A stretch of 37,461 nucleotides of DNA from Elusimicrobiales bacterium. Its GTDB lineage: Bacteria > Elusimicrobiota > Elusimicrobia > Elusimicrobiales > UBA9959. Below are positions 1 to 37,461 of the stretch, piece by piece. Under the pieces are notes generated by a model. That model had not been told where the DNA came from and did no database searches. It saw only the letters and a program-made list of their open reading frames with translations. Location: positions 1 through 37,461 of the forward strand of contig JBMFKQ010000014.1 in the NCBI GenBank assembly GCA_049972095.1. Reading direction: 5' to 3'. How positions within the stretch are numbered: position 1 is the first letter of the stretch; the number at the start of each line of letters is the position of its first letter. The translations under genes were made by a program, and so were the position numbers.

Positions 1-39
1 CTGAAGTTTTTAGAATTAACTAAAAAGGAAATAATATGA
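1..39 (+). CDS. Possible 3' end of a gene entering from the left edge (…LKFLELTKKEII*)
   Basis: Frame 1 is open from base 1 to TGA at 37-39; too short to identify. Confidence 0.3.
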   Translation: MKFLELTKKEII

Positions 40-218
40 AATAGCATTAAAAAATTTTGCATTAATTGATATCATCTTTTACCTAAATCTCTAAATCATT
101 TAAAGAGTTTTTATCAATTTACACACTTTATTTTACATAACCCGGAAAATAGGTAAATGTTACCTAACTATAACATTGCCCTTTCATACTCCAAAATCCA
201 ACATTTTCTATATATCAT

Positions 219-296
219 CCAAAATTTAAAATCTAAAATCCAAAATTCATAATTCAAAATTTAAAATTTCACGTCTCGCCTTTTCACGTTTCACAT
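219..296 (+). repeat. Degenerate 7-bp tandem array (YYAAAAT x7, then TTCACGT-like units)
   Basis: Units read directly: ccaaaat ttaaaat ctaaaat ccaaaat tcataat tcaaaat ttaaaat ttcacgt ctcgcct (t) ttcacgt ttcacat. Confidence 0.8.
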
Positions 297-351
297 ACTT
301 TTATTTAGTGAGGAAGTATGATATATGATGAAACTGGCAAAATAAATCAAT

Positions 352-780
352 TTACCACTTGATAACCTCCCTTTTCCAGCGAAAGCAAAAAACTTTTCTT
401 TTAAATTCATAAATTATTTTTCCTTAGCATTTTTCCATCAACCGAAGGAAATCTTGATCCAAGATCATCAAGTCTAAAAAAACAAGTTCCTTTATTATAT
501 CCTAGAGCTTTTCTTTAAGAGCATGGTAATCAAGTCTCCTTTTCTCATACTCATAATTCTCAATCGTCTTATTTATCTCATTAACAGGTATTCTGTCATT
601 TTCATTTGAGATAATAGAATAAAAAAATCTCACAGCACAGAGGTTTTACAAGTTTTCTTGTGCAGGCAAATACTATCTGTAGATCAGTATGAAAAGCAAA
701 TATTTCTGATATAGCCTTTGATGAAAAAATAGCTTGATAATGTATATTTTAGAAAGGATTTAAAAAATCTAAGCTCTGTA
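352..780 (-). pseudogene. Decayed C-terminal fragment of a putative ERCC4-domain-family protein with a C-terminal winged-helix-like segment
   Basis: Minus-strand frames give DFLNPF*NIHYQAIFSSKAISEIFAFHTDLQIVFACTRKL, then FYSIISNENDRIPVNEINK, then FRLDDLGSRFPSVDGKMLR, then KIIYEFKRK / AGKGR, separated by a stop and several frameshifts. The family assignment is from recalled similarity only. Confidence 0.5.
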
Positions 781-840
781 TGTTGAAAGCTTGAACCTTG
801 TTCTGTTTTCTAAAATGAGTTTCTGGTCCTGAAAAAAATC

Positions 841-868
841 TGCTTGGATGCTAAATTTTGAATGTTGA
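841..868 (-). repeat. Short 7-bp array of the same family, in opposite orientation
   Basis: Reverse complement reads tcaacat tcaaaat ttagcat ccaagca. Confidence 0.55.
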
Positions 869-886
869 ATTGTATCATTAGAAAGT

Positions 887-1987
887 TTATGGAAAAGATA
901 ACTTTCCAAGAACTACCTTTTTCTTGGCTCCCGTAACTGAAGGGCAGTTTGATGGTATATCTAATAGCCTTGCTGCACCAAGAAGCGCAAAACCAGCTGC
1001 CTCTTTGGCAAGCGGATGAATGCCGTAGTCTGATATGCTTCTAACATCAGTATCATAAAAAGCATCTCTAAGATTAATCATAAGCTTTTTATTAAAAACC
1101 CCACCACCGCAGACAATTATTTCTGATGGTTTTACTTTAATAAATCTTTTAACAGCAAATCTTACACTAACAGCTGTAAAAAAATTTAAGGTAGCAAGTA
1201 TATCCTCTATTCTCTCCCTTTTAAAATCAAAATTTTCTCTAACAAACTTCTCACCAAACTCCTCCCTATCAAGCGATTTAGGTGGTTTTTTTAAAAAAAA
1301 TGGGTTTTTTAAAAACTGCTCAATCTTATTAAAATTAACCAAACCCCTTGATGCAAGAGCTCCATTTTTATCATACCTTCTCCTGCCATTACTATAAATC
1401 CTAACAGCCCAATCCATAAGGCTATTACCAGGACCTACATCAAAACCTATTGTTCTGATATTCCCACCAGTTAATGTTATATTTGAAACACCGCCAATAT
1501 TGAGAAGAACAACAGGCTTTTTTCTATTACCAAACATAAATTCATCCATAAACGCAATCAAAGGTGCTCCCTCGCCATTAAATACCGTATCTGCTCTCCT
1601 AAAATCATAAGCAACAGGAAGATTGAACCTTCTTGATATAAACTCAACCTCACCTATCTGAAGGGTTAGATTTTCTCTTGAGTTATGATAAACAGTCTGT
1701 CCATGGCTTGATATGAGGTCTATTTTTTTTATATTGAAGATTTTAACAAAATTTTCCAACATCTTCGCCCATAGCTTACCAAGATCAAAATCAAGTCTAA
1801 CAATCTCATCTATACTCATACCTCTTGCCTTCATTATCCTTTCCTGAAGTTGTAAGGAATAAGAATAAGTTTTAAAATGAATAACCTCAACCCTTCTTTT
1901 ATTAAAAGATATCCTGCAGTAAGCAACACTAAGCCCATCAGCACTTGTTCCAGACATAAGTCCAATAACATAAAGATCTCTTCTCAT
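887..1987 (-). CDS. anmK: Anhydro-N-acetylmuramic acid kinase
   Basis: GLMSGTSADG, SHGQT, GEGAPL, LNIGGVSNIT, FDVGPGN, CGGG and KEAAGFA motifs; 366 aa. Confidence 0.95.
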   Translation of the reverse strand: MRRDLYVIGLMSGTSADGLSVAYCRISFNKRRVEVIHFKTYSYSLQLQERIMKARGMSIDEIVRLDFDLGKLWAKMLENFVKIFNIKKIDLISSHGQTVYHNSRENLTLQIGEVEFISRRFNLPVAYDFRRADTVFNGEGAPLIAFMDEFMFGNRKKPVVLLNIGGVSNITLTGGNIRTIGFDVGPGNSLMDWAVRIYSNGRRRYDKNGALASRGLVNFNKIEQFLKNPFFLKKPPKSLDREEFGEKFVRENFDFKRERIEDILATLNFFTAVSVRFAVKRFIKVKPSEIIVCGGGVFNKKLMINLRDAFYDTDVRSISDYGIHPLAKEAAGFALLGAARLLDIPSNCPSVTGAKKKVVLGKLSFP

Positions 1988-2037
1988 ATACTCTACTTAA
2001 TCTAAAATCCTCCACTTTAAGTTCTTCTTTTCATAGA

Positions 2038-3018
2038 CTAACTCATAATCTTCTCAACACAACATTGTCTACATATATCTGGGGCTGTGAATGAAAAATG
2101 TTCAATCTTTCTTATTCTTTTCTCATTCTCTATAAACGCATCCTTCAATGAAGTTTTTTTTATATTTCCTATATCAAAATTAACAAGCATTGGGCATGGC
2201 AGTATTCTCCCAGATGGCGTTATCACAGCACTTTTGAAAAGAAACTGACACAGCGGATTTGAGCCTTCTAAAATCTTTTCTGCTTTAATCCTTCCGCCAT
2301 GGATCATTTTAAGTCTTCTTACTTTATCTCTTATTAAAGGAATCTCATCACAATGAAGAGAAACATCCACTGAATACGAATGATGATTTACAAAAACTCC
2401 GCCAAGCATCTGGTTTGTCTTATTAATGACATCTTTGCTTAGCGAGCTTGCAAGCTGGATTCTTAATAATGAAGGATTTAGTTTCATCAGCTTCATAACA
2501 TCTTTATCAAAATCTTTAAAGTTATATCTTGAAAGAGTCATATATATCATTATAGAGGGCTTTTTCCTATTATATCTTCTTTTAATCTCACAAAGATTTT
2601 TTATATTTCTCTCAACAATATCATAAACACCTTCTCCCCTCAATATGTCATGATTCTTTCTATAACCATCAATAGAAAATATTAACTCATCAAACGCCTC
2701 AAACCTCACACAATCTTCTGCCAGACTCCCGCAAAAAACAGTTCCATTCGTAACGGCAGATGTTTTAACAGCAAGCTTCTTTGCAAAAAGTCCAGCCTCA
2801 AGAATATAATCCTTAATAAATGGCTCTCCGCCTATAAAACTAATATGTTTAATACCATCTGCTGATAATTTAATAAGCATCTCTCTCATATCCGTTATAG
2901 AGATAACTTCTTCTTCATTTCTTAATTTTCTATAATTATTATGCCACAGACAGCATGTCAGACATCTAAGATTGCAGGTATATTCGCTCTCAATTATTAC
3001 TCTTTTTGGGTATGTCAT
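2038..3018 (-). CDS. Radical SAM protein with a C-terminal SPASM/Twitch domain
   Basis: CNLRCLTC (CX3CX2C), GGEPF, TNG and SIDG motifs; C-terminal C…ITPSGRILPC…GNI…CRQC. Confidence 0.9.
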   Translation of the reverse strand: MTYPKRVIIESEYTCNLRCLTCCLWHNNYRKLRNEEEVISITDMREMLIKLSADGIKHISFIGGEPFIKDYILEAGLFAKKLAVKTSAVTNGTVFCGSLAEDCVRFEAFDELIFSIDGYRKNHDILRGEGVYDIVERNIKNLCEIKRRYNRKKPSIMIYMTLSRYNFKDFDKDVMKLMKLNPSLLRIQLASSLSKDVINKTNQMLGGVFVNHHSYSVDVSLHCDEIPLIRDKVRRLKMIHGGRIKAEKILEGSNPLCQFLFKSAVITPSGRILPCPMLVNFDIGNIKKTSLKDAFIENEKRIRKIEHFSFTAPDICRQCCVEKIMS

Positions 3019-4085
3019 ATAATATTAGAATAACATATTTTGGAAACATAAGAAGCATATCAAGCTGGTCAAAGGTAAGCAGGGAATTACTCAATGCTCT
3101 TATAAATAAAAATATCTCAATATCAATAATTGAAACCAGAGGGTTTCTTTATGATAAAGAATTTGATATTGGAGATCTTGAAAAACATATCTCAAGAGAA
3201 ATTGGAGATATTCTCATTACATTTGAACATCCATCAAAATATCCTTTTCTGCCGCCTGCTACAAAAAAGATAGGATTTCTTGTCTATGAATTTACTACAC
3301 TTCCATACCTATGGGTTAAAAATATAAACAACTATCTCGATCTTATTCTTGTGCCTTCAAGATTTACATACGATGTATTTGTTAAATCTGGAGTTGATAT
3401 TAAAAAAGTAAAAATCCTTCCATACGGATATAACCCAAAATATTATTATCCGCTGCATATAGAAAACAAAAGAAAAATAAGAAAATTTTTAACAATCTCA
3501 TCCCCTCACAGAAGAGAGGCTTTAGATATTCTCCTTGAGTGTTTTTATGAAGCGTTTAAAGATGTAGATGATGCACAGCTTACAGTAAAACTATTATACC
3601 TTCCTTTTAAAAAAACTAAATCATTTGAAATACCTAATTTTAACAACCTTCTAAAGTCTTTTTCATCAAGGTTAAAAAACAAGCTTAAAATAATATCAGA
3701 CAGACTGATAGAAAAAGAGATGGGAGAACTTTATAGAGAGCATGATGCCTATATATCACTTTCAAAGGCTGAGTCATTTGGACTTCCATTTTTAGAGGCT
3801 ATCGCCTGCTCATTACCTGTTATATCCATTAAATACAGTGGTCAGATTGATTTTCTATCAGATGAAAACGCAATCTTTATATCACATACACTAAAACCTT
3901 CAGACAATGATGTTTATGAAAAAACAAAAGAAACTCAATATGCTGGATATGCTGATAAAGATGACTGCATATCAAAACTCAAAGATATATATCAAAATGG
4001 CTTTAACTCTGAGATAAAACCACCTTCCCAAAGCACATGGGACGATATTGCAGATATCTTCATAGAAATAATTAAAAAACTCTAA
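3012..4085 (+). CDS. Glycosyltransferase, GT-B fold (family 4-like)
   Basis: YEFTTLP…W, VPSRF, and ESFGLPFLEAIACSLPVI (EX7E motif). ATG at 3012 preferred over TTG at 3006. Confidence 0.88.
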   Translation: MSYNIRITYFGNIRSISSWSKVSRELLNALINKNISISIIETRGFLYDKEFDIGDLEKHISREIGDILITFEHPSKYPFLPPATKKIGFLVYEFTTLPYLWVKNINNYLDLILVPSRFTYDVFVKSGVDIKKVKILPYGYNPKYYYPLHIENKRKIRKFLTISSPHRREALDILLECFYEAFKDVDDAQLTVKLLYLPFKKTKSFEIPNFNNLLKSFSSRLKNKLKIISDRLIEKEMGELYREHDAYISLSKAESFGLPFLEAIACSLPVISIKYSGQIDFLSDENAIFISHTLKPSDNDVYEKTKETQYAGYADKDDCISKLKDIYQNGFNSEIKPPSQSTWDDIADIFIEIIKKL

Positions 4086-4112
4086 CTCCTTAGTATAGTT
4101 AGTCTCCTTAAT

Positions 4113-4161
4113 CCAAAATTCAAATTTTACATCTCACTTTTCACCTCTTATGTTTCACTTC
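4113..4161 (+). repeat. Degenerate 7-bp array between convergent genes
   Basis: ccaaaat tcaaatt ttacatc tcacttt tcacctc ttatgtt tcacttc; same two unit types and same order as 219-296. Confidence 0.6.
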
Positions 4162-4185
4162 CTGTTTTAACTGGAAACTATGATA

Positions 4186-5019
4186 TTACATTATCTGCCA
4201 TACCCTTATAAAACCATCATCATAGCCGCAAAAAAGCTTTTCACCAAAAAACTCCATATCATAAATCTCTGCTTCATAATAGTCATTTTTCGCTATCTCA
4301 TTCATATTCTTATCAAACACATATATAACATTTGATACAGCACAAAAAATATAATCCTTTATAAATTTTATATCATTAATCCATGATGGCATCTTATAGA
4401 CATTTACTATTTTAAAATCACCATCTCTAATCTCAAGTTTTTTTTCCATTGATCTGGAGATAAATATCAGCTCTTTATATGGATATATTCCATCAACTCC
4501 ATAAAGATAATCATCATCAAAACTCATATACTCATTTAGATCTTCATCAGCTATAACAAGTTTTGAGCCCCCTGCAAGAATAAATCTTTTATAATAAGAT
4601 ACTGCTTCAACATCCCCTATCTTAAAATTCTTCTCTTTGAACGATGATGAACCACGTCTGTATATTCTAACCAAGCCATCATCACTAGCTGTTACAAATG
4701 AAAGATCATCAATAAAATCAATATCATTCACTCTTGTAGCATGTGGTTTATAATCTCTAATAAAGTTGAGTTGTATGTCAAACTCCTTTATATCTCCATC
4801 CTCTGATGAGGTGAGGAAGCTTTTTAAATCTGGAAAAAACTTCAAAATCCTTACATCCTTATCATGAGCTTTTATCTCAGCAAGAAGTGAGAAATTTAGA
4901 GAATTCCATTTTCTTACATAATCATCCTTAGCGCAGGTAAACAGAAAATTTTCACAAAAAGCCATATCAACTATCCCATCATTAGCTGCTTTAAATTCAT
5001 AAACCTTATTAAATCTCAT
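4186..5019 (-). CDS. WD40-repeat (beta-propeller) protein
   Basis: Repeats AH…V…F…TSSEDGDIKEFD, PH…VND…TASDDGLVRIY and GYDDGFIRVW; SD GGAGGTGG upstream. Confidence 0.85.
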   Translation of the reverse strand: MRFNKVYEFKAANDGIVDMAFCENFLFTCAKDDYVRKWNSLNFSLLAEIKAHDKDVRILKFFPDLKSFLTSSEDGDIKEFDIQLNFIRDYKPHATRVNDIDFIDDLSFVTASDDGLVRIYRRGSSSFKEKNFKIGDVEAVSYYKRFILAGGSKLVIADEDLNEYMSFDDDYLYGVDGIYPYKELIFISRSMEKKLEIRDGDFKIVNVYKMPSWINDIKFIKDYIFCAVSNVIYVFDKNMNEIAKNDYYEAEIYDMEFFGEKLFCGYDDGFIRVWQIM

Positions 5020-5020
5020 A

Positions 5021-5055
5021 CCACCTCCTTCAAAATATTAACAACTAAAATTATA
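5021..5055 (-). promoter_or_regulatory. Putative -10 (TATAAT, 5050-5055) and SD (AAGGAGGTGG) for the WD40 gene
   Basis: Minus strand reads TATAATTTTAG…GAAGGAGGTGGTATG. Confidence 0.55.
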
Positions 5056-5059
5056 TATT

Positions 5060-5860
5060 TTAAAGAGAGGCTGAGACAAAAATATCTGCACAAAAAAGCT
5101 CCTTCCAGCCAATTATCTTTGAGATAGCTCTAATCAGATTCATAAACCTATCATCTGATGTGAAATAATATGCATAATAAGGATTCTTCCATAAGGAGAT
5201 ATCAATCTTTTTAAAACCGCATTCTTTTAATGCCTTTTTAAACATTGACGAACTCCATTCCGTTATGTGATATGGAGGTTTAAGAGTTAGTGGAAGAAGT
5301 TCCTTAAGTTTGTTATTGAATCTGTAGCCCATAAAATAAGCCACTACTTTATAGATCTCAAGTCCATAGTTTAAAAATATCTTACCAGGAGATGTGTGTA
5401 TAAAAAGATTACCCCCTCTTTTGATAATCTTGCTACATTGCCTAAAAATAGATAGCGAACTATTATAATCCATATGCTCAACAACATCTATCATAAGAGC
5501 TGCATCAAAAAAACCATCATCAAAATCAAGCATTAAAGCATTTTTTAAAACTATATTCATATTAAGCCTACCATTTTTAATCTCCCACCTTCTTTTAATC
5601 TCATCTGCTATATCAATAGCGTGCTTTGAAAAATCAACCGCCCATACCTCACATCCATAGATTGCAAGATTCAAAGCAAGCTCACCCCTTCCACACCCAA
5701 TATCAATAATTTTTCTAGCTCCACTTTCAAGAACCTTTCTGAAAATCCTTTTTTGTCTTTTTGAAAGATGAAAACCTCCACTTGATTTAAATGTCCTAAA
5801 TCCATCACATTCATTTAAAAAATAATCTCTGGTGTATATCTGCTCAAGTTCCATAAGCAT
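5060..5860 (-). CDS. Class I SAM-dependent methyltransferase
   Basis: IIDIGCGRG motif I, VDFS, FDAALMIDVVEHM; start is ATG 5860 or 5854. Confidence 0.88.
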   Translation of the reverse strand: MLMELEQIYTRDYFLNECDGFRTFKSSGGFHLSKRQKRIFRKVLESGARKIIDIGCGRGELALNLAIYGCEVWAVDFSKHAIDIADEIKRRWEIKNGRLNMNIVLKNALMLDFDDGFFDAALMIDVVEHMDYNSSLSIFRQCSKIIKRGGNLFIHTSPGKIFLNYGLEIYKVVAYFMGYRFNNKLKELLPLTLKPPYHITEWSSSMFKKALKECGFKKIDISLWKNPYYAYYFTSDDRFMNLIRAISKIIGWKELFCADIFVSASL

Positions 5861-5877
5861 CACCAATCAAACACAAA

Positions 5878-6291
5878 CTATATTTTATTCTTTTCATACC
5901 TTGCCGTTATAACTGATTTTATTCCCCCTCTTGGTGTAAAATCACCTATAACGGTTGCTGATCTTGGTTTTACATATTTAACTATATCCTCAAGTATCTT
6001 ATTTACAGCGTTTTCCATAAATATACCAAGATTTCTATAAGCAAGAAAATAATACTTAAGCGATTTTAACTCAAGGCAGTATTTATCAGGGATGTATTCT
6101 ATTGTTATGGTTCCAAGATCGGGAAGCCCTGTTTTTGGACATAGCGATGTAAACTCTGGATAGATTATCTTTACAACATAATCACTACCAGGATATTGAT
6201 TCTCCAAGACATCTATTGGTGGGAACCTTTTTTGTCTGAAAGATTTTGCATGCTTATCAGTGTATCCAAATGATGTTTTATTCATTGCCAT
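5878..6291 (-). CDS. queF: NADPH-dependent 7-cyano-7-deazaguanine reductase (preQ1 synthase), type I
   Basis: EFTSLCPKTGLPD, QueF motif ELKSLKYY, FTPRGGI; ATG 6291 follows SD GGGAGG. Confidence 0.95.
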   Translation of the reverse strand: MAMNKTSFGYTDKHAKSFRQKRFPPIDVLENQYPGSDYVVKIIYPEFTSLCPKTGLPDLGTITIEYIPDKYCLELKSLKYYFLAYRNLGIFMENAVNKILEDIVKYVKPRSATVIGDFTPRGGIKSVITARYEKNKI

Positions 6292-6302
6292 AATGCCTCC
6301 CC

Positions 6303-6992
6303 TTATATTCTTTTTATCCATTTATCAGATAGATACTTTTCATTAGCCTTTTCTTCAATCCTTTTTATATACTCATCTCTGAGTTCATATTTTTCAAACC
6401 TGACTTGAAATAGATTTTCAAATGCCTCTGTTATCAATTTAGTGTGAAGTAATGAAGATCTTGCATTTTCAAACTGAAGAGATGCCTGATAAAGCATATA
6501 ATCTGAAAACCTTCTTAATGCACCTCCAAGCACTTTTTTATCTTCCACCATCAGATCCATATTCACAGGCTTTTTAAAACACTCCATAACAGGTTCATTA
6601 ATCTCATATGAGGGTTTTTTTGATGCGGCAATCTTTAGGAAAAATCCATTTTTTGTATATTCATGATATATAGCAGAATGAAGCATATTATAGGTTTTTT
6701 CGGGATTGAACTCACCAGGACTATAAAATATCAGTGAAAATGTTAAATCATCTTCGTGAATAACAATCCCCCCGCCAGTTGGTCTTCTTGTCATTTTATA
6801 GTTTTTTTTGTCCTCAGCCAGTGTTGATAAAACCTTTGAGTATCTCTGAGAAAAACCAAATGTTATGCCATTATCCTTCCATCTATAAAATCTAAGGATA
6901 CACTCAGCCGGCATTGTCTCACACATAATCTCATCACATGACATCTGTTCATAAACATCAAAAGAAGGGGTATCTACAACAATACCTCTCAT
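6303..6992 (-). CDS. Lipoate-protein ligase A family, LipM-like octanoyltransferase
   Basis: LRFYRW, RRPTGGGIVIH, a CF motif (MECFKKP) and KKVLGGA; no C-terminal LplA accessory domain. Confidence 0.85.
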   Translation of the reverse strand: MRGIVVDTPSFDVYEQMSCDEIMCETMPAECILRFYRWKDNGITFGFSQRYSKVLSTLAEDKKNYKMTRRPTGGGIVIHEDDLTFSLIFYSPGEFNPEKTYNMLHSAIYHEYTKNGFFLKIAASKKPSYEINEPVMECFKKPVNMDLMVEDKKVLGGALRRFSDYMLYQASLQFENARSSLLHTKLITEAFENLFQVRFEKYELRDEYIKRIEEKANEKYLSDKWIKRI

Positions 6993-7606
6993 ATATTCTT
7001 CTCACACCACTTTTCTATAACACACCTCTCACACATAGGCTTTTTTGCTATACAAACATATCTTCCATGAAGCACAAGTGCATTTGAAACATAAGCCCAG
7101 TCCTTCTTGTCAAAAATTCTCATTAAATCCTCCTCAATTTTTTTGACATCATTTGACTTACTCCATCCAGTTCTATTAGATAGTCTTTTAACATGAGTAT
7201 CAACTACAATACCACAAGCCTTTCCAAAACCATTTGAAAGAACCACATTTGCGGTTTTTCTTGAAACACCTTTAAGGCTCAAAAGATCATTCATATCATC
7301 AGGAACCCTACCATTAAATCTCTCAACAAGTATCTTTGAAGTTTCAATTATGTATTTTGCCTTTTGATGATAAAAACCTGTTGGTTTGATTATCCCCTCA
7401 ACATCCTTTATATCAGCCTTTGCAAGAGAAAAGGCATCAGGATAGTTTTTAAAAAGCTCTTTAGAAACTGCATTAACAGTCTTATCAGTGGTTTGAGCAG
7501 AGAGAATTGTTGCAATAAGAAGCTCAAATACATTAGTGTGTTTTAGCTCAGTTTTCGCTTTAGGATATTTCTTTTTTAAAGCCCTAACTATCTCATAAGA
7601 TTTCAT
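6989..7606 (-). CDS. nth: Endonuclease III
   Basis: ILSAQTTD, HhH LKGVSRKTANVV, VVDTHVKR, FeS motif C-X6-C-X2-C-X5-C; ATG 7606 follows SD AAGGAGGTGA. Confidence 0.95.
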   Translation of the reverse strand: MKSYEIVRALKKKYPKAKTELKHTNVFELLIATILSAQTTDKTVNAVSKELFKNYPDAFSLAKADIKDVEGIIKPTGFYHQKAKYIIETSKILVERFNGRVPDDMNDLLSLKGVSRKTANVVLSNGFGKACGIVVDTHVKRLSNRTGWSKSNDVKKIEEDLMRIFDKKDWAYVSNALVLHGRYVCIAKKPMCERCVIEKWCEKNI

Positions 7607-7610
7607 AAAA

Positions 7611-9335
7611 TCACCTCCTTTCCATTCCGTAATAATAAACACCCATTATAACAGGATTATCAATAAAGCCCTCTATATTCTCCCTCACAGCCATTATCCC
7701 ATAAGGATGTACTGTGTATATCTGATAGATATTTTCAAAAGCATAATTTATAATAGACTCATAGAGTCTTTTTCTTTTATTTATATCATTTTCTCTTACA
7801 GCATTCTCTATCATCTTATCAAGCTTAAGGTCTTTAAATCCTTGTGCTTGAGGATATCTTCCCATAGAATGATAAAATGCAAAAACAAAATTATGCGGAT
7901 CAGCATAATCCCCCACCCATCCCCTTGTGAAAAGTGGCATCCTTCTATTCTGTGACTTTTCAAGATAAAGTGCCCAATCTATGCCTCTTATATCAATTCT
8001 AAACTTTGGATTTATTGACTCAATCTCTTTTTTGAGTATCTCGCAGGCAAGCTGTCTTATATCACTTCCAGTGTTATATGTAAGTGTAAATTTAAAGCCT
8101 TTCTCCCAGAGCTTTCCATTAAATGCTTTTTTAAAATATTTTTCAGCCTCAGTTCTGCTGTATTCATATTTTTTTATCTTATCAAACATCATAACGGAAG
8201 GCGGAACAGGGTTATATGCCCTTTCAGCTTTGTTCTTCAGGCTTTGCTTAAGAAAAAGGTCATAATTAAACGCATAAGCAAAAGCCTTTCTGACATTTTC
8301 ATCCTTAAAAAAATCAGGTGGAATCCCCTCTCCATCAAGCCTACCACTACCTATATCAGGATTTGCAGTAGGATTTATATCAAATGTAAAGAAAAAGACG
8401 GGATCCGTTGAAAGCCTTTTTAGGTTTGGGTAAAGTCTTACACCTTTGACATTCTCAAGCTGTGATTCATATATTCTTGGCACCTCAATTATATCAGCAT
8501 CTCCTTTTTCAATCATCAGTTTTCTTGTAGAAAACTCACTTACTGTTTTTTGAACAACCATATCAATCTTAGCCTTTCCACGCCAGTATCCATCAAATGA
8601 TTTAAGTATTATTTGTTTCTTTGCTCTATCCCAGCTAACTACAGAGAAAGGACCGCTACCGCATTCAGAATCTAAAATTCTTGATCTCTCTCTTCCGCCT
8701 CCACTAAACTCCTTTATTGTTTCATACCTTCCATCCCATTCACCTGCCTTAATTGCCCATCTGCTATTCATAACATAAGACCATCTTGCTATTATTGAAA
8801 GAAATGGAGCAAAAGGTCTTTTAAGGGTTATAACAACACTATTTTTTTCAACCTTAACAGCCTTTTCAAAATCAGTCTTGTCTATTTTAAGATTACCATT
8901 CTCATCCTTAACACTTGTTATACCAAAAATAGGCTCAAGCAGAAGCGCTGATGGACCGCCAGGCATATCTGTTATCATAAACCTCAAAAGTGAGTACTTA
9001 ACATCCTCAGGTTCAAGTTCATCACCGTTGTGAAACTTAATACCCTTCCTTATCGGAAATATATATCTTTTTCCATCTAAAGATATAAGCCCATTTTCTT
9101 TTGAAGGGACTTTTTCAGATATAAGAGGTATAAAAGAGTCAAGTTTATCACCATCAAAACCTATAAGCGTCTCATATACATTTATAAGGGTCCCATGTGT
9201 TATTGCATCGTAGGAATAAGCAGGATCAAGGGATGTTATCTCTCCAGTGTGGGCAAAGTATATTATCTTGCTTTTATCAGGATTAAAGCATCCTGTTAAA
9301 AAAGAGATAACTAAAAGAAAATAAATCTTTCTCAT
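7611..9335 (-). CDS. ABC transporter substrate-binding lipoprotein, family 5 (peptide/nickel)
   Basis: Lipobox LTGC, SLDPA…VYETL, KFHNG…DVKYS, GSGPF, GWVGDYADP. Confidence 0.92.
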   Translation of the reverse strand: MRKIYFLLVISFLTGCFNPDKSKIIYFAHTGEITSLDPAYSYDAITHGTLINVYETLIGFDGDKLDSFIPLISEKVPSKENGLISLDGKRYIFPIRKGIKFHNGDELEPEDVKYSLLRFMITDMPGGPSALLLEPIFGITSVKDENGNLKIDKTDFEKAVKVEKNSVVITLKRPFAPFLSIIARWSYVMNSRWAIKAGEWDGRYETIKEFSGGGRERSRILDSECGSGPFSVVSWDRAKKQIILKSFDGYWRGKAKIDMVVQKTVSEFSTRKLMIEKGDADIIEVPRIYESQLENVKGVRLYPNLKRLSTDPVFFFTFDINPTANPDIGSGRLDGEGIPPDFFKDENVRKAFAYAFNYDLFLKQSLKNKAERAYNPVPPSVMMFDKIKKYEYSRTEAEKYFKKAFNGKLWEKGFKFTLTYNTGSDIRQLACEILKKEIESINPKFRIDIRGIDWALYLEKSQNRRMPLFTRGWVGDYADPHNFVFAFYHSMGRYPQAQGFKDLKLDKMIENAVRENDINKRKRLYESIINYAFENIYQIYTVHPYGIMAVRENIEGFIDNPVIMGVYYYGMERR

Positions 9336-10351
9336 TATCCCTCCCTGATTATGCTTATAACCTTTGAAATTCTATTTTCATCTGCAACTATATATGAAGT
9401 GCCGTATTTGTTTTCTATCCAGGCTTTGAAAAACTCTTTTGAATCATAAACAATCTCAACACTGCTGTTATCACAAGCAGCAGGGTCATTTACTATGATA
9501 TCACCTTTTGAGGTCATTCCCTTTATAACGACAAGATGTCCTTTTGTCTTTTTAATCGGTGCTTTTTTTAACTCTCCTGCACTATATGATATGCTTGCAA
9601 TGACAGGAAGTTCAATAGAAAGAAGTCTATAAAGGATTTCAAATGAATTAATCCTTGCAATAAACGAATAAAAACCTAATGTTGAGGCATATACAGTGTT
9701 GAAAAGCCAATTACCATATATAGCACCAGAATTATCATAAACAGCCTGAGCAACCATAACAGGATCTATTTCCACCCCATAGTAATCAAAAAGCATTGAC
9801 AGTGATGTTGGGCTACATATATCCTGTTTATAGTTAAAGTGTTGAATCATCTGTGATATAGGTTTTACAAAAAGCTTTATGCTCCTTAAGGGAACAAATT
9901 TTTTATACTCATTCCTCTTACCCCTATCAGTCATAACAACATTAATAAGCCTTATTCTTCTCTTTGTATCCAAAGACGAAGGCAGAAGTGTTATTTCAGC
10001 ACCTATCTTATTTATTTTTTTATCAAACCTAAGCAGATCTACTTCAACAGATGCTTTAGGTATTCTTTTAGAAAAACTATATGATTTGAAGGGAGAAAAA
10101 TCTCCCATACAAAATACATTATCCGAATCATAAAAAGAAAAACAAACTTTATCATTCTCATCAATATCAACCGAGGCTGATATAATGACCTCATCAAATC
10201 CTGATGGCAAGTCTATCTCAAACCTTACACTCGATCTTTCTTTATTGACAGCTGTAAGCAAATCTGGTATACTGCCCTTTTTAAAGTTATCAACCTCAAG
10301 GTTAATATCATAGGCATCTGAAATAATCCTATTAACAGAATGTGGATTCAT
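9335..10351 (-). CDS. Peptidase C39-like family protein
   Basis: SQM…ICSPTS (Gln/Cys), YGNW, GHLVV (His), VNDPA (Asp). Confidence 0.8.
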   Translation of the reverse strand: MNPHSVNRIISDAYDINLEVDNFKKGSIPDLLTAVNKERSSVRFEIDLPSGFDEVIISASVDIDENDKVCFSFYDSDNVFCMGDFSPFKSYSFSKRIPKASVEVDLLRFDKKINKIGAEITLLPSSLDTKRRIRLINVVMTDRGKRNEYKKFVPLRSIKLFVKPISQMIQHFNYKQDICSPTSLSMLFDYYGVEIDPVMVAQAVYDNSGAIYGNWLFNTVYASTLGFYSFIARINSFEILYRLLSIELPVIASISYSAGELKKAPIKKTKGHLVVIKGMTSKGDIIVNDPAACDNSSVEIVYDSKEFFKAWIENKYGTSYIVADENRISKVISIIREG

Positions 10352-10418
10352 AAATAAGAGCGAAAATAAAGATTTTATTCACAATTATATTTTACAGATT
10401 TTATATAATAGATGTAAA

Positions 10419-11267
10419 ATGAAAGCCTTATTAGTTTTGCTAAGAACAAGCCTACTTATATTTTTAGGATTTGTGTTAATCTCAATCCTTTACTTTTTTC
10501 TTTATTCAAAACCCTCACATTATCACGGAAAAATCAAACCCCTCGATTTTTCGCTCTCATATGAGGATGTAAGCGTAAAATCGTATGATGGAAAAAGATT
10601 AAAGGCATGGTTTATCCCATCAAAAAAAAGTCTATCAGCCATAATAATGCTTCATGGATGGCCAGCAGACAAATCCGATATTCTTCCTTATACACATTTT
10701 CTATCCAAAAATTTTTCACTCCTATACACAGATATAAGAGGTATGGGTGAAAGCGAGGGGATGATATGTGGTGGAAAAGATGAAATCAAAGATATAAAAA
10801 GATGGATAGATTATCTAAGATCAAGGAATATTAAAAGGATAGGAATCTTCGGATATTCATATGGCGGTTTTATAGCAACAAGAGCGATAAATGAAATAGA
10901 GGAACTGGATTTTGCTATTGTAGATTCACCTTTTAACAGTATAAGCTGGGTAATAAAAAAATTGGTTCTTTATAAAAATCCTGCAGAAAAAATACTACTA
11001 CCCTTGATATCCTTAAACTATAAAATATTCTGTGGTGAAAGCGATAAAGGCTTCTCAGTTGATAATGCATTGAAAAGAATAAAAAAGAAGACTCTTATCA
11101 TATGCGGTGATAAAGATGATATATGCTTCAATGAAAGTATTAAATATAATTTGAAAATCAATCCGTATGTAAAGATTCAAATAATGGAAGGATTTTCTCA
11201 TGGTGAAACACCCTTCAGTAAGAACTACAAAAATATCATAAACAGTTTTCTAAATAACAGCATATGA
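10419..11267 (+). CDS. Alpha/beta hydrolase with an N-terminal membrane anchor
   Basis: MLHG, DIRGMGESEG, GYSYGG nucleophile elbow, GDKDD, SHG. Confidence 0.9.
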   Translation: MKALLVLLRTSLLIFLGFVLISILYFFLYSKPSHYHGKIKPLDFSLSYEDVSVKSYDGKRLKAWFIPSKKSLSAIIMLHGWPADKSDILPYTHFLSKNFSLLYTDIRGMGESEGMICGGKDEIKDIKRWIDYLRSRNIKRIGIFGYSYGGFIATRAINEIEELDFAIVDSPFNSISWVIKKLVLYKNPAEKILLPLISLNYKIFCGESDKGFSVDNALKRIKKKTLIICGDKDDICFNESIKYNLKINPYVKIQIMEGFSHGETPFSKNYKNIINSFLNNSI

Positions 11268-11800
11268 AGATAATTCTGGTTTTATCATCACTAATCCTTT
11301 CACAAACACAATGCCCAAACAATAGAACCTCTATAACAACACCGTGCTATGGTGAGTGTGGAAGTTTTATTGATGAAAACTCTAATGGAATATGTGATAT
11401 ATGGGAAAGATATAATGCTATAAAGAAAAAGAAACCTTCTTTAGAATCTAAAAAAACTTTTCAGAAGCCACAAAACAAAGTTGATCAAAAAAAAGAGTTC
11501 AAAAAAACATCCTTTTCAAACAGACTCTTTTCAAATGGGGTCTTTTATATTCTTTTCATAACTATACTTATGTCAATAGCATCTGAGATATTCTTCAAAA
11601 ACTCAAAGACTATTAGGATTATGTGGGATTGGATACTTTTGTTATCAACACTTATATCTGCATTAAGCGGTTTTATTTTATATTTTGGATTTTTTGAAGA
11701 ACTAAGAAAATTTTTTTATCCTCTTCATATTCAATCCTCCTCAGTATTTTTCATAGCAGCAGTTTATCATACAGTAAAAAGATTTAGATATATGATTTAA
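11264..11800 (+). CDS. Small membrane protein, DUF4405-like, with an exported Cys-rich N-terminal motif
   Basis: Signal-like start; CPNN…PCYGECGSFIDENSNGICD; three TM segments with a His pair (LHIQ…VYHTV). Confidence 0.55.
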   Translation: MKIILVLSSLILSQTQCPNNRTSITTPCYGECGSFIDENSNGICDIWERYNAIKKKKPSLESKKTFQKPQNKVDQKKEFKKTSFSNRLFSNGVFYILFITILMSIASEIFFKNSKTIRIMWDWILLLSTLISALSGFILYFGFFEELRKFFYPLHIQSSSVFFIAAVYHTVKRFRYMI

Positions 11801-13539
11801 GATGATTTGAGAAAATATAGCCTTAGCGAATTAAAAACAGCAATCAAGATTGTCAAAAACAATACAGAAATAAAATGTCCTTTTTGAAGACAGTAAAAAT
11901 ATCTACACAAAAAAGCAAAAAGGATAGGAAGTATAAACAGATGAATAAAACAAATAATAGCACTACTCTGAGATGTTACATTTAAAATAAAGGAGGCATA
12001 TCTTTTGAGTTCCTTTACAATCCTCGGGTCATTTCTCATAAAAACAACATCGCAAGGAAATGAAAAAGACTCTGGATGTTTTTTGACTATGACTCTTACA
12101 TCACACTCAGCAAGTGCATCAAAATCATCAGCTGAGCTTCCTATTCCTATAATTCTTGAGCCAGATATTTTAAGCCTAAGAATGAACCCGAGTTTTTCAT
12201 GAGCTGAAAGGCAGGACATAGAAAAATTTTTATCACAAGCAAGAAGGGTTTTAAGACCGGATGCTTTAAGAGTAAGAAGTTCATCCTTTACAATACCATC
12301 AGAAGAGAAAAAAACAACCGTATCAGCATAATTTATTGTCTCAAGAAGATCAATGTTTTTTATAAGAAAACCCTTTTTAACCCCTAAGGATGAAAGAATG
12401 AAATAAGCTGATGGGAAGATAATCCATAAGGCATAAGGATATGATATAAAGAAAATAATAAAAAATGACTCAATGGTTGAAAGTCTAATACGACCAAAAT
12501 ATGAAAGAGCAGCAAAAAAAAGAGCTAAAAGAGGAATAAACCTGATGTATTTCTCAGATGCTTTATAAATTCTATCTTCAAAACCTTTAGCAGCTTTGTT
12601 TTGAAACATCATTCTTCTAATCCCTCCATAAAAAAAGGAATCTTTTGGCTCATTTTCAACGATGAGTTTTATTCCTCCATCAACAATAAAACTACCAGAA
12701 ATAACCTTATCTCCACTTTTCTTATTGGTATAATGATCTGAATTTTTTATAAGTGACTCATCAACAGTAGCACTTCCATCAATAACACATCCATCAAAGC
12801 AGACAAAATCTCCAGAAGATAGAACAACAATATCTCCTTTTTTTAAATCAGTTGAAGGTATATGCATCTCAATACCATCCTTTATAACCCTTAAAAAAAC
12901 TTGCATAGGATAGCTGAATGAAGCTAATGAGATAGAATCTTTAAAATGCAGATAGTTTGAAAGATCAAAACCAATAGCAATAAAAAATAGAAAAATAAAG
13001 CTTGAGTAAAAATCAATAAAGTTGAATGGAAAATATAAAGGAAAGAAGATTTTCAAGATAGTATAGAGAACAGAAAAAACTATCCACAGTGAGGTTAAAG
13101 GATAGATGATAAAACTTTTTTTATTGACATACGATGCCCTTTTTAGATCACACAAAAACCACAATGATGCAAAAAGATAAATCAAAGATAATATGTAGAT
13201 ATTTGTGTCAAATTGCTTTGAAAAACAAAAGATTATAAGCACAATAGAAAAAATAAAAAGCCTTAAAAAATTAAATGTAGGTTTATCTTCCTCAATCTTT
13301 TTTAAACCACAGAATCTTTCAAGACACATTTCAATTGATGGCACAATAGAAGATAGCCTTCTTGAAATCTTATCTGAGGTTGTTGATGCGGTATCATAAA
13401 TAACCTTTATAACACCACTTTTTCTAAAAATATCAATAGAAATAACCCCACCCATTTTTCTAATGGTCTCATATGCAGTATCATAAACACTATCATTAGG
13501 AACATCATTAACTGCAAAGATAATCTCTTTTGTAGTCAT
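11797..13539 (-). CDS. Degenerate P1B-type (heavy-metal) ATPase homologue, predicted catalytically inactive
   Basis: HMA-like N-terminus, actuator domain (GDIVVL…DG…VDESL), GFLIK…DTVVF and terminal NSLRL are retained; CxxC, TGE, CPC, DKTGT, TGD and GDGxND are all altered and the N domain is missing. Confidence 0.85.
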   Translation of the reverse strand: MTTKEIIFAVNDVPNDSVYDTAYETIRKMGGVISIDIFRKSGVIKVIYDTASTTSDKISRRLSSIVPSIEMCLERFCGLKKIEEDKPTFNFLRLFIFSIVLIIFCFSKQFDTNIYILSLIYLFASLWFLCDLKRASYVNKKSFIIYPLTSLWIVFSVLYTILKIFFPLYFPFNFIDFYSSFIFLFFIAIGFDLSNYLHFKDSISLASFSYPMQVFLRVIKDGIEMHIPSTDLKKGDIVVLSSGDFVCFDGCVIDGSATVDESLIKNSDHYTNKKSGDKVISGSFIVDGGIKLIVENEPKDSFFYGGIRRMMFQNKAAKGFEDRIYKASEKYIRFIPLLALFFAALSYFGRIRLSTIESFFIIFFISYPYALWIIFPSAYFILSSLGVKKGFLIKNIDLLETINYADTVVFFSSDGIVKDELLTLKASGLKTLLACDKNFSMSCLSAHEKLGFILRLKISGSRIIGIGSSADDFDALAECDVRVIVKKHPESFSFPCDVVFMRNDPRIVKELKRYASFILNVTSQSSAIICFIHLFILPILFAFLCRYFYCLQKGHFISVLFLTILIAVFNSLRLYFLKSS

Positions 13540-13551
13540 ATAATTTAAGAG

Positions 13552-14250
13552 CTAAGGCTGAGTTATGTCTTTGCCAAATGCCAAGATGGAAGCATTTTTA
13601 ACATCACCACTTTTAAGTAAACTTTCAAGGAAAACTGAAAATCTATAAGATGAGTATTTATCAATAAGATAACTAACAAAACTGCTTGTATTTGCATAGT
13701 ATATATCAAGCTTGCTTTTTTCAAGGGTTGATGGTGAGATATAAAATAGCTGTTCTAATGGTATAAGATTACTATTTGAATTTAAGATACCTAAGTAATA
13801 GCTCCTTTTATCAGAGCAGAAGTGCGAGACAAGATACTCACAAAATCCATAATAAAGCCATGGATAAAGTTTCTCTGCTTGACCAAAAATATCACTAACC
13901 ATTCCATAAACAACACTTACAACAACATCGCAGGAAGATGTTGAAAAAATAATTGTTTGATTTTCTTGTAATGTAGCATTATAAGAAGACTCATAAACAA
14001 TAAATCTATATGGATAATTATTGAGCTTATTAGAAAAAGAGTAATTTAAAACAAGATAACTAAAAATATTTTCAGCAGTATTTGCAATTTCAAAAAGATT
14101 AAAAGATTTATCTGAATAGAAACAGAAATGAAGAGAGCAATATGAGTGATTAAAATTTGAAAATTGAGCTTCATCCATTATGTTAGTAATCCCAATAGAG
14201 GAGCATGACAACCATAAAAATGAACTAAATAACAGAATAAATCCCTTCAT
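13552..14250 (-). CDS. Lipoprotein with a peptidase MA-like fold lacking HExxH
   Basis: Lipobox-like WLSC; PWLYYGFCEY resembles PxWLxEGxAxY; YANTSSFVSYLIDKY resembles the family C-terminal helix; no HExxH anywhere in the ORF. Confidence 0.55.
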   Translation of the reverse strand: MKGFILLFSSFLWLSCSSIGITNIMDEAQFSNFNHSYCSLHFCFYSDKSFNLFEIANTAENIFSYLVLNYSFSNKLNNYPYRFIVYESSYNATLQENQTIIFSTSSCDVVVSVVYGMVSDIFGQAEKLYPWLYYGFCEYLVSHFCSDKRSYYLGILNSNSNLIPLEQLFYISPSTLEKSKLDIYYANTSSFVSYLIDKYSSYRFSVFLESLLKSGDVKNASILAFGKDITQP

Positions 14251-16181
14251 GTTATCTTAACAATACCTTTCTTAATCACCATCTTTGAAAATTCCACGGG
14301 TAAAGGAAGTAGATCAAATGGGATTTTAAATGAAATAAAATTAGAAAGAAATCTTCCTATCTCAATAAAGGCTATTTTAATCTTCACAAAATTAATATTT
14401 AAACATCCATCTTTAACATCAGGATAAAAATCAAAAACAATCTCTCCAAAAAAAAACGACCTTTTAACACTGATGAGATCATCAAGCAATATAACCTCAG
14501 TGTTTTTTTTCATAAGTTCTTCAAAAAATCTCTCAAGCGAATACTGACTTATAATCGCATTGATAATCTTTATTTTTGTATCCTTTATCTCAAGCTTTAA
14601 ACCATAGCTATCAATCCCCTTATAGCCAAGGTATGCTATATCAACAGAGGTTGTTTTCTTCAAAGTATCATAAACCATTCTCATATCAGATATTGTAAGC
14701 TCCTTCGATGAAAAGCCTTTGATGCTTACATCTTTTTGAGATTCTTTAAGACACCAAGGGTTTTTAAGAAGATAAATACCTTTGTAGAAAAAGATCTCAT
14801 CAAATCTTTTAACACCATCAGTTTTTTTATCTGTTATCACATAACAAGAAAAAGGAAAGAGATCCGGTGGGATATCTACGAATTTAAAACTTTCAACTCC
14901 ATAGTTATGCTTTATTGTTTCAAAGGATTGAGATGAAATATTTTTCCCACTGATGTTAACTGATACTATGTTATTAGACACACTATTTTTTTTCTCATCC
15001 CTAAGAGCATAAAGAATATTCTTAACAATTCTTGATTCATAAAAGCCAATCGGACTATATCCCCAAACAGGATATTTCCCAAGATTAATTGAAAAAATAT
15101 TACTACCTGATACAAAAAGAAAAAAGATCATAAAATAAATAAAATATCTTCTTACTGATGGGAAAAACATAACAGAAAAACCAACAATAAACGCAGGAAC
15201 AGCAAATTTTATAGGCTCAGGACTAATAGGAATTAAAAGATAAAAAAGAGAAGGATAAAAAAACCATGCAAATATCTCCTTGCGTGCAACATATACTCCA
15301 TAGACAGCAAAAAGCATCCATATAAAGAAAGGAGTTATTATAACAGAATTAAAAACACCCATAGATTTTATGTATTCAGATAAAAGCCCTTTGAGATTGA
15401 AAAAATTTAAACTCATCTCCAAAAAGGAGAATTTTACAATATAGAGAAGAAAAAAGCGGATATAAAATATCAATGTAATTAAAGCAGATGGAACAAAAAT
15501 TAACATAACATAATTTGAATATACTGTGCTGAAAAGAAAGGTTGTAAATGAAAAGCATGGCAGGGTATATATAAGAAAAAACTTATCAGAAAGAAGCCCA
15601 AGTGAATAGAAAAATAGATAATATGGAACTGATGTATACTGCTCTTCATTTTTCATTTTAAGATAATAATAATATGTCCACACAACACATACAAATGCAA
15701 GGATAGATGGCTTTGGGGTTCTTGAGATTTCTATAAAAAAGGGTGTTGAAAGAAGAGATAATAAAGCAAGAAAAGCTGATGACTCATTTCTTGTAACTGC
15801 AACAAGCCTAAAAAAACCAATCATTGCCAAAATACTTAGAAGTATGTTAATAACAAAAACAGTCCAGGGTGTTATGGTAAAAAAGTAGGAAAAAAGCTTA
15901 AATATTATATAATACATCGGCATGTCAAAACCTCTTGAAAGCTTATCCAAAAGGATATCTTTAACAGTCAATTTTGAGAAGTTAAAATCCTGTATAAAAT
16001 ATCTAAGAGTATCTTGCTCAGAGTAAAAGTAGTAAAGATTGATAAAGAAATAAAGAAAGACTATGCATAAAAGATAAAGATAATATTTTTTGTCAATTTT
16101 TCTTGGATATGACACATCTTTCTCAAAGAGTATATTCTCAATTGCGATACGTGTTGCAAGAAATTTATCCTTAAAACTCAT
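14247..16181 (-). CDS. Polytopic membrane glycosyltransferase (GT-C, GT39/ArnT-like) with a soluble C-terminal domain
   Basis: Many TM helices; MPMYY, LLSTPFF…SR and LGLLSDK segments resemble the PMT_2 family but are divergent. Confidence 0.6.
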   Translation of the reverse strand: MSFKDKFLATRIAIENILFEKDVSYPRKIDKKYYLYLLCIVFLYFFINLYYFYSEQDTLRYFIQDFNFSKLTVKDILLDKLSRGFDMPMYYIIFKLFSYFFTITPWTVFVINILLSILAMIGFFRLVAVTRNESSAFLALLSLLSTPFFIEISRTPKPSILAFVCVVWTYYYYLKMKNEEQYTSVPYYLFFYSLGLLSDKFFLIYTLPCFSFTTFLFSTVYSNYVMLIFVPSALITLIFYIRFFLLYIVKFSFLEMSLNFFNLKGLLSEYIKSMGVFNSVIITPFFIWMLFAVYGVYVARKEIFAWFFYPSLFYLLIPISPEPIKFAVPAFIVGFSVMFFPSVRRYFIYFMIFFLFVSGSNIFSINLGKYPVWGYSPIGFYESRIVKNILYALRDEKKNSVSNNIVSVNISGKNISSQSFETIKHNYGVESFKFVDIPPDLFPFSCYVITDKKTDGVKRFDEIFFYKGIYLLKNPWCLKESQKDVSIKGFSSKELTISDMRMVYDTLKKTTSVDIAYLGYKGIDSYGLKLEIKDTKIKIINAIISQYSLERFFEELMKKNTEVILLDDLISVKRSFFFGEIVFDFYPDVKDGCLNINFVKIKIAFIEIGRFLSNFISFKIPFDLLPLPVEFSKMVIKKGIVKIT

Positions 16182-17113
16182 TTGTTCCTACCTTTTTTGC
16201 GAGTATTCATTATTTTCATTCTCTTTTTATATTCAGTTTCTGAATTCTTATCAACACTTAAAGCCATATCACAATATTCTTTTGCATTATCAAATCTTGA
16301 CAACTTTATATAAATATCCGCAGCATAGTAAAGATATGAGGATTTTGAAAAATTTGAAAGTTTTATTGCAGTGTTTATATCATTAATAGCATCAACCATT
16401 CTGGAAAGCTTTTCATTTATAACAGCTCTTAGATAATAATAAATAGCATCCTCCTTTATCTTAATCGCCCTATCTATATAATCAAGAGCTAAACGAGGAT
16501 CAAGACCAACACATACCTTTGCAGCGGTATAATAAATAACATCATTTGTATCCGATCTTTTCATAAGACTAACAAGATCACTATGTGCTTCTTTTAGCAT
16601 AGATAGCTTGTAATATGAAAGTGCACGATAGTATCTTGCAAGAGGCATTCTATCATCACAAAGCTCAATAGCCTTTGAAAAATCCTCAATAGCTTGTGAT
16701 AATAAACCCCTGTAATAATTTACAACACCTCTATTATAATAACCATAGCGATACGAAGGATTTATCTCAAGTGTTTTTTCTATATAAGGCAAAGCCTTAT
16801 CGTAATAACCCATTTCTATATAGAGAGATGCAAGATTGTTTAAAGCTGCAAGATGATCTGACTTATAGGTTATTGCTCTGAGATAATCATCTACAGCTTT
16901 CATCTTATCACCTATCTTTTCATAAGCCATTGCCCTTGAGACATAAGCATCTGAATAATCATTTCTGCTTATTATTGCACGGTTATAGATATCTATGGCT
17001 CTATAATAATCCCCTGATGCAAAAAATGAATTTCCTCTTTTAAGATAGTACTCAGGCGACTGTGAACAAGATATGATAAATAGCAAGAGGTAAAGCAGAA
17101 CGAAACATCTCAT
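16178..17113 (-). CDS. TPR-repeat lipoprotein
   Basis: Lipobox IISC followed by multiple TPR units (AYVSRAMAY, ALNNLASLY, GYYNRGVVNY). Confidence 0.9.
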   Translation of the reverse strand: MRCFVLLYLLLFIISCSQSPEYYLKRGNSFFASGDYYRAIDIYNRAIISRNDYSDAYVSRAMAYEKIGDKMKAVDDYLRAITYKSDHLAALNNLASLYIEMGYYDKALPYIEKTLEINPSYRYGYYNRGVVNYYRGLLSQAIEDFSKAIELCDDRMPLARYYRALSYYKLSMLKEAHSDLVSLMKRSDTNDVIYYTAAKVCVGLDPRLALDYIDRAIKIKEDAIYYYLRAVINEKLSRMVDAINDINTAIKLSNFSKSSYLYYAADIYIKLSRFDNAKEYCDMALSVDKNSETEYKKRMKIMNTRKKGRNK

Positions 17114-17568
17114 ACATCCCCCTTCTTTCTATCTCTATCAAGAATAATCAGTATAACACCAAAGGTTATAAAAAAATCTGCAAGATTAAAAATAGCAGGG
17201 AAAAACTTAAAATCAATAAAATCAATGACATGCCCAAATCTTATCCTGTCATATATATTTCCAAGAGCCCCACCTATTATAAAATGAATAGAATAAAAGG
17301 AGAATGAGGTTTTGACTTTTCTTTTAACATAGAGAAGAAAAGCAAGAAGTGTTATATTAAAAAAGATAAAAAAAGCATTTATTCCTGAAAAAAGCCCAAA
17401 AGCAACACCTGTATTTCTCACAGGAAGAATTCTTAAAATACCACCAAAATAGCTCCTCCATAAATTAGGATTTTCTGATATAAGATTTTTTGTAATAACA
17501 TCAAGTCCAAAAACAAAAAGAACAATTAAAGAGGCTAAAAAACTTTTTTGCTTAAGTATTTGAAGCAT
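17110..17568 (-). CDS. lspA: Lipoprotein signal peptidase II
   Basis: NTGVAFG, GGALGNIYDR, VIDFI, FNLAD; directly downstream of ileS. Confidence 0.96.
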   Translation of the reverse strand: MLQILKQKSFLASLIVLFVFGLDVITKNLISENPNLWRSYFGGILRILPVRNTGVAFGLFSGINAFFIFFNITLLAFLLYVKRKVKTSFSFYSIHFIIGGALGNIYDRIRFGHVIDFIDFKFFPAIFNLADFFITFGVILIILDRDRKKGDV

Positions 17569-20329
17569 TTTCTCTCAATGCTTTTGCACACTTAGCACAC
17601 ACCTCAGCATAAGCCTTATCAACCCCTATATCCACTCTCCACTGCCAGCATCTGGGGCATTTTGAACCATCAGCCTTAACAGCCTTAACAGAAAACTCTC
17701 CCCTTTTAACCTCACCTTGAGAAACTATGCATGCAGCAATGATCTCATCAATATTTTTTGAAACAAAATCATACATATCCCCATCTGCAGTTATAATTAT
17801 CTTTGCTTCAAGTGATGAGCCTATAATAGATTCTTTTCTTATCTTTTCTATCTCCTTAAGTACGTGTTCTCTTATAGAAAGAATTCTTAAATACTTGTTT
17901 TCTACACTCTCATCAAAACAAGGTGCGATAATCTCATCAATTCTGTTAAGAAAAACACTTTCTGAAAGCGAATGGTCAATCTCTTTTTTAAGAGTCTGCC
18001 ACACCTCCTCAGATGTGAACGAAAGAATTGGAGCTGTTAAAATACACAGTCCTTTTAACATATCATACATTGCGGTCTGTGCTGATCTTCTTTCCCTTGA
18101 GTTTAAAGAATAGGTGTATAGCCTATCTTTAAGAACATCCAGATAAAAGGATGAAAGATCAATTATACAAAAATCAGCTATCTTCCTTATAGCATCTCTG
18201 TATTCAAACTCCTGCCAATCCTTTTTAACATCATTGGTTAATCTGCTAAATCTTGAAAGTATGTAGCGATCTATATTCTCCATCTCACTGTAAACTATCC
18301 TTTTATCGGGTTTAAAATCTGCAAGATTTCCAAGGAGGTATCTAAAGGTGTTTCTTATTTTTCTGTAAAGATCTACCGGCACTGATAGAAGAGCATCAGA
18401 TATTCTAATATCCTGCTTCCAATCACTTAGTGAAACCCATAGTCTTAATATCTCAGCCCCATATTTAGATATCACATCCTGAGGCGAAACCACATTTCCA
18501 AGAGATTTATGCATTGCCTTTCCATACTCATCAAGGACAAAGCCATGGGTAAGAACTGTTTTATAAGGAGCTTTAGAGTTGAGTGCAACTGATGGTATAA
18601 GAGAGGTCTGAAACCAACCTCTGTGCTGATCCGAACCTTCAAGATAAAGATCTGCCGGATATGTTGCTTTTTCTACACACACATTATGCCACGAAACACC
18701 TGAATCAAACCATACATCAAGTATATCCTTCTCCTTCTCAAAATCACTGCTTCCACACTCACATTTATAATCCCCAAGAATCTTCTTTGCATCTTCAAAA
18801 AACCAAAAATCACTACCCTGCTTTCTTATCCTTTCTGCAATGGAATTCAAGATCTGACTATCATTTACAATCCTTCTACATCTCTTACACCAAAAAGCGA
18901 TTATAGGAGTGCCCCAATACCTCTGCCTTGACAAACACCAATCAGGCCTTATCTTAATCATTGATGTTATTCTATCATATCCTTGAGTTGGAAGCCATTT
19001 AACATTCAAACACTCTCTTAAAAGATCATCCCTTAAAGAATTTTTATCAATCTTAAGAAACCACTGCTCCGTTGCTCTGAATATTATAGGATTTTTACAT
19101 CTCCAACAATGTGGATAACTATGTGATATAGTAGAAGAGTTTATAAGAAGATTTTTATTTCTTAGTATTTCAATAATCTGGGTATTGGCATCAAAGACAA
19201 ACCTATCCTCAAGAGCTTTTATCTCTGAGGTAAATCTTCCTCTTTCATCCACAGGACAAAACACCTCAAGCCCCCACTTTTTTCCTGCAAAATAGTCCTC
19301 TTCACCATGTCCTGGAGCTATATGAACCATTCCACTTCCGCTTGTCATATCAACAAAATTGCTAAATATAACCCTTCTTGGATAACGCTGTGATTTATCA
19401 AGCATATCTGAAAAAGGCGCTTCATAAAGAGTTTTTTCAAGTTCTATACCTTTTAGTTTTGTAATTACACTGGCGCTGATAGAGGTGTTTTTGACAAAAT
19501 CCTCAAGCAGTTTTTCTGCAACAACAAGATGCCCATCACTAACCTCAATGACAAGATAATCCTCATTCTCATTTACAGCAACAGCCATATTTGCAGGAAG
19601 TGTCCATGGGGTTGTCGTCCATACAACAAGATAGAGGTTTGTGTAATTTAGCTTTGATTCAATAACCTTAAATCTCACATATATAGAGGGTGATGTTTTT
19701 TCTTTATACTCTACCTCTGCCTCTGCAAGAGCAGTTTCACATACAGCACACCAATATATAGTTTTTTTGTCTCTTTCTATGTAACCTTTGTAGAAAAGAT
19801 TTAGAAATGCCTTTACTACGCCTGATTCATATTCATTTGACATAGTTATGTATGGATTTTCCCAATCTCCAAAAACACCAAGTCTTTTAAACTCATCCCT
19901 TTGAATCTTTATAAATCTTTCTGCAAACTCCCTTGCTTTTTTTCTAAAAGATACAACATCGTTTATATGTCTTTTTGATATCTTCAACTCTTTAAGAAGC
20001 TGCTGTTCTATGGGAAGCCCATGGCAATCCCAACCTGGTATGTAAGGAGTCTGATATCCCATAAGTGAGTATGATTTAACAACAAAATCCTTTAATATTT
20101 TGTTAAGTGCATGACCTATATGTATATGTCCATTTGCATAAGGTGGGCCATCATGAAGGAAATAGACAGGTGCTGATGAGTTCTTTTCAATCATCCTTTT
20201 GTAAACATCAATCTTGCTCCAGAGATCTATTATCTGTGGCTCTTTCTGAACAAGGTTTGCTTTCATTGAAAAGGATGTTTTAGGTAGGAAAACAGTGTTT
20301 GAGAATGATTTATTTTTCGTCTTATCCAT
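17552..20329 (-). CDS. ileS: Isoleucine--tRNA ligase (type 1)
   Basis: DGPPYANGHIHIGH, GWDCHGLPIE, WTTTPWT, EGSDQHRGWF, AMHKS, C-terminal Zn finger CPRC…CAKC. Confidence 0.98.
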   Translation of the reverse strand: MDKTKNKSFSNTVFLPKTSFSMKANLVQKEPQIIDLWSKIDVYKRMIEKNSSAPVYFLHDGPPYANGHIHIGHALNKILKDFVVKSYSLMGYQTPYIPGWDCHGLPIEQQLLKELKISKRHINDVVSFRKKAREFAERFIKIQRDEFKRLGVFGDWENPYITMSNEYESGVVKAFLNLFYKGYIERDKKTIYWCAVCETALAEAEVEYKEKTSPSIYVRFKVIESKLNYTNLYLVVWTTTPWTLPANMAVAVNENEDYLVIEVSDGHLVVAEKLLEDFVKNTSISASVITKLKGIELEKTLYEAPFSDMLDKSQRYPRRVIFSNFVDMTSGSGMVHIAPGHGEEDYFAGKKWGLEVFCPVDERGRFTSEIKALEDRFVFDANTQIIEILRNKNLLINSSTISHSYPHCWRCKNPIIFRATEQWFLKIDKNSLRDDLLRECLNVKWLPTQGYDRITSMIKIRPDWCLSRQRYWGTPIIAFWCKRCRRIVNDSQILNSIAERIRKQGSDFWFFEDAKKILGDYKCECGSSDFEKEKDILDVWFDSGVSWHNVCVEKATYPADLYLEGSDQHRGWFQTSLIPSVALNSKAPYKTVLTHGFVLDEYGKAMHKSLGNVVSPQDVISKYGAEILRLWVSLSDWKQDIRISDALLSVPVDLYRKIRNTFRYLLGNLADFKPDKRIVYSEMENIDRYILSRFSRLTNDVKKDWQEFEYRDAIRKIADFCIIDLSSFYLDVLKDRLYTYSLNSRERRSAQTAMYDMLKGLCILTAPILSFTSEEVWQTLKKEIDHSLSESVFLNRIDEIIAPCFDESVENKYLRILSIREHVLKEIEKIRKESIIGSSLEAKIIITADGDMYDFVSKNIDEIIAACIVSQGEVKRGEFSVKAVKADGSKCPRCWQWRVDIGVDKAYAEVCAKCAKALRENASNT

Positions 20330-20368
20330 AAATTCCTCTTAATGAAAAAACAAAATCTTTCAAACTAA

Positions 20369-20377
20369 ATTATACCA
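20369..20377 (-). promoter_or_regulatory. Putative extended -10 promoter of the ileS operon
   Basis: TGGTATAAT (TGnTATAAT) about 40 nt upstream of the ATG; AGAGG SD. Confidence 0.6.
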
Positions 20378-20401
20378 AATATTGATATCGCTGGATTTTT
20401 T

Positions 20402-20779
20402 TCAGGTATTATCTATGGCGCTGCTAACCTCCTTTCTCAAAAGATCAACACTGCAGGGCTTTCTAAGAAAGGATTTAACATTCTTCTCAACCTTGAAAAT
20501 CATCTCTGTTGAAGGGTCAAAATGACTTGCTGTAACCACTATAACAGGAATGTTTTTTGTCTCTTCATCTGAAAGAAGAAGTCTAAGCATCTCTATACCT
20601 GATATATTTGGCATCATAACATCCATTATTATAACATCTGGTTTATGAGATTTTGCCATCTCTATTCCCTCTCTTCCATCAGATGCTGAAATTACTGTGT
20701 AGTCACCCTCAAGAGCCATCTTAACTATCTCAACCATTACAGGATTATCATCAACAATAAGAACCTTTTTTTGTTTCAT
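20402..20779 (-). CDS. Single-domain response regulator (receiver only)
   Basis: LIVDD, DVIIMDVMMP, VTA, KP. Confidence 0.93.
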   Translation of the reverse strand: MKQKKVLIVDDNPVMVEIVKMALEGDYTVISASDGREGIEMAKSHKPDVIIMDVMMPNISGIEMLRLLLSDEETKNIPVIVVTASHFDPSTEMIFKVEKNVKSFLRKPCSVDLLRKEVSSAIDNT

Positions 20780-20781
20780 TT

Positions 20782-21162
20782 TTACTCCTTTGAAATGATA
20801 GAGTTTATTTTCTCTTTTATAAACTCAAGTGGATCAAGCTTAGAATAGAAACCCATAACATTCTTTTCACTCTTAGTAAGCCTCTCATTAATGATATTAT
20901 AATCACTAGCGGTAAGAAATATAACTGGAATTTTTGAAATAGAGCTTTTTTTCTTCATCTCTTCTAAGACATTAATTCCCGTAAATCCACCAAGGTTAAT
21001 ATCAAGAAGTAAAACATCAGGCATATAACCTTCAATCTTTGAAATGATATCTTTAATCTGTGAAAAATCACAAAAAATCTCTACCTTATATTCGGACTCA
21101 AGAGCTTCTTTAGCAAGCAAAAGAAACGAAATACTATCATCAACAATAAGAACCTTCTTCAT
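20782..21162 (-). CDS. Single-domain response regulator (receiver only)
   Basis: LIVDD, DVLLLDINL, LTA, conserved Lys (YSKL). Confidence 0.88.
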   Translation of the reverse strand: MKKVLIVDDSISFLLLAKEALESEYKVEIFCDFSQIKDIISKIEGYMPDVLLLDINLGGFTGINVLEEMKKKSSISKIPVIFLTASDYNIINERLTKSEKNVMGFYSKLDPLEFIKEKINSIISKE

Positions 21163-21202
21163 ATATTCTTCCTTAGATAAACTAAAAAATACAATCCAAC
21201 TT

Positions 21203-21290
21203 TGCCGCGGGAGAGAGTCGAACTCTCACGTCCGTTTGAGCGGACACGGGTTTTTGAGACCCGCGTGTCTACCGGTTTCACCACCGCGGC
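21203..21290 (-). tRNA. tRNA-Leu (anticodon CAA), CCA not encoded
   Basis: GCCGCGG acceptor stem, anticodon arm CGGGT-CTCAAAA-ACCCG, long variable arm GTCCG…CGGAC, T arm GAGAGTTCGACTCTC. Confidence 0.96.
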
Positions 21291-21339
21291 TTATCGCAAA
21301 CAAACCTACAAAGAACCCTAACACCATACCTTAAAATAA

Positions 21340-21348
21340 ATCATAACA
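21340..21348 (-). promoter_or_regulatory. Putative extended -10 for tRNA-Leu
   Basis: TGTTATGAT about 50 nt upstream of the tRNA. Confidence 0.45.
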
Positions 21349-21374
21349 AAGTTGAAAAACAAAAACAATAAATA

Positions 21375-21770
21375 CTATCCTTCAATAACCTTTACATAAA
21401 CACTTCTGGTTCTTGGACCATCAGCATCAAATAAATAAACAGACTGCCATCTTCCAAGCACAGGCTTAGAGTTTTCAACAATCAAAAAAATGGAATTTCC
21501 TATTATAGCTGATTTTATATGAGCATGTGAATTTCCTTCAAGATGTTTATATCCTTCATCAGGGCTTATAAGTGAGTTAAGTTTATCAATTATGTCCTGT
21601 CTTACGGAGGGATCTGCGCCCTCATTTATAAAAAGGGCTGCTGTTGTGTGCGGATTATAAACAAAACAAACTCCGTTTTCAACTCCACTTTCCTTAACAG
21701 CATCAAAGATCTTATCTGTTATATCAACAGCCTGTTGTGATGAAGAGGTTTTCACTATTATCTGTTTCAT
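21375..21770 (-). CDS. yjbQ: YjbQ/UPF0047 family protein (secondary thiamine-phosphate synthase-like)
   Basis: PHTTAA…INE, HLEGNSHAHIKS, LGRWQ…DGPRTR. Confidence 0.92.
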   Translation of the reverse strand: MKQIIVKTSSSQQAVDITDKIFDAVKESGVENGVCFVYNPHTTAALFINEGADPSVRQDIIDKLNSLISPDEGYKHLEGNSHAHIKSAIIGNSIFLIVENSKPVLGRWQSVYLFDADGPRTRSVYVKVIEG

Positions 21771-21780
21771 ATATCACCCC

Positions 21781-22845
21781 TTATGTATATGGTATGTTTA
21801 TTCTCAAAGAGGCTTTTGGAGGTTTCCAAGAATATATCACACTGTGAATCTCAAAAACTATGTAAAAAAACTCTCTTATTATACATACAAGGGGCACTGC
21901 GAAAACAACTCCCCAAAAACCACCTATCTCTCCACCTGCCATAAGGCTCAGCACAACAATAGCAGGACTAAGATCTATACTCTTTTTGATTATATATGGC
22001 TGTATAAACCAGTCATCAATAAATCTCAAAAAAGCAAAAAATGCAAGAACCTTCAATACCACATAAATGTTTCCATATTGAAGAAACGCAATAATAGATG
22101 ATATAACACCACCAACAAAAGCACCAACATATGGAACAACACACGACAAACCAATAAAAAGGACTATAACAGTATAATAATTAATGCCCATAAAAAAAAG
22201 TCCAAAAAACGCAATTATTGAAAGCAAAAGTGCATCAATAAGAACCCCTCTTAGATAATTACCAAGGCTGTTATCAACCCTTGATACTATATGATAGACA
22301 ACCTCAACATATCTTGATGGTATATTATCAACAATAAAATCAAGTATTCCTGTGCCTTTCACTAATATGAAGAATGATATAAAAGGCACAAGAAAAAGAA
22401 ATGATAGATAAGCTATTACCGAAACCACATAGTTTGGAAGCATTAAAAGATAGGAAAGAAGCTTTTCCTGTAACTTAAACTGAGAGAGAAATGGAAAGGC
22501 TTTTGAAAGTTTTGAAAAAAAGCTATCTATTATAGCTGAGCTTTTCTCATAATAAACAGGCCATTGTGAGAAAAAAGTATCTATATCTATTCTTGCAATG
22601 TTAAAAACAGCTGATAATAGAAAAAGAAAGGCTATACCCACTACAATATAGAAACCACTAACAGCATAGCTTCTCTTTATACCCCTTATTTCAAAAAATC
22701 TTATAAGAGGATTTACAAGATAAGAAAAAGAAATACTGAGGAGAAGAACTATAAATGTTTTTCTTGCAAAATATAGTATAAGTAAAAGAAGTAAGAAGAA
22801 AAGCAAGGGAAAAAGGATCTCTCTAAACTCAAGTCTGTTGTTCAT
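21781..22845 (-). CDS. AI-2E family transporter
   Basis: YLVNPL, YLRG, VPYVG, IQPYI, GGEIGGFWGVVFAVP. Confidence 0.9.
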   Translation of the reverse strand: MNNRLEFREILFPLLFFLLLLLILYFARKTFIVLLLSISFSYLVNPLIRFFEIRGIKRSYAVSGFYIVVGIAFLFLLSAVFNIARIDIDTFFSQWPVYYEKSSAIIDSFFSKLSKAFPFLSQFKLQEKLLSYLLMLPNYVVSVIAYLSFLFLVPFISFFILVKGTGILDFIVDNIPSRYVEVVYHIVSRVDNSLGNYLRGVLIDALLLSIIAFFGLFFMGINYYTVIVLFIGLSCVVPYVGAFVGGVISSIIAFLQYGNIYVVLKVLAFFAFLRFIDDWFIQPYIIKKSIDLSPAIVVLSLMAGGEIGGFWGVVFAVPLVCIIREFFYIVFEIHSVIYSWKPPKASLRINIPYT

Positions 22846-23308
22846 TTTCAATCATTGATCTAAGCCTTGAAGACAAAATACAGGCAAGATTGTATGTTAG
22901 TATTGAGGATATTCTCGGTTTTGTTTTTATCATCTTTTCAAGATTAACTCTGTAGAACATAAAGACTTCACTGTCATAAAGAGCTACTGCGGTTAATGTT
23001 CTTGTCATCTCCTCAAGAAGAGCCATCTCACCAACAAACTCTCCCTCTCTAACCTCAGCAACAAGAGGACCATTTATATTTCTATAAAGCCCAATTCTTC
23101 CACGATAAACTATAAAAAGTGCTTTACCTATATCTCCCTTAAAAAAAATAATCTCTCCCTTAAGATATTTCTTCTCATAGAGATTTTCAAGTACATAGAG
23201 AAGATCCCTTCTTTTTATTCCTCTAAAAAGATATATACTTGATAGAAATTTTATCTTTTCAAGAGTATTCTTATCGTAGGCTTTGTTGAAAATATGCTCC
23301 AATATCAC
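22829..23308 (-). CDS. Stand-alone cyclic-nucleotide-binding domain protein
   Basis: GEIIF.KGD.G…GEFVGEMALL…RTLTA phosphate-binding cassette; no HTH; GTG start. Confidence 0.88.
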   Translation of the reverse strand: MILEHIFNKAYDKNTLEKIKFLSSIYLFRGIKRRDLLYVLENLYEKKYLKGEIIFFKGDIGKALFIVYRGRIGLYRNINGPLVAEVREGEFVGEMALLEEMTRTLTAVALYDSEVFMFYRVNLEKMIKTKPRISSILTYNLACILSSRLRSMIENEQQT

Positions 23309-23311
23309 AAG

Positions 23312-23566
23312 CTATTCATCCTTTCTGAAAAAAGATGAAATTACAGAAAAAAAACCGTTTATAAAAGAGAAAGCTCTCTGACTTAACCTATTAAACTCCA
23401 CAAAAGCAGGCTTTACATCATCAACCCTTTCATTTATATTCTTAACAAGATTATTAAAACTCTCACCAGCATCTCTTATCCTCTTAAGTGTCTCAATCAT
23501 CTCAATCGCAAGCACAACAAAAACAGCCGTAAATATGACCACACACACACCTATAACTATCTGCAT
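23312..23566 (-). CDS. DUF948-like small membrane-anchored coiled-coil protein
   Basis: N-terminal TM followed by an amphipathic helix; SD GGAGGT. Confidence 0.6.
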   Translation of the reverse strand: MQIVIGVCVVIFTAVFVVLAIEMIETLKRIRDAGESFNNLVKNINERVDDVKPAFVEFNRLSQRAFSFINGFFSVISSFFRKDE

Positions 23567-23570
23567 ATCA

Positions 23571-23592
23571 ACCTCCAGCTATCTAAATTATA
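23571..23592 (-). promoter_or_regulatory. Putative -10 (TATAAT, 23587-23592) and SD (GGAGGT) for the DUF948-cNMP-AI-2E-yjbQ unit
   Basis: Minus strand reads TTGTATAATTTAGATAGCTGGAGGTTGATATG. Confidence 0.6.
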
Positions 23593-23600
23593 CAATTTTT

Positions 23601-24929
23601 TCACCATCCAAACCTTGCTTTCAAACCTAAATCCCTCCACATAGAAGCATCCTCCATACAAAGATAAAACCTTTCTATGTCAAATCCTTTACTCTTAATC
23701 TTTTCTATTATCACATTATACATCTCCCTTCTGATATGACGCGGATATCTAAGTTTTCCATCAAAATCAATAATCATCTCAGCATCAAGCAAACTGCTTT
23801 GAGGAAAGCGTTTTTCTATCTCCTTTTTTGTATGAGGATAGAAACGAAGTGTTCCTGCACTTATCCATATAATATCAGCTGGGCTAACCACATCAAAAAG
23901 CTCATCAATACATTTGCAATAAAGCTCTCTCCAGCCATCTATCATTATTATCGGGTCAAAATGAACCCCAAGCCTCCATCCTACTTTACTAAGCTCTTTC
24001 ATCTTTTCAATGCGTTTATCATAACCTGCTGTGCCATGCTCAAACATCTCAATTATCCTTGAAGGGTTAACTGAGAATGAAACCACAATGTTTTCAGCTG
24101 GTTTTTTGTTGATTATAAGATCTAGATTTGATGATTTTGTTTTAAACTCAAATATAATATGTGGAAATCGACAAATAAAATCTATTATCTTTACAGAATG
24201 ATGAGTTATATTATCATAAACAAGAGAATCTGTAAACTCACCACTCCCAACTCTAATCCTTCTGCCACGAGAAAAATCTACAAGAGCTCTTAGATAATCC
24301 TCAACATTTGCGTTTATTATAATGCCATCAATATTTTGATAGCCACTAAGATAGCAGTACTCACAGTCAAAAGGACACCCAAAACCAAGGTTTATAACAT
24401 TATAACCACAGCTTACACAGTTTTTAGTACAGGGGCATTTTTTCACAAAATCATATCTTTCATTAACAACATATATCTTCTTTTTTCTATCACTATAAGA
24501 AAAATCATATTTATGCTTTTTAATATACTCTTTTATTGAATCAATCTCTATAAAACTTGCTAAAGGATATTCTTTTTTTAGCCTATCAACAAGATTGATA
24601 TCATCAACACTTTTCTCTATAAATATCTCCTTCACAGAAGATTCATTTTCCCTCCATATAGATCTTTCATCAAACTCAATGCCTCCAAGAAAAAAGCTAT
24701 TCATTGGATATATACCATAGGAGTTAGGATATCTTATTTTAAGAAGCGACTTTTTAAAATGCTCATAATTTTTATACTCAGGGAGTTGAGAAAAAGACAA
24801 GATCCTGCCACTTTTTAAAATCTCAAAAAGAAGCCTTTCAATCTCTCTTTTTTTGTTAACCCCAAGAAAAGGATAATTTTTCTCTATAAAAGCTCTGACA
24901 TTTAAAAGTATCTCATCTGACCTCATCAA
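23601..24929 (-). CDS. Spore-photoproduct-lyase-like (SplB-like) radical SAM protein with an N-terminal extension
   Basis: GCPFDCEYCYL, GEFTDSL, EFKTKS, SFSVNP…EHGTA…RI, HFDPI, DGKLRY, YLCME. Confidence 0.85.
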   Translation of the reverse strand: MMRSDEILLNVRAFIEKNYPFLGVNKKREIERLLFEILKSGRILSFSQLPEYKNYEHFKKSLLKIRYPNSYGIYPMNSFFLGGIEFDERSIWRENESSVKEIFIEKSVDDINLVDRLKKEYPLASFIEIDSIKEYIKKHKYDFSYSDRKKKIYVVNERYDFVKKCPCTKNCVSCGYNVINLGFGCPFDCEYCYLSGYQNIDGIIINANVEDYLRALVDFSRGRRIRVGSGEFTDSLVYDNITHHSVKIIDFICRFPHIIFEFKTKSSNLDLIINKKPAENIVVSFSVNPSRIIEMFEHGTAGYDKRIEKMKELSKVGWRLGVHFDPIIMIDGWRELYCKCIDELFDVVSPADIIWISAGTLRFYPHTKKEIEKRFPQSSLLDAEMIIDFDGKLRYPRHIRREMYNVIIEKIKSKGFDIERFYLCMEDASMWRDLGLKARFGW

Positions 24930-25536
24930 GCCTCACAAAAACAAGCCCTTTTTTCTCCCCCTCCTCAAGCAAAGCCTTAAGAAGCCTTAAAGCCATTTTA
25001 TTTCTTTTCGCAGTATCATGCATAAGAATTATCTTTCCAGCAAGAATATTTTTCCGATATCTTGATATTATCACATCTTCATCATCATTCTTCCAGTCAT
25101 ATCCGAAATCCCAGTTTATAACCTTATATCCCATATCAGAGGCAATCTCAATTGCTTTTTGAGAATGATAACCATATGGATATCTTAGATACAAAGGTTT
25201 CACACCAATTATCCTAAATATCTCATCCTCAGCTTTTTTAATCTCCTGTCTTATAAGAAAAATATCATCCCTTTTTTTATAGAAGTTTATATGTGAGTAG
25301 GTATGATTTCCAACAAGATGTCCATCAGCAAATATTCTTTCAAGCATCTTTGGGTATCTCTTTACATTCTTACCCAAAACAAAAAAACTCGCCTTTGCTT
25401 TGTGTTTTTTTAGAAGATCACAGATATCAGAGGTTAAAGCTGAGGGACCATCATCAATTGTAAGATATATATACCTTTTATCATTAGCTGAGCATATCAT
25501 TATAAAGATAAAGATGATAAGGAACTTTAAAATCAT
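24913..25536 (-). CDS. Polysaccharide/peptidoglycan deacetylase (NodB, CE4), exported
   Basis: LTIDDGP, GNHTYSH, RYPYG, DW, ILMHD. Confidence 0.93.
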   Translation of the reverse strand: MILKFLIIFIFIMICSANDKRYIYLTIDDGPSALTSDICDLLKKHKAKASFFVLGKNVKRYPKMLERIFADGHLVGNHTYSHINFYKKRDDIFLIRQEIKKAEDEIFRIIGVKPLYLRYPYGYHSQKAIEIASDMGYKVINWDFGYDWKNDDEDVIISRYRKNILAGKIILMHDTAKRNKMALRLLKALLEEGEKKGLVFVRLDEVR

Positions 25537-25537
25537 A

Positions 25538-27214
25538 TCACACCTCTATCATCTCAAGGCTTCTAACCGCTTTTTTAAGTAATAAGCCAGCAATAATAAA
25601 ACTTCCAACAGCAAAAATAAGAATTGATGAGTTGAAAAAGAATGAATCAAACTGAATATTTTTTAGATACCTTGATGCAAAATAGATCTTCAAAGGATAT
25701 GCAAACCAAACTGCTGTAAAAACAGTATAGAATACAGAAGAAACCATAAAAAGAAAACCACCATATGATGATTCAATATGATGTATATTTTCAATATTGA
25801 AATCAGGGAAAAAAGCTCCCATAGAAACTGCAAGGGCTGATATGAAAAAACTCATTATAACTGATACAAATACTGAGAATCTGAATATAAGAATATCCGT
25901 TGTAAGATAGTAATTTGAAACACCAACTATTATCAGATTGAAAATAAGTATATAGATAAAATAAAACAGAAGCTTTGAGTAAATTATATCTGATGTTTTT
26001 AGTGGCAGTGTTTTTAAAACCCACACATTACCATCCTCAATACTAAGCGATGTAAATACAAATCTTAAAGCAAGAGCCGAGACCACAAAACCACTTACAA
26101 TAAGATTTATAAAAGCAACAATATTTTTTGCCTCCTGTCCATCAACAGGTATATTCTTTATGCTGAAAACATAGACCATACTGAGAGCAAAAACAAGCAC
26201 TGTTTGAGAGTAATATCTTACATCCCTTGTAAAGTTTTTCCTCTCTTTTAAAAAAAGCATCATAAGGTATTTAATCCTCTTAAATCTTTCTGAAACAAAA
26301 AACTCAAAGCTCTTTTTGAAGAAGTATTTTTTGGAGGGGGTGTTTTGAGAACCACTGAAAGCAATTAGATAAACAGAAGAGGCATATCTCATTATCAAAA
26401 ATGTTGCAAATAACATAACTGCATATTGTCCAATAGAATAAACTATAAAATAGAGATAATCACCGTTTACAAACTTTATCAAACTGCGCGTAAACCACCA
26501 GCTTGGAAGATAGGGTGCTGTTGGAGCCTGAAGATATGAAAGATAGTTTGCAATTATTCCAACTGCATCAGGCCTAATAAGCCTTTCAGGTTTTGAAAAT
26601 CTTATAGCCACATAAACAGCTGCAAAGGAAAGGCTTGATGCAAACCATACAACATCCCTTGTTCTTGGACTTGGAAATCTGCTCATAAGAAAAAGCGAGA
26701 GAAAAACACCAATGTAAGATGCAAGAAACGCATAAGGGACTATAAGAAAAATAAAGGCAAAAATAAAAGATAGATTAAGTCCAAGGGATTTGACCATTGC
26801 AAAAGCATATGGAATCATTATAACCACAAGGCTCCAGGATGAATAAAAAACACTTAAGATAATCTTTTCAAAAAGAACAGTTAGATGAGGGATAGGTAGT
26901 GAAAGCAGAAACTTCAAATCACAAGAATAGAAAAGTGTTGTTATAGATATTATGAGAGATGAGATGACTATCATACAAAAATTAATAAGAAAAACCATTG
27001 CTGAAAGCTTCCATATAAGAAGCCTTCCAACTATATCTACAGAGCTTAAATATTCAAGAACCCTTACAAAACCCGCATATAAAAAGGTAAGGATAACAAT
27101 AATAGCAATAGAGAATATAGTATTCTTTATCCTTTTCCATTTATCAAGATTTTTTATTCTGTTAACAAATGAACGCAGGCGGTATCTTAAAAGAATTTGA
27201 AAGAAAGGATTCAT
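25538..27214 (-). CDS. Putative ABC-2-type transporter permease subunit
   Basis: About 14 TM segments, DLKFLLSLP and SIEDGNVWVLKTLP motifs; coupled to the ABC ATPase. Confidence 0.8.
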   Translation of the reverse strand: MNPFFQILLRYRLRSFVNRIKNLDKWKRIKNTIFSIAIIVILTFLYAGFVRVLEYLSSVDIVGRLLIWKLSAMVFLINFCMIVISSLIISITTLFYSCDLKFLLSLPIPHLTVLFEKIILSVFYSSWSLVVIMIPYAFAMVKSLGLNLSFIFAFIFLIVPYAFLASYIGVFLSLFLMSRFPSPRTRDVVWFASSLSFAAVYVAIRFSKPERLIRPDAVGIIANYLSYLQAPTAPYLPSWWFTRSLIKFVNGDYLYFIVYSIGQYAVMLFATFLIMRYASSVYLIAFSGSQNTPSKKYFFKKSFEFFVSERFKRIKYLMMLFLKERKNFTRDVRYYSQTVLVFALSMVYVFSIKNIPVDGQEAKNIVAFINLIVSGFVVSALALRFVFTSLSIEDGNVWVLKTLPLKTSDIIYSKLLFYFIYILIFNLIIVGVSNYYLTTDILIFRFSVFVSVIMSFFISALAVSMGAFFPDFNIENIHHIESSYGGFLFMVSSVFYTVFTAVWFAYPLKIYFASRYLKNIQFDSFFFNSSILIFAVGSFIIAGLLLKKAVRSLEMIEV

Positions 27215-27921
27215 TAGCTTTGAACAACTTCAAAAAAAACATCCTCTAAGTTTTTGTCCTTGTTTTCAAGAATATTCTTGACACTTCCACTTAAAACTAT
27301 CCTTCCTTTTTTCAAAACGCACACCCTATCACAGAGTTTTTCAGCCATCTCAAGTATGTGAGTGCATATAAAAACTGATGTTCCCTCATCTTTAAGCTTT
27401 TTAAGATATGTTTTGAATTTTTTAACACTAATAGGATCAAGTCCAACAGTTGGCTCATCAAATATCATAAGCCTTGGTTTTCTTAGCACTGCAGATGCTA
27501 TAAGAAGCTTCTGTCTCATGCCATAAGAATAAGATGAAAGAAGCATATCTATACTATCATAGAGCTCAAAATACTCAGCCACCTCATCTATTTTTTTACT
27601 ATAATCTTCAACATCGTAAATCTCGCATATAAAACTCAAAAATTCTCTACCTGTAAGATAAGGATATACAAAAGGCTCATCAGGTATAAATGATATCATT
27701 CTCTTTGCTTTAATAGGCTGTTTAACAACATCAATCCCACACAATGTAATCTTACCCGATGTTGGTTTGAGAAGACCTGATATTATTTTAACTGTTGTTG
27801 TTTTACCAGCACCGTTTGGTCCAAGAAGCGCAAATATCTCACCATCATTAACCTTAATGGATAGATTATCAACAGCAACCTTTTTGTCAAATATTTTTGT
27901 AAGATTTTCAACATCAAGCAT
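27214..27921 (-). CDS. ABC transporter ATP-binding protein
   Basis: GPNGAGKTT, YSYGMRQK, IFDEPT, TH. Confidence 0.95.
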   Translation of the reverse strand: MLDVENLTKIFDKKVAVDNLSIKVNDGEIFALLGPNGAGKTTTVKIISGLLKPTSGKITLCGIDVVKQPIKAKRMISFIPDEPFVYPYLTGREFLSFICEIYDVEDYSKKIDEVAEYFELYDSIDMLLSSYSYGMRQKLLIASAVLRKPRLMIFDEPTVGLDPISVKKFKTYLKKLKDEGTSVFICTHILEMAEKLCDRVCVLKKGRIVLSGSVKNILENKDKNLEDVFFEVVQS

Positions 27922-28631
27922 CAGATATTTTCTCTGCTTTCAAATTTCTTCCTAAAATCCTGAACCTCAAGCTTTGATATAACACTTCTAAGGTAGTTGT
28001 TTGCAATATCTATAAACTTCTGTTGTTTAACTGCTGCGGCAAATTTGTTATTATCCTTAATGCTTTTATCCTTGATAAACTGACGATAAAATTCTAACTC
28101 ATCAGGCGTAACCTTAACAGCCTCAAGAAGAAATGATTTAAATCTTCCAGAAAGTCTCTGATTTCGTCTCCAATCTTCATATTCAGCCGGAGTCATTCTG
28201 TATTTTGACCAAATACTACTGACATATGCCCTTGCATCAAATCTTCCATCTAAAAGAAATGCGGGGGTATTTTGAATCTCCAGCGCAACCTCAAAATCGC
28301 TTATCCTAAAGTCAAATTTCTCTGCCTCCATCCTTAATATCTCATCAACTATCATCTCCTTAAAAACCTCATCCTTAACCATTTTTTCAACAACCTTATA
28401 CGCCTCCTCCCCTTGAAGTTCTTTATGTTCTTTAAGAACTCTATCCATTGCTATTGAAAACATCCTCTGATAGTGTTTCCATCCTATCTTTCTTGAGCCA
28501 ACCTTTGCAACAGTGTCACCCAACGAGATTATGCCTACATATGCACCAAGACCGAAAAATATACTCACAACAAAAACAATAACTGTAATAAGAAAAATAG
28601 TTTTTTTATGTTTTAAAAAGAATGCTATCAT
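27921..28631 (-). CDS. SurA N-terminal-domain protein (PpiD-like N-terminus without a PPIase domain)
   Basis: N-terminal TM, VAKVG…I, ISDFEV…I…PAF…GRFD…Y. Confidence 0.8.
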   Translation of the reverse strand: MIAFFLKHKKTIFLITVIVFVVSIFFGLGAYVGIISLGDTVAKVGSRKIGWKHYQRMFSIAMDRVLKEHKELQGEEAYKVVEKMVKDEVFKEMIVDEILRMEAEKFDFRISDFEVALEIQNTPAFLLDGRFDARAYVSSIWSKYRMTPAEYEDWRRNQRLSGRFKSFLLEAVKVTPDELEFYRQFIKDKSIKDNNKFAAAVKQQKFIDIANNYLRSVISKLEVQDFRKKFESRENI

Positions 28632-28984
28632 TTCTTCTCCCTTTTCATCTCAATCTTGCCTGAAACAAATCCCCCATCTTCAACCATTATCCTTGATGTC
28701 TTAACATCACCACAAACTGATCCTATTGACATTATCTCAACAATATCATTTGCAGTTATATTTCCATTGATGCTTCCATAAATACTGCATCTCTCGCATA
28801 TAATATCTCCATTGACTCTTGCAGTTTTTGCAATGAAAACATCCTTAGAGCTGTTTATATTCCCCTCAACAATACCCTCAACTTTAAGTGAACCTCGTGT
28901 GCTTATATTACCAGTAAAAACACAGTCCTGCGCGATTATGCTTTCAGTTGATGTAAGTTCCAATATCTTCTGCTTAATTGCCAT
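28628..28984 (-). CDS. Bactofilin (polymer-forming cytoskeletal protein, CcmA family)
   Basis: SII…FTGNI…LKVEG.VEGNI…VNGDI…I.G.INGNI beta-helix repeats. Confidence 0.92.
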   Translation of the reverse strand: MAIKQKILELTSTESIIAQDCVFTGNISTRGSLKVEGIVEGNINSSKDVFIAKTARVNGDIICERCSIYGSINGNITANDIVEIMSIGSVCGDVKTSRIMVEDGGFVSGKIEMKREKK

Positions 28985-28986
28985 AA

Positions 28987-29931
28987 TCAGCTTTCAGAAT
29001 AGTTTATGTATTTTACAGGATTTTCAAAAACACCGTATCTCCAAACTTCATAATGAAGGTGTGGCCCTGTAGATGTTCCCGTAGAACCTAATTTTCCTAT
29101 AATACTGCCCTTTTTAACCACATCACCAACCTTTACATTCACCTGACTCAAATGACCATAAAGGGTAGTGTATCCAAAGCCGTGATCAACTATAACACAA
29201 AGTCCATAACCCATCGCCCAGCCGGTATATCTTACCACACCATCAGCACAAACCTTTATATCTGTTCCGGGATCATTAACAATATCAACCCCGCTGTGAA
29301 AATCATATGAGAGGGTGAAGGGATGAATTCTATATCCAAACGGAGAGGATATGAAACCAGCAACTGGCCACCCCTTTGGTATAGAATTTATCATCGAGGC
29401 TTTGGATGTTATATAATTAAAAAGTTTTTCATAATCCCTTATTCTTTGTTCAGATTCATCCTTTATTATCTTGTAAGCATCAATTATATCTCTATTACTC
29501 AGTTTTGAGTAGTCTATACCGCTAATCATACTTGAAAATCTCAAAGAATCTGCTGATGTTGGACCTCCGATAGGAAGCCTTAACTTAGGTCTTCTTTTAT
29601 TGTAAAAGGTAAGTTCTTCAATTTGTCTGTCAACTCTTTTAACAGCATTAAGATATAAGAGCCCTTCATTTGCGTGTCTAACTATGCTTGCAAGTTTATA
29701 TTTAAGAAAGATGTTTTCCGTTTTAAGAAGGTAATAATCAATATATGAAAAAACACTGAATAGAGAAAAACCAAAAACTAACATAAAGAATGTTAAAAAG
29801 ATAAAAAAACTAAAAAAACTTAGATTAAACCTCAAGGAGGGAAGATAAGAGGTTGGTGTTAAACTTATGTATATTCTGTGTTTTAAAAAACTATTAAAAA
29901 AACTTCTCAAAAGACTAAAAAAATCTCTCAT
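28987..29931 (-). CDS. M23 family metallopeptidase with an N-terminal TM and coiled coil
   Basis: HSGVD, YGHL, GSTGTSTGPHLHYEV. Confidence 0.95.
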   Translation of the reverse strand: MRDFFSLLRSFFNSFLKHRIYISLTPTSYLPSLRFNLSFFSFFIFLTFFMLVFGFSLFSVFSYIDYYLLKTENIFLKYKLASIVRHANEGLLYLNAVKRVDRQIEELTFYNKRRPKLRLPIGGPTSADSLRFSSMISGIDYSKLSNRDIIDAYKIIKDESEQRIRDYEKLFNYITSKASMINSIPKGWPVAGFISSPFGYRIHPFTLSYDFHSGVDIVNDPGTDIKVCADGVVRYTGWAMGYGLCVIVDHGFGYTTLYGHLSQVNVKVGDVVKKGSIIGKLGSTGTSTGPHLHYEVWRYGVFENPVKYINYSES

Positions 29932-30020
29932 TATAATATAATTTAACTTAATATATCATTAAAAGTCAATCTTTTGTAAATACAAAAAAACATTCAAAAA
30001 CTCATCTAAAAAATAAGAAA

Positions 30021-30094
30021 CGCCCCCAACGGGATTCGAACCCGTGATTTCCGCCTTGAAAGGGCGGCGTCCTAGGCCACTAGACGATGAGGGC
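30021..30094 (-). tRNA. tRNA-Glu (anticodon TTC), CCA not encoded
   Basis: GCCCTCA/TGGGGGC acceptor stem, CCGCC-CTTTCAA-GGCGG anticodon arm, T arm ACGGGTTCGAATCCCGT. Confidence 0.97.
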
Positions 30095-30207
30095 AAGACA
30101 AAGAAATAAATAAAGTGATTATATCTTACAAATTTATTTTGTATAATGTCAAATATAAAAAGTGGACTAAAACAAGACTTTTGGTATTGAAAATAAGGGA
30201 GATATTT

Positions 30208-30900
30208 ATGGAAAATAATCAAAATCAGCAAAAAGATTCTCAAGTGACTCAAGAAACTGAAATACAAAACCAAATATCAGATGAGGTTGAAGCAATAAGA
30301 AAAAGAAATAGGCTACTTAAAATACTCATTATTATACTGACATCAATTATTATAATATTCGCAGCAATTGTATACTTTCTTTATTCAAGATATACAAGCA
30401 TATCGAAGAATATTGAAGAGGTTGTATTTAAAATCTCACAAGAAAACAAAACTAACAATTTAGCCGATCAAATTGTGTCAAACCATCAATTAACACCATC
30501 ATCAATATCATTTGAAAGCTCATCACTTTCAAAAATAGGTTTTTCAAAGGAAATGATGGAAAGTATGGTTAATTCTCAAAATACTAAAAAGGTTGAGGAA
30601 ATAGTTGATGAATACTATAATGATCCTGCGATAAACAGCTTTATAGAAAAATTTAGAAATGATCCGGAGATAAAAGATATATTTGAAGCACCCCCTAAGG
30701 AAAGGCCTTTAAAGATGTTTAAAAAAATGAATGACCCTATATTTATGCAGAAGATAACAAAAGAACTTCTTTCAAACCCACAGCTTATGAAGTCATTGAT
30801 GAAGATGGGAACAGACCCAAGAATATATCAGATGATGAAAAACGCATCATTTAACAAAACTATAAAGATTTCAACTACCCAAGAGAATAAACAGGACTAA
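30208..30900 (+). CDS. Single-TM hypothetical protein with C-terminal STI1/DP-like repeats
   Basis: ATG 30208 follows AAGGGAG; TM LLKILIIILTSIIIIFAAIVYFLY; repeats NDPAI, NDPEI, NDPIF, SNPQL, TDPRI. Confidence 0.65.
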   Translation: MENNQNQQKDSQVTQETEIQNQISDEVEAIRKRNRLLKILIIILTSIIIIFAAIVYFLYSRYTSISKNIEEVVFKISQENKTNNLADQIVSNHQLTPSSISFESSSLSKIGFSKEMMESMVNSQNTKKVEEIVDEYYNDPAINSFIEKFRNDPEIKDIFEAPPKERPLKMFKKMNDPIFMQKITKELLSNPQLMKSLMKMGTDPRIYQMMKNASFNKTIKISTTQENKQD

Positions 30901-33161
30901 AAATATGTTTTATGACCAAGAATGATAAAATATATCTGTCCCAAAGATATACCACCATCATTTGTAGGAACAAGGCTGTTTGAATAAGCCTCATATCCAT
31001 TTCTTGAAAGTGTTGTAAGCATTTTATTGAGAATATATCTGTTCTGGAAAACACCACCACTCATAACAACCCTTTTTATCCCATTTTCTTTTGATAAAAT
31101 CTCAATAGCTTCAAGAGTTGAATTAATAATAGCATTATGAAATTTTACAGAAATAAGAGTGCTCTTTTTCATATAATCATCAATAACCTCATCAACTGAT
31201 TGTGAAAACCTTATTACATACATTCCATTTTCACACACAACCCTAAATCTATAAGCATCGTTGCTTTCTTTTAACAACGCCTCCATTCTCATAGGCCCTT
31301 CAGCCTCAAAATCTGCTATAATCTTCCCACTAACAAGCACGGAAAACGCATCAAATAATCTGCCACAACTTGTTGTCTTAACAGTATTTACATTCTTTTC
31401 AATCATATTCAAATAAACATTAATTGTTTTTAAGGGAAGTCTGTTTTTAAGAATTTCGAACACAAAATCCTTGCGGTCTTTAAAAACAGATATAAAACTT
31501 CTCCATATCTGCTTAATAACCTTATCCCCACCAGCCTCAACAAAACTCTCAAGGTGTGCTACCCTCTTGACTATCCCTCTTTTAACGCAGAATATTTCCC
31601 CTCCCCAAACTGTTCCATCCGCACCATATCCAGTTCCATCAAAAGCTATTCCAATAACATTATCTTTTATTGAATTTTCAGCCATAACTGAATAGATATG
31701 AGCAATATGATGTTGCACCTTAAAAGTTTTTTTTATGCCAAATCTTGATGACAAGATGGATGATCTATAATGAGGATGCATATCGCTAACAAGGATATTG
31801 GGCTTGAATGAAAAAAGTTTTTTGATATTCTTATAGGTTTTTACATAGTGATCTGCATTCTCCTTAATATCAAGATCACCAATATGTTGGCTTAAAACAA
31901 CTGTTTTATTTCTGAAAAAAGCAAATGCATTTTTTATATCACTGCCGCTTGCAAAAATCTCATACTTAAAATCTGAATCAACATTTATGCCATCAGGAAC
32001 ATATCCTCTTGCCCTTCTTATCATTCTGATATCCCCTCTATCATCAACAAAACAAACACTATCATCAATCCTGTTTACTATCTCTCTATTGTGAAAAAGT
32101 GTTGGGATATCTTTAAATTTTTCCAAAACTTCACTATTATCAGCAATTATTGGCTCATCCTTAAAATTTCCTGATGTCATTACAAGGGGGTTTCCAAATC
32201 CTTTTTCTAAAAGCCTCATAAAAAGAACGAGATGAAGAGGAGTATATGCCACCATAACTCCAACATTATCAAGAAGCGGAGCTACATATTCAAAAACTTT
32301 TTTATTCTTTTTTCTAAGCATAACTATTGGTGATTGAGGTGATGTAAGAAGTTTTCTTTCATAATCATTTATAAAGACATATCTCTCTATATCCTTGATA
32401 TCTTTGACCATTACAGCAAGTGGCTTAAACTCCCTTTTCTTAATCTCCCTTACTCTATTAACACCTTTTTTATTAAATGCATCACATGCTATATGAAACC
32501 CTCCAAGTCCTTTTATAAGAACAACATCACCATCAATTATTTTTTGGGCTATAAAATCAATAGCCCCAACTCCAAAGATTTTCTTTTTCCCATCATAGCA
32601 CCACACCGTTGGACCACATAAAGGGCATGCATTTGGTTGTGCATGGAAACGTCTGTTTAAAGGATCATCATATTCGTTTCTGCAGCGTCTACACATCTTA
32701 AAATATCTCATTGATGTATTCCTTCTATCATAAGGTATCCTTTCTGTTATAGTGAATCTTGGGCCACAGTTTGTGCAGTTTGTAAAAGGATATAGATAGC
32801 GTGAATTTGATAAATCCATAACATCTTTTCTACAATCACCACAGATAGATAAATCAGATGGTATAAATGCTGTTTTCAGCATTGTTTCTTCGCTTTTAAG
32901 TATGACAAAATCGCTGAAGTTTTTATCATCAATCTGAAAAAAATCAATAGAATCTATCTTTGAAACTGATGGTTTTTTTTCTCTTATAAGGGATATAAAC
33001 CTTTCCACCTCTGAAAGCTCTTTAACATTTATCTCTATAGAAACTCCCGCAGATGTATTTGAGACACTACCTTTTAGATTAAGCGAGTTCGCAAGATTGT
33101 ATATAAATGGCCTAAATCCAACCCCCTGAACTGTGCCGGTTATAATTATTCTTATGGTCAT
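30897..33161 (-). CDS. hypF: [NiFe]-hydrogenase maturation carbamoyltransferase
   Basis: GTVQGVGFRPF acylphosphatase domain, two CxxC…CxxC Zn fingers, KGLGGFH, QHHIAH, DGTGYG, PTNDGGISLGQ. Confidence 0.98.
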   Translation of the reverse strand: MTIRIIITGTVQGVGFRPFIYNLANSLNLKGSVSNTSAGVSIEINVKELSEVERFISLIREKKPSVSKIDSIDFFQIDDKNFSDFVILKSEETMLKTAFIPSDLSICGDCRKDVMDLSNSRYLYPFTNCTNCGPRFTITERIPYDRRNTSMRYFKMCRRCRNEYDDPLNRRFHAQPNACPLCGPTVWCYDGKKKIFGVGAIDFIAQKIIDGDVVLIKGLGGFHIACDAFNKKGVNRVREIKKREFKPLAVMVKDIKDIERYVFINDYERKLLTSPQSPIVMLRKKNKKVFEYVAPLLDNVGVMVAYTPLHLVLFMRLLEKGFGNPLVMTSGNFKDEPIIADNSEVLEKFKDIPTLFHNREIVNRIDDSVCFVDDRGDIRMIRRARGYVPDGINVDSDFKYEIFASGSDIKNAFAFFRNKTVVLSQHIGDLDIKENADHYVKTYKNIKKLFSFKPNILVSDMHPHYRSSILSSRFGIKKTFKVQHHIAHIYSVMAENSIKDNVIGIAFDGTGYGADGTVWGGEIFCVKRGIVKRVAHLESFVEAGGDKVIKQIWRSFISVFKDRKDFVFEILKNRLPLKTINVYLNMIEKNVNTVKTTSCGRLFDAFSVLVSGKIIADFEAEGPMRMEALLKESNDAYRFRVVCENGMYVIRFSQSVDEVIDDYMKKSTLISVKFHNAIINSTLEAIEILSKENGIKRVVMSGGVFQNRYILNKMLTTLSRNGYEAYSNSLVPTNDGGISLGQIYFIILGHKTYF

Positions 33162-33173
33162 TTAACCTCACTG

Positions 33174-33926
33174 CTAAAAACTATGAGGTATTAAGTATGT
33201 GAGAATTGTTATAAAAAATGAAATAAGTATCGCTTTTCTTGATTCAAAACCTTTAAGCAGTCTATATGCAGCATAGCTCCAGAATATAAAGGACACTAAA
33301 ACCTTATTATCGGTCACATCACTACCAAAAGGAAAACCACTCCAAAATATTCCAAAAGCCTCTTTTTGAAGAAGAGCACCCAATACAAATCCACCAATAA
33401 ACATTGAAAGATAATTAGCCCAAAAGACCTTGGAAGAAAACTTTTTTTCAAAAACTACTTCTAAAAAAAGATAAAAACAAATAACAAGAGATAAAAACAT
33501 AAAAAATATATGACTTATAAGAATCCATCTTCTAACCTCATTTTTAAATCTGAGTACTATTTTATTTAAGTTAATCTTCTTACCATCAACATAAAAATCA
33601 TACTCTATCTTTGAGGCTGGCATAAAATCGTCAGGGATAATAACAATGCTTTTATTACCATCAGATTTAAAATAAATTTTTTTAAACTCCTCATCAACCC
33701 CTAATCTTTTCCATGATATATAAGCATTTACATCATTTTTGTAGATATAAGCTATGCATTCACTTTTCTTAATTGTACAGCTTCTTGGAAGTTTATATCT
33801 TACATTTCTACCATTGTAGTCAAGATCCCCCTTAACCGGATATGTAGGTCCTGTAATTCGCTGAAAAACAGTAAGAAGCAAAGTGAGGATTAATGATACA
33901 AGGATGTAAAAAAACTTTTTTAGCAT
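33174..33926 (-). CDS. Uncharacterised membrane protein inside the hyp operon
   Basis: N-terminal TM, QRITGPTYP, soluble loop, then about four TMs with WSGFPFGSDVTDNK and terminal IPHS; start overlaps the hypE stop. Confidence 0.75.
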   Translation of the reverse strand: MLKKFFYILVSLILTLLLTVFQRITGPTYPVKGDLDYNGRNVRYKLPRSCTIKKSECIAYIYKNDVNAYISWKRLGVDEEFKKIYFKSDGNKSIVIIPDDFMPASKIEYDFYVDGKKINLNKIVLRFKNEVRRWILISHIFFMFLSLVICFYLFLEVVFEKKFSSKVFWANYLSMFIGGFVLGALLQKEAFGIFWSGFPFGSDVTDNKVLVSFIFWSYAAYRLLKGFESRKAILISFFITILTYLIPHSF

Positions 33927-34918
33927 ATTCTTGGAAGCTGCTCTGCTGAAAAAGGGACTATCATTCTTCTCATACCAGCAGTAGTTTTAATGTAAACCTT
34001 TTTCTCATCAATAACCCTTCCTATAATTCTTGCTTTTTTCCCATAGCGATGTTTCCTCATACGCTCAACAATATCTTTAGCATTCCTATAATCAACAACA
34101 ACAATAATCTTGCCCTCATTTGCAACATATAAAGGATCAAGTCCAAGCACTTCACACGCAGATCTCACAGATTTGCTTAAAGGAATTTCCTTCTCATCTA
34201 TCTCAAATCCATATCCGCAAAAATCACATATCTCAATAAGTCCGGTTGCAAGACCACCCCGAGTAAGATCCTTCATACACCTTATTCCTTCAACACCTCT
34301 AATAAGATCAACAAGCCCATTGAGAGGTGCTACATCACTCTTGATCTCCCCACCAAGTCCAAGATTATGTCTTGCATTTAAAACTGCAACACCATGAGAT
34401 GCTATCTCACCATTTATAATCACAGCATCACCAGCCCTTGGATTTCTATATGAAAAATCATAATCCTTATCAAAAAAGCCCAAACCTGCGGTATTTATAA
34501 AAATCCCATCAGCCTTGCCTTTTTCAACAACCTTTGTATCACCACATACAATAGAAACCCCTGCCTCAGCACAAGCCTTTTTCATTGAATCAAGAATCTT
34601 TTTTAGCCTTTCAATCTCAAAACCCTCTTCTATAATAAAACCAGCAGATAAAGCAAAAGGAGTTGCTCCTGAAACAGATATATCATTAACTGTTCCACAC
34701 ACAGCAAGCCTTCCTATATCACCACCTGGGAAAAAAAGAGGAGTTATAACATATGAATCTGTTGTAAAAGCAATTTTATTAAAATTTCTCCTTAAGGTCC
34801 ATGAATCCTCAAAAGAATAATTATTCATCCTTATACCAAGCTCTTTCAAGAAAACATCTTTAATAAGCTCAAAGGTAAGTTTTCCACCACTCCCATGCTC
34901 AATGCTTATTCTGCTCAT
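33920..34918 (-). CDS. hypE: Hydrogenase maturation carbamoyl dehydratase
   Basis: HGSGG, FTTDSY…PLFFPGGDIG, GDTKVV, DLTRGG, ANEG, C-terminal LPRIC. Confidence 0.98.
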   Translation of the reverse strand: MSRISIEHGSGGKLTFELIKDVFLKELGIRMNNYSFEDSWTLRRNFNKIAFTTDSYVITPLFFPGGDIGRLAVCGTVNDISVSGATPFALSAGFIIEEGFEIERLKKILDSMKKACAEAGVSIVCGDTKVVEKGKADGIFINTAGLGFFDKDYDFSYRNPRAGDAVIINGEIASHGVAVLNARHNLGLGGEIKSDVAPLNGLVDLIRGVEGIRCMKDLTRGGLATGLIEICDFCGYGFEIDEKEIPLSKSVRSACEVLGLDPLYVANEGKIIVVVDYRNAKDIVERMRKHRYGKKARIIGRVIDEKKVYIKTTAGMRRMIVPFSAEQLPRIC

Positions 34919-35807
34919 AATTCTGCTTCTTTTTTAAAAGTATAAAGTTTATAAACTTGTTTACATCCCTTGAGTATTCTCTTCTTTTGTTATATATCAT
35001 ATAAACAGGTCTAAAAAAACCTGATGAAAATCTACTCACTTTAACTTTGCCATTTCTTTCCTCATTCATAACAGCCCTATAAGGAAGGATGGAGCAACCA
35101 ACACCAGAGATAATTGCAGCCTTTATAGTATCTATGTTATTAAGCTCCATTGTAACATTGATCTTAACAGAATTTCTTTTAAGGAAATTCTCAATATATT
35201 TTCTTGAAGGTGTGTTTTTTTCAAAAAAAACAAGCTTCATAGATGATATACACGAAACAGGTACTTTTCCATTATGGCCATCAGCATTCTGAGGCATAAC
35301 AACAACAAGCTCATCATTACACAGGTGAATTGATGAAATATTATGGTCATTTACTCTCTTACAAGCAATAAATCCAAGATCTGACTTACCTTCAATCACC
35401 CTTTCTATAACCTCACTCCATTCAAAGTAGCTAAGAGAAATCTTCACAGATGGGTTTAGTGACATAAACTCTCTTATATAATCGCCAAGAATATATATAC
35501 CAACGCTGTATATTGAAGATATTCTGACCTCACCAGTTAGCGTTTCATTAAAACTTAAGTTAACATTCTCAAACATCTCATAATACCTTGATATGATATC
35601 GGAAGAATAGTCATAAACTATCTTTCCTATCCTTGTAAGCTCAAGAGAATCGTTCTTCTTTATAAAAAGTTTTGTTTTGAAAATTATCTCAAGTTTTTTC
35701 ATGTGCTGACTTACTGCTGATTGTGTGACAAAATTAAGCTGCGCTGCTTTTGTAAAACTTTGGGTATCTATAAGATCCTTAAACATCTTAAGTGTTTCTA
35801 TGTTCAT
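34899..35807 (-). CDS. LysR-family transcriptional regulator
   Basis: SFTKAAQLNFVTQSAVSQHMKKLE HTH followed by a substrate-binding domain; overlaps the hypD stop and the hypE start. Confidence 0.95.
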   Translation of the reverse strand: MNIETLKMFKDLIDTQSFTKAAQLNFVTQSAVSQHMKKLEIIFKTKLFIKKNDSLELTRIGKIVYDYSSDIISRYYEMFENVNLSFNETLTGEVRISSIYSVGIYILGDYIREFMSLNPSVKISLSYFEWSEVIERVIEGKSDLGFIACKRVNDHNISSIHLCNDELVVVMPQNADGHNGKVPVSCISSMKLVFFEKNTPSRKYIENFLKRNSVKINVTMELNNIDTIKAAIISGVGCSILPYRAVMNEERNGKVKVSRFSSGFFRPVYMIYNKRREYSRDVNKFINFILLKKKQNYEQNKH

Positions 35808-36931
35808 CCTTTAACTCCGTACTTATACCACGCAGCACATGCACCCTCAGAAGAAACCATACAAGGTCCAACCGCATCCTCTGGCTTGCATTTTTTAGCA
35901 AAAAGTGGGCATTGTATTGGTGTAGCAATACCAAGAAGTATCTTTCCACATAGACATCCCTTAGGTTCAGCCACAACTTTCACCTTGATACTAAATCTTT
36001 TAAGAGCATCAAACTCATCATATCTATCAGAAAAAACATATCCTGATTTTTTTATAACACCAACAGCTCTCCATCTTGCATCTGAAACACTAAAGACATC
36101 TGACATCATATCACGGGCTACTCTATTTCCATCACAACTAACAGCACGGCTATATTCATTTTCAACATCGCCCTTCCCTTCAAGTTTTTTATCAATAAGA
36201 ATGTCTATGCTTCTCAAAATATCAAGAGGTTCAAAACCTGATATAACTGAGGGGACTGAATAATTTTTAAGAAAATCGTATGCAGACTTGCCTATTATAA
36301 CGCTTACATGTCCCGGGAGTATAAAACCGTCTATTACTCCTATCTTAAAATCAAGAAGATATTTAAGTGCAGGTGGAACAAGCTTGAAAAATGGCGTCAC
36401 ATAAAAATTTTTAATGCCATTTTTCTTAGCATAAATAATAGATGCTGCAACGGTTGGTGAGGTGGTCTCAAAACCAATCCCTATAAAAACAACATTTCTA
36501 TCTCTATTCTCAACAGCAATCTTCACAGCATCCATGCTTGAGTAAACAACTCTCACATCACACCCATCAGCTCTAAGTGTAAAAAGATTTGCACCATCAG
36601 AACCCTTCACCTTCATCATATCACCAAAGGTTGTTATTATAACATCATCTCTTTTACCTATCTCAATGACACTATCTATATCTCCCTGATCTGTAACACA
36701 TACAGGGCAGCCGGGCCCCGAGACAAGATTAACATAACCTTTTAAAGCCCCTCTTATACCACTTTTTGCTATAGCCATTGTATGCGTTCCACAAACCTCC
36801 ATAAGGCTTATAGGTCTTGCATAATTTTTAATGAACCTCTCAGCTTTCTTTTTGATTGAATTAAGTATTGAACTTGCTATATCAGAATCGGACCATACTT
36901 TCCAAGAAAACACATTATTCTTTGTTTTCAT
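35804..36931 (-). CDS. hypD: Hydrogenase formation protein HypD
   Basis: MEVCGTH, GPGCPVC, GFETT, PGHVS, GPCMVSSEGAC; likely start is ATG 36931, overlapping the end of hypC. Confidence 0.97.
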   Translation of the reverse strand: MKTKNNVFSWKVWSDSDIASSILNSIKKKAERFIKNYARPISLMEVCGTHTMAIAKSGIRGALKGYVNLVSGPGCPVCVTDQGDIDSVIEIGKRDDVIITTFGDMMKVKGSDGANLFTLRADGCDVRVVYSSMDAVKIAVENRDRNVVFIGIGFETTSPTVAASIIYAKKNGIKNFYVTPFFKLVPPALKYLLDFKIGVIDGFILPGHVSVIIGKSAYDFLKNYSVPSVISGFEPLDILRSIDILIDKKLEGKGDVENEYSRAVSCDGNRVARDMMSDVFSVSDARWRAVGVIKKSGYVFSDRYDEFDALKRFSIKVKVVAEPKGCLCGKILLGIATPIQCPLFAKKCKPEDAVGPCMVSSEGACAAWYKYGVKG

Positions 36932-37136
36932 AGATCTCTTTGAATAGTTTAATGGTTTTAGTAGCCTCATCCCTATCAAGTTTCTGTATCACAAAACCTG
37001 CATGAACAAGGACAAAATCATCAACCTTTAGATCAGGAAAAAGCATTATTGAAACCTCTTTCTTGGTGCCACCAAAATCAACTATTGCATTCATCCCTGA
37101 TATCTTTTCAACCTTTGCTGGCACTGAAAGACACAT
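36915..37136 (-). CDS. hypC: Hydrogenase maturation chaperone HypC/HupF
   Basis: MCLSVPAKV N-terminus, VLVHAGF. Confidence 0.97.
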   Translation of the reverse strand: MCLSVPAKVEKISGMNAIVDFGGTKKEVSIMLFPDLKVDDFVLVHAGFVIQKLDRDEATKTIKLFKEIYENKE

Positions 37137-37204
37137 AAATCAGCTTCCTCAAAAAACTTAATACACCTCCAGCCCTGCTATCCTAACTTTAAGTACACAA
37201 AGAT

Positions 37205-37250
37205 ATAGTGAAAGACACTATCATCTAACTATATATTAGTAAAACTTATA
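37205..37250. promoter_or_regulatory. Two 6-5-6 inverted repeats upstream of hypC; candidate LysR/other operator sites
   Basis: ATAGTG-aaaga-CACTAT (37205-37221, perfect) and TATTAG-taaaa-CTTATA (37234-37250, one mismatch, contains T-N11-A). Confidence 0.45.
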
Positions 37251-37461
37251 GATACCGGTCAAATAGCCTGACAAAAATGGGTGTGCAACATCAACAGAAT
37301 AAACCTCAAAGACCAAAAAAATTATCTTGTTTGAAATACATTGTCTTTGTTCTAACAAAAGGGAACTAAATTATCCTTCATATCTAAAATTCAAAATCTC
37401 CACAAAATTTTCTATTTAATCTTCTTTATTATCTTTGAGTCGCAATTACTGAACGAAGCGC

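Follow-up and report, generated by a model that had tools for sequence, protein, structure and literature searches.

An intact, motif-dead relative of Cu(I)-type P1B-ATPases without an N domain is retained in a few hot-spring bacteria

The P-type ATPases of the textbooks are pumps, and their N, P and A domains are regarded as indispensable. In the stretch of 37,461 nucleotides analysed here (hereafter the window), from an Elusimicrobiales bacterium, one uninterrupted reading frame encodes a P1B-ATPase homologue that has neither an N domain nor the signature motifs. Is this protein a pump, the relic of a pump, or something kept for another purpose? The first-pass annotation had described it as an intact homologue lacking these parts, and the ORF check, Pfam, phmmer and alignment bore this out. 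The frame and its regions are as follows.

11797..13539, minus strand: complete ORF of 580 aa, a member of group A, derived from a Cu-type P1B-ATPase, motif-dead and without an N domain
13306..13539, minus strand: HMA-like ferredoxin-fold domain, residues 1-78, without CxxC and with the invariant RKMGGV (model and motif table)
12919..13269, minus strand: membrane helices MA, MB, M1 and M2, residues 91-207 (model helices 91-138, 145-165 and 177-207)
12640..12918, minus strand: actuator (A) domain, residues 208-300, VDESL kept (PF00122, motif table and beta-rich model fold)
12376..12639, minus strand: M3-M4, residues 301-388, CPC changed to YPY, both M4 prolines retained (invariant list and model)
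12286..12309, minus strand: dead phosphorylation site and N-domain junction, FSSDG being residues 411-415 (phmmer and motif alignment)
12025..12375, minus strand: truncated P domain, residues 389-505, Rossmann-like fold kept, GDGxND changed to GSSADD
11800..12024, minus strand: M5-M6, residues 506-580, YN and MxxSS lost, least conserved within group A (group A/canonical identity ratio 0.53)

The frame opens with ATG and runs for 580 codons with zero internal stops; across the same interval, 23-69 stops occur in each of the remaining five frames, with 41 predicted from base composition. The only Pfam match was PF00122 (83.1 bits, cut-off 28.1), covering residues 217-381; the Pfam search returned no match to PF00702 or PF00403. 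The scores against TIGR01525 (111.9 bits) and TIGR01511 (79.5) lay under the respective cut-offs of 346.25 and 397. In a phmmer search of the PDB, CopA from A. fulgidus (7r0g/3j08) was matched at E 7.6e-17 in two stretches, query residues 140-417 to chain residues 75-352 and query residues 447-573 to chain residues 520-646, which places 30 query residues where the chain has 168. The alignment likewise gave an N-domain slot of 12 residues, compared with 127-139 in canonical relatives. A split pump was ruled out, as a search for a separate N-domain gene in the genome that carries the window (G000) found none.

The motifs were aligned against the canonical relative P0086. The HMA motif IHCASCS is replaced by VPNDSVY, TGES of the A domain by KNSD (12736-12747), CPC of M4 by YPY (12433-12441), and the phosphorylation motif FDKTGT by FFSSDG (FSSDG at 12295-12309). 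ASGD reads LACD, with ACD in place of TGD, and GDGLND reads GSSADD (12124-12141). YN and MxxSS are also lost; FIH aligned to the YN segment of M5 and LFLTI to MSLSS in M6. The first-pass annotation had located YPY, FSSDG and GSSADD exactly, and its position for KNSD (about 12737-12748) was one base off. VDES, GFLIKN, DTVVF and NSLRL are retained, and the P domain keeps K449, D472, D480 and D497.

The same losses recur in the seven proteins that we term group A. The position of the phosphorylated Asp is occupied by F, Y or L in all seven, TGE is found in none, and only the first G and the last D of GDGxND are invariant. D414, three residues past the phosphorylation site, is missing or displaced in three of the seven, and in the alignment no conserved Asp substitutes for the lost site. 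In the membrane part of group A, the alignment showed no acidic, thiol or Met residue that is both conserved and new. Given the motif losses and the missing N domain, the window protein, as judged from sequence and model, is unable to form an aspartyl-phosphate, to bind ATP in the usual way or to hold Cu(I), and is neither a pump nor an ATPase.

The overall fold nevertheless persists in the predicted structure. The AlphaFold model (pLDDT 87.8, pTM 0.84) retained the CopA architecture. Its helices span residues 91-138, 145-165, 177-207, 320-347, 355-388, 506-547 and 553-573, M4 being broken at 367-370, and the eight helices of a P1B-ATPase, including the MA/MB platform, are present. The best Foldseek matches were ATP7B (E 1.9e-21), LpCopA (4bbj, TMq 0.61) and ZntA; KdpB was also matched. 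The A-domain, P-domain and membrane fold of P-type ATPases is thus supported by the PF00122 match, the model and Foldseek together. In the N-terminal domain, the beta-alpha-beta-beta-alpha-beta fold of PF00403 is present and the GMxCxxC site is absent, VPNDSVY containing no Cys.

The other six members of group A (P0002-P0006 and P0085) are 34-52% identical to the window protein, and the full set of motif losses, along with the missing N domain, is common to all seven (580-598 aa). The annotation had asked whether relatives share the losses, and they do. The window protein has the full-length similarity, RKMGG[VI], [VI]DESL, YP[YSF], NS/NL C-terminal motifs and 12-residue N-slot that define the group. 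An exhaustive profile search separated group A (557-877 bits) from the next score (242 bits). The clade tree and AU test were run on 25 of 50 rows under LG+G4, and here all degenerate forms grouped together (SH-aLRT 99), next to the canonical pumps of G286 and G154. Group A was monophyletic (SH-aLRT 100) in this and in a separate tree; the separate tree gave the group-A stem a length of 2.18 substitutions per site and placed group C among general pumps, which makes N-domain loss there an independent event. The family is rare, in clusters of 1-4 sequences. Other N-less proteins with intact motifs were P0092, P0142 and P0180, and Bacillota clusters of ~600 aa carry PF00122 only. A scan of genome contigs for relatives returned L023 and L024 only, and a scan of metagenome contigs gave 45 pattern matches, none of them a relative of the window protein. 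The holders of the sequence are DNA contigs assembled in two studies of hot-spring metagenomes, with no RNA among the holders listed. A few hot-spring bacteria keep an unbroken frame for the dead pump relative.

The neighbouring genes place this protein at a defined operon position. Upstream of it, in the same orientation, lie the following.

13552..14250, minus strand: Peptidase_MA_2 homologue, 232 aa, lipoprotein-like, HExxH and the third-ligand Glu lost (phmmer and alignment)
14247..16181, minus strand: PMT_2-like (GT-C) protein of 644 aa, polytopic in the membrane (PF13231, 27.3 bits, cut-off 26.1)
16178..17113, minus strand: TPR lipoprotein of 311 aa, with which a conserved four-gene block begins
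17110-17568, minus strand: signal peptidase II (PF01252), collinear upstream
17552-20329, minus strand: isoleucyl-tRNA-synthetase-type class I synthetase (PF00133, PF06827), collinear upstream

The PMT_2-like gene, with orthologues in L024, L022, L025 and L026, overlaps each neighbour by 4 bp, and a gap of 12 bp separates the Peptidase_MA_2 homologue from the ATPase-like start; no gene for a 48-residue peptide flanks the ORF. A scan of promoters and terminators gave 45 promoter-like sites (52.4 expected) and 4 terminator-like sites (5.0 expected) and was thus uninformative. The 232-aa partner had no Pfam match and was related to the G060 protein by phmmer (E 1.5e-11). Its zinc site aligned as VVVS--VVYGMV and WLYYG, where HE[IM][TA]H and W[IL][NSA]EG are retained by all 15 relatives in the alignment. 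In a search with its model (pLDDT 79.7), the fold matches listed were MA-clan zinc peptidases, all weak (E >= 4.4e-3); none reached E <= 0.001, the best being ERAP1 at 4.4e-3.

Sister genera within this Elusimicrobiota family have a fully canonical Cu-type pump at the identical position, after the TPR lipoprotein, the PMT_2/GT-C protein and the Peptidase_MA_2 lipoprotein. The Peptidase_MA_2 gene lies directly upstream of the ATPase in 16 genomes of 7 genera. We tabulated 19 ATPases, 17 from the family together with those of L024 and the window. Fully canonical forms account for 15, one is eroded (G154, with DKPGT and GNGLND), one is N-less with the Asp and GDGLND still present (G060), and two are dead (window and L024). 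Canonical ATPases, which the annotation had envisaged as possible in close relatives, were thus confined to other genera, and the nearest relatives share the losses. The joint death of the adjoining zinc peptidase suggests a former functional link with the pump. In L024, where the MA-like partner gene has decayed beside an intact dead-pump frame, this operon partner is dispensable.

One question is whether the frame is under selection or has simply not broken yet. A slowly decaying relic in a shrinking genome, its function lost, would explain several observations. Codon comparisons covered the window, L023 and L024. Relative to L024, pN was 0.448 and pS 0.590, giving an NG86 omega of ~0.59 with dS saturated, and the dN of 0.68 was the highest among seven neighbouring genes (0.20-0.49). 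Constraint on the dead-pump gene is weaker than on its neighbours, and the saturated estimate falls short of demonstrating the dN/dS well below 1 that the annotation had proposed as a check. Six of the nine differences from the 99%-identical L023 copy are nonsynonymous and three synonymous (contigs X1 and X2 are >99% identical to the window, X1 with 7 differences in the ORF, which is too little variation for a population dN/dS). The functionally linked peptidase is dead in the window and broken in L024, the group-A stem is very long, and among the genomes listed for its family G000 is the smallest, at 1.44 Mb, which fits ongoing genome reduction. Against decay, however, stand seven diverged lineages, all with a full-length frame. 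In 2000 replicates of a neutral simulation, the frame stayed open in 0.85% at 5% divergence and in none at 10% or more, whereas the window and L024 copies differ at a p-distance of 0.478 with both frames open; selection for a translated product is therefore clear. Divergence follows the coding pattern (codon position order 2 < 1 < 3), all gaps are in-frame, and 65 columns, spread over every domain, are invariant across the seven sequences. Moreover, the neighbour that was truly unconstrained did break in L024. We consider a relic unlikely, and the annotation's view of a maintained pseudo-enzyme, as opposed to random decay, stands.

What the maintained protein does is suggested by where it is conserved, with the caveat that the identity ratios compare sets unmatched for divergence. 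The group A/canonical ratio is 0.96 for the HMA-like domain (14 invariant columns out of 78; no other part is as well conserved when set against canonical pumps), 0.94 for MA-MB, 0.71-0.81 for the A and P domains, and lowest, 0.53-0.64, for M1-M2, M3-M4 (0.62) and M5-M6. A passive carrier or channel, with a remodelled membrane core working without ATP, would account for the eight helices and the M4 break at a conserved proline retained in the model, and for the group-A-invariant M4 residues Y367, P368, W372, F375, P376 and Y379. Such a role, which the annotation had raised, appears rather unlikely, since conservation is at its lowest in the ion-path helices. The known ligands (CPC Cys, YN and MxxSS) have given way to aromatic or aliphatic residues, and no new membrane ligand has emerged. 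The invariant aromatics Y367, W372, F375 and Y379 correspond to C, G, V and V in canonical pumps; these changes, spaced 5, 3 and 4 residues along M4, probably fill the ion path rather than open it. A ligand-binding sensor, signalling without catalysis through the Cys-less HMA-like domain or a remnant of the P-domain phosphate pocket (K449, D472, D480), draws on an HMA-like domain conserved as in real pumps, with R27, K28, K57 and R61 invariant, and on the invariance in group A of K449 and D472, which we take to be the counterparts of HAD motifs III and IV. The retained residues may, however, be merely structural, and we regard a sensor as improbable. Least credible is a subunit that regulates an active P-type pump or acts on it in a dominant-negative manner; a regulator of this kind had also been suggested by the annotation. 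Degenerate operon copies do coexist with canonical pumps in genus g3 (two others in G060, one in G154). In G000 (96.5% complete), however, no second PF00122 match was found by a search that matched 14 of 14 control genomes; the PF00122 search thus indicates that G000 has no functional P-type ATPase, which disfavours a regulator. No second PF00122 gene was found in the L024 genome either (~0.8 Mb, possibly incomplete), where the dead copy is the only one.

The frame encodes a folded protein that combines eight membrane helices with HMA-like, A and truncated P domains and is kept by selection; we are largely confident that this is a selection-maintained, non-pumping protein. The conservation pattern, by itself, is our reason for proposing a scaffold or adaptor as its role, a choice that we make tentatively. 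Taken as a whole, the account of a former Cu(I) pump that is now a non-enzymatic membrane scaffold or adaptor seems to us somewhat favoured. By position, the ORF is the orthologue of a canonical Cu(I)-type P1B pump, which in sister genera is the product of the last gene of a TPR, PMT_2 (GT-C), Peptidase_MA_2 and ATPase operon. In one clade, the metal ligands (HMA CxxC and M4 CPC) would have been lost first. The ATP machinery would have gone next: the N domain was deleted, an event that probably recurred, and TGES, GDGxND and the catalytic Asp disappeared. The present protein may be a membrane-anchored scaffold or adaptor that works via its conserved cytoplasmic headpiece, with an invariant aromatic face presumably filling what was once the ion path in M4.

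A bolder version, which we hold to be possible but doubtful, sees at this one operon position a stepwise record of a pump becoming an essential structural subunit: metal ligands lost first, the ATP machinery next with at least two deletions of the N domain, M4 finally sealed by its invariant aromatic face, and the Cys-less HMA-like, A and P headpiece serving as a docking module, possibly for the adjoining GT-C/TPR envelope-modifying machinery. A complex prediction for the dead pump and residues 1-400 of the PMT_2-like neighbour scored 0.00 against a mark of 0.32, a result that speaks neither for nor against an interaction. If the stepwise reading is true, the ancestral pump would already have had another task besides transport, one that persisted after pumping ceased. 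One genomic address offers canonical, eroded, N-less Asp-keeping and fully dead forms of a pump, and the lineage makes testable both the order in which pump parts become dispensable and a non-transport role of the scaffold. It also calls for caution in annotation, since close relatives carry a P-type ATPase label though they are not ordinary ATP-driven pumps, and copper-export capacity would be over-called in such genomes. No description of a dead or N-less P1B-ATPase was found in the searchable full-text literature or in passages of the review PMC10654040; superfamily surveys in subscription journals lay outside this scope.

Compared with the Cu(I) P1B-1 pumps (LpCopA, 4bbj/3rfu; AfCopA, 7r0g/3j08; ATP7B, 7si3), the window protein has in common the eight-helix core, the A fold, the P-domain Rossmann fold and the N-terminal ferredoxin-like domain, whereas the N domain and DKTGT, TGES, TGD, GDGxND, CPC, YN, MxxSS and CxxC are absent from it. 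The sister-genus pump P0086 (G286, 724 aa; 14 others) shares the operon slot and a KMGGV-type HMA region and represents the nearest canonical branch; it is, however, only ~20% identical and possesses the complete motif set together with an N domain of 133 residues. A third comparison is with the G060-type N-less proteins (P0089 cluster, n=11; P0087; P0088), which bear the public label 'HAD-IC family P-type ATPase [Elusimicrobiales bacterium]'. They belong to the same operon slot and clade, and also lack the N domain (slot of 17-21 residues), the HMA Cys and CPC. Unlike the window protein, they keep the Asp, TG[EKQ][AS], EKHS, GDG[LF]ND and a PF00702 match. A parallel outside the family is provided by iRhoms, dead rhomboid proteases in which a polytopic membrane enzyme fold was kept after catalytic loss, presumably for a non-catalytic role. 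Their fold is unrelated to that of the window protein, and the likeness is that of a conserved membrane pseudoenzyme.

The ATPase-like frame in the window begins with ATG and runs for 580 codons with no internal stop, so that the first-pass annotation was right to read it as a real gene. From base composition, about 41 stops would be expected in 580 codons, and the other five frames of the interval do contain 23-69. The gene and its neighbours are arranged as follows:

9335-10351, minus strand: C39-like peptidase, 338 aa
11264-11800, plus strand: DUF4405 membrane protein with a Cys-rich N-terminus, convergent with the ATPase-like ORF and overlapping its 3′ end by 4 bp
11797-13539, minus strand: ATPase-like protein, 580 aa
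13552-14250, minus strand: MA-like, lipoprotein-like ORF, 232 aa, immediately upstream of the dead pump and itself a dead enzyme

In Pfam, the window protein matched PF00122 (E1-E2_ATPase; A domain and membrane part) alone, with 83.1 bits over residues 217-381, and neither the HAD hydrolase nor the HMA model. TIGR01525 (heavy-metal P-type ATPase) scored 111.9 bits, below its curated cut-off of 346.25. The top match among PDB sequences was Archaeoglobus fulgidus CopA (E 7.6e-17), split in two pieces; the place of the N domain is taken by 30 residues, compared to 168 in that CopA, which confirms the reported absence of this domain. The alignment with the closest canonical relative also bore out every motif substitution noticed earlier. 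Three of the motif coordinates were exact, whereas that of KNSD was off by one base.

Signature motifs in the closest canonical relative (the 724-aa operon pump of a genome of the same family, G286) and in the window protein
HMA site: IHCASCS; VPNDSVY
Actuator loop: TGES; KNSD (12736-12747, minus strand)
M4 site: CPC; YPY
Phosphorylation site: FDKTGT; FFSSDG
P-domain SGD: SGD; ACD
P-domain GDGLND: GDGLND; GSSADD
YN and MxxSS: present; lost

The AlphaFold model (41-sequence alignment; mean pLDDT 87.8, pTM 0.84) has a βαββαβ domain at the N-terminus, eight membrane helices (M4 is broken at the proline of YPY), a β-rich A domain, and a P domain of Rossmann-like fold, in which a short loop connects the two halves at the missing N domain. 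Foldseek matched it to ATP7B, LpCopA, AfCopA, ZntA, CadA and KdpB. In the comparison with CopA proposed in the first-pass annotation, the predicted model thus kept a CopA-type fold. The smallest rmsd was to the E2P form of LpCopA (4bbj; 6.5 Å, TMq 0.61), and the model may slightly prefer an E2-like state.

A word-indexed search returned five more proteins of 587-598 aa, with full-length identity of 35-51% to the window protein and PF00122 only, followed by ordinary pumps of ~ 730-850 aa (E ~ 1e-20). One further member, P0085, came from an exhaustive profile search over 1.84 billion representatives, which also separated the seven proteins (group A, 557-877 bits) from the next protein at 242 bits. 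Every motif is absent in 7/7, and 12 residues replace the N domain. Among the 65 invariant columns are RKMGG (HMA-like domain), DES (A domain), YP...W..FP..Y (M4) and K449, G467, D472, D480 and D497 (P domain). Group A is rare (1-4 sequences per 90% cluster) and is labelled publicly as ‘hypothetical protein’. Among GTDB species representatives, its carriers are the window's genome (G000) and the Elusimicrobiales MAG of locus L024 only; 400 other sampled genomes of the phylum yielded no close orthologue (best 104 bits). A group-A ORF 99% identical to the window's also lies on a 2073-bp contig (L023) labelled Caldisericota, probably a binning error in that record, as the window's relatives are Elusimicrobiota.

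Mean pairwise identity within group A (n = 7) was divided by that within eight canonical operon pumps chosen across genera, the two sets not being matched for divergence.

Mean pairwise identity in group A relative to canonical pumps (ratio)
HMA-like domain: 0.96
MA-MB: 0.94
A domain: 0.81
P domain: 0.71-0.80
M1-M2: 0.64
M3-M4: 0.62
M5-M6: 0.53

In real pumps, conservation peaks in the M3-M6 core and the P domain, whereas group A is least conserved along the former ion path. In M4, the canonical C, G, V and V correspond to the group-A-invariant Y367, W372, F375 and Y379 (spacings of 5, 3 and 4 residues), aromatic residues that, judging from the alignment, would fill the former ion path.

Between the window and L024, 47.8% of aligned nucleotides of the dead-pump gene differ, all nine gap columns are in frame, and divergence rises from codon position 2 (0.39) through 1 (0.495) to 3 (0.548). 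Of 2000 replicates of random mutation, 0.85% were still open at 5% divergence and none at ≥ 10%. L024 carries its own control, with a broken MA-like gene beside an intact ATPase-like one. The NG86 estimates were pN 0.448, pS 0.590 and ω ≈ 0.59, with dS saturated for all genes of the region, and the dN of 0.68 exceeds that of the seven neighbours (0.20-0.49). The 99% identical L023 copy has only 9 differences, 6 of them nonsynonymous; the window's stretch also occurs in hot-spring metagenomes of two studies, in nearly identical strains. We conclude that the translated product is under selection, with looser constraint than on neighbouring genes. The frame is thus maintained, as the first-pass annotation expected, but the ω estimate, with its saturated dS, does not place the gene well below 1.

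The same gene order was found in the window, in L024 and in G060, a genome of another genus of the family: TPR lipoprotein, PMT_2-like protein, lipoprotein (in G060 a Peptidase_MA_2 member of 263 aa), ATPase-like protein (604 aa in G060), C39-like peptidase and solute-binding protein. The collinear stretch spans ~ 19 kb, in which 19 ORFs of L024 keep their order. The ATPase slot is occupied by a 724-725-aa ATPase in two further genomes of G060's genus. In 16 genomes of 7 genera, the pump is directly preceded by a Peptidase_MA_2 gene. No such gene was seen at L004 (match begins close to the end of the contig), at L009, L012 or L016 (other families), or at L024. As for flanking genes, the C39-like peptidase has 350 aa in L024 and 640 aa in G060, with an added NlpC/P60 domain; the DUF4405 gene and an adjacent α/β hydrolase occupy the same place in L024, and the G060 locus has no DUF4405 gene there.

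Motif state of 21 ATPase ORFs from the fetched loci
15 ORFs from the family: Cu-type pumps with all canonical motifs (CxxC, TGE, CPC, DKTGT, SGD, GDGxND, YN, MxxSS); N region of 133-137 residues
Operon pump of G154, same family (L026, 8571-10748): full-length, slightly eroded; DKPGT for DKTGT, GNGLND for GDGLND
G060 ORF: N-less, without CxxC or CPC; Asp, TGQS and GDGLND kept
Window ORF and L024 ORF: dead
2 ORFs from other families: canonical

The value of the finding lies in this graded series of pump states at one operon address. The G154 operon pump may represent an early stage of erosion like that of the dead pump; G154 also has a second, canonical pump.

In a 50-row tree, group A was monophyletic (SH-aLRT 100), with a stem length of 2.18 substitutions per site. 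An outgroup-rooted LG+G4 tree of 25 of these rows, from which P0003, P0157, three group-C proteins (N-less pumps) and most general pumps were dropped for feasibility, grouped all degenerate forms of the lineage into a single clade (SH-aLRT 99), with the canonical G286 and G154 pumps beside it. This clade comprises group A, group B (P0087, P0088 and the G060 protein; publicly ‘HAD-IC family P-type ATPase’), P0177 and P0091. Since the HMA cysteines and CPC are missing throughout the clade, while group B retains the Asp and GDGxND and P0091 a 112-residue N-region remnant, loss of the metal sites probably preceded loss of the ATP machinery. Motif death can precede N-domain deletion, as P0091 (692 aa) and P0093 (736 aa) keep an N-domain-sized region with degenerate DKTGT, CPC and GDG motifs. 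Forcing the N-less rows together without P0091 cost 21.4 log-likelihood units (AU p = 0.004, 25-row tree), which suggests more than one N-domain deletion, for a grouping picked after the tree was seen and involving long branches. P0092, P0142 and P0180 are N-less with fully intact motifs and were placed among unrelated pumps; their N-domain losses are independent events. These P1B ATPases of other lineages, one in Lachnospiraceae MAGs, have 20-33 residues at the N-domain place, retain CxxC, TGES, CPC, DKTGT, TGD and GDGIND, and recur in independent assemblies. Bacillota clusters of ~ 600 aa with PF00122 only are also listed in the protein atlas, and N-domain loss in P1B pumps seems recurrent.

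The MA-like ORF is a divergent homologue of the operon Peptidase_MA_2 lipoprotein (E 1.5e-11). The zinc site, HE[IM][TA]H and a downstream third-ligand Glu, is kept in 15/15 aligned relatives (L010, cut by the locus edge, and duplicate loci omitted), and both parts are lost in the window's copy. Its model (pLDDT 79.7) weakly resembles MA-clan zinc peptidases only (best ERAP1, E 4.4e-3; TMq up to 0.62). In L024 (9559-10001), only a fragment of the gene is left; it aligns to residues 7-81 of the copy in the window (44% identity) and is followed by stops and frame changes. Compared with G060, the ATPase-like (0.11 bits per residue) and MA-like (0.17) genes are the most diverged of the collinear genes (rest 0.38-1.6). 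Pump and peptidase, adjacent operon enzymes, thus died together in the window's lineage, which fits a shared ancestral task.

The window protein has no ATP-binding domain, phosphorylation site or Cu(I) site, yet its fold is kept and its frame is kept by selection. The proposal of a maintained pseudo-enzyme therefore stands, with a frame still open at 47.8% divergence. We propose that it would act as a non-catalytic, membrane-anchored scaffold or adaptor through its conserved cytoplasmic headpiece, a role to which we give somewhat less than an even chance. A complex prediction with the membrane domain of the PMT_2-like neighbour gave no answer and counts neither way. A passive carrier, which would still move its cargo through a membrane part where group A is least conserved, is unlikely. 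It is quite unlikely that the gene is a relic not yet broken; its dN is the highest of the region, and its frame has outlasted the divergence at which every simulated copy closed. A ligand sensor, for which the well-conserved HMA-like domain could serve, is decidedly unlikely.

The earlier suggestion of a regulator of an active pump fared worst and is very improbable: in G000 (96.5% complete), PF00122 matches this ORF and nothing else, so that the search finds no functional P-type ATPase there, although it hits 14/14 control genomes, and the L024 genome also has only the dead copy. G286 has no pump besides the canonical one of its operon; additional canonical pumps occur in G154 and G060. A split pump was rejected: searched with the N domain of the G286 pump, G000 gave no hit at E ≤ 1, and the only G060 hit was a separate canonical pump. 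G000 measures 1.44 Mb, less than any other genome listed for the family (1.6-4.5 Mb).

Full-text searches of the openly searchable literature and a term search in a 2023 review yielded no description of dead or N-less P1B ATPases. Like a membrane pseudoenzyme in its way of working, the scaffold or adaptor proposed here descends from P-type ATPases and falls outside them by every catalytic criterion of membership.
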